From: Podospora anserina | Lineage: Eukaryota | Assembly (NCBI GenBank): GCA_017654855.1 | Contig: JAFMPO010000001.1 | Span: 806,001 to 870,000, forward strand | Direction of reading: 5' to 3' | DNA: 64,000 bases | Shown: positions 1 through 64,000 of the stretch, piece after piece | How the letters are laid out: each line of letters opens with the position of its first letter | How positions within the stretch are numbered: position 1 is the first letter of the stretch | The notes under the pieces: generated by a model | The model's database searches: none | Seen by the model: the letters and a program-made list of their open reading frames with translations, nothing else | Told to the model about the DNA's origin: nothing | Translations under genes and position numbers: made by a program

Positions 1-39
1 TACTCCCCCAAGAGACGTTTCAATGCCCAAATAGGACCC

Positions 40-200
40 TGCCACTATCTTTCAAGCCTTCTACGCTATGTAATAAGGCCTTCACATTATCTAACAAGGC
101 CCTATATACTATCCAGGAAGGCCTTGTGTATCTTTAAGAACGCCTCTTACTATATCTTGTACGCGTCTAAACTATCATACTAGGCATAGTTGATCTCTAT
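40..200. repeat. Degenerate AT-rich ~20-nt-period array (CTATCTTT..AAGGCCTT-like units), probable RIP-decayed repeat fragment
   Basis: Recurrent ctatcttt/aaggcc(t) motifs at ~20-nt spacing, TpA-rich; resembles the reverse complement of the array at 12478-12602. Confidence 0.45.
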
Positions 201-308
201 TATAGGCATACAAATCGTAAAGTAACACATAACACAGAATTTTCATTGTCGCTAAACAGACAAAATCCATTATCATTACTACCCCTTGACCGCAAAAACA
301 GACCAAAA

Positions 309-2826
309 CTAGTCCTCCAAAAGACCGGCAGCCAGGGCTTCCAAGTCCTGCAAGTTATCCGGCTCGTAGCCCATTTCGATGACCTTTTTACCACTGGAGG
401 CCTTCTTTTTCCGTTCGGGCTGGTCTTCCACGTCAGAGTCGTTCTGGAACCACTTCTTTGTCTTCTTCTTCGGTGGCTCATCCTCCTCAGACTGCTCACC
501 ACCGCCACCGGCAATAGGAAGACTCCTGAGCAAAGCCAACGGGTCCTCATCCATCTCATCCCCGCTATCAAGCTGAGTAATCGGACCTCTCTCCCTCTCC
601 ACCTCCTCACCTCTCTCTCTAGCTTTGGCCCGATCCCTCTTCTCCTTTCTCCTCTTCCTAGCCAACTCCTTGTCTTCCACATCCGCCTCCTTGACCCTCT
701 CCCCTTCGGCCTCGACGAACTTTTGCCTGAGCTCCTTCGCATCTCCCTCCTTTTGGAAGTCTTCCAGACCCTGCAAGACATACAATGGCTGGGCATTGCC
801 CTCCTCGTCGAAAATGAGCTTCTGCCCCTTGCCCATCATCTTGGCCACCTTGGCCTTGGACATGAGCTTCTTCTCCGCCCGCTTCGAGTCGATAACGATC
901 TCCTGATCACCAATCTTGACCACCTTTGCGCCCGCAATCTCCTTCCCGTTGATTCCTTCAGCAGTTTCATCCAGCTCCTTATCGCCCAACACTCTCTTGA
1001 CCGACAAGAACCCATCGTCCTCGTCGTCGTCCTCCGCACCCTCGTCAACCAGCTTCCGGTAATGACTAGACAGCACATCCTGGTTCTGCCTCTCCGCCAT
1101 CTTCTGGTACTTGGTCTTGACCTCCTTCTTCTTCGGCTTGCCCTCGGCGTCATAGTCGCTGCTGTCGTCGTCCGACCCAACATCAAACGCCATCCTGCTG
1201 GCCTGCTTATTCGCCCGTCTCATCTCCTCCGCCCCCTTTTGGAATTTCACCTGTGGCGTACCCGGCAATCCCAGACTGGCCGCATACCCATCCAGATCCA
1301 TCTTGCTGAATTTGAACACATCCTTATCCTTTTGCACGTAAATCGATCTCACATATGTGATAAACGCCTTTTGTCCGAGGTACTTCAAGTCCGCCGACTG
1401 GAAGCACTGAGATTGCAGCTCTCCCTTGATGCTCGTCTTCTTTCCCTCCCGAACATTGACCTTTGTGATCGGAATCTTTTTTTGTTCGAGCCTGGACAGA
1501 AACCCCTTCTCTTCACTCGGATCCAAGAACAGCACCGCCCGACCCTTGCTCTCGTATCTGGCTGTTCTACCCACCCTGTGAATGTACGTGTCCGCATCCT
1601 CAGGGCAGTCTACCTGCACGACCCAGTCCACAGCGGGAAAATCAACTCCTCTCGCGACAACATCCGTGGCGAACAAACAAGCGTACTTGGAAGAGGTGAA
1701 TTTTCGGGTAATCTCCATTCTCCCAACCTGCTTTTGCCGGCCGTGCAAATGCAGCAGCGAGATACCAGGCTGCATGCGCTTGAAGCTCTCATACACAAAC
1801 CGTACTTGTTTCCCCGACGAGAAAAAGACAATCATTTTGCTCTTCAGATTCGTTCGGATAAAGCCCCAGAGCGTGTCCAACTTCTCGGGAAGGGGTGTGA
1901 CAATATAGCTCTGCTGCAGATTGGTCGGGGTGGCTGTCGGTGCTTCCTCGTGTGCCGAGACATACTCTGGGTCCTTGAGACTCAATCTCGCAAGGTCGGA
2001 AACACGTTTCGACTGGGTGGCCGAGAACAACATCGTTTGTCTTGTTTTGGGGAGATGCTCGACCAGCGCGTCGACTGCAGACTGGAACCCCATGTCCATG
2101 ATTCTGTCTGCTTCGTCGAGAACCAGCATTTGGAGGTTGTTGACGTCGAAACCAGCGGTCTGATCGAGGTGTTGAAGCATACGGCCGGGGGTGCACACCA
2201 AGATGTTCATCCTGCCGAGTCTGTCGGCTTCTTCCTTGAGCGACTTGCCTCCGATGACCAAGCCTGCCGAGAAGACGTGGTTACGACCGATTTTGCGGAG
2301 CACTTCGAAGATCTGAACGGCGAGCTCGCGTGTGGGGGAGATGATGAGAGCGCCGAGGCCGTCGTATTCAGTCCACTGCGCTTGGACGAGCTTCTCGAGG
2401 ACGGGGACAAGGAAGGCGAGGGTCTTGCCGCTGCCGGTTTTGGCGGCGCCGAGGATATCATGGCCCTTGAGAGCGAGGGGAATGGCGGCTTTTTGGATGT
2501 CTGTCAGAACCTCGAAGTGGGAGGCACGGAGGCCGGACGCGGTCGCGGCGCATAGAGGGAGGTCGGTGAATTTAGTGAGGTTTGGCGATTTTGGGTCCTG
2601 TGATATCCATCCATTAGAAACTTGTACCGGAAGAGGGTGTATAAAATGCATTTGGGTAACCCACAAGCTCCTGAATGGCAGCCTTCAGCTTCTCGAGCTC
2701 ATCCTGTCCTCTTTTTCTCTTCAGTGTCTTCGTCTCTGGCTTTTTCGGTGTCGCATCCGCCGATTTGGAGTTCTTTTTGTGTCGATGAGCGACAACAGTC
2801 TTTGCGCCGCCAGTAGTAGGCGCCAT
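309..2826 (-). CDS. DBP4: DEAD-box ATP-dependent RNA helicase Dbp4 (18S rRNA processing); intron 2598-2664
   Basis: Motifs [42 protein letters not shown] and a long charged C-tail typical of Dbp4/DDX10. Exon 1 MAPTTGGAK...IQEL splices (GTGGGT...ACAG) to DPKSPNL. Confidence 0.93.
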
Positions 2827-3510
2827 GTTGAATTGTAGTGTCTGCTGTCGTTGTGTCGTGCTCCCGCGCAGCTCGTGGAAAATTGTCAAAACGAAATGGA
2901 AGCTGGAGTCCAGGATCGACTTCTTTGCGCAATTGCTTTGCTCTGCTGAAAGCCAGGGAAAATTTTGGCGGAGAAGGAATTCTGCCACTTGCCCCACTTC
3001 AACCCACCAGCCAAAAGAAGCGCCAAGACAGAGTACTGATAGACAGAAGGGTTGGGGTTGGCGCAGTAAGCTTGTCAATCACATTAACAGCAGGTTTAAA
3101 GGTATATATCTTGAATTATTCATGTTTTTCTTTGGATGTGCATAACTCAAGTACCAAAAGCATCCATCAACGCCGTCTGAAATCATGTCTCCCGCCGTTG
3201 CTCCTTTGCTCTCAGCCCTCAAAGAAAGCAAACCCAACCAAAACCTGGCAGCCAAAATGAAGCTGCCATGTCAACAACATGCTGAACGGGGTATCGTGTA
3301 ATCTAGGGTATCCGACCGACCACCCTCTTTTTCCATTCTCCCAGCTCGATGTAAAATTCTTGACCACTCATAGATGATACTGAAACGGCGTGATACTAAA
3401 ATATATATAGATAAACCATTGGGTGAAACACAAAGGAGAAAAAACGCCTGGCCAGCCAACTTGTCGCTTCCCTTTCACCTCCTCTTCCATCCCCATCACC
3501 GAAACACAAC

Positions 3511-6500
3511 TCACCACGAGCTCGATCCGATGTGCTTTCCAGTGTGCTCGTCAACCTCTTGCCCGTAGAGCCGAAGCCTGTAGAAGCAAGTATGATCCGG
3601 GCTACCATTGTTCGTGACAGCCCTAATGAGCACCGTATCGACGACAGCATCAAGTGTAACTAGGTCGTCAGAAAGCTTGTGGATAAAGACGCCGTTATCC
3701 ACATGACGATACTCGTATTCGAATTTGCCAATCTGGACAAATTCCTCCCGAAGGTGGCCGGCGTTGCGGGGATTGGCAGCCGCAGTAGGGAATTGAGTGT
3801 TCATCCACTTCTGCATCTGCGAATTCTTGGCGTTGTTCTCAAATTTGGCCCAGATTTCAATGTCCTTGGGCATGGAGTCAGGGTCGGTTGTGGCCTCCGG
3901 ATTGATGTTCTCGACCACAACATACTTGGGAATAACCAGGCCGGCAATACTGATGCCGATGTCGGCCGGGAGCTTCTGCTTGTTCTTGCCAGCATAGATA
4001 CCAGCACACCAGCAGTGACCGCTGTCTGTCCAGAGGGAGGTAGCATGGAAGCTGTCATGGAGAAACTGTGGTTTCTTGGACATGGCCCTGAACCACGCCA
4101 CAGTGCCCATCGCCGGCCTCGCGATTCTGTAGGTCGGAGAAGTAAGACTGCTGTCGATTTGTGCACCATTTCCAAAGGAAAACCAATTGACATGGCGGTT
4201 CAACATGTCCATGATAGCGGCGCTTGGGCTTCGCTTGCCAGAGCTGATGGGGGAAGAGCCCAGTTCCTTGCCAACGATCTCCTCGACCAGCTTCTGAATT
4301 TCTTTCTTACTCAGACCTGTCTTATGTTTTTGCTCTTCGATGAGTCCGTGAAGCTCCTTGCGTAGAGCCTCCAAATCCCTTTCAAAGCTTTTCCGAGATA
4401 TCGCTATTTGCTGTTGGAGATTTTCAACGTACTGGCGACTCGTGACCGTGTCCTGATATGTATCGGCCTCAGAGGTGACTGGCTTGGTGATTGGGTGCCC
4501 GGAGAGGAGGCTCGTGATCCTGTGCTTGTTTTTCTCGAACCAGTCCTCGAAAGAGTGATCCAGCCCCGTGCTTTTGATTCGAGACCGAACAGCATCCCAG
4601 TGAGCGTCGCTGATTTTTCCCTTTTCAAGCCTGAGAATGGAGGGCTCGTGTTTCATGCGATCCAGGATGGCTTCCCAGAACTCTTTGGCAACAATGATAT
4701 TGCCATCCCTGTCTTTGGTTACGCGAACCACCTTCGGAAGTGTGGATTGGACACTCCTGAGTGCCAACTCGGTGGCGGTGGCTCTTTTTTCCCAAAACGC
4801 TTTGAAATCGTTGTACTGCTGCTCCGTGAACACAGCCATGTCCGGCAACGAACCACCCTTCGTGTATGGAGACGACGGCATCATCCCACGTATCGGACCT
4901 CCAGCACCAAGCAAGAAAGAGCAAATGGCGACAACGAAGGAGGCCGCAAGAAACCATTTCACAGCTGGCCACCAAATCCTGCTCAAGATATCGCCTCCCT
5001 TGCCCAGCACATCGCCCACCCACGCAGTGGCTGCCGCGACAGTACTTCGATTGACTCCTCCACCTCCTGTGGGCCAACGGCCTGCCCGATTGCCGTGAGT
5101 ATTGTTTCGAGGACCGGTATATCGACCTCCATGATCGGCGTTTCCGGCTCTATCGTCTTCGTCGCTGGATGATGAATCGGAGGAATCTGGGTCTCTCCTA
5201 GGCCGGCCTCCACCGCCAACTGCTGACCTCCCAGCAGTACCGACACGGGCCGCAGGTACAGCAGGATTCGAGATTGAGGGCGCCCTATCCACCCCCGCTC
5301 GTGCACGCCAACCAGGACGCCGACTAACGTTCGCCATGGTAAAACCACCAGGATTAGCACCGGCCATACCCCCCCTAACACCTATTGTTCTGCTGGCTTG
5401 CCCCATCGTTCCCAGCGCATCTTCCAATGAGCCTGGTTGCGGTTTGGCTGCTACATGACCGACGGCTGGTGACCCGACCCTGACATGAGCTGCGCTGTCG
5501 ACGACAGCAACATTGGTTTCCTCCTGCCAGCTGCGAGAAGCACCATCCGTGGTTTCTGGAGCGTTCGAGTACCCAGGTGGCTGAGGCACCTCACCACCTG
5601 GTATTCGAATTGGGGCACCGAGTGAAGGTGAATGTACTGAGAAGTTCGGAGGAAAAGGAAGCGGATTGGAAGTTGTAGGGGGTTGTTGTTGATGTGGATT
5701 CGCGACTTGAGAACCGGCCGCCGAGTTATTTCCAGCCAGTGCAGCTAGGCGAGCCTTGTCAATAGCAATCGCTCTCTCTAGCAGCTCCGCCTGTTTCTTT
5801 TCGCGTTCTTCTTTGCGGCGTTGCTTTTCGAGTTCCGCATGTTGAGCTTTGAGAGCTTCCGCACGCTCTTCGGCTTCGGCTTGATTGGATTGTCGTAGAG
5901 CATCCACTCGCGCGGTCAACCTATCCAATTCAGGGCTGGTGACATCGGGGAGTTCGGGGGAAACGGAATCGTGAGATCTCTTCCGGTTCTGAGTGGGTGG
6001 CGATTTCGACCTCGACCTTGCAGAGCCTGATCTCGACCTGTTGTCAGATATCATGCCCCTGTTCATCGAAGTGGTGGCGCCCTGCTGTGAGTCGACGAGG
6101 GTTTGCTGAGAGGGCCCGTCATTTTCCCGGTCCCCTCCCTGTTGGTCCGACTCTTCCGATTGCGAGCGAGAAATCTGTTGAGATAGCGTCGTTCTCCCCG
6201 GAACCTGTGTCCTGCGTACAGTCTGAGGCTGTTGCACAGGCGGGAGAGGTTGCACAGGTTGTTGTGAGTGTGCCGATGAGGTGTTAGTGCGAGATGCCAG
6301 TTCCTTCTCCTTTGCTAACAGGCGGGCATTGGCAGCCTCGTTATCTTTGATGACCGTATCAATAACTCCGTGCACTGCCTTGCGTACATTTCCTCCTCCC
6401 ATGATCCTGACTCTGTCCGGAAACGTAGCCATTGCAGAGCCATATGAGGTGCTGTACTTGACTGGCATATCGATCCTGACAGCCGTCGTATCAATGGGTT

Positions 6501-6603
6501 TTCTGGAAGACCGTACAGAGGAGGGCGTGCCAGCTCGTCCGTGCTGCTGAGGTGAGGGCGAAGGGACATTGCCGCCACGACCTGGGTGTTGTCTAGGTGG
6601 CAT
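3511..6603 (-). CDS. SUN-domain (Sad1/UNC-84-like) nuclear envelope/spindle pole body membrane protein
   Basis: Low-complexity N-terminus, one hydrophobic segment (WFLAASFVVAICSFLLG), coiled coil, C-terminal SUN motifs GHCWC, P.YVVVE, PKDIEIW, N.G.PDHTCFYRLRLYG. Start at MPPRQ (6603) preferred; the ORF extends to 6735. Confidence 0.85.
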   Translation of the reverse strand: MPPRQHPGRGGNVPSPSPQQHGRAGTPSSVRSSRKPIDTTAVRIDMPVKYSTSYGSAMATFPDRVRIMGGGNVRKAVHGVIDTVIKDNEAANARLLAKEKELASRTNTSSAHSQQPVQPLPPVQQPQTVRRTQVPGRTTLSQQISRSQSEESDQQGGDRENDGPSQQTLVDSQQGATTSMNRGMISDNRSRSGSARSRSKSPPTQNRKRSHDSVSPELPDVTSPELDRLTARVDALRQSNQAEAEERAEALKAQHAELEKQRRKEEREKKQAELLERAIAIDKARLAALAGNNSAAGSQVANPHQQQPPTTSNPLPFPPNFSVHSPSLGAPIRIPGGEVPQPPGYSNAPETTDGASRSWQEETNVAVVDSAAHVRVGSPAVGHVAAKPQPGSLEDALGTMGQASRTIGVRGGMAGANPGGFTMANVSRRPGWRARAGVDRAPSISNPAVPAARVGTAGRSAVGGGGRPRRDPDSSDSSSSDEDDRAGNADHGGRYTGPRNNTHGNRAGRWPTGGGGVNRSTVAAATAWVGDVLGKGGDILSRIWWPAVKWFLAASFVVAICSFLLGAGGPIRGMMPSSPYTKGGSLPDMAVFTEQQYNDFKAFWEKRATATELALRSVQSTLPKVVRVTKDRDGNIIVAKEFWEAILDRMKHEPSILRLEKGKISDAHWDAVRSRIKSTGLDHSFEDWFEKNKHRITSLLSGHPITKPVTSEADTYQDTVTSRQYVENLQQQIAISRKSFERDLEALRKELHGLIEEQKHKTGLSKKEIQKLVEEIVGKELGSSPISSGKRSPSAAIMDMLNRHVNWFSFGNGAQIDSSLTSPTYRIARPAMGTVAWFRAMSKKPQFLHDSFHATSLWTDSGHCWCAGIYAGKNKQKLPADIGISIAGLVIPKYVVVENINPEATTDPDSMPKDIEIWAKFENNAKNSQMQKWMNTQFPTAAANPRNAGHLREEFVQIGKFEYEYRHVDNGVFIHKLSDDLVTLDAVVDTVLIRAVTNNGSPDHTCFYRLRLYGQEVDEHTGKHIGSSSW

Positions 6604-8643
6604 GGTGAAAAGCGAGGGTGGATTGGCGCTATGCTGAAGCGATTTAGAAGAGCCTATTCCTCGCGATATTGGATTTTGGCCGAGATTCAATGCTATGTGC
6701 AACGATGTTGTTGGACTGCTGAGGGCGTCAGTCATGATCGCTAATGGTGAGTGGTGAAAAGCAGATGTGTGAAGTGAAAAGAAGAAAGTAGGGAAGATTC
6801 AATCGCAAATGACAATGATAGCCCCAACATTCAGCAAGATATACAATAACAAGCTGGGTTGCTGAACATGAGACTTCAGTACTGGCAGACTATGCAAAAA
6901 AATTAAAAAAAATTACAACAATAGGAACAAGTGAGAGGAAGGGAGCAAACAAATAACAAAAGAGATTGGCGATAACAGAGAGGCTGCGTTGAAGCCCGAC
7001 GACGCTGCGGGTGTGACTCGTGAGGTGTAGATTTACCTTATTGTTCAGCGTGACAGTGTGACAGCGTGTCTGGCCCCAATGCCGAATCCCAAGGCTGCAA
7101 CAGCCTTTGCCTCGCCTTCTTTTTCGTTGCGACCAATTGCCCAACAGCAACCGACACGTCACTTCCCTGCTCAATCCCAATCAATTGTTCCGGAGTCGCC
7201 AGACAGGCAGGTGAATGGTTTGCCGGATGGTCGCTAGTTTTCAGTCGCGGCGACGGTACATATCATGGTTGGTCAGAGATGGGATGAAGAGAGCTCGAGG
7301 ATGGGGCGTTGAAGCGACTAAAATGAGAGATGAAGACGCGCAGACTGTTGTTGACTTTACACGACGCATCGCAAGCGGACATAAAGCTCTTGTCTCTGTG
7401 CTGAAAACGGCCTGGTTCTTTATGGCCTCGTAGATTGTTCCCCTTTCATGAGCCTGTCGAGGTGTACATGCTTTGTTCTTCAGTGGCCGTTCCTGGTGGT
7501 CTGCAGAGCATCTGCCGTGCCAGTGGATCGGCGCGTTTTTCGAAGCTGGAGCTCTGCGCAATTGAGCCTTTTCCCTTCTCAGCAATGTGGTCTGTGCTTC
7601 TTCACCAACTTGTTGTTCGGTCAATGTGGCTCAGTTTTTCGTGGCTGCTGATACGTGTTAGTGGCTGGTGGAAAGTTTGGTGGGGCAGCAGCAATGTTGG
7701 TGACTCAGCAGTGATATCTACTTTACCCCCCACGTATTTACCCGGCAGGCAACTCATCCAAACCTTCCCGCGTGCCTTCCCAGCATCCGCACACTCCCCC
7801 ATTTTCCAACTTCGTGGAGATGTCTTCTCCGGATCAGCCACATCTTGTTAAGAATCTTGACCTAGCACTTACCATTGGAATATCTTTCAATTGAGGGTTT
7901 GGGCATATTTATTTAATACCTTGAACAAGCACCTGAAGTTGGCACGACATCCCATCATGTATGAACACAAGCCGCACACTTGCATACGCACTACCATTGT
8001 CGGATCTACTCCCAATGCGCCATCCGTTTCGTATTCCCCTGTGAAGCTCCACCGCTTCCTTCAAATGTTTGCTGAAAATCAGGGTTCGACTTGAGCCACT
8101 CTTGCGCATCTGTACAACGGTTCCATGGTGATCTTTGCTGTCTGCGGTTGAATTCCACGTGAAAGGGATCCTCTTCGGTCATCTTCACAGTTGCCTTGTC
8201 CATTGCTCGATTCGATATTTTGAGTTTTCTGTCAAGCAGCGAGACTGTTTCAAGCTCCAAGCCACTCAATGGTGGCCCCATCCCCACGAAGCTTAACATG
8301 TTGCCAGTGACCTCACTCGCGCCCGTGAGCTGGGCGAGCAGGGGACGACACAGGTGTTGCAAGGCGGGGTCCCCTGGCTGTTTGACTTCCATCCCGGGCG
8401 TCACAAGCACGAAGTGGGAGGTGGAGAGACGGTTGCCCCACGGTTGGCTGCGGGCTAGCGAGATTCGATTTGCGACTTTGTGCTGACCACATCCATAGCA
8501 GGCACCTCTCATTTTAATAACCTGCGACCTGCTCCTCCAACGCGACCTTGTTTTGTTCATTCTTTCTGCCCCATCCTCTCGCTCGTTTGATTCCTCGTTT
8601 TACACCCGACCCTCGCTACTTCAACACCCAATCCCGCGAGATC

Positions 8644-10105
<1,462 letters not shown>

Positions 10106-10310
10106 GAAAAGATTGATGCGTTTACGATTGTTTATGACTAGCAGGCTGGCAGCAGACGGGAACTGCAAACGATGTATTCTTCTCAGGGCTTTTATTACAG
10201 AGATAATGGTTAGACACAAAAGAAGACGTTTTCTCGTTTATTTGAATGGATATTTCGTTTTATTTTCGACAAAACAAAATGTCGTGACCATGGAAGCGCC
10301 AATCAAGGTA

Positions 10311-11506
10311 CTATTCGACTTTGAGGAGAAGCTTGCCCGTGGTCTTCCTGCTCTCCAGATCGATGTGCGCCTGGGCAACATTCTTGAGGGGATAAACTTG
10401 GTGGATATTGGCGTGGATCTTGCCCGTTACGAGCAAGTCAAAAAGCTCGCTGGTAAATGTCTCCTTTTCCTCTGGGGTGGTGATGTATCCGGGCATGGAA
10501 GGTCTCATAATCTTGATGTTTTTGGGCATCAGGCGGAAGAGGTCGACCGGTTCAACAGCGCCAGACTTAATTGTTTTTCTCTTGTCAGCTTTCCCACGCA
10601 ACTCGAGAAAAGGGGGGGGGGGGGGCTTACCGCATTCCCAAACACAATGATCGTCCCCTTCCTCGCCACGATTTCTAGGTCTACCGTTCCAAACGTCGCC
10701 TTGCCCACCCCGTCAAAAACCACGTCTACGCCCTTGTTGTTGGTGATTTCCTTGACCTGCTGGATGACTTCTTCCTGCGGGAGGCTAGAGTCAACCACCC
10801 ATCCTGCTCCCAACTTCTTGGCCAATTCGCACTTCTGCTTGCCGCCGGCGGTGGCGATGATCTTGGCGCCCATGACGGCGAGGATCTGGACGAGCATGGA
10901 GCCTGTCCCGCCTGCTGCTGCGTGGACGAGGGTCCATGGTCCTTCAGAGATTCCGAGTTGCTGGGTGATTCCTGCTGCTTCGCGGACGAAAGTTAGGGCG
11001 GTGAGACCTTGGAGGTAGGCTGCGCAGGCGGTTTCGGGGGTGAGCGAGGCCGGGAGGATAGTGGCTTGGGTGAGGGGGAAGGTTAGGAGGGTGTATTGGG
11101 CGTATGTGTTGTCTGCTAGGTAGACTACGCGGGAGCCGACGGGGTAGGAGGGGTGGGAGGAGGCGGTGATGGTGCCGGCGGCTTCTTTGCCTGTGATCAG
11201 GGGGTAGGGAGAGGGGGTGTCGTTTGAGCCGTTGGTGGAGGGGTGGTTGCTGTTGGAGGAGGGGGAGGGAGGTTTGTAGAGACCGGTACGGAAGTATCTG
11301 GGTGTTGGTTAGGATAGGGGATTAAATGAGGGGAGCATGTGGGGAGCATACGTGTCGATGTAGTTGACGCCAACATACTCGTTGCGGACGAGGATTTGGC
11401 CTTCACCGAGAGAAGGGACGGGTAAATCGGTCTTGTATTCCAGGACATCGGGGCCACCTGGACGAGAGATAACAACGCCGAACATGGTTTTGGGAATGGG
11501 TGCCAT
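10311..11506 (-). CDS. NADPH:quinone oxidoreductase, zeta-crystallin/MDR family (Zta1-like); introns 11298-11351, 10566-10630
   Basis: GGPDVLEY, GVNYIDT|YFRTGLY, GKEAAG, VHAAAGGTG, GVDVVFDGVG, FGNA|SG, LESRKTTGKLLL. Confidence 0.9.
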
Positions 11507-12477
11507 TTTGACTTGTATGAGTGTTTGTTTACTTCGGACCGGCGGTTTGTGATAGCAACACTGACGTTATCAAAGGTGCTGTTGGGATGAGCACATGGAG
11601 ATGGGATATCTGAGGTAGGTATGTAGTCCAGTGTGGGGAAGGACCGGACTGAGTAAGACACTCGGGATGAACTATCGTAGCCGGATGAACTGTGTCTCGG
11701 ACTGTCGATGGGGCCGGTGTTATTTATTCACAAAGTTGACAAGGTGAAGGATTTCGGGGAAAGCATCAATTTGAAATTCACTGCGTTTAAATGATCAGAT
11801 CCTTCCCCCTACGTTTTTACCGCCGACATTGAAGCCGATGACAAGAATATCATTCGGAATTTCACGATATCCAGCTTCCCCTCCTCATGCTACATCATGT
11901 TACACATACGACTAGGACCGAGTCGGAGGTTGATCCGGGGATGACTAATGATGTCATCAGTAAGCGGTTGTCGGATTTAGTTGAACAGGAGCTCTGGAAA
12001 CAACGTCGTGCTCCAACGTCGTGAGCCGGGATATACCGAATCTCAGTCCTTCAGGCATTGAGTTTGAGAGAAAGTGTGCGGTGTTCAAGTCTGTCTGCCT
12101 TGGCTGTTCGTGAGACCTGTTGGGCTTGCATGCGTCCTCCCGCTACATCGGACAAAACTCCATGCTCAACCCGCTTTGCTTTTTTCCACACCAGACGGCG
12201 GCGGACTATAACTTCCCTTCCGTCATGACAGCACCAGAAAGAATAGCAGAAAAGAATAAAATTGTCAAAGAAGAAGCTGCCCCGCGTTTTGAAATCTTGA
12301 TTGGCAGGGACTGGCGTCCTTGGTGGGGCTGCATAGCGCTCGAAACGCTGCGGCTTGGTGGCCAATTCAGTGGCTGTGCTTTCGACAGCGGCTTCAAAGC
12401 CAACCTATCACTCTCACCACAAAATAACGGGCACTCAGAAGTGGGTTAAACCCATATTATATTAGAAACCACACCTC

Positions 12478-12602
12478 GAAAGATAATCGTTAGGCCTTTA
12501 AAGATAGATAATACGCCTTTAAAGATAGTTATAAGCCTTTAAAGATAGTTTAAAGATCTTTAAAGATTGTTAACAAGGCCTTGAAAGATAGTTTAAAGTC
12601 TT
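12478..12602. repeat. Tandem array of ~6 copies of a CCTTTAAAGATAG core at ~20-22 nt period
   Basis: Directly visible: cctttaaagatagataatacg cctttaaagatagttataag cctttaaagatagttt ... ccttgaaagatagttt. Confidence 0.8.
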
Positions 12603-13347
12603 ATCAATTTACTTTTGAGGCAGTGTTGACAGTATATTATGAGGTCAACTTACTTGCTGTGCCAACTATTTTGTACGGAGGGTGCCTATGCATTGCAAAG
12701 TCAAGCCCCAAGCCTAGCTGTGAGCTTCCTTCCCCTGTAACCTGTCTCACAGGGGGCTCAAGCTCAAGTTGCACAGCGCACCCAATAATAGACGCCGTGA
12801 ATATTCAACCAGAAATGCGAAAGTGCCTCGTCATTTCAAGTTTCCATGGTCTAATCCTCTTGGTACAACTCTCTAGTCTTTTCCATCTCCTCGCATTCAT
12901 TCATCCTTCAAACCAACCCCGAAAGCTCGTTCCGCAGCGCGTCAAAAACTGCCTTGGCGCGCTGTGATCGTCGCAGAGTAGCGGCAACGGGCCCACAGAA
13001 CCACGTACACCACCACGAGGCTGGCCACGCAAACCGTCCAGTTTGGACGCGAGACTGGCCGACAAACCGTTACATCTGGATCTTCTGTTTCTCTCCAGCT
13101 TGGTGATCTTTACCAGCATCTTGGGAGTTCATCGTTGACACCTCCAGCAAAAACACCTCCGAGGGTGACTTCTTTGTCCGCGGTGTGATGATCACTTCTC
13201 AGTGAACAAGGTTTTACAACCCAAGCAGAAAGACGGGAGCAGCACCTAATTCTGCCGAAGACGAAACATATCCGCGTTTCGACACACAATTTCCAGCTAT
13301 ATACACACACATCTGTCTGGTCATGATCTTTCCGAGCTCGACAGTTT

Positions 13348-16300
13348 ATGACGATGACTTCACCCTTTAGCCACGACGGTGGTCGTCGGGCACGGCTCCA
13401 ACAGATCGCCGCCGCTTGGGGTATCCACCCAACCATTCCACCGGTAACAGTTCAACAGCGACCTCCCCAACGACGAACACCACAAGATGATTTTCAAGCA
13501 GAAGAGTTATTGAAGCGGCAAAGACTGAGCGCCTCTGCGGACGGCAACAAAAGTTCTCAAAATGCAAGCATCAAACGCGCTTTCAGCTCAAACAAAAAGC
13601 CCTCAGGAACCTGGGATCCCAACGAAATATTCGAGGCTCTAGACGCTCTGGTCACCAATCGAGGAGCACCAGGCGTTGCGGATGCCTTGATTGCCAAGCT
13701 GGTGAACGCGGGAGGAAATGTCAATGTGTCAACCATCAAAAACAAGACCAACCTGCTCACTCGGAGAAAAAGCTTGGAGAACTTGGAAAGAAGCAGAGTG
13801 CTGCAAAGGGCGGTTCAAAACCGGCACACCGACATGGTTGCTGTCTTGGTCCAGTATGCCGACCCCCTCACCCTGGATGCGGCGCTTCCTCTTGCGATAC
13901 GATCTGGGGATCTAGAAATGCTGGCCATGTTACTTCACCAAGGGGCCAACTCCACGCAAACTCAAGATGCCCAGGACGCCTTCAGGCAGCTCTGCATCAT
14001 GGGTGGCCATGCGGATCTAGTCGGCTTGATCTTGCAATCGGAAGGAAGGCCATCATCACAATGGATATCCATGTCCATGGTTGACGCTACACGTAAAGGC
14101 TGCTTCCATACAGTTATGAGGCTCAGCCGGTCGACAGCTGATGGGGACTACCACAAAGCCGAAGCGCTCAAGACGGCCATCTCCCAGTGCAGGGTCGATA
14201 TCGCTCTTGCCATCCTTACCGGTACAAAACCACCTACACAGGGTGGCCAGGGTGTTCTGGAAAGCTTTGCACAGTTGGTGGAACACCCCTCACTTGGTCC
14301 CAATGACAGACTTCCCTTCACCGAGGCCCTCCTCTGTGCTGGTGCTTCAGGGGAACCGATTGCGATGGCACTTGCTCAAGCTTCTGTCAACGAGTATTAT
14401 GATATGGTCGATTTACTCGTGTCTTATGGAGCTTCAATCGAGCACCAAGAGGCTGCCATTGTGCGGCACGCCTTGTCCACCGGACGAACTAGCTTGGCCC
14501 AGTTATTACTGAGCGAAAGGTCTACACTTAGCCCAGCATATGCCTCGGAATGCCTCGATAGCATACCGAAAACTATTGCACCCGAGGATCGGCATGCTAT
14601 GCTCAGTCTCCTGCTTCGAAAAGGGGCAAGCGGGCCCCGTCTACACGAAGTGCTTATCGATGCCGTAAAGGCCAACGACCTTCAATCTGCCCAACTGTTA
14701 CTTACCCCACAGTTTCCCGGTGGGCAGCCAGCCTCCAGTCACAATTTAGGAAACGGGAAGCATGGTTTGGTAGCTGTTAGACACGCGGTTGCGTCAGTTG
14801 ATCATAGGAATGGTCTGGCTTTGAGCATCGCGGTCCAGATGGGTCAGTTGCAAATGGTGAAACAGCTGTTGGCCGGTAGGCCAAGTACACAAACTCTGGA
14901 CCATATCTTTCCTCTCGTTCGAGCCCTTCAGCCGACGATTCGATATCAGATCGCCGAACAGTTTCTAACTGCGGGCCTGTCGAGCCCTTGTGTTTCGGTC
15001 GCTCTGCAAGAGGCGATCGAAGAACAGCCCCCACGCCGTGACGAAAACTTTATAAGCATGCTTCTCAGATTCAACGCCGACATCAATTTCAACGATGGTG
15101 CTGGCGTCTTGTCGGCTATAGCTATTCGGGATCTCCCTCTTCTAGAAAGGTTGCTCACAAATAAGCCAGCACCTCAAACAATGGCTGCTGCCGTCATGAA
15201 GGCTATGGAAGAGTCGGATAGGGAGACACGATATCGCATGCTTAGCCTGCTTGTTCCGAGTGCTGGTCGTGGTGAGACATCGCAAGCACTGGTACATGCT
15301 CTGGCCGTCAAGCCCGTGGATATGCAACTGGCCAGACTTCTCCTGGAACAAGGACGGGCAGATGCCAATTTCGACCATGGAGCATCTGTTACTTTAGGTA
15401 CGTGGTCATACGTTTTGTGTGTTCTTTGACGTCTCTGACATGAGGCAGCCATTAATGATCCTGAACCATCATTGCTGGAACTGGTCCTACAATATGGTGG
15501 CCCCAGTCCAGACACACTCTTTCAAGGGCTGGCCATGTTGTCAGAGGTGCCGACAAACCAAGTAAAAGCGGCCAAGGTTGACTCCATTCTTCGCCGAACA
15601 CGGGATAAGAACATCCTGAACGCCATACTTGTCAAAGAGGTCCAGACGCTTCTCAAGATAACACCAGAAAAGCGCCAACTTGGCGTCATCTCTTCACTTC
15701 TCGCAGCCGGAGCGGATGTAAACTCCAATAAAGCGGCCGCTCTCTCGTGCGCTGTGAAGGCGGCCGACTCTGCCATAGTCGACCTGTTATTCACCGTCAA
15801 CCCCAATGCTACATCACTCGCCGCGGCCCTCCCACAATCGCTCAATATTCTTGACCCCATGGATAGACTGACGTTCACCCAGAAACTGATAGAATCAGGA
15901 GCGCCAGGAGCCGAGGCCAACCGGGCATTGGTTTATGCAATCAATGCCCACCCGAACGACCTACCTCTTATTTCACTCCTTGCTACCCATGCGGATTCCT
16001 CTGGGGGCGACGCTCTCCTCACCGCCATCAAAAAGGAAAACCCTGAGATTGTACAGCTGGTGCTGGACAAGTCGTCCACGGTTTACTCGCAACAAGTACT
16101 GCAGGACGGGTTGGTGGATGCGCTCTTGGTTACAAACAAGACCAAAAGAGTGGCCATATGCAAGGCGCTGCTCGTTAAGGGGGTAAAGGGGCAGATTGTT
16201 TCTGATGCACTGCTGTCTGCTGCCTCAGACGGCGATATTGAGCTTGGAAGGGTTCTTTCCGACTACGGAGCAAGCGCTGATCACCGCGATGGACAAGCCA

Positions 16301-18960
16301 TTGTGGAGGCTTGTGGAGCAGGAGCTAAGGATGTGATGGAGATGCTTTTAAGAGGCCAAAGTGGTCAGGTCGGGGAGCAAACCCTTATCAAGGGGTTCCT
16401 GGCAGCGAGTCAGGTCGTTGATCTGAAGCGCCGGGAGGATGTGTTCCGCATCTTACTCCAAAAGGGGGTCAAAGGTGAGGTTGTGGACGCACAGCTTGTT
16501 TCGGCGGCCAAGTTTGGAGATGACGGCGAAGGGCTCGTGAGACTGCTGCTTCAGCATGGGGCAAGCGTGGACTACAATGCTGGAGAGGCTATCTGGAATG
16601 TCACGAGAGGGGCAAATATGGGGTGCTTGAAGCTTATGCTTGGCATCGATAGCGGCAGGGAACAGGAAAAGAAGCCAAACAAGGTGACCTTACTGCGGTC
16701 GCTCAAGGCAAGCAGAAAGCTGAGCAGGGACTCGAGGTTACAGGTTGTGGACTGGTTGTTTCAAGCCGGAATGCCGCCATGCGAGGAGGTCAACATCGCT
16801 TTGAACAGAGTCGTGAAGGAGGATCCAGATTTGCGGTTGGTTGGGCTGTTGCTCAAGAACGGGGCATCGCCGCTGTCTAATGGCTGCGAGACGCTGACGG
16901 ATGCAGCTCACATGCTGCTGGTGGATGTGTTACAGCTGCTTTTGGCGGGTGACATCCCACAGAAGGATGTGTCATGGACCTTCAAACAAGCGTTCACCCC
17001 ACAGGCATCGGTGACTTGGTTTACGGAGAAAGGTTTCCTGGTCGCGAAAATGTTACTCGCCAAGGGTGCAGAGGGGGAGAGCCTGACACTGGCGTTGATG
17101 ACGGCCATCGATGCATATGACACGGAGAAGGACGAGCTGGCGCGCAGATTCGCTAGTCTGCTACTTCAACACAAGGTTGACGTGTCTTACGAAGATGGCA
17201 TCGTGTTGCGAAAGGCGGCTCAGCGGGCAGATGCAGACCTTATTCGACAGGTCCTACAACAGAATCCGGATTCAAGAGCCGTTTCCCTCGCATTCGGCTA
17301 CATTTTCGACCATGCGGATCTATCGGAAGAAGACACCCTTCGACTCATCACTCTCTTCACCGAATATCACGATGGAGAGGAGAGGCTAGACGTCATGTTT
17401 CCACCCGCTGTCGGTACCGAACCAGTGCTATTCCGAGCCTTGAACAAGTTTCCGCGGTCTGCCAAAATCATGGAGACGCTGCTTGATGCGGGCTATTACC
17501 ACGATCAACTGACCACGATGAGAGTTATGGAGGATATTGACGAGGAAGAACAGGTCAATTTGCTATTCTGGGCCATTTCACAGCCACAGAAGCGGGTCAG
17601 CAATTCTGTCATTGAACTGCTGGTTATCCGTGGTGCAAAGGTGAATTTTGAGACCAAAATCTCCAAGACAACACCTCTCATGTTGGCTATCCGAGCCAAA
17701 AGGCAGGATGTGGTCAAATGTCTCATTCTCGCCGGTGCCGAGGTCGATGTGATGGATGTGACGGGCAACACGCCGATGACAATGGCAACTGAGATGGGTG
17801 GCGAACTGGGCACAAGCATCATGTCCAACATTTTGGCAGCTGATCCAAATGCAAGCCAGAATGATGGCTCTGTTCACAACGCGGCCAGGGAATTGAACCT
17901 ACAGGCCCTGAAGGTCTTGGTCGATTTTGGCCATGATGTCGACTTTCCCAGCACCCTGCATGGTGGTCGGAGTGCACTGGGAGAGCTATGCCTAAACGCT
18001 GCAAGCGGAGGCTCGCTGACAGCAAGTCAGGAAAAGCAAATGCAAAAGTGCATGAGTTATCTGATCAGGGAAGCTGGGTCAGATCTTACAATCCAGTGTG
18101 AGGGCAAGACCGTCCTACTGCTCGCGCTGGAGAGTCTGGATCCTATCGCCACAACAAGTGCCTTGCTGAAGACAGGGGTCTGGAAGTACATCAACGAGCC
18201 ATACAACCAGTTCACTGACGGGACATACACATACTCGCCATCGCAATATGTCCAGCGAGTCCTACCCAACATCAAAACCAAGGCTCGACTCTTGGAACTG
18301 CTCAAAGCCAACCGTTGCAAGGACGTCTTTTACGGCAACGACCCTGCCCAACCCCAACCAGAGGGCGCAATGAACCTGCCGCCCGAGCTTCTCCGAGCTG
18401 AACGTGAGCGTCGCGCCCTCGAGACTCGGATCCAAAAAGAAAAACAAGAACACAACGCCGCCCTGACCCGCCAAAAAGAAATCGCCGACTTCCAAAACCA
18501 GCTCTTCAAGACCCGCGCCGAGATCGAAGACTCCCGCACCCGCCGCATGCGCCAAGACGAGCTCGACTTTCACCAGACACGCCAAAGACAAGCTGATCAG
18601 GCCTTTGCGAAAGAGCTTCAGCGACGGAAGGCTGAGCGGGAGGCCAACGTGGAAGCTGAGCAGCGCCTGACCGAGGCTGGCTTGACGAGGGCGAGGCTGA
18701 TCAAGGAGGCGGAGCTTGAGATGGAGGAGAGGAAGCAGGAGAAGATGATTGACTATGCCAACCAGATGAGCTCGGTTAGGGTTCGGGAGAGAGAGGCGAT
18801 CGACCGGGTTGATGCTGCGTCCGAGGCGAGGATGACGAAGCGGCTTCAGGAGCATAGGAGGTTGGTAGAGGGGCAGAATCAGCTGGCTGGTAGACTGCAG
18901 AATGGGGTTGATGGGCAGGGGAGAAGGTTGGGGGGGTATATCACTGGGGAACTTGACTGA
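13348..18960 (+). CDS. Large (~1850 aa) ankyrin-repeat protein with C-terminal charged coiled coil; intron 15398-15448
   Basis: Many degenerate ANK units (LL..GA...., GADVN, TTPLMLAI, GNTPMTMA). The two ORFs join in frame via GTACGT...GGCAG; E/R/K/Q-rich tail. Confidence 0.88.
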
Positions 18961-19241
18961 GAGGAGTCTTTGGGTAGGTTCAGGGCGGACAGGGGGAGAC
19001 AAACAAAACAGTGAAAATGTACGGAGGTTCCGGAACAAAGACAGTGAACTTGCCTGTTACTTACTAAGCCTTCCTTTTTTTAAGCCTTAGCCCCGCTCCT
19101 AGCGAAACTATTATTAAAAATACTACCAATTTAACTACCTACTTTAAACTGACTTTTGCTACGCTTATCAAGCTACCCAGCGAAGGTGTTAATATAATTA
19201 AAATCGTCGTTTTTCGCTTTATCTATTTATTATAATTATAT

Positions 19242-19501
19242 TATGTTAAAAGAGGTGCTATTGATGCCTGTAAAATATAGGCTCAAATAGCTACCGGCGC
19301 AGTACGCTAAGAGTAAAGAAAACTTTGACTGCAGTATTCGATAGTAGCCGAGGCATTGAAGGAAGATGGATTGCAAGGACGGTGCCCTACAATATATAGA
19401 AGATAATTACTGTTATATAGGCTTGTGAGGCACTGTATAGATGTGGTGAACCAGTATATTGATTGAACTTAAAGACTAAGAAATATCACAGTGAACAGGG
19501 T
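19242..19501 (+). mobile_element. Left copy of a 260-bp repeat, probable DNA-transposon terminus fragment
   Basis: Reverse complement of 21276-21535; differences mostly transitions. Confidence 0.75.
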
Positions 19502-19502
19502 G

Positions 19503-19731
19503 TGAGGCAGAGGTCTTATAGGCCTTCGGTCTCTCAATCGCTCTTCGAAGCTCTCTCCGATCCCGGGCCCGAACGCCCGCTAAGTGCGCTAGCTAAAATA
19601 AGGTTACAGGCTACGTTGCGCTACTGTTTTCACCCTTGCAGGGCGCTAGCCTTGGCGTCCGGCTTCCCGGGACCTCGGATTGCTTCAGAGGGGCCGAGTT
19701 CCATTCCGGTTGCCGTGGTCCCTAAACCTCA
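19503..19731. mobile_element. Possible solo LTR (TGAGG...CCTCA)
   Basis: TG...CA ends with a 5-bp inverted repeat, abuts the transposon fragment; no clear TSD. Confidence 0.35.
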
Positions 19732-20291
19732 GTGAACACTGTTGATTCCAAGCAATTGTGTTGCCTTTGAAACCCTGTATTCTACAGGGCTCAGATACAC
19801 TGTAAAATCCACAAACAAAAGCTGTATTTCAACAATAACGCATCCGGGATCGTGCTGTGCTTGCCTGCGTGGTACTGGATCTGGAAGCGGAAGTCACTAA
19901 GTAACTCCGACCAGCGCACTTGCCTCTGGTTCAGCAGCTTCGTGGCTGTAAACTGGAAAGTATATGTTGGGATATGGTAAGGTGCGTTGTGGTAAGTTTG
20001 ACGCCACGTTGATCTAGATAGCTTGAAACTTTAACTTTACTGGATGTGATGTGTGACTCGGAGGTATACGAACTGTCTACCAAGCTGAGGCTGTTCTATA
20101 TAAAAGATGGCTTCTTCCCCGCTGTTAAGTCGCTCGAAAATAATCTTTCCTCACCACCATACCGCCAAATCAAATACCTTCTATCCGAGCGCTTCCCGAG
20201 AGTTTTGCCCAGATTCGTGTTGAAACCCACCGTTGATGCGTTAGCGATACCGCGCTTCAACTAACCGATTTCCACCCCAAAACAAAATGAA

Positions 20292-21276
20292 ATGCGGGCG
20301 GACGAATATATCGGGGGGTATAGAGATGCTATCGGCCCTGTAAATATAAGCTTGGTGGATGATGCGGGATGTTTACGATGGGCGTCAGTTACGGATGAGG
20401 AAATGCGCATAATCAAGTCACATTTACGTGATACGTTTGGTGTCTCAGCGATGGAGCTATGTGACCCATTTGTTGTACTCGATTACGATAGTACAGTTGC
20501 CGGAATAGGGACTCTTCCCCGTAGCGTTGGCGGGTTTGTACCGATTTGGCGGGATTTCGACGACGATTTTGCTTTCTGGCCATTATACGGTGAACATGGA
20601 CAAGGAGAACCATTTACTTCGGAAATATCAGGACTGGAAGACTTCAACGCGATTGATGGACCAACTTGGGACCAGATGGCACTGCTGGCGAATACACTGC
20701 TTCTCGACGCCGAAGCGATAGCATATATCTCCGGCATTCTCATCATCCAAACCCCATTAGTACCGGAGGACGAGTTCTTTGCTAAGCTACAAGACCGACC
20801 TCGATCGTATAGTAGATTTCCATGGGGAGTTCAATGGCACAACGGCCCCTTAATACCCACCGAAGCAAGGCGACGGCATAAAAACTCCCGACCCAACCGA
20901 ACTTATTACTATCGATGGAGAAACACGGTGCAAGAAAGAGGACAATACGGATTACATTTTGTTTGATGAGAAGTTTTACCCAGGGGCCCAAATCTCATCC
21001 ACCTCTTCAAGCGGTGCAATCTGGAGTAGCGTATCGGCAGGTGTACTGGTTCGGAAAGGGGTGGAACGGCGGGTGACTATACCCCGTCATACTTGGATGG
21101 ATCATGACAAAAAAAAGGCAAAGAACATCTTCGGGAGACAGATTGCTTGGAAGAAAAAACATTTTACAGAGCAATACAAGGCGACCCAGGCACGAAAGTT
21201 GGGTATCTACGAGAAGTAATCGGTGATACCGATATTGGACTGCTTAAACTGGATGACGGCATTGAGTTCGAGAATA
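20292..21276 (+). pseudogene. Frameshifted, TE-truncated fungal hypothetical gene, possibly with a trypsin-like fold
   Basis: Reading continues across two frameshifts (~20880, ~21110-21160): ...KTPDPTEL...FYPGA...SAGVLV...VTIPRHTW...VGYLREVIGDTDIGLLKLDDGIEFEN, then is cut at TA by the repeat. Confidence 0.6.
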
Positions 21277-21535
21277 CCCTATTTACTATAATATTTCTTA
21301 GTCTTTAAGTTCAATTAATATACTGGTTCACGACATTTATTTAGTGCTTCACAAGCCTATATAACAGTAATTACCTTCTATATATTGTAGGGCACCGTCC
21401 TTGCAATCCATCTTCCTTCAATGCCTCGGCTACTATCGAATACTGCAGTCAAAGTTTTCTTCACTCTTAGTGTACTGCGCCGATAGCTATTTGAGCCTAT
21501 ATTCTACAGGCTTCAATAGCACCTATCTCAACATA
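21276..21535 (-). mobile_element. Right copy of the 260-bp repeat, inverted relative to 19242-19501
   Basis: Begins TA|CCCT(A/G)TT(T/C)ACT(A/G)T; aligns over 260 nt with the left copy. Confidence 0.75.
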
Positions 21536-21562
21536 TTGTATATAAGTTTCCGCCATACTATA

Positions 21563-21729
21563 TGTCACAGTGCCGACCAAGGACTAGGGTGAGTGTCTTG
21601 TTATTGCGCGAGGGAAAGGAAAAGAGGAGCAAAGCTCCCTACGAAGCGGTGTCTAAATACAGCCGAAGCGGCGCTACTCCTCTCGTGCTCCACACCCTGT
21701 TCTCCCAAAGGCATCGCTCTGATACCGTG
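21563..21729. mobile_element. LTR-like fragment (starts TGTCACAG); 21631-21729 is repeated at 24770-24868
   Basis: 99-nt direct repeat; TGTCAC terminus typical of fungal LTRs. Confidence 0.6.
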
Positions 21730-22643
21730 GTTGAATTTGGAATAGGAGGACTCAGGTTATATGGAATAGATAGATCACCACCAGGTTTGTAGGGTTTATT
21801 TGGTATCACGGGCTTCATTTTCGGCGACGAGGAGGTCTGGTTTGGCTGTAGGCCTGCCTGGGAGGGGGTGTGGGAGGTATTGCTCCCGGAGGATTGGTTC
21901 AGACAGGTTGCTCCTAGGGCTTCGGCCCCGAGGCCCACAAATCAGTGTTGATAGGGATAGGTTTTTGCTCTCCGGAGTTGTTTGTTGAAGTACTTCAGAA
22001 TATCATCACCTTTTACATATCTCTGCTGGCGCCTGACACGATTGAGCCCCTAAAAATGCAAGTCAGGACGGCTGGTTCGTATTACAAGGTATGGTCTCAC
22101 AAACTCAAGGGGAAAAAGATGGTTGTTTTCTTCAGGCTATGTCTCAAACTCAAGCTTCCACTTTAAGGGCTCTTGGCGCACGAATTTCGTCAACCCAACG
22201 GATACAGACGCCAGTTTATAAGGGATCAGACGGGCGGGTTCTGGGTCTAGGTAGATGATGGCGGGAAGATTTTGGCGTACGACACGGGGAACTGTTCGCA
22301 GTAATGGCTAGAGTATGAAATTTGCAGCAGACAAATTGAAAGGTCCCGTGCTGACGCCGCCTTGCCGTGCCGGGTCCCAACATCCTGTTCCACATATGTG
22401 TGCACTGTGCCTGTTCGGATACCTGCAGGGCAAGGTGGGAGCGTTTGCTTGTTCATATTTGGTTCCGGCCCAGATTAAAAACTTTCCCTTCTCATTATCG
22501 CATCTTCCCTCTTTGCCAGTACAAGCGCAGTGTATCCACCTTAAGATGGACGAAGATGATGGCCAGCCTTTGCAGGTTGCCAGCCCTCCTCTCGTAAGCC
22601 GCGTACATTTGGCTTCCAGCCTCCCTCCTTGTATAGCACTAAC

Positions 22644-23350
22644 ATGGTCAAGGAATTCCGTATCGGTGGCCAGCTTGTCTTTGCTCAGACTTCCAAGTTA
22701 CTAGATCCGCGTCGTACCGTGTACCGCCTGCAGCTCAAACAGCCACTCTTTCTCCCATTAATCCAGTTTTTTGCCACTTGCTACCCTCGAATACGGACAT
22801 ACTACCCTGGATGGTTTCTCCCCCCGATAATCATTGTTAAAAACGAAAGGTGGGCTGGGAAGTCGAGTTCGATAGGGAGAAGCAGGTCTACGATGTCTTG
22901 AAACCGCTTCAGGGAACTGTCATCCCATATCTCTACGGCGAGGGAGTATATGATGGGTCATCGGCCTTGGTTCTATCATTCATCCGTGGAAAAACTATCT
23001 ACGAGCTCCTACGCGAGGGTAGATTACCCAAGGATAAGGACCTGGAAGCCCTACGCAACTGCCTTCAAGATGCTCTTCGAGCGCTAACGGTGTATGGAGT
23101 CGAGTATACTAACATGAAAACGGACAACTTCCTGCTCACAGACGATGGGCGAGCGACAGTTGTCGACCTTGAGCAGGCAGAGCTAAATAGAGCAAACGTC
23201 TGGGAAGGAAGTACCAACAACGCCAATGTTGATTACCTCATGTATCAATTAAGCGAGCCGCGCAGACTAGCACTTCGTCGATCCACTGGGCAAGGCCTGC
23301 TGCCCATCCCAGGCGCAGCTAAAGGCCAGCTCGTCCATTATCGCGGCTAA
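22644..23350 (+). pseudogene. Small atypical protein-kinase-like gene with a 1-nt frameshift near 22840
   Basis: MVKEFRIGG...PPIIIVK then GWEVEFDREKQVYDVLKPLQGTVIPYLYG...NMKTDNFLL...VVDLE (catalytic-loop and DFG equivalents); frame broken in an A5 run. Confidence 0.65.
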
Positions 23351-23428
23351 GTTGGCAGCGGCTGAGGCAAGCAGATATAGAACTTTATTTATCTATCTAT
23401 TCTATCTACATTTGGTGGAATCGTTGTC

Positions 23429-23650
23429 TATGGCGAGACCCCCGCATGGGATTTGAGCCTATGGTACCCGACGGGTCCCTGGGAGCCAGAGACGCCGAAC
23501 AATGCAAGAGATCCACGAGTTCCTCAAATCAGAAATCTGCATAGCCCAGGCCCGCCAGGAGGAATATGCTAATCGGAAACGCAAACCTGCCCGCAAGTAC
23601 TACGTCGGCTAAGAGGTTTGGCTCGCGGCCCGCAATATCATGTCAGACAA
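23429..23650 (+). mobile_element. Ty3/Gypsy integrase C-terminal relic
   Basis: Translates RDPRMGFEP...[45 protein letters not shown], the conserved post-core integrase segment; in-frame TAA at 23610. Confidence 0.75.
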
Positions 23651-24263
23651 GGGAAGCGTACGCATTTCACATTTTGATCGCCTACGCTAACATGTGTCGA
23701 AGAGCACTCCTAGACGCACGACTCCCTTTCACCATTATCGAAGGTTTCGCGATCTGAGTTAAATTTACGGAGGGACATTGGACCGAATCTGCGTTTACTA
23801 AGGGTCCTAACAGTTTACAAAGGCCATCAATACATTTAAGACTAACGTAACGGGCATGTACCCTGCGGAGGTTTGGCTCGCTATAGCAGTGATGGCGACT
23901 ACCATATAACCAGCTTATTACTCCTCTAAATTACTCTCAAAAACTACATCTACAATCTCATTATTCAATAATTCCCCTACTTAACTACTGGTCTGGGGTG
24001 CGGCCACAGGCCTGAGGGTATGTGTGAGGTAGTGGGGCTCGCGGAGGATTCAGGGGTTCAGGGGTCATGTATAAAAGTAGCCTACTTCTCGCATTCTACT
24101 TTAGAGAGATTATCGACTTTTTATTCTTTAAATTTCGTGCCTTACACGCGTGCAGAAGGATACTAGCCCTCTATTCAGGCCAATCCGGTGCTTATTATAT
24201 AGCTTGCGAGTCTATAGCGTCTTTTCTTTGTCCTACGTGAAGTGCGGCCTGCGAGCGAGTCGC

Positions 24264-24871
24264 TGTCACGAAGGTGTTTTATTCAGGGCCCAGTTGAGGG
24301 TATAGTTGTGGTATTGTGGTTTGTTGTGACCTTCCGGTAGGAGGGTCCGGTTGGGAGGCTCCGTGGGAGACTCGGAAGGAGGCTCACTTGGGAGATGTCC
24401 CTGTAGGGGGCTATCTGGGAGGTTCCAATATGCGGCTCACGATGCAGACACCGGAGGCGCACAATGGGGAGACTCTCGGGGAGAGTCTCTAGCGAAGGAG
24501 GATGCGGGGGGACTCTAACAAGCTGGTTTTACTATGGGAAAAACAGCTTGGGAGGGTCACTGGGCATGCTCAGCTGCCGTAGAAAAATAAGAAAAGTATA
24601 AATGCAAAGAAAACAAGATGCAAAAGAAAGGGTGTGACCTGTAATTGATGGTGAATTAAAGATGAGGAGCTCCATGATGAGCATCCCGAGGCAAGGCCTT
24701 TTAAACTACCAGAGTGAGAGTCCCAGACTAACGTGTGACCTTCCACCCGTGGCTCGGAGGGTCACAACAAAAGCTCCCTATAAAGCGGTGTCTAAATATA
24801 GCCGAAGCGGCGCTACTCCTCTCATACTCCATACCCTATTCTCCCAAAGGCATCGCTTTAATACCGTGACA
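24264..24871. mobile_element. Composite/nested solo-LTR block: outer TGTCACG...CGTGACA, inner TGTTGTGACC(T/C)TCCG...CGGAGGGTCACAACA (24322-24769)
   Basis: Two nested TG...CA terminal inverted repeat pairs (7 bp, and 15 bp with 1 mismatch); includes the RIP-like mutated copy of 21631-21729. Confidence 0.65.
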
Positions 24872-25105
24872 CTATAAGTACAATCAATGCGTACTATTAT
24901 AGGGCTCTTAGGCCTATATATGGGACATAACTCTTAATAATTAATAAAGTGATTAGTTATACTATAGTTTAACTATCATTTACTTGTACGTCAGGAGTTA
25001 GTAGTTAAAAGTAGGGTAGGTAACTAAATATTACGCGGCTAGTAAAGGAATAGTTTTAATTATCTAAATATATATTCAAGCCTTTAGTAATAGCTTAAAG
25101 GCTAT
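24872..25105. repeat. AT-rich, TpA-rich RIP-like decayed repeat remnant
   Basis: Sharp GC drop, abundant TA, few CA/TG. Confidence 0.5.
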
Positions 25106-25109
25106 ATGG

Positions 25110-26683
25110 CACGGCCTCGAGAGAGAAAGCGAGAGCAAGATGAGACAGCCCAGTGAGAATTTGAAAGTCGGAACCAATGCACAGCAAGCTTCGAGTCACA
25201 TGCGGAAAAGCGGGGCGGTGGGACAAAAGGTGCACATGCTTGGAAAGCCCGAGTTTGAAAAAACCTTGATGGCATTGAACGTTTTAGAGGACATCAAGAT
25301 CGACCTTACACGTGAGCAAACCTTAATTTACAGGTATATTCTCTCAGAGAAGCCGCTACCTTCATTCTGACAGTTATGTGTTGTGATAGACGCATTGAAG
25401 ACGAGTTCCGCAAGCGGGGCCGTTGACGAACTCGCCCAGAACAAATCCTCTCTGCCTGCCAACTGGTTGCTCTATGTGCTACGTCTCCGCCAGGCCGTTT
25501 CACATCCGTTCCTGCTGGAGAAGTTGAAAAAAGTTGAGATTGACACCCCCTATATCGTGCAGATTGGGCGTTGGTGTGAAGAGAAGCTGAAGAACGTGAT
25601 GGGCATGGGGTACGATGACATTCATGGAACATCGCTGGATGCCAGATTCGATTTCAAGCCGCATCTACTTCGGCTGGAGAAGCATCAGGAAGAAGACCAC
25701 ATTGGAAATGTCTGCAAGAGATGCGGATTAACACCTGATGATGGCTTCAACCCAAAGGCATGTCTATCTTTACACCAATATGCCAACAATATAGGGAATG
25801 GAAGTTTAATTAACAGAAAATCTTAGTGCGGGCATCATTTCTGTCGGGAATGTGTCGAGAGCCACATCTCGGACATGACGGAGGGCGTTCAGCAGGATCT
25901 TGATTGCCGTGTATGCAAGAAGCTCATTACGAACATCAAGGCGTCTCGCAAATCCAAACCAGAGGACCAAAAGAGCACCCCGATGAAAAAGAAGGCGATT
26001 CGCGGTGCATGGCGACGTGCTTCTGATCGCAAAGGTCGGGAATTGGGTGATGATGTGAATGGGATTCAGCCAGTCGGCCCATCAAAGGTCGAGTCTCTTT
26101 TTCTAGACGAAAGTGTAAAATCCGGTCTCGACAAGATTCAAGCACAGGACGACTTCACTGAAAAGGAGGAGATCAAAGTATTCGTATGTGATCTTGTTGC
26201 TTTTACCATTCTCCCCGGCAAATGTTTCACATTACTCGAAGCTACACCCTTCCCGTGATAGGACTCTGGCAAATATATCTAGGTTGCCTCGATTCAATGC
26301 AGCGGCCAAGCATTGAATCTTGTCTGTGCAAACCGAGTATTCATTTTGGATCTTTGGTGGAACTACGCCATCAAGCAACAGGCCTTTGGATGCGTGCATT
26401 GCATAGGCCAGCAGAACAGACCCGGCGAGCCCGTATCGTGGTGAGGAAGACCATTGATGAGCGAATGGCAAAACTACAGCACACCGAACTCGTCACGATT
26501 GATGCCGCCATCAAAGAACATAACCTTTCCAAGATGGCGCTTACGCCGGGCGAAATTGCTGGCTTGCTCGGTGGGGTTGTTCTAGATGAACACGGCAAGA
26601 TTCAGAACATTGTTCCTGATTATGACGAGGAAGACAGCGACGAGCAAGGAAATCGCGATGTGGCGTGTCAGGCTCACCGATGA
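25110..26683 (+). pseudogene. 3' fragment of a SNF2-family helicase with RING finger (Rad5/Rad16/Uls1-like)
   Basis: LRLRQAVSHPFLL; RING CKRC...CGHHFCREC...CRVC; helicase-C remnants NLVCANRV.ILDLWWN, QAFG.VH.IGQ, TIDERM. Frameshifts present and the N-terminal ATPase lobe is absent. Confidence 0.75.
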
Positions 26684-26827
26684 CGAGAGGCTGGCTGCTA
26701 GCAAACTCTACACAAAACATTCGTTCTGTTCTTGCAAGTCCTTCTCTTCCTTTTCCACAATATCCAAATCCTCATCATCACTCGCTTTTCGGGCTTCTTA
26801 TCTTGCTTGTTGTATTATTTTATCATA

Positions 26828-28411
26828 ATGGCGGCATCGCACACAGATGCTGGCCGTTCTCTCGCTCAAGGAGACAGCACAACCACGCTCGCTCCATCAG
26901 TTCCACCCACCGCCATAAGCTCAGCCCAAAAGCTTAACCAACTGTTTGACAGCCCAAAAGAACCCAAGAAAATCACTGGTAGCATTGAGAAAACAACAGC
27001 CACTGCCGCCGCAGCCGCCGTTGAAGATAGAGCCCCGGACGGTGGATATGGCTGGGTCTGCACCTTCTGCAGCTTCATGATCCACGCCAACACATGGGGA
27101 GTAGGATCACCATGGGGAATATTTCTCGATCGCTACATATCCCAAGGTACTTTTGCGCGAGTGGGGAGGTTTGAGTACGCCATCATCGGAGGCCTGGCTA
27201 TGGCTATGGCCCTCATCGTTGCGCCACTGGCAAATCGCTGCAAAATAGCCCTGGGAACTCGAGGGACGATAGTGCTAGGGTCCGTGATTGCATCCATTGG
27301 AGTTCATACTTCATCAACTGCATCCAAGGTTTGGCATTTGGTGCTATCGTATGGAGTTTGTTATGGGTTGGGGATGGGGATAGTGTACATTCCTGTAAGT
27401 TTTCTGAGCGCTCTGTCGAGATCGCCGTCGCTGACTGTGTGGTGACAGACCCTCTCCGTTGTCGGCCCCTGGTTTTCCATCCACCGGAGTCTAGCCATTG
27501 GCATTGCGACAGCCGGATCAGGCTTTGGCGGGCTGGGGTACAGCCTTCTCGCCGGCAAGCTCATTGCCACGTACGGAATTCCTTGGACCTGGCGCATTAT
27601 GTCCTATATGATGTTCTTCTGCAACTTCTTCTGTGGCTTGCTTGTCAGAGAGAGCCCGGTAACAAAGTCACCTGTCAACAACCCTGTTGCGGCGAAGTCC
27701 TCATCCTTCAGCTTCCACATCTTCACCCGCCCGCAAGTGCTTCTCATTCTCATCTGGGGCTTCATGGTGGAACTCGGCTATGTGTCGCTGTTCTTCTCGC
27801 TTCCAAGCCACGCCACCTCCCTCGGCCTCGATCTCAATCAAGGGTCCATTGTCCAAGCCGTGCTGAGCCTCGGTATTGGAATTGGCCGCCCCTGCGTGGG
27901 CTGGGTAAGCGACAGGCAAGGCCGGATCAACACGGCACTGTTGATGACGCTCTTTTGCGGTTTAATCTCTCTTACTTTGTGGATCTATGCCCGATCGTAT
28001 CCCCCGCTGTTGGTATTTGCATTCCTTGCTGGCATCTCATCGGGTACGTTTTGGAGCACTGCCAACCCCATCGTCACAGAAGTGGTGGGATTGAGGCAGT
28101 CCTCGGCCACGTATTCAGCGGTGTGCTTGGTGATGGCGCTGCCTGCTACTTTTGGGGAAGCTATCGCTCTGCAGTTCGTGGATGAGAGCAGGACAGATGA
28201 CGCCAAGTTTTTGCCCTCGCAGGTGTATGTTGGGTGCACGTACTTTGTCGGGGCGGTGGCGTTGTTGATGTTGAGGGCGTGGAGGGTGTGGCAGTTGCAG
28301 AGAAACCTGGCGGTCGTGGAAGATGCCGAAGTAGCTGGGGTTGTGCCTGAGGAGAAGAGGGTGTATGGGTGGATGATGCCGAGGATGTGGATCAAGGTTG
28401 TGAAGGTATGA
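26828..28411 (+). CDS. MFS transporter, monocarboxylate porter (MCT/Mch-like) family; intron 27395-27448
   Basis: APDGGYGWV, WF..HRSLAIGIATAGSGFGG, GWVSDRQGRIN; many hydrophobic segments. Confidence 0.9.
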
Positions 28412-28911
28412 TGTGACGGAGAGAATGAATCACGACGGTTATGAAGGGCGTTAATGGTTATGGCAATATGGATACTGAATTACTAATAAGGTGTTGTAGG
28501 ATCGGTGGGAAGGTAGACAAAAGTTTCTATCGATAGCAGTAACGTTTATTCCTTTTGGACCATGTTCCCAACCTGCCACACATGCTCTGACGCCTGTCAA
28601 TTGTTCAATAAAAGTTGTCCACGATGTGCACACCATGAGAAATGGTCACACACGCAACCCTAATAACACGAGTGAACAAAGAGCTATCATGACCAAGATA
28701 GCACGGCATCTACCGGCATGCAAGTGTATTATCGTTATTTATTATCGCTGTTTTGACATGTCCTCGGCAAAACTCCCAGCATCAGGTATCCTCCATAACA
28801 ACATTGGCAGATCAACTACGTCAAGGGTATAAACTTCCAAAAAAAAAAAAAAAAGCAAACAACTGTTCCTTCCCTCCCAAGTCTGTTTTTCATCAACTCT
28901 AATTTTTTTTA

Positions 28912-30887
28912 TTAAACAACCCTGCCCACATCCTTCTCTCCCTTGCCAGGGACATACTCCTGGCTCCCCGTCCCGCTGGCATTGTCAGCATCATACGCCA
29001 CTCTCAAGTCATCAATCTCGTCGCCAACCTCCATCCACTTGTCGCTGCAGGCGGGGATGGGGCTGAGCTTGCACAGACCCCAGTACACAAACGCTGAGAC
29101 TCCGAATCCGCCAAAGAAGTTGACGTTGTATACATAAGTGGCGCCAATGGGGACTTCCGTGCCAACAGCTCCGGCAAAACCAACGACGTTGATGAGAATG
29201 CCCGCGATGTAGGCGGCGTAGGCGCGCCAGTGGAAGCCGTAGGTGAAGCGGTATGGTGAAGTGGGTCGGGCGTCGTAGAGCTCCTTGACGTCAAGGTAGC
29301 CCCTGCGGACAAAGTAATAGTCGGAAATCATGACGCCGGCGATGGAGGACAGGAACACCGAGTAGGCGGAGAGGTAGGTGGTGAACTGGTTGGAGTCGGT
29401 GAGGAGGGTGTAAGGGCACATGGCGAGACCGACAGCAGCGGCGATGTAACCACCGCGACGAATGTCCAACCAACGAGGCAGAAGGGCAGTCAAATCGGTA
29501 CCGGCCGAGACGGAGTTGGCAGCGATGTTGGTGCCGAGCTGGGCGAGGGCAAAAGCGGTAGCAATTACAAAGACGCCGAAACGCCCACCAGAACCGCTGT
29601 CATCAATGAACTTTTCGAGGAGCTCAAGAGGGTCCCAGATGGGAGGACCGCCGTAGATGACTGTCGAGGAAGAGGAGACGATAATGCCGATGAATGAGGT
29701 GACAGCGAAACCAATAGGGATGGTGAAGAGCTGAGACCAGAGGGCGTCTTTGGGCTTGCCAGCAAAGCGGGAGAAATCGGGGTCGTTGACAATGAGAGTC
29801 GCAAAGTTGGCAATGGAGCTCATCACACCTTTCACGAACTCCCAGGCGAGTTTGGAGCCTTCCAAGCGCGCTGGCTGGCGCACGATATCACCGAGCCCTT
29901 TGGCGCGAACGACGGCCCAGACCAAGAAGGCGATACCCGCAACAGGGACGACATACGACTTGACGGTGAACAGATGGCGAATCTTGTGGACGGGGAACCA
30001 GATGGCCGGAAGCGAGCAGAGCCAGAAGATGAAGAAAGAAGCGTAATCGGCCGTGGTGGTACCGGAATTCTCAGGGAAGGTATCGGGGATGGCATTGCGG
30101 TCCTAGAAGCTGTCAGTTGGATGGATCCAGGCAACAGACGGCAGCTTTCCAACACTCACCCAAGATAGCCAGATTGCCCTGATCATGATGTAGACACACC
30201 TCCCTCCAATGTACGACTGGACACCATACCAGATACAAGCTGCGATGGTTGTTAGCCCCCGAAATGTGCCAAGTATGCGGTTCGCGAGGATCTCGTTGCT
30301 CACCCATGACAGCCCGGTTAAACACTGGCCACAGACTTCCCCAGATTCCGAACGAGGATCTGGCCACGACCGGAAACCCAATGTGATACTGTGCGCCAAT
30401 GCGGCCCGTCAAGCAAATAAAGAAGCCAGAAATCGCATAACCAAGCCAGACACAAATCCACGACTGCCACCACGACAGACCGCCCACGATCATAGTACCG
30501 CTGATCATCCAGGTGTTGATGTTGAACGAATCGGCAATCCAGAAACCGACAAAGTTCCACGGACCCCATTGGCGTCGTTCGGGCTCAACCGGTTTGAGAT
30601 CGTGGTTCGTCAACTGTGGTTGTGTCCGTGTCAGCTTGTCATTGCGACGGGACGAAGACGCGATAGAGGGGGCATGGATTCTTTCTGAAGGCCTAATCCG
30701 ATATCCATGGATCACGGACAGCTACAGAAAGAGGACGAGCGCACGGTGTGTGAAGAGAGGAGGAGGTCCGCACCATTAGCTGTGCTGTTGTCAACCCGGG
30801 CTCCTGCTCGACAGCAATCTTGTCCGCGAAGCGCTTGAAGGCATTGCGTCTCCGCGGCGCCTCCGTAGTGAACGTTGTGTTCTCCAT
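28912..30887 (-). CDS. NCS1 nucleobase:cation symporter, Fur-type uracil/allantoin permease; introns 30614-30773, 30240-30303, 30103-30159
   Basis: [58 protein letters not shown]; all splice junctions keep frame. Confidence 0.92.
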
Positions 30888-31858
30888 GGCTTCGATGGTA
30901 TAGAGGGTTGACCGAGGGCTGTGGGGTTCGGTTCAAAAAATTTGCAAGGTCGAGAGGAGCGTCAAACAGGTTGAGCAGACAAGGGGTGTTCTAGCTCTCC
31001 TCTAGGATGACGCGCTGCTGCGACGGTGCTGCACGGGAGGCCGGGTCGGGGCTCTGTGGGGAGTTCGAATTGATCGACAAAGTTGAGTCGTCAATTTTGC
31101 AGAACACCCCAGGCCAAAAGTAGGGGACCTCTTTTGTACTTATGCAAGATCGAGGTTGAAGAACCGGTGCATTACCGGTGCCAGAGGCGGAGAAGAAGGG
31201 GAGTCTGGATAAGGGCTGTGGCGAGGTGATCCTGGACACCGGCAGACGAGTTATCTGCCATAGGGGCTTGGAGTTTCCAATACCTGCGTGTCACCGTCAT
31301 GGAACAGCTGTTGGTTTCTTTGTGGCCGTAGTGGTTGACAATGTCATTCGATACTTATCTATGCCTAATTGGGTTTCTCGCCCCGCCGATCTCCAATTCT
31401 CAAAGACGGTGAGAATTGGTGTGGTATCGATATCGGCAACACCAAACTGGTGATGGCCCCTTCGGTTCCCCCACGCGTCAACCATGGCTGGGCTGGCTGC
31501 TGGACAGGGGGCTCTGAAAAGAGGTTTCGGTGGCATGCCAACATGGCTGTCGCCCAAGAAGTCTAGAGCAGAGCTGGCCGCAGGAGCTGTATCCCAGGCA
31601 AAATGCGCGCTCAAACCAAGGGTCTCGGCCAAACCGTCTGCAAGCCTTGCAGCTGCTTCTTGGAGGTTGGAAGAAAGTTGGCTTGCTTGCAGGTGGTCTG
31701 TGACCTTGAGAGGCGCTACGGCAGGTCGGGACCCCGCTGAAGGCTGTCCAGCCATTGGCCGCCCGCAGGGATGATCCCTTATCTTCGGAGAGCCGTTGAC
31801 TTGGTGCACGGGAAAAATCTCACTTGGGCATCTTGGCCCTGCACCAAGATGGTCTATC

Positions 31859-31878
31859 GATAAGCGGGGATAAGATAA
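31859..31878. promoter_or_regulatory. Clustered GATA sites (AreA/NIT2-type) upstream of the NCS1 permease
   Basis: GATAAG-cgg-GATAAGATAAC; more GATAA sites near 31208, 31780 and 32328-32342. Confidence 0.45.
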
Positions 31879-33239
31879 CGGCCAATCGACCCCGCATCTC
31901 AGCGGATTCGAAAAGTTTTTACTTGATCCCATCGAGTCAAGCATGGCCGTCGTGAACAAAACCCCATGTTCCCAGGCCGCAAACCCTCATCCAATTGGGT
32001 TTAGGTGCATGTGTGGTACCAAGCAAAGAAGCTTTTCAGCCAGTACCTTATTCAGGGAACCTGGAAGATGGCTGCTTGATGTTTGTCCTCCAGCGGGCAG
32101 GCAGAGCCTTTGCTCTTTGATCGGAGGTAAAAGCTTGAGTTGGACTATCTCAGCACGTGAAACTGTCTGTCCTCCCGCACTTGTTCGGTGAATGCCAAGT
32201 CCAAACAAGCCGCCGACAACATCAACTTTGAAGCTTGGGGTGCTTGGAGGGGTAAGCCACAATGTGCCACCTACAGTAGCTACCAGCCATCAACCTGCGC
32301 CTAGACCTCCCGCAATGCGGGGCCGCGATAACCGGAGATAAGTTGCCGTAGTCCCTGCTCTGTCGAACCACGCGAGGAAAACCAAGAGCGACCAAGGCCA
32401 AACATATCCATCTGTTTTAGTCCTATAGTTGACATCGAAAAGATGACAAAGTTACGAGTTTCCAATATGAAACCTTTCAGATGCTGTCTTGGCACATTTT
32501 CACATGGCATTTTGGGAAACCCACGTTTTGGAGAAACACTTCCCCCAGACCCCATACCAAGCACCGGGTTTGAGGAGGTTGGATGACCCCCACTCTCACT
32601 TTCACACACCATCCAACCTGCCGGTTGAGCAGACCACTGATCAACCACCACGGGACGATACAACTCAGCCTGCAGACAGGGTCCAAAAAGGTAAAAAAGA
32701 GCGCATCTGTATCTGCTGCGTGCCACAAAGCAACAGGGGCTCGAGAAGAGGTGCGCCCTGAGCTTGTCTGATGACGGGGTTGCCCCAGATCCCGGTGACG
32801 ATTGAGGTATATCTGATTAGACAGGGTGCCATTCGTCGGGGTCGACTGCCGTGGACGTTGCATTCACCCACGACCCTAATCTCAAGCTCGACCTAGCAGC
32901 TGGCTCTGGGTTCAATGACTTCGAAGCTGGCACCATGTAGGCTTATCCGTAGTTATCCACTTGGCTGGCAAGATACTTTTCACCTGAGAGCTAGCAGTTG
33001 CGGCAATTCAGCCTCACCAAACATTGGAGCCGCGGCTAGAGAGAATCAACGTGGAATTGCTCAATGTATTGTCAAACTGCCTTCAATGTGGAAGAAGAAT
33101 GTCCGCCCCAGAGATCATGCCCACCTCCTCGCTTAAGCACATCTGATGCGTCTGATGCATTGCTAGATCCGAGCTACTATACTAGCTTCAACACCACATC
33201 GCCAGTGCCTTGAAGCCCCATCCGAGACGAGCCTACTCG

Positions 33240-33895
33240 TCAGAACTCTGGTGAGCTATTGGCAATGTCAGCACACGATACAGCACACATGGCAATGGCA
33301 ACAACATTTGAGAACTTACCCCAATTTTCAAACGCTCGCAGGCCTCCAAAGTCTCTTGCCAACAAAAGCTGCGTAGCTCTCTTCAGCTCTCCCTGGGGAA
33401 TATGGATCTCCCTCTTGACACCATGATCATGGTCAACGTATGTCATAACGTTGGGCTGAACGCATTTCCTCTCCGAGGTAGTGGCCACGTCCATGCTGGA
33501 GGATGGGTACCACTGGCCAGCGCAAGTGTCGTAGGGGCCAAGGTCCACACAGCATCCGAGTAATCCCTCCTGACTGAACGGATGTGTGATTTCACACCGG
33601 CCGTTGGCCTTGGTCTGGCACGAGTTCTGGAAGTAGCCAGCGACAGTGGAGCCTTTGGGACAGCCCTCGCAGTGGACAACACCGCACCAAGGATCCGAGG
33701 CCTGACAGCAAACGGACGCGGGGATATCGCGGCTGATTCGAGTTGGGTTAGATTGGTTGAGCGTCATCGATGATTCTGAGCGACATACCAGCTGATAGTG
33801 TCGGCACCATCCCAACAGTCACCTGAACGGTGAAAAAAGAGCCTCTCCGCGGCGCACCCAAGAATGGGAAGAAAAAGGAGGATTGTAAACAGCAT
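33240..33895 (-). CDS. Small secreted cysteine-rich protein (175 aa); introns 33733-33788, 33248-33319
   Basis: Signal-like MLFTILLFLPILGCAA; canonical GTATGT/GTAAGT donors with branch sites give an open 528-nt CDS; about 13 Cys in the mature part. Confidence 0.75.
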
Positions 33896-35111
33896 GACTG
33901 TCGAACTTTGTGGTGATAATTGTGAGGAGGTTTGAGTGATGGGTTGAATCGAGGAAGCGGGAAAGGGAAGGGCGACTTTGACTTCCGGATCCAGAGGGTG
34001 AGCAAGGTAGGTAAGGTAGGTAGGTAGCAAAAAAACCACCTTGTGGCCTGGAATATATACTCGAAAAGGCAGTCGCGAGACCCGTACCTTGGATGCGGGT
34101 CAACAGTAAAACTTTGATTCACCAATGAAAATTCGATCCCGCCGTTCGAAGTAATTAGGAAGGCACGTTGAGACCACAATAACTCTGTTATCGGCGAGGG
34201 CGGTGAATCCCTTGTGTGATGCTCTTTCCGTTACCCATCCCTGCTTTGACAAAGACAAGGCAGAGGCTTTGCTATTGTATGGATATCAATGAGTTGAAAT
34301 TAGCGGACTCTTTAAGATCGGCTTATCATATCTTCCGATGTGATGAAGACCTCGATCGAAGTTACTGGATATGTCCTTGGAAGCAAGCAGAAACAGGAAA
34401 GGCATGACAGAGATAGGGATTAATAAGTGGATATTGGTGTTTGTGACTGACATGTGATTCACACTCTGCAATAACCAAGGACCATACATATCACACACAC
34501 ATGGATATCTGGTAAATACTAAACATGCAACGAATTTACTCATCTCTGATAAGGTACCTTCTCGTGGAAAGACCAGGTATATCTTAATAACTTGATGATA
34601 ATAATGTCGACATCTGTTCGGATCTAATCAATGTTACTCGTAGAATCAGTCACTAACCCTATTCTGAAACTTTTGCTATGCCCTTCCTGATGTCACTTAC
34701 CCATTTGGGAGCCTATCAAATACGTGAAGAAACAGTGGTCTCTTGAGGGGTGTTCAGATTCTGCTGGCACTCCGCTACGATTTCTATTATCTTCAGATAG
34801 ACAATCGCCGTACAGGATCTCACGCTCCCTACCGAATACCAATGTACATAGGTTGAATCGGAGCTACAGCGTTCTGGACACCAAAAGTATGAAGGTAAAC
34901 AAAGTCCAGCCCCACTGTGGCTGCCCACCACCGAAGCCAACTGTCAAAGCTACCGGGCCTGAAAAATATCAAAGTTTTAAGCACATCTCTCACAAAAGTA
35001 TATATATATCTGGTCTCATTGACATTTGCTTGCCTTTCTTTTATTCATCGCATTCAGCAATCCACTATCATACACAAACAAGATACACAGTTTGACAACA
35101 AAGTAAACACA

Positions 35112-36018
35112 ATGCCCAGAATCACTTTTCCTCGCCGTCTCCTCTCGCTCCACATGCTGGATTTCCGCCCTCGAGCTTCCTATCAGCACCAGCGAAAAGA
35201 TCTGTTTTCATGCCAGTGTGCCCAGCCCCAAAACCCCAATAGCGCATGATCCAGCCAGACCCCAACCGTCAGCACTACCGCATCAAAATAGGCCTCCTCA
35301 CACTCGACACCCCCTCGCTAGAACATCACGAACCACAAATCTTAACCACCGCTGCAGCCGTCTTGCCCCCATCCTCCCCGGTTCACCTGGTCCCCCCGGC
35401 GGCCCCTCAGACCCAAATGACCCCCCTTTGATCTCGAAGAGGGCTTCATCTCTCTGGACTATGCCCTCTCTGTCCCACGCTCCCTCTTGGACCTCGCAGA
35501 GAAGGATCGGGACGAGCACGGTTTCAGCCTTGATCCCCTCTCGAACAAGGGCACAGTAGAGATGCAAACGGACTCTGACCAGAGCGATTGCGCCGAGATG
35601 ACTACAACGATTGTGCTCCGAGCCAGGTCAACTTGAATCCACCCAAAGCGGACGACATTAGGGAGATACTGATGGCTGAAAATAGGGGGAAGGTAAGAAT
35701 GGGAAGGGGAAGCAGCAGCGATCGGTTGCTGGAGGAGCTCGTTGGTTCATGTAAGTTGACATTGCCCGAATTGAATAAGAGAGGGGATGAGAGTTGTTCA
35801 CTGACAAACAATAGGATATCGCGAGGAGATTAGCCCTATTCTACAAGTACGGCACTGTGAGGGGCTCGACTATGAATTTGGATGGCCAGCTCCCGGGTTT
35901 TATGACGGTTAAGGACGCCATCTGGCCGGCGTATCAGGCTGCGAGGGAGAGACAAGGGTTCATGGATCCAGGCGATCTTATGGTGAGTGACAGGAGCATG
36001 ATGGACTTTAATGTGTAG
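35112..36018 (+). pseudogene. Possible degenerate hypothetical gene
   Basis: Intron-like 35751-35814 and a protein-like last exon (DIARRLALFYKYG...MDFNV*), but no continuous upstream frame. Confidence 0.25.
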
Positions 36019-36202
36019 GTAGTCTTCAAGATTCGCTTATGGTGTCGTCGGAAACATCTGAAATCCAAAAAGCTTTCTTGGCCGGGTGATTAGTGGTCTT
36101 GAAGGTATCCGAAAAATGTAAAAGGCAGTGAATCAAACAGTACTCAGCTGTTGAGAATAAAGTTAGCATTTAGTCTACACATATCATTCTATTCAATGTT
36201 TC

Positions 36203-37026
36203 TTAATCCACGTTTTGTTTCTGGGCCAAAATCTTCCTCCCCACCGTCGGCGGCTCAAGCGGGTTTTGAACAACGGTTACAAACCCCCAACCGTGGTACC
36301 ACAGCTCTTTGAAACCCCCACATAAAAAACCCACCCATTGGCGGGTGAATTCTGCGAATTTCTTCTTGGAGTCTAGCGTGGCGCGCATGCCAATTTTGAT
36401 CACGACCCAGGCAATGGTTTTGGACTCGATTTTGATATAGGAGGATTTGCCGTCGATGATAGAAGGGAAGGAGGTGTTGGCTAGGTTGGTGATGACGCTG
36501 ATGGCGGTGGGGGGGAAGTTGATTGGCCCGAGGATAATTGTGCGGTTTTGGGCAGAGGAGGAGAGGGTGAGGGAGGCTAGGTTTGGGGGAAGGGCGGAGA
36601 GGTTGTCGTCGGAGGTGGGGGAGATGGCTCGAGGGGATTTTCGAGTTGGTGGGTGGGTTGAGGTGAAAGGGGTAGGGGTAGGGATTGTGGGATGCAGGTT
36701 GGAGGAAGAGGAGGCCGTCTTGGTGTTGTTGTGTGGCGGCATGATTTGGGGTGGGAGCGGCCACTTGTTGTCGCGATTGAGGAGGTGGATTTGATGGTGG
36801 AGGTTAAAGAGGTACATGACTGGAGGATGTTTGGGAACCGGTGTTGCGGTGCGCTGTGGATCCTAAATGCAGTGACAGTTTGAGCCTGGGAATGAGTATA
36901 TTTGCTGATAATGGTTTTGTCAATGTCATTGTTGGACGATACAGAAGGTGCCAGGTCACATGCGATTGCAGTTGCTGTACGAACATCATTGAAATCAGGG
37001 TTGAATGACTTGAAAACTGAAAACAT
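36203..37026 (-). CDS. Hypothetical protein, structure uncertain
   Basis: 204-aa ORF with C-biased codons plus an upstream ATG ORF; no recognisable domain. Confidence 0.35.
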
Positions 37027-38641
37027 TATGTCATATGAAGTTGATTAACTTCTATAACCAGTTGACTGTGGCTTCATTGTGGATGTGCAAGCCATTTTCT
37101 TTTTCAGGGGTTTGTTTACATTCAGTCAACATCGTGGCCAGGGGTCAGGTGTCCAGGGCAACGCCTTGAAGTCTTGGCACTAACAGAAGAAAACACAATT
37201 GTCCGTCCAGCACCCCGTGGCAACATGGATATCAGCTGTATTAGCTCTCCTCGCTCACATGGAGTTCTCTACGTATCAAATTGCATAAGCCACCCGATGG
37301 CACATCAATCTCCTCAAGTTTAGCCCCCGCTTGGCAACGAGTCTCCCAAGCGTCCAGCGGGCGAAAGTCCGGCCTCCTCCATTCGTCCCTTGGCACAGAT
37401 GGGTGAGGTGAGTGGGAATGGGGTGAACAGTTCTGAACGGGAAGCTCCGGAGTGAGCGAACCCAGAGCCCTACATGTCACATCTTGGCTTTTCTTGCCGT
37501 TCCCTTGGCTTTCTTGGAGATTCTTGAGCCAGTCTCCCTTTGGTTCCCTCCTCCCCCCGATCGGTCACCGGGATACGGCTCACGGCGAGAGCCACAGACC
37601 GGTCTGCCCACAATCCGAACCATGAGGCTCTTTGTTTCTCCGAAACACGCGTGGGGTAATGAATTTTCGGATGAACGGAAACCTTTCATGACCACAGACC
37701 ACCTAACTTGACTGGGACCTCTTCCTTCGTGTTCACTTGTGACTGCGGGGAGGAGGAGAGAACAGTCTGAGTTTAAGATCAAGTGGTAGGGGTGCCAGGC
37801 AAGGTGTTACGTAACGTCGTGTCTTTGAGTGGTCTAGGCTGTCGTGTGATCACCTGCCTGTTCTGTGCCCTGTTTGGCGCTTGCGGTTTGCGAGAAACCT
37901 TCTGTCTCAGAAATTGAAAGGCAAGCAAATTGCCAGCATTCTCATCGGCCTTAAGGTCGCTAGAATGATCACTGGGCTTTGTGCATCGAGGCTGCTGCAG
38001 GAAAGCTCAGCTTAAGAAAAGAAGAAGAGAAAAGAGTTATGGGATAAGAGAGCTTTGGGAAGACCCTAGGTACGCTTAAGCACACGCCTAAAACCCACCG
38101 AGGTGTGTGGGGTCATCTGCTTACTGTACCCGAGCTGAACCCCCATCTAGCATGCACTGAGGACCCCATGGTTTTAGATTATCCCACGTTCAGGTTTGCC
38201 CCGCTCAGCAAGGCTGCCACTGATCAGAATCTCTGTTTCCTATTCTGGTGCTGGAAGAGAGCAAAGTCAGCGATGGATACGAGAGAAAGATCTTCAAAGC
38301 TGATTTGAGTAGGTCATAACGATATACTACTGGAAGCATGTCTCGAACAGTGTGCATCAAATCATTCTTAGACGGCATTGAAAGATGCTCGACAGGGTCC
38401 GTAACGCAGATAGCAGGTCTTGTGGAATAGATCCGAAACGAGCTTTAGAAGGCGGACAAATGAGTCTGTGAAAACAGGCTTGAAGTGTTGAAATGGCAGC
38501 GAGGGGACTCGCCAACGTCACTGCAATTCTTGTTCCATTATTCATTATCCGTCATGGTATACTGGACTCAAGACATTCAAAACCTCATCAAGCCACGATG
38601 CGCTTAGCCGCACCGTTGTGGATCTGATATAAAGATGACCA

Positions 38642-39780
38642 CTACTCTTTCGCTTGATCTTCTGGCTCCTCCACCGGCGGGGTCTTTTCCTGGCCATGTT
38701 CCTCCTTCTGACATCGACACTTTTGTGCTGACTTCTGTTCAAGTTCCCGCAGCTTCTTTGTCATGTCGACATTCTCTTCCTTGAGCTTTCTGATAAAACC
38801 AATAGCCATCTCGACCACATCTAGCTTGCTGCTCGGGACGCCTGGCCGGATAAGCAGCTCATTGTCTGGTAGTAGCATGTCGTCCCGATCACTTTCCGAA
38901 GGTAGGAGCTTCTGAATCTCTCGTATTGCAAGTGTCAACCGATTCCGCCGTGTCTTCTCGGATAGTTTGTGTGCGATGCGCTTCGAATGGACCTTCTCCG
39001 CAGTGAACTCCTCGCCTTGAGATAAGGCGAAGTTTGTGGCACCATTTCCATGGTTCAAAACCATAGGATCATGACTCGGCTGAGCACAGAAAATATTGGT
39101 GCTCGTGAAATCGAACAGATCTGGGCTTGATTCGTTGGGTTGTCTGTCGGACATGATGGTTTGAGGAACGACTGGCACGACGGGCAATCTAGTGGGTTTG
39201 GTGATACGATGTGCACTTCGTCGCCTGGCTTTGTGTGTGGCGTTCCATGTTGACAGAGGCGGGCAAAATTCTTCAACACTGTCGTGCTGACTTTGATTGG
39301 AATCGGAATCTTCCTCGGTGGTTGACCGTCGTGGGGGGGCGTTCCATTGAAAATGCCCCGGGGACTGTTCTGAAGACGCACGAAATAGGTCCCATTCGGC
39401 TTGAACAGGGGAAGTTGTCTGCCGAAAGGAAGGATGTAATATGGGTAACTCGATCGATCCGGCGTGAATAGAAATCTGTAGCCAGGGGTTTAGCATGCCA
39501 ACAACAATCAGCCAACTTGAAAACATACTTGCTGACGATGAAGCAACGAGCGTTGTTGGTTCATCCATCCTTGTGGCCACAGAGATGTGCTATTTGACTC
39601 GAAATTCTCTATCTTCGACAGACCAGCTTCTGCAAAGTCAAGATTGATGGGAGGAAAATGTGCGATATCCTGCTGGCCAGGCCATTCTGAAGGGGAGTCC
39701 ATCGGGTCGTCCAAGTGCCTCTCTGGGAACGAGCTGTCAGGCCCTGAATCAGGGCGATAGACCGCAAGGCTGGGATGCAT
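38642..39780 (-). CDS. bHLH transcription factor (Pho4/NUC-1-like bHLH domain); intron 39476-39528; start uncertain
   Basis: KRIAHKLSEKTRRNRLTLAIREIQKLLP...SSKLDVVEMAIGFIRKL followed by a short zipper; phase-0 intron joins HRQQ|ISIH. Confidence 0.8.
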
Positions 39781-42700
39781 GTTGGAGTAAGACGAGCGAC
39801 GTCACCAGGGTATTTGCCGTTAATTCCAGTCGCGTCCGTTAAGTCCAGGTTCCAGTATCTGTGCATGGACAATGCGAATAATATCGGTGATGCACAGGCG
39901 TGTTCCAGTGGGTTACATGCCGGGTCATGTATGCAAGAAGAAGGCTGTCGTGCATTCCGTGCGCTTGTTGCGTCTGTTGCCTAACTCGCGATTGATGGAC
40001 TCGAGCACACCATCTCTGGGAGGCGGTTTGGGCTGATCATCATCAGAGAGATGCGAAGGGTATAAGTCTAGGCTACTCCAATTCACCGAGGCTCGGTCCG
40101 TTGTAGTTCCGGGCTGTACAATGAGTGCCCCCATTGCGGTGGCGTTGGCTGGCAATGCAGAATAGACACTCACAGGGAAGAAAGGAAGCGAGGGTCTGCA
40201 AAGATTGGCAGCAAGTTGGGGGAGCCAAGAGCATTCACGTAAAGAGAACGTAAAGGCTTGGGACAGCCGGTTGCAATAGGTGGGCAGCATCGGGGTCCTT
40301 GTTCATTCCAACAAGCCGAAAAGGGTTTGTTCACCTCGCATCGCGTTAGAAGACGTGCTCAGCGCCACGGCAGCCCCTGTTCTTGACTGGATAGTCTTGG
40401 ACGCTAGCTCATTTCCACCACCACCCTCTAAACATGATGACTGCGTTCCACCTTGAAGCGTGAAGCATCATTGCTTTTGGGATCTGCTGCAGTACCGGCA
40501 GCTCGCTTTCCACGCCCCATCGGCCTAAACCCTTGATTTTGGAGACGAGCCATGTCCAGAGTGCCGGGAACGGTCCAGACTCGTGAAGTATTGACTTGGC
40601 TCGCTTGCTCGACAAGACGCTTGCTCCAGACCCAGGCCACAGTAGAACCCACTGACAAGCTGATTGAGAACCACTCCACGCCCTTTGATATCTGGTGATC
40701 GTTTCGCTTAGTGATGTCTGAAAATGTTGAGGGTGATGGTGCTTGGCAGCTCGTCTCCCAGAAACAAAAAGCTCAGGAGTGCCCCCATGTCCTAAGACAT
40801 CTCATAACGCACCCTTCCCACCAACACATCATTGTGACTGACGTCTCCGCGGCCCCTCCACGATGCACACTTCACAGACTGAGCAGCAGAAGGCCGGATG
40901 CCACCGTCATCATATTGCCACCTGCATCTTCCTTTCCCATCGCGGCCGCCCGTCAGTTCTTTTTTGTTGATCAGTATTTCCGTCATCTTCGTCACTCCCA
41001 CATCCCGGCGTTCGATAACAAAGCGGAAGAGCTGACCATCGTTCCATTCCAAGGTTTTGTTGATTTTTCTCAGTCTCGGGCGAGAAGCAGCTTGGCGAGA
41101 GACGCCAGGCGTCTGGTCCATAGCAACATCACCGACCCCTCAAATCCCCAACTTCATACCGTCATCTCGCACTCTTCCAATGGCTGTGGACTCAGTCATG
41201 TAATCCTCGATTCTCCAATTCTGCAATCGAACCATTCTGTTGGACCCGGCTCACTGATGCGGTGTGTGTGAGCTCGTGAGCTGGTTGAAGGGAACGCTGG
41301 CGGCATGCTGGTGGACGCCCGGCTGGGTGTTCATTCGTCGTGATGGATTGCGCAAGAGAATCCCTGAAATGTCGTCATTCGTAAAGGTGGGCGGGTCTGG
41401 CCTTTTGTGCTTTTTGGGCGGATGGAGTTCCGTGTGCGTCCCCCACACTGCCTAACGCGATTCAGTCTAGCCCACATGTGAATTTGAGGCAAGGAGAGAC
41501 GGGGGTGATTTTCATGAGACCATCGAGAGTCGAGAGAGCATCGATTGTCCTGTGTGACGAGAACAAAAATGCTAGGAGAATAGACATATGTTGAGACAGT
41601 TAGATGAAGACGAGAGAAGATGTCTAACCAACTGTAGAAGACACAAGGGGTGGAGAGCAAGCACCTTCCTTTAAGAGCAGTGGGCAGGGTGTCCTGGCCA
41701 ATCATATCAAAGGTCCCACCTACCCCACGCCCCGTCAAACAGCCCCAAACACTGACAACAACTCCACGCCATCGACGCGAAAGTGAGACCAGCACGCCTT
41801 CACCAGCCAAGACGATAGCAAACACCAGAAAAATCGTGGCGTCCTCCAGCATGCGCTTCACAATCGACCAGAAGCACAGAATCCCCCCTAGTCCCAGCTG
41901 ATTTGGTCCAGTGTCACAGACAAGCTTCCTGGGGAAAGTCTTGGTCCCGCCATGGCGTCCGGGACCTTGACGATGCCCAGAGATTTGCGCCATTGTCTGA
42001 CGTCTGCCGAGCCACTGTTGACAACGACATCTGAAGATTTGTTAGTTGTATAGGCAGAGAAGATGTAAATACAAAGGGGGTTCTTGAGGGTGTTTTCGAA
42101 GACTTTGAAAGGCGCAAAGCATTTATTGGTTCTTTATGTCTTTCCCATCCTGAGTATGCCGCTGACACGTTCGACCCTAGCGTAGGGCGCCCCTGTGCAG
42201 CAATAGAGCCGAGCGATCAACGGGAAATCGGCAAGGGGGACCTTGGTGACGGCAACGGATGCAAAATCTTGCAAAGAAACCACTTGTTCCCCGGCAAATA
42301 CACCAACCATGACCCGCCAAATGACAGGCTTTGCTATGGCGTGCGAATTGGGGCAGCGGAGCTCTGCCAAAACCCCGGAAATACGGTCACTAATCAAGGA
42401 ATCCCCGTAATCGACATGGCAAAAATATCTGTACCGCAAGACCGAGTCTCCATTGCTTAGGAGCCTCTCTAGCGGTCTCGGAGAAGCCAGGCGACATGAC
42501 TCCACCCACTAACATCCGATACACACATCAATGTCATCGATGCCGCTGCGATGGACAGAGCAGGGTCCAGCACCCAGAGATGGGATAGTAACACAAAAAG
42601 GGGACTGGTCCGTCTCTCATCAATTCCACCACGACGGTCTTTGCCGCCTTTTTGCAGCTTGTACTTCCTATCACAGAAACATAGTGGGATTCCTGCATTG

Positions 42701-43063
42701 GGGTGTGTCATCGTCTCCCGCGCTTCAGGTGGATCAGCAACCACCGAAAAGCGAGCGATCCCACTGCCCTCCACGAAACTGAGCCCTTCTAGTGGGCTTA
42801 AACACCTCAGCCTCTGAGCTCGTGCTCGATTATCGGATCCCAGACCCTGGCTGCACCCCTGTCTACCGACGCCATCTGCTGCACGTTCGCCTACCGTGGG
42901 CCCAAGAGACTAGCAGAAGACGCACTCTAGCTCATACCGATTATCGCTCACACGTTTTCCTGATTGAGCGGAGCGGCCGGGGATTCTCAAGATATAAGAC
43001 TTCCCCAGCGTCCGTTTCGTTCCGCTGCTTGATCCCAGACCCACAGCCATCCGGACATCAACC

Positions 43064-45622
43064 ATGGCTCACAACACCACCGCCAGTCGTGTGAAGCGAT
43101 TCCTTGGGATCCGTCCCGAGGATGAGCTCCATGACGCCGACTTTTACGACGATGGACTCTACCTCGAGTCTGAACCCTCGGCCAAGGAGGCTCTGGCTCA
43201 TCTGGTGCCCACCGCTGACGGAATCAAACACTACTTCAGGGAGCTGTTTCCGTTCTGGGGCTGGATATTTCACTACAATTTGACATGGTTACTCGGAGAT
43301 CTCATTGCTGGTAAGCACTGCCTGCCAGTCACTGATTCAGCTGTGTCTGACAAACCTTCCCAGGCATCACTGTCGGGTTTGTTGTTGTCCCTCAGGGTAT
43401 GGCCTACGCTGGTTTGGCCAATCTGCCCCCCCAGTTCGGATTGTACACCAGCTTCGTGGGATTTTTCCTCTACTGGGCCTTTGCCACCTCAAAGGATATC
43501 ACAATCGGCGTGAGTTCTTCTGATATCACTTTGGACTTTATGATCAAGAGGCTGACACAAAAGTCTAGACCGTTGCAGTGATGTCCACTATTGTTGGAAA
43601 CATCATACTCGACATCCGAGCAACGCAGCCTGAACTCGAGGCTGAGGTCATTGCACGAGCTCTGGCTTTGATTTCAGGCGTGATTCTGCTGTTTATTGGA
43701 CTTACCAGACTCGGTTTCATCGTCGAATTCATTCCGCTCACAGCTATCGGCGCCTTCATGACTGGTTCTGCCATCAGTATCGCCGCTGGACAGGTGCCGA
43801 CAATGATGGGAATTTCGACTGTCAAGACTCGCGAGGAGACATACAAAGTCATTATCAACACCCTCAAACACCTGGGCGATACCAGGCTTGATGCTGCAAT
43901 GGGGTTGTCGGCCTTGTTCGGTCTTTACTTTATCCGCTGGTTTTGCGGCTTCATGGGTCAACGCAGCCCCACCAGATCCAAGATGTGGTTCTTCATATCC
44001 ACCCTCCGCATGGCTTTCATCGTCATCTTGTACATTCTCGTGAGCTGGTTGGTCAACAGAGGCGTGTCGGATGAGAAGAATGCCAAGTTCAAGATTCTCG
44101 GCACTGTCCCAAGTGGTAAGTGGCTACGTTTGACCATACACCTCAGAGATTTGGCTGACTTGTGTCGTGTCCAGGTTTCCAACATGTTGGTGCTCCTGAA
44201 ATCAACACTGAGATCTTGTCCGCCATCGCACCTCATCTTCCGGTCACCGTTATCGTCCTGCTGATCGAGCACATCGCGATTTCAAAGTCTTTTGGGCGTG
44301 TCAACAACTACATGATCAACCCTTCGCAGGAGCTGGTGGCTATAGGTTTCAGCAATGTCTTTGGGCCATTCCTCGGAGGCTATCCGGCCACCGGTTCGTT
44401 TTCGCGTACAGCCATCAAGGCAAAGGCTGGCGTCAGAACCCCCCTCGCCGGCATCTTCACAGCCGTCATTGTGCTACTGGCACTCTACGCGCTCACATCG
44501 GTTTTCTTCTACATTCCTTCGGCATCTTTGGCAGCAATCATCATTCACGCTGTCGGTGATCTTATCACACCTCCGCGGGAGGTGTACAAGTACTGGCAGA
44601 CATCGCCTCTCGAAGTTGTTATCTTCTTCGCCGGCGTGTTTGTTTCCATCTTCACCTCCATTGAAAATGGTATCTATGTCACAATCGCTGCGTCTGGGGC
44701 TGTTTTGCTTTGGAGGATTGCGAAAAGCCCAGGTAGCTTTCTGGGCCGTGTTCAGCTGCAGCACGCCAGCCGGGACAGTATCCTCAAGAAGGAGAATGTC
44801 GACCAATCTGCCCTGGATGGCGAGAAGCATTCGGCGTACCTTGATCTCGGCCGCCGTGACCAATCCAACCCGCAGGTTCCCATCACATCACCGTACCCCG
44901 GCGTCTTCATCTACCGATTCAACGAAGGTCTGAACTACGTCAACTGCGCACGACACTTGGACAAGATGACGGTGTATATCTACAAGCACACTCGAAGGAC
45001 GCAGCTCAACAAGTACGACAAAATCGGCGATCGCCCCTGGAATGATCCAGGCCCGCGTCGCGGTCAGGTTGTGGACACTGAGGAGATTGCTTCCAAGCCC
45101 AAGCTCAAGGCCATCATCCTTGATTTCAGCGCTGTAAACGCCATTGATGTGACTGCCGCCCAGGCTCTTGTCGATCTCAGGACTCAGTTCAACAAGTACA
45201 CAGATCCCGAGGTTGTGGAGTGGTATTTTGCGGGTGTGACAAACCGGTGGACCAAGCGGGCGCTTGTCGCAGCTGGGTTTGGAGTTGACAGAGGCCATGG
45301 CATTGAAAGGGCAGGGGGGGGCCGGGAGGATGTTGTGGCTGTTGCCGGGGTTGATCCGGATGTCACTGTTGGGAGGAATGAGAAGGAAAGAGGGTCAGGG
45401 GATGTGGACTTGGAGGCTGGTCACGCTGGCTCTGGTGAGAAGCGTGATGAGATTGCACCCGTCTCTTCTGGCGAGTCGAGACCAAGTGGGAAAAGATTGG
45501 CGCCGATCTATGGTGTCAATAGGCCATATTTCCACATTGATGTTGGGACTGCGGTTGCAAGCGTGGTGAGAAATCTGGAGAGAAGAAGGGACACGGAAGA
45601 CTCTAGCTTGGAGGTTTTCTAG
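43064..45622 (+). CDS. SulP/SLC26 sulfate permease with STAS domain; introns 43311-43363, 43510-43568, 44116-44174
   Basis: GDLIAG|ITVGFVVVPQGMAYA, GLYTSFVG, FATSKDITIG, EHIAISKSFG, TGSFSRTA, DRPWNDPGP, IILDFSAVN.ID. Confidence 0.93.
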
Positions 45623-46286
45623 ATCAAGAGCGGGTCTTTGTTGGCTTTTTGATTTTGTTTGGCAAGGCGTTGGTTGGGATATAATGACATGATGGGATAT
45701 GATGATACCTGAAATTGCGGTAGATAATGGATCTGAACATGGCTTTTGATTACCTATTTATTCGAACGGAATGGTCTCGACGTGATGTGACTTTTACCAC
45801 ACCAACATGAGCATGATGAGCAACTCAAATGGTAGTTGAAACGCTTTAGTTCTTGTTGGAGGCTCGTGCATATGCACCTAGACAACCAAATTCGGTCCCG
45901 AACCATAGTCGCGGGAATCGCGGCACTACCTTGCTTTTATTGCCATGTACCCAAGATGACAGCCGAAAGATATCGAGATCGACCCGCGCCTCCTCTCTAC
46001 ATCGGGTTGCGGCTACCACTCCAACGTCTGAACCTTATTTCCATTCGTGATTACTCAGCCGTGCCGGTATGCGGTTTGGTAGATATCGTGTCGAATCATG
46101 ATGGCGGGGTACAGGAATGTTGTGCTTTGTGTGCAACCCACGAGTCCACCTATCAGGTGTCACGGCATGTCAGCTCTACTTGACCAATTCTCGTACCATA
46201 ACCTCCGCAGTTCAACCTCGACCCCCCATCTCACTTCGGTTTGAATTTCATGTCAGCAGCATCACCGGATTCAGCCAGCTTTCAAG

Positions 46287-46946
46287 ATGCCTTTCGCGCT
46301 CCAGCCCATTGCCCAGTGGACGGCCATTTTTGGCCCGGCTGTTTACACCGGTCAGCTCATCCCCGTCCCATTTCAATCACACCCACGATGCTAACTTTCT
46401 TGAGGAATCACACTAACTCACTCCACAACCCTCTCACTCCTCGCCACATCTCCTGTCTTCTCTCCCCAAACAGAGGAGAAACTTCTTGCTAAGCAATGGC
46501 ATCTCATCTACCGCCAGGGCCCGAACTGGGTGCCTCCTATCATCAACTCCGCCGCGCTCTCCAATGTCTACCTCTGGTATAATCACTCCCAAACTCGACT
46601 TCAGGGAGGGCTCTATCTGCTTTCTGCTGGGATTCTGTGGGGTGTTCTCGCAGTGACGTTTTACTACTTTGAGACGGGGATCAACGGGGCGTGCAAATGG
46701 CGGCTGGCTAGGTTGTTGAAGGATGGTGAGGGAACGGGGAAGATTGTAATCAAGGGGATGAAGAAGGGGTGGATTATTCCTAGTGTCAACGGGCATACTG
46801 CTTCTGAGGGGAGTAAGAAATGGGGGGAGGAGACGGGTATGAGGGAGTTGGTGATGGGGTGGGTGAAGAGAAATCAGTGGCGGTGGATTGCGGTTGGGGT
46901 TGCTGGGGGAATCAGTGGGTGGGCTAGTTTGGGGAGGTTCAGTTGA
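46287..46946 (+). pseudogene. DUF1772/anthrone-oxygenase-like membrane protein with a 1-nt frameshift near 46520; intron 46351-46404
   Basis: MPFALQ...VYTG|ITLT...LLAKQWHLIYRQG then shifted NWVPPIIN...W...NQWRW; four hydrophobic segments. Confidence 0.55.
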
Positions 46947-47254
46947 GGGGATGGATGGGTGGGAGGGTTGATGTTTTCTCTTTGGGATGCAGTGGTAAGC
47001 AGTCGTGGTATAATCTTTCTGGGGTGATTCTGGTATCTTCTATGTAAAAGCCCGATTCTCTTAAGAAACTGTTCTTTAATAATCATCAAACGGAAATGTG
47101 TTCGGGCAATTTTGACATCCTCTCAAAGATATGGATTGAGAAAGTCCTGAAGGTGCACTTACACGTAACTTTCGATCCATGGTACATGGAAATTCATTTG
47201 AAATACACCGGTCAGAGTGTGCACGGACCAACCACTACGACTGTCCCGCTTAAT

Positions 47255-47310
47255 TGATCGCGTCGCGGGTCGCGAGTCCACTTTTTTGAGCGCGTCTTCC
47301 GCGCTCCCAG
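47255..47310. promoter_or_regulatory. CGCG-rich (MCB-like) cluster upstream of CTF18
   Basis: Five CGCG cores within ~50 nt (cgcgtcgcgggtcgcg...gcgcgt...ccgcgc). Confidence 0.35.
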
Positions 47311-47428
47311 GACAACAGCGCAACGCAGTCTTGACAATTTGGAGCTGCGACAACTCATCACCATCTTTTTTACGTGCCATGTACTTTGGCCAGCTCACCT
47401 GGGATATCAACACTCTTTTAAATCTACA

Positions 47429-50400
47429 ATGATAGCCCCGTCGTCCCCAATTACCTTCCCAGCGAGCTCGTCTCCTGTTAAAGCCAAGAGACCTCGCCCA
47501 GCAGAACCACCGAAGCAGCACAAGCCCCGCGTTCTTGCTGGATTCCTCGCAGACGACGATTCAGACGAAGACGACAATGACGATACTACACAACAGCCCT
47601 CGCCGAAGCGGCGAATGTTGGACTACGACACCCAGAATTCCGAAGTAACCGCGCATGATGGCAACGAGACTCGAGAGACAACGCCCCCAGAGAGCCAACC
47701 GCCCCAGGAGTCGGAGGAAGAAGCAGAACGCTATGATCGTCTCTTTGGAACCCAAGCCACGCAAATCTTCCCTTCTCAGCCAACACAACCCTTGCCCGAT
47801 TTTCTTCAGGATGACGAGTTCGTTCCCGCCCCCTACGGCATGTCAACATGCTCCGGAAAAACGATCCCGATCCGCGAGCGCAAACCTACCGAGTCCGTTT
47901 CCTACGCAACAATGGTAGCGGCACGGTCCCGAACAAAAGAAGGCCGCGCAAAGAAGAGCTATTTTGGTATCGACATACACAGTCTCATGGACAAGGCCGC
48001 TCAGGAGCTTGCGAAGCCACGGAAGAAGACGACGGTGCCCATTGCGCCCCCTGTACACCCAGACAAGCCACTGCTGTCCGTTGAACCCCAAGCGCAGCCG
48101 AAAAAGCAACGGCGGACACTTCTCTGGACCGAGAAATACAGAGCCCGGAACTTTATGGACCTCGTTGGCGATGACCTGACAAATCGTCAAGTGCTACGCT
48201 GGCTCAAGAAATGGGATCCAATCGTCTTTCCTAACACAGCCAAGACTCGTCCTTCTGCTCGCCGTCAACAGCAGCAACAAGGTCAGGAAGAGGAGGAACG
48301 GTTGCACCGCAAAATTCTCGTGCTCCATGGTCCGCCAGGTCTTGGCAAGACGACGCTGGCACATGTGTGTGCCCGGCAGGCTGGATACGACGTTCTCGAG
48401 ATCAATGCAAGTGACGACAGAAGCAAAGATGTAGTCAAGGGGCGCATCCGGACAACCTTGGGAACCGAAACAGTCAGAACTCTTGAGAACAAGAAGGCGG
48501 GAGAGACCGGGAAAGGAGACAAGATTGCGCGGCCAATATGTGTGGTTGTGGATGAGGTGGACGGCGTGGTTTCTGGATCCGGAGCAGGCGGTGAAGGAGG
48601 GTTTGTTAGGGCGCTTATTGATCTTGTCACTACCGATCAGAAGAATTCTTCGGGACAGGGAGGAGGGAAGAAGAAAGGGGACGATTTCCGCCAGATGAGG
48701 CCGCTCATCCTGATTTGCAACGACGTCTACCATCCTTCTCTTAGGCCACTCAGACAATCTGGTGTGGCAGAGGTTATCCATGTGGGGAAACCCACTGTTG
48801 AAGCCGTGGTGACCAGGTTGAAGGCTGTTTTCGAGAAGGAGGGGATTCCCTGTGACCGGGATGCCGCACGAAAGCTATGTGAGGCTGCTTGGGGAATGAC
48901 CAGTGGGCAAGATGTTCGGAAGGGTGCAGAAAGTACGGCCGAGGGAGATTTGAGAGGTGTCATGGTGGTGGGAGAATGGGTTGCCGGAAGGCTCAAAGCA
49001 ACCTCAAAACAAGCCACGCCTTCTCTTACCCGACAATGGATAGACCAAAATGTCATTCAAGATCTAGCTCATGGAGGAGGAGGCGCCAGAGGCATTGGTC
49101 GCGGCGGCGTCAGAGAAATCGTCAACCGCATCTTCCAAGAAGGCGCTGGCTTCCCCAAACAGAGCCTGCCCGCCGCCGCGAAGAAGAATGCTCTTCACGA
49201 GCAACCGCAGGCCCAGCTAGGCATCTCTGAACAAACCAAGAAATATGCCATGTCTCGCCTGCGTGAGATGATTGACACGAGCGGAGAGGTTGACCGGATC
49301 ATGACAGAGATCTTCCTCGAATACCCCAACCGTGACTTCAACGACGACTCCTTCCTGACCAAGCCCGACATCGCCTACGAATGGATGCACTTCCACGATA
49401 CCTGCTCCTCCCGCATTTTCTCGGCCCAAGAGTGGGAGCTAGCGCAATACATCTCCCAACCCGTCCTGGCATGCCACCACCTCTTTGCCTCCGCGCGTCG
49501 TCACCAGCCGGCTGCGCACGAAAGGAAATGGGGTGAAGACGACCCCAACGAGGCACCTCCCCTCCCCTTCTCCGGCCCCAGGGCCGACTACGAGGCGCGC
49601 GAGGCAGAAAAGCTCAACCGCGCCATCCTCCAGGGGATCCAGGACTCTTTACCGCCCTCACTATCACGATCCTTCCGCAGCCCAGAAGACATCGCCACCG
49701 ATTTCCTTCCTTATCTCGTCCGCTTGGTGTCACCAGATGTTAAGCCTGTCGTTATTGGGGGGAGCGACAAGACCGGTTCCATCGCGAGCGTCAGGCGAGA
49801 GGGCGAAAAGGCCATGGTGAGAAGAGCAGCCAACGTGCTGGCCGAGGTTGGGATTCAGTTACACAAAGGCAAGATTGAAGACAGTAGTGGCGGGTTGGTG
49901 GGCAGGACGACGTGGGTGTACCGGATGGAGCCGTGAGTTTTTGCCCCTTTTTCTTGGCCCCACTTTTACCACAGTACACACGCTGACATTTTGATTCAGA
50001 GACTTGGATACCTTGGCCACCTTCGAGACGGCGTCTGCCTCCCAGTTCCTTTTTTCCCAAGCACCACCGACACGATATGCCGTCCGCCAAGTGTTGGATC
50101 AGGAGCTGGCCAAGACGATTGCCGCAAAAGAAACAGCCTCTCGCCAGGCACGGCTCAGAGCCGGCGGCGGTATCATCCCCCATTTTGATGACAACAACAA
50201 GGAAAATACCCCTGATCATCTACAAAAGCTGGAGATGTTAAAGCAGCAGGACAAGATAGCAGTCAAGAAGGACTTTTTCGGGAGGATTATTGTGCCCAAG
50301 CCGGTGTTGAAAGATTCAAGTGGGAATGGAACGAAAAATACAGGGGCCGACGGAGAAAAGAAGGACAGGGTTTGGGTTACGTATCATGAAGGGATCAATA

Positions 50401-50450
50401 ATGCTGTGAGGAAGCCGATAAGTTTGGAGGAGTTTTTGAGGGGGTTTTAG
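47429..50450 (+). CDS. CTF18: Chromosome transmission fidelity protein Ctf18 (RFC-like clamp loader large subunit); intron 49933-49999
   Basis: LWTEKYRA, GPPGLGKTTLAHV, EINASDDRS, VVDEVDG, RPLILICND, KKDFFGR and terminal VWVTYHEGINNAVRKPISL. Confidence 0.93.
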
Positions 50451-50991
50451 AAACTGTTGATATGCATACTTTTGTTGCTTGTTTACTGTACTTTTGAATG
50501 TTGTGCAAGCAGAGCGGTGCATAGAAGGCATGTAGCGTGAGGACTTCAGAGATTCTTGAAAGAAAGGCCTACTCGTAGCTGCCTTAGTGGCCCTTTGCAC
50601 ATTTGCATTGCATAGGAGTCTCTTTCCATATACCAAGCGGGTGCATTTTGTCACAAAATTGCCGAGCTACCTCACATCTACATCTACAAATCCAGTGAAG
50701 CCCTAATGAGCTCCATATAACAAGAAGAAAAAAAGACGCAAGAAAAGAAACTACAAGTAAGATTACCCCCACCACCATGGGCCTCAGTATTACGTTGTCT
50801 GACATGTCACTACCCCCAGCTCGTTAACAAATGTGACCATTCACCTTTCCTCCACTCCCATAGAATGACATTGCACCACTGGCAAATCACCAAGGCCATC
50901 CATCTTTTCTCCACCCCCTCTCCACCCAGTCAACTTTCTGGTCTCCAAATTGCGGTCGCCTTGCTCATTCCAACATTCGGTCCGCAAAACC

Positions 50992-52028
50992 CTATTTTTT
51001 TATTTTTTTTATTTTTTTGAGTCCGTCCCAGTCTCCGGGATCTGCCAGGAACCCGAACAGAGACCTAACGGGTCCGCCAACAGAGAGGTCGTCATGTCCG
51101 GTACCCGTGAAAATGACGAACGCTTTTAACCACTGCAACTCGCTTTGCTCTTCCAGTCTGTCGTCCCCTGTAGTCGGTCCTAGGATCCACTCGCCACTCC
51201 TGGTCAGCCAGCTGATGTCGCTATCAACATCCACGACTTCCAGCAGGACCAGCCATTCTTCGGAATGGAGCTTTCTTATGAGAACCACCCCATCCTTTGG
51301 CGTAAGTAATGGCCTTTGTGATCAAGCGCTTTGTCGGGTCGAGGTTGTAATGGTCATCTAAGAACATCCCCCAGTCGTCTTCAAAGACCAAATAATCTTG
51401 GTCCCGCAGAGCTCTAAGCAAAGACTATTCCCGTAGGGATACTTGCGGGGAGTGGGCGCTGTGGTGACCACGGGTAGTATGCTGTGGAACGCCTGGTTGT
51501 CCGGGTTTGGAGTCCAGCCATGGATCAATGGTCTTCGGAGAGTGGGAATACCCGAGGCGAGTGTCGAAGGGGATTTTGGTTGACCACGAATTTGAAGTTT
51601 TGGCTCAAGTTGTCCACCTCCGGATTGAACCTGACAGCTGCGTTCTGGAGTTCAACTTCGCCATTCTGCAGAAGTGAAGTGTGGAATCTTCTGCAGGCGT
51701 GAGCCCGAGCTTCTCTCGACACATGGTACAGGACCGAAGGTTGACGAACATGCCAACCAACTCGCGGACGGTAGTTGGTCCCCGGCCGGCGCAGCATCTT
51801 GAGCACATTCGCTCTCAATTCGTCGCGGGTCGTCCATGCCCAGGTATTACTCTCTGGATTGAAGCGCTCCTTTTTGCCAAGGAGGTTCCGGTCCATGATG
51901 TCTACCCCAACCAAGCGCGACTTGTCGCTGCCTTCCAAAGACATGAATTCGTCCCAAGCCCGGGCGCGGGTCTCGCCGGATAGATGCCGAAATCGACCAA
52001 AGCTAAGAGCCACCTCCGTCGAAGGCAT
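50992..52028 (-). pseudogene. 2EXR-domain-like gene with premature TGA (51525) and a later frameshift
   Basis: N-terminal F.RF..L..E.R...W and P.VL.HVSREAR...RFNPEVD motifs; protein-like reading continues past the stop. Confidence 0.5.
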
Positions 52029-53607
52029 TTTTGTTTCGGCGGAAAGGCCTAAATCACAGTAATTATAGAGTTCGACATGAGTAACACGCCTTTCTTCATA
52101 TATCGTGCTGCGTCGTGTTGGAGGACGTAGGGGGCTTACCGTGTGTTCTCAAGGCTGTGATTCAAAGTTAACAAGGCAGGAGCCAGGGGCCTTACTCTAG
52201 CTTGTAATCTGTCAGCTCCTGTCTCTCCAGGATAGAAAAGTCTCCCGATCCGGGTCGGGCACTCAGGTGTGGCATTGAATATTTCGATTGAATTCTCGTG
52301 GCCTAAATGCGGGCGGAAGTATGGCGTATCGCAAGGGGACCCAACTGCATAATAAACGAATAAATAAATAAATGGCATTGAAGCCACTGAAGAAGAAGAA
52401 TATCGATCCAAATGCGGATCTGTTCCTCTTACACGGCCTCGGAGCTGACGCTATTCCCATTCTCCGTTCCAGAGACACAACCTCGTACCATGAAATTGTA
52501 TCCTCTCACCGCTTCAGCCGCCGGCTTGACTTTATGACGCGATTTGACACCAGTCGCCATATACGTGATAGCATTTAGCACCACTAATTTGAAAGAAGAG
52601 CAATTTCCAACGTAAACACGTCACTGATCAAGAACATGCCGCAGGCTGAGAGCAGCGTATCAAACACAACGCTACTATGGGCTGAGGCGCGTTTGAATTA
52701 TGTCGAAACACTGATAAGGTGCCCAGTCAACAAAATCATGAACCTCGCTCTACGAGATAACTTGTCTCAACTGCTCCTTCGCCAAACCGACACGTGCATG
52801 ATGACGAATCAGAGGGAAGAGAATCAGGGAACCAGTATATATGGGGAGATCTGCCATAAAGATGGTAACGCGGACTATGTAACGAACTTGGAGAAAACAG
52901 TACAGAGCCAAACTGATGAACCTGTGATGACAAGTTCGGGATGAAATGCAGAGAAGCAGAAGTGAGCCCAGCACACTGTAAGTCGAATGTTCATTCTGTC
53001 TTTTGGGGTCTTGGTGATCCTCAGCTTCGTTCCAAGAAATTAACATACCCCGAGTACCTCCTCGGCGATCAAGATTCGACATGGACAAGGGACAGAGGTG
53101 GAACTAGAGAACAAATGCCGGACCCACAGGGTGTTCGCCGATGTGGAAGCTCCACAGGGTGAAGGTCCCCGTTGTTCGGCTGGCAGTTCCAGAAACAGTG
53201 GGCTCCGGGAGCAAGGGTCTCCTGCACAACCGAGTTTCTGTTCGGCGAGTGGTGAAGGGGAAGCTGAGATCCGGGATGTCGAGAAAAACGAAGGGCGGCT
53301 CGTGGCTTGGGGCCAAAAGGGGATGATCGCCGCAACCTCATGCCAGTGGTGGTTAAAACAGGATATCAGGGAAAACATCCAGACCAATCAGTGGGTTACC
53401 GTATACTTGCCAGAGGGAACTGTGGAGTGGTGAAAGCCTGTTGGCCCTTGGGCACAAACTGAAGTAGCAGTACCCATGTTGTAGGTAAAGATATAAATAT
53501 ACATGGGCCGCATGAGCCCGAATCTCAGCATGTACACAGAAAGAACCATATCCGAGAATTCCAAACTTGGGCAACTGTCCCATTACCCTCACTTGACCAA
53601 ACCGACC

Positions 53608-54783
53608 TCAACCAATCAACAACCCCATCAACCCTCCCGCCGCAAACGTCGCCCCGACCGTCAAAAAACTCGACATCGACAGCAGTGAAATCCCCGAGAT
53701 CCCATGCCCAGATGTGCAACCCCCAGCCATCCTCGACCCCAAGATCATCAAGAACCCACCCACCGCCGCGCTCAAGGGACTGACAACCACATCCGTCACC
53801 TCGCCAAACTTGGGGGCACCGTGCGACAGGAAATACGACCCAACAATAACACCGGCAGAGAACAGCATGTTCCTGTACTTCTCCGGCACCAGCTTTCCAC
53901 CAAGCATCCACCCGCCGACTTCCTCATACGAAGTAGACATGCCGACCAGGCAACCCCTGACAACCAAGCTCAGCAGCTGCGCTCCGGCAATCAACATCCC
54001 GCCATAATAAGGAGGGATCTTGGCTTCTGGGCCAACTTCGGTGAATTTGGCTGCGGCAATAACGATGCCGACAAACATGGCCTCCAACCCAAGCAACAAA
54101 GTCCCCTTGCTGACCCCCAGAACCTCGTGGACTGTTGCTTTTGGTGATGGTGATGCCGAGCCAGCCTTTGGTGGTGTTGGACATTGGGTGAGCAGTGGCT
54201 TCAGGAACCCTGACCAAACTACACCGGCAAGGGAGGCACCGGCGAAGGCGTACACTCCTGACTTGACACCTACTCCCAGCTGGGCGAGGACTGTGCCGGG
54301 GCAGGCGCCGGAGAGCATCATTCCTGAGCCGAGGAGGATACCGCCTAGGATGTTGCCGTCGTAGGGGCCGAACAGCCCGAGGCTGGAGGCGGCACGGGGG
54401 ACGAGGTTTGGATGGTTCGGTTGGAGGGCTTGGGCTATTGAGACGGTGGCTCTGAGGGGGTGTTAGCTTGAGATGTGAGGAGAGTGACGAAACCAGGAGT
54501 AGACGTACGCTGAACCGGCAGCCGCGGTGAGGAAGGTTTGGATCATGTGGAAGTTGGTGAAGTTGAGTTGTGAGATGATGACCGAAGGTTGGAATACTCC
54601 TGATGCTGTCAAGGCGGCACCAAAGGCGGCGCCTGTGAGGAGGGTGTTGATTTCTGACATTGCTCCTGTTTGTTCGGTTTGTTGTCCCTGTGAGCGAGAA
54701 GCACTTTCAGTTGTTGGTGTGTTTGATGGCAAAAGTGATGAAGATTCGCCCGGCTGATTGTGATTTGGGAGAGAAGACGACAT
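53608..54783 (-). CDS. YeeE/YedE family (thiosulfate/sulfur-compound) transporter; intron 54452-54508; start at 54783 or 54660
   Basis: Family Cys motifs G..LSGACPGT and GSRMAGGCTSGHGISG; Gly-rich hydrophobic helices. Confidence 0.88.
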
Positions 54784-56056
54784 TGGGATGGAATGATCTT
54801 GAGATGACGAGCTGAAAATATTATACTGTTATGTTATGTCTGTGCCCTGGTCCAGGCGGGTCTGTTCTTTAATATCGGCGGTTCGTTCACTCTGCGGGCT
54901 TCGGGGAACAGTCTTAACAGCGGCGGACGGACGTTCAGAAGGGTGGGATAGTGGGGTATCAACGAACGTCACCTCTTCGGCCACCACACCACCATCCCAA
55001 CCTGCGAAGTTGCTGCAGGGCATAGCTTCAACGCAGGGGGCCAGCCTTGGTGGCGTGGGCATGCCATCCTGCCAGATGATTACGAATCCATCAGCGAATC
55101 GTGGGTAACTGTCAAAGCATCAACATGAGATGTTTGGTCAGTGGAGCACCTTTGCCATGACAGCTTCAACGTTACCGAGCTGACCGACACCTCCCGAGAA
55201 CATGTCTATTTTGGTCAATGCAGGGACAAAATCCCGATCACAACCGTTGCCAACACGTGGGACTTTACCGGCTTCCAGAGCGAGCGAACCAGCAGTGCCT
55301 AGGCGTGACGCACTGAGACAGCTTTTCCGCCGGGGACCAACCAGGGCACCGGGTGCTTCGAGAAGCAAAAGCAAAAGCTGGGATTTCTTTGTGGGAAGAG
55401 GTGGTCGCCGATCGTGCACAGGCCACCCGGGGCGGGAACCGCATATCGGGGTCCAGTGGGTCTCAACCCCGGCAGCCCCCGAGAACCCGGGGCTCGGCAG
55501 TGGGCCCCTAGGTCGTATCTTATCCCCGGAGCTGACAAGCCTATGGCGTTCACATCAGCGAGCTGCATAAGCAATTGTTTCAGAGGCAGTTCAGTATATG
55601 AAATGGCATCCGGGCTTGGGTAGCTGTGAACTTGAGGTCCCCGACCCCAATGTTCCATTGTCATCATCACCGATATTCATGCATTACATCGACGCCGTTT
55701 TATGTCAGCAATTATCCCTGCTGCACTAGGGGATGGCGGCTTTACGCCTTGTGATCTCACGCAGGACCTCAAGAGGATATCACGATGTATTGAAGTTGAT
55801 CCCCGACCATGTACATGCCGGGACACATGCCCTTGCCTGGTCCCCGGCTCAGAGCCCTTCTCATGGAGCGACCAGGTGCTCCCGGATCTCGGTCATCTGG
55901 AGTTCTTCTTGTATGACGGTCGAGAGCTACGTCGGCGATTAATCCTCAGCCTGATAGAATAAACTTGTCACAAATAAAAGCCAGAGGTGACTGCCCACCA
56001 GTTCATCCATTCTATTTCATCCAACCATCGTGCTACAAATTATCCGAGCACTCAAC

Positions 56057-57313
56057 ATGGCATCTCCGATTGTCCACCCCATCTTTGAGCCTGTCACGGG
56101 CACCTGGCAATACATTATTGCTGACCCGTCCACCCTTGCCGCCGCCATCATCGACCCCGTGCTTGATTTTGAACCCGCCCGCAATACCATCTCCACGGCC
56201 ACTGCTGATTCGTTGCTCGATATCGTCGTCCACAACAACTACAAAGTTGGTTATCTTCTCGAGACACATACCCATGCAGACCATCTGTCTGCTTCCCGGT
56301 ACCTCCAGCTCAAGCTCGCGCAATCAACAAACCCGAAAACAGGGATTGGCAAGCGCATCGTCCAGGCCCAAACCACATTTGCCCAGAAATACGGAGTCGA
56401 ACAATCCGAACTCGAAGATGTTTTCGATTTTCTTTGGGAGGATGACCAGACTTTCAGAATCGGTGACTTGGAGGCAAAGGTGGTCCATCTGCCTGGCCAC
56501 ACGCCTGATCATGTTGGATATTTGATTGGCGGTCTGTTTTTTGTCTCTTTCCAGCTCTGTCGGTGATTTTGATGCTGACCGCCTCACCTTAACCACCGCA
56601 GACAACATCTTTTGTGGCGATTCTCTGTTCCTCCCTGACGTTGGCTCAGCCCGTTGCGACTTCCCCGGAGGAGACGCTGTCCAACTGTTAGTGCAACCCT
56701 TTGCTCCTTTTCTCTGTTGTCTTTGCTTCTGCTTCTTCCCTCTCATCAATCCTTTCTCCCGCCCCTTCCCCGTGTCCTTTCACTGCTCCTTTCCTGTTGT
56801 TCCAGTTGTACCTCACTTGCTCCTTCCCTGTTGGTTCCCTGCTCGGTTCCTACCCACCCTTTTGCCCATTTCCCCTTTTGCATTACCACGTTAGCACAGT
56901 ACCACATCACCACATTTGCACATTCCGCTCCTTCAACCATACTCCTTTTCATCTGATCAGTAAAACTAACAACTATTTTCTCTCTATACAGCTACCACTC
57001 AGTCCAAACCCTCTTCTCCCTCCCCCCACATCACAAGATCTACACAGGCCACGATTACCCATCCGGCGACCGCAGCGACCCAGTCCCTTACACGACCGTA
57101 GCCGAGCAACAAGAACGGAACAAACACCTCAAGATTGGCACAACACAACAAGAGTTTGTGAACTGGAGGCAGGAGAGGGACTCGGAGCTTGGGGAGCCGA
57201 GGTTGCTGCACCAGAGTCTGCAGGTTAATATCCGAGGAGGGAGATTGCCGAGGAGTGGGATGTTGGTTTTGCCTTTGAAGGGGGCCAGGGAGGTGGAGGG
57301 TGTGAAGCTTTGA
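56057..57313 (+). CDS. Metallo-beta-lactamase-fold persulfide dioxygenase (ETHE1/PDO/Blh-like); introns 56532-56601, 56687-56991
   Basis: TWQYI, IIDPVLDF, LLETHTHADHLS, PGHTPDH, GDSLFLPDVGSARCDFPGG, YTGHDY, RD..L..PRLL..SLQVNIRGG. Confidence 0.88.
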
Positions 57314-57791
57314 GGATGGGCGTGCCGGGTGGTTGTTTGAATATATGAGATGCGTCGATTGTGGATTGTCATTGGGCTAACCCCCTTTTGTTTGTTTACC
57401 TAGTGCCTATACCCCAAGGGCTATTACGTTGGAAAGAATTGTGACTGATATGAGAATAATCTTATGTACATTTTGAGCTGGACAGCTCCGCCATCAATTC
57501 CGGTTTATGGAGTTTGATTGGGTACACTGCTGCTGCAGTTGGACCCAAAGCTCTATGCTGTTGCAGTGCCAATGCAACAGCAAGACAGACGATGCACAGT
57601 GAACACGCGACGGTGTGGCACAGCTATAGCCGTTGGTTGTTTACTTCAGTACAAGATCTCAAATAACCCATCCCCGCAAGAAACTGGTAAATATGAAACG
57701 ATCGCTCTTGTACATGCCTGGATGGCACTGGGATCTCTGCTCTTTACTGGGCAAGGGGCAGCTTTTTTGAGACTTGCTGGGTCATATTGCA

Positions 57792-59496
57792 ATGGAGTTG
57801 CTCATATCTCTCTTGTCATGGCAATCGATTGCAGTCCCGGCGGTTGCCTACTGCCTCACTCTTGCATTCTACCGCCTCTACTTGGATCCTCTTGCCAAAT
57901 TTCCCGGCCCAAAGCTCGCCGCAATCACTCGCTACTACGAGGCGTATTACGACGTGGTCAAAAAGGGACAGTATACCTTTCGCATCGCCGAGATGCACAG
58001 ACAATATGGTAAGTCGTCGATTATTGAATTCTGCGACCTTGTCAGCTGACGACATACAGGGCCCATCGTCCGGATCAGTCCTTACGAGCTTCACATCAAC
58101 GACCCAGCTTATTTTGAAAAGCTCTACCGCCACGAGGGGCGCTGGAACAAGTACGACTGGTCGGTCGATGCCCAGAATGCCCTTGGTGCCATCATCTTTA
58201 CACCGGACCACCACGAGCACAAGGCCCGTCGGGCACCGCTTAATGCCTATTTTTCCAAATCAAGGGTTGTCCGCCATCAGGACATGATCATCCGTAAGCT
58301 AGAAAAGCTCTGCGGGCGGATTGGCGAGTTTGCAAAAGCTGGAAGAGTGATCGATCTCGGCGCTGCTATAAGTGCTTTCCAGAGGGATGCTTCCACAGAG
58401 TATGTTCTTGGGAAGGACTATAACAGTCTTGACCAACCGGACTTCAGTGTCGGTATGACAAGAATCATGCATGGTGGCGGAAGGATGTGGCACTTGACCA
58501 AGCACATCCGCTGGTACGGGCCTGCTATGCTTTCTATTCCGAAGGAGTTTCTCATCAAGAGCGCTGATCCGGATACGTCAAACTTTATGCGCTATGCGCG
58601 AGTATATACAGCAGTCTACCATTCTTACCCGAGGGACACGGTTGCTGATGTTGCACACAGGACAGCGAAGAGGACACCGCGCAGCTACTCAAAGCGGCCG
58701 CTTCTTACAACCCGGATGATGACACCCCCCGAACCATCGTTCACGAGATCTATGACTCCAATCTTCCCCCCAAGGACAAGACGATCAAGCGTGTCTTTGC
58801 CGACGTCGTCTCAGTGACGGGAGCCGGCTTCGAAACAACAGCCAGCCTCCTCCGGCTGGTTATCTACAACGTCTTTAGCAACACCGACATTCTAACTCGC
58901 CTGCGAGCCGAGCTCACCGAGGTAGCTGCTCGGTCCTCGTCTCCGGATGGATCTATCCCCCTGCAGGTACTTGAACAGCTACCGTATCTAACGGCCGTTT
59001 TGATGGAGGGTATGCGGTTAAGTCCTGCTATTGCCTCCCGCTCTCAGCGTACCGCTCCCGACAGAGATTTGATCTATGACAAGTATCGCATCCCGGCTGG
59101 AACACCTGTGGGCATGACGGTTCTGTTGATGCACATGGACGAAAGGCTGTACCCGGATCCGCATCGGTTTCAGCCGGAGAGGTGGGTAGATCCGGAGGCG
59201 AGGAAGAAGGCTGAGAAGACGTACGCGCCGTTCTCGAGAGGTACGAGGATCTGTCTTGGGATGCAGTAGGTTTCCTCTATTTGTCATTATCTGTTCTGTG
59301 ATCCGACCTGACCGTTTGAGCTAGTCTTGCCTGGGCAGAAATGTATCTGCTTATGGCTGCGATCGTGCAAAAGTTTGAATTTGACTTTGATGGTCTCACA
59401 CCAAAGGACCATTTCAAGGTCGTGAGCGACCAGTTCATCGTCAGCACCAAGGGGAAGGCTGTTTTGGAGACAAGGGTGTCGCTTCGTCAGCGTTGA
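57792..59496 (+). CDS. Cytochrome P450 (trichodiene-oxygenase-like group); introns 58009-58059, 58602-58660, 59266-59324
   Basis: [30 protein letters not shown] (ExxR), [14 protein letters not shown] heme motif. Confidence 0.93.
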
Positions 59497-59654
59497 GACC
59501 GGTCTGAATTGTATCTCTGGAAGTGGGAAGAAATTCATGACGACGGTTGGCACGGTCATAGGAAAAAAGCATCAGGGGTTTCAGGGGAGGGGACCCACTT
59601 TTTCCCCTATCTCTACCCTAACTGAGTACAAATCAAATCAACCCAAGCGAATTC

Positions 59655-60122
59655 TCACTGTGACTTGAGACCATCCCAATGTGCTCTCAATACACGTGTC
59701 TCCCCCACAAGCTGTCCAACTAAGTCGGACATTCGCCTGTCATCACTCAGGCGGATCATGCCCCGAACAACTACAGCCGCAGCCGTAGGGTTTGTCGTGG
59801 CAGCAGACTCTTTTCTGAAGTTTTGGAGGTGAGTTGAGCTCATGTGAGATGTGGCTGAGTGGGCGGTCGGTGCTGTGAGAGGGGTGCTGTTAGTTTGAGG
59901 AAAGGAGGATGGTGATGGGGAGGGGAGAGAAAACATACAACCTGCGGATGGCGTTGCGGTCGATGTAATCAGGGAGGGTAGATTTTGTTGTACGTCATGA
60001 CACGGAGCGGACCACATTCCGCTCTGAGTCGGGCGGCATTGGGGTCTAGAGGGGAAGAAAGGTGTGGCTAGCAGACTGGTAGCCTGCAAACCGAGGAGTA
60101 TAATGAAGGTCAAAGATTGCAT
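59655..60122 (-). CDS. Small putative secreted protein, Ser/Thr/Pro-rich
   Basis: MQSLTFIILLGLQATSLLA signal-like N-terminus; exon structure uncertain. Confidence 0.4.
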   Translation of the reverse strand: MQSLTFIILLGLQATSLLATPFFPSRPQCRPTQSGMWSAPCHDVQQNLPSLITSTATPSAGCMFSLPSPSPSSFPQTNSTPLTAPTAHSATSHMSSTHLQNFRKESAATTNPTAAAVVVRGMIRLSDDRRMSDLVGQLVGETRVLRAHWDGLKSQ

Positions 60123-60929
60123 TCTGGTGAAGGCTTTCACTTGAGACGACGCTAATGTGATCAAGTGTGGACATAAATGGTGAGGCTGAAGGAGCGAGAC
60201 GGTTGACAGCAGCCGGAACAGGGTTACTTTATACTCGAACCCTGCTCCCTCTAAGAGAGATGTTTGTCTTCTCAGATCCAACATGATGATCTCCCACCGC
60301 GACGATGGGAGTTACGGTTGTGACTCGTCGACTCACCCAGTGTCTCTGATCCCCATGTCTTGGAGCCACAGTTGTTGCAAGGTCTGAGTAAGTGTCACCT
60401 TGTACGTCAGGGGTCTCGGACTCCAGTGTAGAGACTACTATTCTTATTCCTTTCTCACGTTGAACTGAATACTCGGGGTTTGCGCCATCTTTCATCATAA
60501 CGTTCATTGTGGTGTAACTAGAGCAACGTGATAGTCAAGCGCTGCTCAAGCCTTGCCTGTTTATATACCTAGCCTATCACATTCATGGAAAGCGCCATTT
60601 CGGCCGGTCGATCGAAGATCATCAAATGGTGACAAGAAGTATCGAGTTTACACACTATGCCTATCAACGCTACCTACCCATCTTGAAATGCTCATCTCAT
60701 CAAAAGTATGGTATAAAAGGAGTGATCCATCTTGCCATGGCCAATGTCCCCCTTGTATCATGTGTGTCCCTATCACATCAAAAAGCAAAACGCCCAGCTC
60801 ATGATCCACTGCAGCCCGCGCATCCAAAGCCCAAAATTACCAAAAAAAAAAAAGTAATATCAACATCAAATGAATCATCACTCATAGCACTTCTCCTTTT
60901 AAACCTACTGCCCCGTCATCCTCGATACC

Positions 60930-63704
60930 TTATATCCTACTTGGGCCAGAACCGCCATTCGGATCCGTCATGTCCTCCTTGCTCTCCGTGAATACGCTCT
61001 TCCTGAGCGGGCTGTTCGCCGCTTGCGCTTGCTGTGCTTGCCATTGCTGCGCCTGTCCTGGCAGTGGCCTCGCACTGAGGTAATCTGGGCTCTCACCCAT
61101 AGGCCCGGCAGTAGGAGGCGACACCACCCCTGGGCTCTCCATCAACCTCTCTGGAAAGCCAGAGTGGCTGAGAATCTGCCCGTGCTGTCCTGCACCTGGT
61201 TGATGACCGGACGTGATCGAGCTGACTGTCGTGTCGCTAATCTGCCGAAGATGGGACCGGTCACGATCACTCAGGTTGGAAATGCCCGACAGAACTTGGT
61301 TGCGGAGGGTACTACTGGTTCCGTTGGTTGGGTGACCGGATGTGGGCGTGGTAACTGGTGGGTTCCCGAGTGCGTCCGAGTCTGGGCGGTAGAAGGAGGT
61401 GCCATAATGTTCTGGAATTGTAGCCGGTTGCTGTGGGGGAGGAGGAGGAGTGGAGCCAAGAGATGAGATGTTGCTTGCGTGGTCGACTTGGTGAGTGTTG
61501 TTTGGGTACGAAGAGCCTTTATTGACCGAGCCACGGCCAACCGCGGGGCTTTCATCGTAGGAAGTGTAGGGGGTGTTCACGCTCGGCGATGCCGGATTGT
61601 TGTAGAGTTCAGCGGGGCCAGAGTTATCCGGAAGCTCTACCGGACGTCGGATTTCGGTGTTCATCATCTCAGAGATAGAGAACGGCGTCGTGGCCCCAAC
61701 ACTATCCACATCCGTGACGCTACCGCCGTAGTACTCAGTTGCACCAGCTGCGAAATGCGGCTTGACATCCTCCGGTTCTTGAGGTGGTGATGCAGGACCT
61801 GGGCCTGGACCTGGACGAGGAATCCAATTCATCACCCGCGTTCTGGTATTCTCAGTTCTAGCCTCACTCTTGGTCTCGGCATCTGGACCCAGGTATTTTC
61901 GGCGTCGCCACAAGAACACTCCGACACCAATCAGCGTGAGGACGACAAGCCCTACAACGACTCCCACCACAGGACCAAGCCAGGATGGGGTTCCGCCACC
62001 TTGCGCTTCTTCGGAGGTTACTGGGGGACCAATCGGATTGGTGTTGTTGACCTGGGCTTCACGCGCATACGGGTAGTAGGCATTGATCTTGGTGTTGTCG
62101 TATCTCGTAGCGAACACACTGGCAAGTGCGGTGCTCACAAAGGAGGGGTTCGGCTTCGTCAACTCGGCGTCGCCTGTGGGGGAACCCCCAATCGTGTCGC
62201 GAATACCCTGAGGGACGGTATAATTGCTCCAGATCGCTGGATCGTAGCGATTTACCCACGTCCCGGAAGACAAATTGTAGATCCGGATCGGCTCCTGAAG
62301 GCACGGAACAGTATTGGTGGCGTCCAGCGGGGGGTGGCCTCCAATCACCATCATCTGATCAGGGTATGGCTTTATACACTTGTGTGCGGCGCGCCCAGGA
62401 CCGGTGCCTTCTGTGAGTTTAGTCCACGTGAAGGAGGGAAGTGACAATACCCAGACGGCATCTGAGTAACCTGACTTCTGCTCGAGCGCAGCGTAACCGC
62501 CATAATAGTAGATGTTGAAGCTTGTACCATCCTGAGCGGGGGCGACTACAGCACACCCTCTGCTGAGGGCTTCTGGGCCATCGCTCGTCTTTTGTCGATA
62601 CCATCTGTCCCCTGCCACATCGTAGATATCGATAGTTGACATGAACTCCCGACTTTTCTCTTTCTGTGCATTTTGTTAGGCATGAATTCAACCAGGAACA
62701 ATATATACTCACATTGTTGTCCGGGTCGCTCGATCTACCGTTTATTTTGATGAAAGACGGGTCTACAACACCCCCCAGTGCGACCAGAATACCTTTGGTG
62801 CCAACAGGAACCCATACCAATTCCGCGCCGGCGCGTCCCGGGACATCCTTGTGCAGTGTCTTGTTCATCCAATCTGGTCTTTGCTCTTTCTCCAAGCTCA
62901 GGGTGATCAATGTGTCAGACACTTGCGAGGGCAGAGTGGTCTCGTTCGTCCCGCCCCTTTCGACATCGTAGATGAGTCCGCCGGTCGGCGAGCGCAACCC
63001 AGAAAAGTACCAGGCGAGGTTCTCAGAGGGGGCGCTAGCCGCTCCGCCATACGCAACAAATCGTGTAACGTTGCCATCGAGGTTATCTTCAACGGGTCCA
63101 GGGGTAAAATCAGGCACCTGTGAAGTAAAGGCCCGGTATCCGCGCACAGCTGTACCCATCGGCTCCGGATACGAAGCTGACCTGAAAGTCATACCGCCAT
63201 AACCAAAGTACTGGTAATCGTTATACAGGAGCCCTCCGCTGGCAAAATTCGGGGCGATATTGTTGACGGCCGCACCCCCCAAGGCGTAGATTGGTACGAA
63301 CAGCGCAGTAACATTGTCTCTGGTTTCGAAAGGCTTGCTGAAGTTCAACGTGTATGTAATCCCTAGTGGATTGTCTATCCATCGTATTAAGATATCGCTC
63401 ACGAAAGTGTCTGATGCGGGCACTCACCATCCTGTCGAGGAATCGCATATTCCCCATTCGAGAGCCCTGGGCGCCACCAACGATTGCCTCCATCCAGAAA
63501 CAGCCTGTCTCGTATGACCGCAACTGTTTTCCGAGTTAACACAGCGACTAGAAAACAACGATCGTGGGGAGAAAAATTACCTCGAGGTTCCCTCCACTGG
63601 CAGAGAGTTACGTTGACGTAGTCAGAAGACCACCTTGGCTGACTGGCGACAACTGACGCAGACACCACCCACACAGCGATTGTTGAAAGCTTCAACGCAA
63701 ACAT
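60930..63704 (-). CDS. Kelch-repeat single-pass membrane protein; introns 63524-63580, 63375-63427, 62664-62712
   Basis: Signal peptide, kelch-like LFLDGG, YFSG, VALGG, IYYYGG, VWVLSLPSFTW, MMVIGG; TM VVGVVVGLVVLTLIGVGVFLWRRRK; disordered cytoplasmic tail. Confidence 0.88.
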
Positions 63705-64000
63705 ATTGGCGAGGTTCTTCCAGGGGAATGGTGAAAGGGGGAAGATATCAGAACTCCTAGCCTGGCCGGTGCATCCAGCGGGAATGAGAAAGGGATATTT
63801 CAGGCACAGACAGTTTTGCTGTAGTACCTCTCGCCTGAGCGCGCTCGCGGAGGGTTCGTTTTGCCCTGTCGAGATAGGTTAGAACGGCGTTGAGTTGGAT
63901 ATGCCTCTCCTCGTCGGTCAAAATACGAGAGCCTTCCAGCAGGACGCTGCGAGTCTGGAGTGCGCTGCAACAGCAAAGACTGAAATCCAGAGCCTCGAGA

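What the first reader, a model, noticed from the sequence alone, without database searches (positions are those of the whole stretch)
53608..57313. Divergent YeeE/YedE transporter + persulfide dioxygenase: a bacterial-style sulfur detoxification module in a fungus
Seen: head-to-head genes sharing ~1.3 kb, one with YeeE/YedE Cys motifs and one with a PDO-type MBL fold. The PDO has THxHADH, ARCDFPGG and no obvious mitochondrial presequence. Established: bacterial Blh/PDO genes cluster with YeeE/YedE genes in sulfide/persulfide detoxification loci, PDO produces sulfite from glutathione persulfide, and YeeE (TsuA) transports thiosulfate. Inference: this is a co-regulated fungal two-gene module for handling H2S/sulfane sulfur/thiosulfate, possibly of old bacterial origin but now intron-bearing.
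Basis: partly seen in the sequence, partly recalled or inferred. Interest (0 to 1): 0.8.

Follow-up and report, generated by a model that had tools for sequence, protein, structure and literature searches.

The report
Fungal sulfur channel and persulfide dioxygenase pair
A dung fungus keeps a sulfur-channel gene and a presequence-less sulfur-oxidising enzyme gene side by side, as many bacteria do in sulfide-detoxification operons, and the pairing recurs in distant moulds, so the two probably work together.

Summary
Window 53608-57313 holds two head-to-head genes. One is a YeeE/YedE-family membrane protein on the minus strand (one intron). The other is a 293-aa type II persulfide dioxygenase (PDO) on the plus strand (two introns). 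Spliced RNA contigs from 4 studies carry all three introns.

The PDO keeps the iron ligands and glutathione-binding arginines of solved proteobacterial PDOs and has no presequence. The same fungus (Podospora anserina complex) also has a long paralogue, Pa_3_10790, listed in a mitochondrial CLPXP interactor study and about 150-fold more expressed.

The linkage is conserved. Protein accessions are consecutive in 7 of 9 informative other Sordariomycetes. The pair also lies within 1.4 kb on two metagenomic fungal contigs of other classes. All linked PDOs fall in one short-form clade.

Among the 80 closest proteobacterial PDO loci, 31 carry split YedE genes and 23 carry a SulP permease. A SulP gene lies 8 kb away here and directly beside the PDO in one fungal contig.

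Co-regulation is not shown: the one published time course gives r = -0.24. Function is inferred, not tested. Verdict: a real eukaryotic variant of the bacterial yedE-pdo2 module, of moderate interest.

The parts
53608..54451 (-). YeeE/YedE-family gene, exon 2 with stop codon (53608-53610). It encodes residues 93-372 of the long form and holds both pore cysteines (GACPG, GGCTSGHG).
   Evidence: ORF; Pfam PF04143 E 3.3e-27; RNA joint at 54451/54509 in 4 of 4 runs
54452..54508 (-). YeeE gene intron, 57 nt, GT..AG on the minus strand
   Evidence: Sequence read; joint 'skips 57, CT..AC' in 4 of 4 runs
54509..54783 (-). YeeE gene exon 1. The first ATG at 54783 gives 372 aa; the second ATG at 54660 gives 331 aa (P0001), which is where most homologues start.
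54784..55335 (-). Long 5' leader of the YeeE mRNA (about 552 nt), containing 9 upstream ATGs
   Evidence: RNA contigs reach 55334-55432; published 5'UTR of 552 nt; uATG list
55336..56043 (.). Region between the two divergent transcription starts (about 0.7 kb by the published annotation), presumed to be a shared promoter. Some RNA contigs of the PDO gene start further upstream, at 55569-55704.
   Evidence: No Pfam domain in 7 of 7 ORFs of 96 aa or more here; no Rfam hit; no CYS3-type ATGRYRYCAT site with up to 1 mismatch (the motif is recalled)
56057..56531 (+). PDO gene exon 1 (residues 1-158 and the first base of codon 159). It holds THTHADH and HLPGHTPDH, with Fe ligands H71 and H148.
56532..56601 (+). 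PDO intron 1, 70 nt
   Evidence: Joint 'skips 70, GT..AG' in 4 of 4 runs
56602..56686 (+). PDO exon 2, holding CGDSLF (Fe ligand D165) and ARCDFPGG (R176)
56687..56991 (+). PDO intron 2, 305 nt and CT-rich. The 346-aa reference protein model reads partly into it.
   Evidence: Joint 'skips 305, GT..AG' in 4 of 4 runs; P0122 compared with P0121
56992..57313 (+). PDO exon 3 with stop codon. It encodes the type II C-terminal region with R246 and R249.
43363..45622 (+). SulP-family permease gene (Sulfate_transp + STAS), a possible third member at lower confidence. The 5' end is not defined; it lies 8 kb from the 3' end of the YeeE gene.
   Evidence: Pfam. Colinear at 48-70% identity per exon with the SulP gene that sits directly beside the PDO in fungal contig L013. 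SulP homologues occur in 23 of 80 proteobacterial PDO loci.

Best explanation
The two genes form a conserved fungal unit for handling sulfane sulfur outside the mitochondrion.

1. The membrane protein has the full YeeE fold, the hourglass channel of the thiosulfate importer TsuA. It keeps the two pore cysteines that were essential in both bacterial proteins tested (C101, C296) and an invariant arginine (R216). I infer that it passes a sulfur species with an exposed sulfane sulfur (polysulfide/S0, persulfide or thiosulfate) across a membrane.
2. I infer that glutathione captures this sulfur in the cytosol as glutathione persulfide (GSSH).
3. The neighbouring 293-aa enzyme is a type II persulfide dioxygenase. 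It has a mononuclear Fe site (H71, H148, D165) and three arginines for the glutathione moiety (R176, R246, R249). I infer that it oxidises GSSH with O2 to sulfite and GSH.
4. I infer that sulfite is then assimilated, oxidised or exported. A SulP permease that recurs beside such PDOs is the candidate carrier for the oxyanion.

The unit runs in parallel to the abundant long PDO paralogue (Pa_3_10790, listed in a mitochondrial study) and is expressed at a low, probably inducible, level.

Shown: gene structures, family and fold, catalytic residues, lack of a presequence, paralogy, conserved linkage and the bacterial parallel.
Inferred: substrate, direction of transport, coupling of the two proteins, localisation and inducibility.
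For: Identity of the PDO:
- PDB phmmer: 9g8t (P. aeruginosa PDO, shown to oxidise GSSH; passages of PMC12856154 read) 2e-75 over residues 2-274; 4ysk/4ysl 4e-61; human ETHE1 4e-18; GloB 1e-9 or weaker.
- PaPDO ligands H71/H146/D163 align with H71/H148/D165.
- All three arginines are invariant or nearly invariant in 14 fungal PDOs.

Identity of the channel:
- Pfam 96 bits.
- AF2 model pLDDT 91.1, pTM 0.90. Foldseek hits only the YeeE entries significantly (5 matches at E <= 0.001; 6leo TM 0.76), and the next fold scores TM 0.25.
- C101 and C296 align with StYeeE C91 and C293, the two cysteines essential in both species tested.

Conserved linkage in fungi:
- Consecutive GenBank protein accessions for the YeeE protein and the short PDO in 7 species: Triangularia setosa, Apiosordaria backusii, Podospora australis, Chaetomium fimeti, Colletotrichum cereale, C. 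incanum, Thermothelomyces hinnuleus. One gene lies between them in Chaetomium olivicolor.
- Locus tags 123500/123510 across the Podospora complex.
- Fungal metagenome contigs: L013 (divergent, 1.36 kb apart; PDO 74% identical to a Helotiales protein) and L007 (tandem, 0.84 kb apart; 63% identical to a Pleosporales protein).
- This is not block synteny. Of 7 query pieces from 5 neighbouring window genes, only the 2 SulP pieces recur, in L013, and none recurs in L007.

Paralogy:
- All 10 linked PDOs lie in one short-form clade of 27 rows (SH-aLRT 98).
- The long forms, including Podospora 310790 and Neurospora, form the other group (FastTree agrees).
- Pa_3_10790 is listed among the potential interactors in a study of the mitochondrial CLPXP protease.

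Bacterial parallel:
- 31 of 80 closest proteobacterial PDO loci hold split YedE genes. In 27 they are directly adjacent, and 11 of those 27 are divergent as here.
- 23 of 80 hold SulP.
- One locus reads PDO-YedE-YedE-DUF442-SQR-like-SulP.
- The yeeE-yedE-pdo2 BigR operon and the proposed zero-valent sulfur transport by YedE1E2 are in print.

Transcription:
- Both genes are transcribed and spliced in 4 of 4 runs.
Against: - No experiment on any fungal member was found.
- Co-expression is not seen. SuperSAGE tpm over 7 ages gives Pearson -0.24 and Spearman -0.07, and the study placed the two genes in different clusters. Only the PDO is in that study's list of genes up-regulated with age (3.2-fold). 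Neither gene changed on contact with Serratia.
- The linkage is not universal. Only 2 of 9 intron-bearing, fungus-like metagenome loci with 5 kb or more of flank have a PDO nearby. In Chaetomidium leptoderma the two genes are on different contigs. Neurospora and Sordaria appear in the lists only with the long form, on other contigs than their YeeE genes.
- The channel has no Cys in the stretch where bacterial TsuA has its first pore cysteine (C22). It scores far below the TsuA model cut-offs.
- The bacterial halves come in the opposite order, so it is not a simple fusion of the operon genes.
- Direction of transport, substrate and membrane are unknown even for the bacterial YedE1E2.
- No sulfur-regulator site was found in the promoter (the motif is recalled).
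Confidence: 0.6

Rival explanations
1. The two genes work together, but the channel runs the other way. The PDO oxidises persulfides made inside the cell (from cysteine breakdown or H2S), and the YeeE-type protein, with or without SulP, lets the product (sulfite or thiosulfate) or surplus sulfane sulfur out.
For: - PDO makes sulfite, which reacts with GSSH to give thiosulfate (passages of PMC10812762).
- Bacterial PDO clusters commonly carry exporters such as TauE and SulP.
- The A. baumannii paper leaves both the species and the direction carried by YeeE/YedE open, as 'S*'.
- The only solved relative binds thiosulfate.
Against: - The two functional studies of relatives report uptake: thiosulfate by TsuA and a rise in cellular sulfane sulfur with YedE1E2.
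- Nothing in the sequence fixes a direction.
Confidence: 0.2
2. The genes are neighbours but functionally independent. The channel is a nutrient importer (thiosulfate or another sulfur source), the short PDO is a general cytosolic persulfide scavenger, and the adjacency persists for reasons of promoter or chromatin architecture.
For: - There is no positive co-expression in the one time series.
- Sordariaceae appear in the lists with a YeeE gene but no short PDO.
- 7 of 9 distant fungal loci lack the PDO.
Against: - Adjacency survives where the other flanking genes do not.
- It survives in changed orientation: tandem in L007, divergent in L013 and here.
- The same two families, plus SulP, are independently linked in 31 and 23 of 80 proteobacterial loci.
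- Every linked PDO belongs to one paralogue clade.
Confidence: 0.15
3. The MBL-fold protein is not a dioxygenase but a glyoxalase II or other thioester or lactone hydrolase, as its database names ('Zn-dependent hydrolase', 'Glyoxylase B2') say.
For: - Source names.
- GO terms for hydroxyacylglutathione hydrolase in a published annotation.
- The HxHxDH motif is shared by both enzyme classes.
Against: - The match to solved PDOs is 65 or more orders of magnitude better than to GloB entries.
- The NCBIfam Blh dioxygenase part scores 9.6e-40 against GSH_gloB at 6e-10 for exon 1.
- The PDO Fe triad and the GSH arginines are conserved.
Confidence: 0.03

Closest known systems
Proteobacterial yedE1-yedE2-pdo2 (yeeE-yedE-pdo2 / pmpAB-type) sulfur-detoxification operon under BigR (Acinetobacter baumannii, Serratia, Agrobacterium/Xylella blh locus)
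   Same: - The same two protein families sit side by side.
- The PDO is type II (41-49% identical to the 80 closest proteobacterial enzymes).
- A divergent arrangement also occurs in 11 of 27 adjacent bacterial cases.
- SulP is often nearby.
   Different: - It is eukaryotic: the genes carry introns, are transcribed separately from a shared intergenic region, and have no ArsR/BigR repressor.
- The channel is one 331-372-aa protein whose halves are in the opposite order to the bacterial gene pair.
- The fungal PDOs form their own clade.
- The enzyme is a paralogue of a long form that a mitochondrial study lists.
Type II persulfide dioxygenases with solved structures: P. aeruginosa PaPDO (9G8T), P. 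putida PpPDO (4YSK/4YSL), B. pseudomallei 4EFZ
   Same: - Full-length colinear alignment (residues 2-274).
- The same Fe triad and GSH-binding arginines.
- The type II C-terminal region is present.
   Different: - About 45-50% identity only.
- Activity has not been tested for any fungal member.
- It has no DUF442/rhodanese partner domain, so it is not a Blh or PRF fusion.
TsuA/YeeE thiosulfate importer (Spirochaeta thermophila 6LEO; E. coli YeeE) with its partner TsuB/YeeD
   Same: - The same fold over the whole length (TM 0.76).
- The cysteines equivalent to C91 and C293 are present, and an arginine lies near the R215 position.
   Different: - About 21% identity.
- Far below the TsuA model cut-offs (30.7 against 400 bits).
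- No cysteine in the N-terminal stretch where TsuA has C22.
- No TusA-like YeeD gene was seen among the Pfam-scanned ORFs around the pair (small ORFs were not scanned).
Mitochondrial sulfide oxidation pathway (SQR + ETHE1-type PDO) of animals and plants, and the fungal long-form PDO (Pa_3_10790 / Neurospora P0181)
   Same: - The same reaction is expected.
- The long fungal form is the sister paralogue.
   Different: - The window's enzyme has no presequence, whereas the long form has an 86-100-aa Arg/Ser-rich N-terminal extension.
- It is expressed about 150-fold lower.
- It is the only paralogue that is linked to YeeE.
- Animal and plant ETHE1 is type I (4e-18 here).

Membership tests
Type II persulfide dioxygenase (PDO2 / dioxygenase domain of Blh) | MBL fold with HxHxDH motif | tested here: met
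   Pfam PF00753 2.6e-7 on exon 1; THTHADH at residues 70-76
Type II persulfide dioxygenase (PDO2 / dioxygenase domain of Blh) | 2-His-1-carboxylate Fe site (PaPDO H71, H146, D163) | tested here: met
   Aligned to H71, H148 and D165 in the phmmer alignment to 9g8t_A. The residue list comes from passages of PMC12856154. The residues are invariant in 14 fungal sequences.
Type II persulfide dioxygenase (PDO2 / dioxygenase domain of Blh) | Three GSH-binding arginines (PpPDO R174, R244, R247) | tested here: met
   R176, R246 and R249 align with arginines of 4ysk_A. I mapped the published numbering by spacing, so it is inferred. R176 and R246 are invariant and R249 is at least 90% conserved.
Type II persulfide dioxygenase (PDO2 / dioxygenase domain of Blh) | Closer to type II than to type I (ETHE1), type III (CstB) or glyoxalase II | tested here: met
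   E-values: 2e-75, 4e-61 and 3e-56 (type II); 3e-26 and 4e-18 (type I); 3e-8 (3r2u); 1e-9 or weaker (GloB)
Type II persulfide dioxygenase (PDO2 / dioxygenase domain of Blh) | GSSH + O2 -> GSH + sulfite activity | not testable with these tools
   Needs the purified enzyme
Blh bifunctional sulfurtransferase/dioxygenase (NF040641) | N-terminal DUF442 sulfurtransferase domain fused to the PDO; score above 625 bits | tested here: not met
   Only profile positions 141-407 are matched. The three exons score 136.7, 29.5 and 81.4 bits. The protein starts at the PDO core.
YeeE/YedE family (Pfam Sulf_transp PF04143) | Profile match above the gathering score | tested here: met
   96.3 bits against a cut-off of 27
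YeeE/YedE family (Pfam Sulf_transp PF04143) | YeeE fold (hourglass, two inverted repeats) | tested here: met
   AF2 pLDDT 91.1. Foldseek: 6leo E 1e-10, TM 0.76. Only the 5 YeeE matches have E <= 0.001.
TsuA thiosulfate importer (NF052577 / NF041049) | Equivalog score | tested here: not met
   30.7 bits against 400 and 18.6 bits against 645
TsuA thiosulfate importer (NF052577 / NF041049) | Three pore cysteines (StYeeE C22, C91, C293) | tested here: not met
   C101 = C91 and C296 = C293. No Cys occurs in the N-terminal stretch 'GAAFGAALTASGVFQP' in any of the 14 aligned fungal sequences shown in full. Passages of PMC7449682 say C22A still complements in StYeeE, while the E. coli equivalent is essential.
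TsuA thiosulfate importer (NF052577 / NF041049) | TusA-like partner YeeD/TsuB next to it | tested here: inconclusive
   No such domain was found among the ORFs scanned: 150 aa or more over 40-64 kb, and 96 aa or more around the pair. ORFs the size of YeeD (about 75 aa) and spliced genes were not scanned.
Bacterial yedE1E2-pdo2 operon | Two separate half-size YedE genes (about 140 aa each) beside a type II pdo | tested here: not met
   The fungal gene is single and full-length. The bacterial 5' gene matches the fungal C-half and the 3' gene matches the N-half in every locus where both halves were detected.
Bacterial yedE1E2-pdo2 operon | Conserved adjacency of the channel and PDO genes | tested here: met
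   Fungi. Bacteria: 27 of 80 loci directly adjacent and 31 of 80 within 6 kb.

The most novel reading that the evidence does not exclude
Pezizomycotina carry a eukaryotic counterpart of the proteobacterial pdo-yedE-sulP sulfide/sulfane-sulfur cluster. It consists of a dedicated presequence-less PDO paralogue, a full-length YeeE-type sulfur channel and a SulP oxyanion carrier, kept together by selection.

On this reading the cluster gives moulds an oxygen-dependent route outside the mitochondrion to take up or disarm environmental zero-valent sulfur and polysulfide, for example in dung and decaying matter, and to feed it into assimilation as sulfite. That would be the first YeeE-family channel with a defined enzyme partner in a eukaryote, and a rare case of operon-like clustering of primary sulfur metabolism in fungi.
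Probability: 0.35. Interest if true: 0.7.

Novelty: new variant of a known kind. Interest (0 to 1): 0.55.

Why it matters
- Eukaryotic sulfide and persulfide oxidation is usually described as mitochondrial (SQR plus ETHE1-type PDO). A conserved second PDO without a presequence, tied to a YeeE-type channel, would add a compartment and a transport step to fungal sulfur and H2S biology.
- Neither protein family has been studied in fungi as far as my searches show. The only mention I found is a passing 'in bacteria and fungi' from a STRING neighbourhood analysis (PMC10812762, section 3.2).
- The substrate of the bacterial YedE1E2 proteins is still open. A genetically tractable fungus with a single fused gene and a neighbouring enzyme gives a clean system to test it.
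- Practical angles are elemental-sulfur fungicide tolerance, sulfide-rich niches and sulfite handling.

Tried and rejected
- Whole-genome search of the window's own assembly: none is held. Paralogues were found through the protein database instead.
- Complex prediction of channel plus PDO: the tool answered NOT FOLDED for reasons of its own rules.
- The look-up of sequencing runs listed no holder on record as RNA. The four runs laid proved to be spliced assemblies. Their depths cannot rank genes and I do not use them that way.
- CYS3/MetR-type site ATGRYRYCAT (recalled motif): 1 match in the whole window, at 11948 and not in the intergenic region, against about 1 expected by chance. There were 0 matches with up to 1 mismatch in 54784-56056, against 0.78 expected.
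- Rfam on 52500-58000: no hit at E <= 0.1. Tandem repeats: only trivial ones.
- Hidden gene between the pair: no Pfam domain in 13 of 13 ORFs scanned beside and between the genes.
- The search of earlier findings: nothing on fungi.
- Paper searches were badly framed and gave nothing usable.
- The supplements held as text for PMC3495915, PMC5349155 and PMC7299030 did not contain the gene ids. bioRxiv supplements are closed, so a recent P. anserina sexual-development transcriptome could not be checked.
- I considered a recent bacterium-to-fungus transfer of the pair as an operon and rejected it. Fungal PDOs, chytrid included, form one group apart from the 19-55 closest proteobacterial sequences sampled. 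The channel's halves are also in the opposite order to the bacterial genes.
- I considered transfer of the cluster between fungal classes, because Helotiales- and Pleosporales-like PDOs nest beside Podosporaceae. This is left open: the support is modest (89), and identities of both proteins fall with taxonomic distance, as vertical descent predicts.


Full report
**What is there**

Window 53608-57313 holds two divergently transcribed genes.

The minus-strand gene reads as follows:
- ATG at 54783. A second in-frame ATG at 54660 gives the 331-aa form with which most homologues start.
- Exon 1 ends at 54509. A 57-nt intron spans 54508-54452. Exon 2 spans 54451-53611, with the stop at 53610-53608.
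- Exon 2 matches Pfam Sulf_transp (PF04143) at E 3.3e-27, 96 bits against a cut-off of 27.

The plus-strand gene reads as follows:
- ATG at 56057, exon 1 to 56531, and a 70-nt intron.
- Exon 2 spans 56602-56686, followed by a 305-nt CT-rich intron.
- Exon 3 spans 56992-57310, with the stop ending at 57313.
- Its three exons match consecutive positions (141-293, 296-320, 323-407) of the dioxygenase part of the NCBIfam model for Blh.

Evidence for these models:
- Database proteins of 331/372 aa and 293 aa agree with them. Their names place the window in the Podospora anserina species complex (locus tags 123500 and 123510).
- Contigs of four public runs from four studies carry all three introns as joints: skips of 57, 70 and 305 nt with GT..AG ends, in 4 of 4 runs. 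So these are RNA assemblies, and both genes are transcribed and spliced as modelled.
- The 346-aa reference protein for the enzyme (P0122) reads partly into intron 2. The 293-aa form is the one the RNA supports.

**The enzyme**

Against all PDB chains, the 293-aa protein scores as follows:

| PDB entry | Protein | E-value |
|---|---|---|
| 9G8T | Pseudomonas aeruginosa PDO, residues 2-274 | 2e-75 |
| 4YSK/4YSL | P. putida PDO | 4e-61 |
| 4EFZ | B. pseudomallei protein | 3e-56 |
| 4YSB | type I PDO | 3e-26 |
| 4CHL | human ETHE1 (type I) | 4e-18 |
| several | glyoxalase II entries | 1e-9 or weaker |

- Passages of the PaPDO paper (PMC12856154) name His71, His146 and Asp163 as metal ligands. They also say that the GSH-binding arginines of PpPDO (Arg174, Arg244, Arg247) are conserved in type II enzymes.
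- In the alignments, the ligands fall on H71, H148 and D165, and arginines stand at R176, R246 and R249. I mapped the PpPDO numbers by spacing, so that mapping is inferred.
- These residues are invariant or nearly invariant in 14 fungal homologues.
- The protein starts at the conserved core. No in-frame ATG lies upstream of 56057 within the open frame, and a published annotation puts the transcription start 13 nt upstream. No presequence can therefore be encoded.
- It is not a Blh, because the DUF442 domain is absent.

**A long paralogue listed in a mitochondrial study**

- A search with the 399-aa Neurospora homologue found a 381-aa protein in the Podospora complex with locus tag 310790. Its first 86 or so residues are an Arg/Ser/Leu-rich extension with a single acidic residue.
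- A table of PMC4683621, seen as a passage, lists Pa_3_10790 as 'ETHE1' among the potential interactors and substrates of the mitochondrial CLPXP protease.
- In an IQ-TREE quick tree of 87 rows (LG+G4, SH-aLRT), fungi separate from 19 proteobacterial sequences (99). A chytrid sequence is sister to all Pezizomycotina (99).
- Within Pezizomycotina, a clade of 27 rows (98) holds 26 short forms plus one 403-aa model. A group of 39 rows (81) holds 29 of the 30 long forms, including Podospora 310790 and Neurospora.
- FastTree on 111 rows gave the same separation.
- Eight taxa contribute a sequence to each group: the Podospora anserina complex (the window's short form and P. pseudocomata 310790), P. 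australis, Apiosordaria, Triangularia verruculosa, Chaetomium olivicolor, Dactylonectria, Ilyonectria, Xylogone and Cercophora sp. So the two forms are old paralogues.
- In a published SuperSAGE series (supplement file 4 of PMC3869774, rows seen), the long form runs at 1299-2100 tpm and the short form at 4.6-15 tpm. That is about a 150-fold difference in means.

**The membrane protein**

- An AlphaFold2 model built from 80 fungal sequences has pLDDT 91.1 and pTM 0.90.
- Foldseek against the PDB gives only 5 matches at E <= 0.001, all from the YeeE/TsuA entries (6LEO: E 1e-10, TM 0.76). The next fold scores TM 0.25.
- In the phmmer alignment to 6LEO, C101 (GACPG) aligns with C91 and C296 (GGCTSGHG) aligns with C293. 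Both are invariant in 80 fungal sequences, as is R216.
- Passages of the YeeE structure paper (PMC7449682) say that C91 and C293 are essential. They say C22A still complements in the Spirochaeta protein, although the E. coli equivalent is essential, and that a conserved arginine sits at the outer mouth.
- The fungal proteins have no cysteine in the corresponding N-terminal stretch.
- They score far below the TsuA equivalog cut-offs (30.7 against 400 bits).
- So this is a YeeE-fold channel but not a TsuA orthologue. Its substrate should not be assumed to be thiosulfate.

**Is the linkage conserved?**

No fungal genome collection is held, so I used three indirect routes.

(a) GenBank protein accessions, which I take to run serially along a record (an inference).
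- The channel and the short PDO have consecutive numbers in Triangularia setosa, Apiosordaria backusii, Podospora australis, Chaetomium fimeti, Colletotrichum cereale, C. incanum and Thermothelomyces hinnuleus.
- Chaetomium olivicolor has one gene between them.
- In Chaetomidium leptoderma the two genes lie on different contigs, and its channel gene is partial.
- In Staphylotrichum the channel sits on a 1.9-kb contig, which is uninformative.
- That gives 7 consecutive, 1 near and 1 unlinked out of 9 informative species, spanning Sordariales and Glomerellales.

(b) Locus tags 123500/123510 in several species of the Podospora complex.

(c) A scan of metagenome contigs with a fungal channel alignment.
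- Nine intron-bearing, fungus-like loci had 5 kb or more of flank on at least one side: L002, L003, L007, L008, L011, L013, L014, L015 and L027. Two of them have a short PDO nearby.
- In L013 the pair is divergent and 1.36 kb apart. Its PDO is 74% identical to a Helotiales protein.
- In L007 the pair is in tandem and 0.84 kb apart. Its PDO is 63% identical to a Pleosporales protein.
- Both contigs carry fungal-specific transcription-factor domains.

Two further points bear on this:
- The other neighbours are not shared. Of seven query pieces taken from five neighbouring genes in the window, only the two SulP pieces hit L013, and none hit L007. This is not block synteny.
- All ten linked PDOs are in the short-form clade.
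- Against universality, Neurospora and Sordaria appear in the lists only with the long form, on other contigs than their channel genes. Seven of the nine distant loci have no PDO.

**The bacterial parallel**

- A scan of one genome per prokaryote species with the PDO alignment returned 80 proteobacterial loci at 41-49% identity.
- An HMM of the fungal channel found half-size YedE ORFs in 31 of the 80 loci. In 27 they are directly adjacent: 13 downstream on the same strand, 3 upstream on the same strand and 11 divergent.
- A SulP/STAS permease homologue lies in 23 of the 80 loci.
- One Erythrobacteraceae locus reads PDO, YedE, YedE (DUF6691), DUF442, an SQR-like flavoprotein, SulP. A Marinobacter locus reads PDO, SulP.
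- Print sources agree. A BigR-controlled yeeE-yedE-pdo2 operon in A. baumannii is described in the abstract and passages of PMC7315123. PMC10812762 (section 3.2 and passages) states that yedE1E2 lies upstream of blh in Agrobacterium, reports a rise in cellular sulfane sulfur with YedE1E2, and remarks that such neighbourhoods occur 'in bacteria and fungi'.
- In every bacterial locus where both halves were detected, the 5' gene matches the fungal C-terminal half and the 3' gene matches the N-terminal half. The fungal gene is therefore not a simple read-through fusion of the operon pair.

**A possible third member**

- A SulP-family gene (Sulfate_transp + STAS) lies at about 43363-45622 on the plus strand. 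It is 8 kb from the channel gene, with three or four unrelated genes between them.
- In L013 its colinear homologue (48-70% identity per exon) lies directly beside the PDO, next to a Zn2Cys6 factor.
- With the 23 of 80 bacterial loci, this makes SulP a recurrent companion.
- I could not tell whether it is the fungus's ordinary sulfate permease.

**Regulation**

- The published annotation gives the channel mRNA a 552-nt 5'UTR and places the two transcription starts 711 bp apart. My RNA contigs agree: the channel contigs reach 55334-55432.
- The leader holds 9 upstream ATGs.
- Co-regulation is not shown. Over seven ages the two genes give Pearson -0.24 and Spearman -0.07. Neither changed on contact with Serratia, while the long PDO went down.
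- These were non-inducing conditions with low counts, so the question stays open.

**How it most likely works**

- The channel passes a sulfane-sulfur species, glutathione traps it as GSSH, and the short PDO oxidises it to sulfite.
- Sulfite is then assimilated or carried off, perhaps by SulP.
- Family, fold, residues, paralogy and linkage are shown. Substrate, direction, coupling and localisation are inferred.
- The main rival keeps the coupling but reverses the direction of the channel.

**Novelty**

- Searches for fungal work on either family found only the passing STRING remark and the proteomics table.
- This is a eukaryotic variant of a known bacterial module. It is conserved and has its own features: a fused channel in swapped order, a dedicated presequence-less paralogue, and introns.

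Noticed in passing
window 43363-45622 (+); L013:3698-6379 (-): A SulP-family permease gene lies 8 kb from the pair. Its colinear homologue sits directly beside the PDO in fungal contig L013, and SulP homologues occur in 23 of 80 proteobacterial PDO loci. Whether it is the housekeeping sulfate permease is unknown.
   Followed up: partly
window 54784-55335 (-): The channel mRNA has a 5' leader of about 552 nt with 9 upstream ATGs (uORFs of 2-77 codons). This hints at translational control or an alternative upstream start.
   Followed up: partly
window 56687-56991 (+): The 346-aa reference protein model of the PDO reads into the 305-nt CT-rich intron 2. RNA joints in 4 of 4 runs support the 293-aa protein.
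   Followed up: yes
L081-L160 (e.g. L089:6819-7714, L145:6779-8078): Bacterial split YedE genes beside type II PDOs are always ordered [fungal C-half-like][fungal N-half-like], the reverse of the fused fungal and TsuA order. A Hyphomicrobiaceae pair (L145) is by far the closest to the fungal protein (80 and 85 bits).
   Followed up: partly
protein P0243 (Phlyctochytrium planicorne, 657 aa): The chytrid homologue is a tandem of two complete PDO domains in one protein and has no presequence.
   Followed up: no
protein P0223 (Thyridium curvatum, 1727 aa): A protein model joins a PDO-like MBL domain (59% identical to the window's enzyme) to a NACHT NTPase domain. It is either an NLR with a PDO-like end domain or a merged gene model.
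   Followed up: no
tree: Within the short-form clade, Helotiales- and Pleosporales-like PDOs nest beside Podosporaceae rather than outside Sordariomycetes (support 89-97). This could be a tree artefact or movement of the cluster between fungal classes.
   Followed up: no
L013:1657-2926 (-); L007:18035-18877 (-): Fungal Zn2Cys6 / Fungal_trans transcription-factor genes lie near the cluster in both metagenomic fungal contigs, directly beside SulP in L013. None was seen near the pair in the window.
   Followed up: no
window 57771-59269 (+): A cytochrome P450 gene follows the PDO gene on the same strand. One RNA contig (run X2) runs from the PDO gene on past position 57900 towards it.
   Followed up: no
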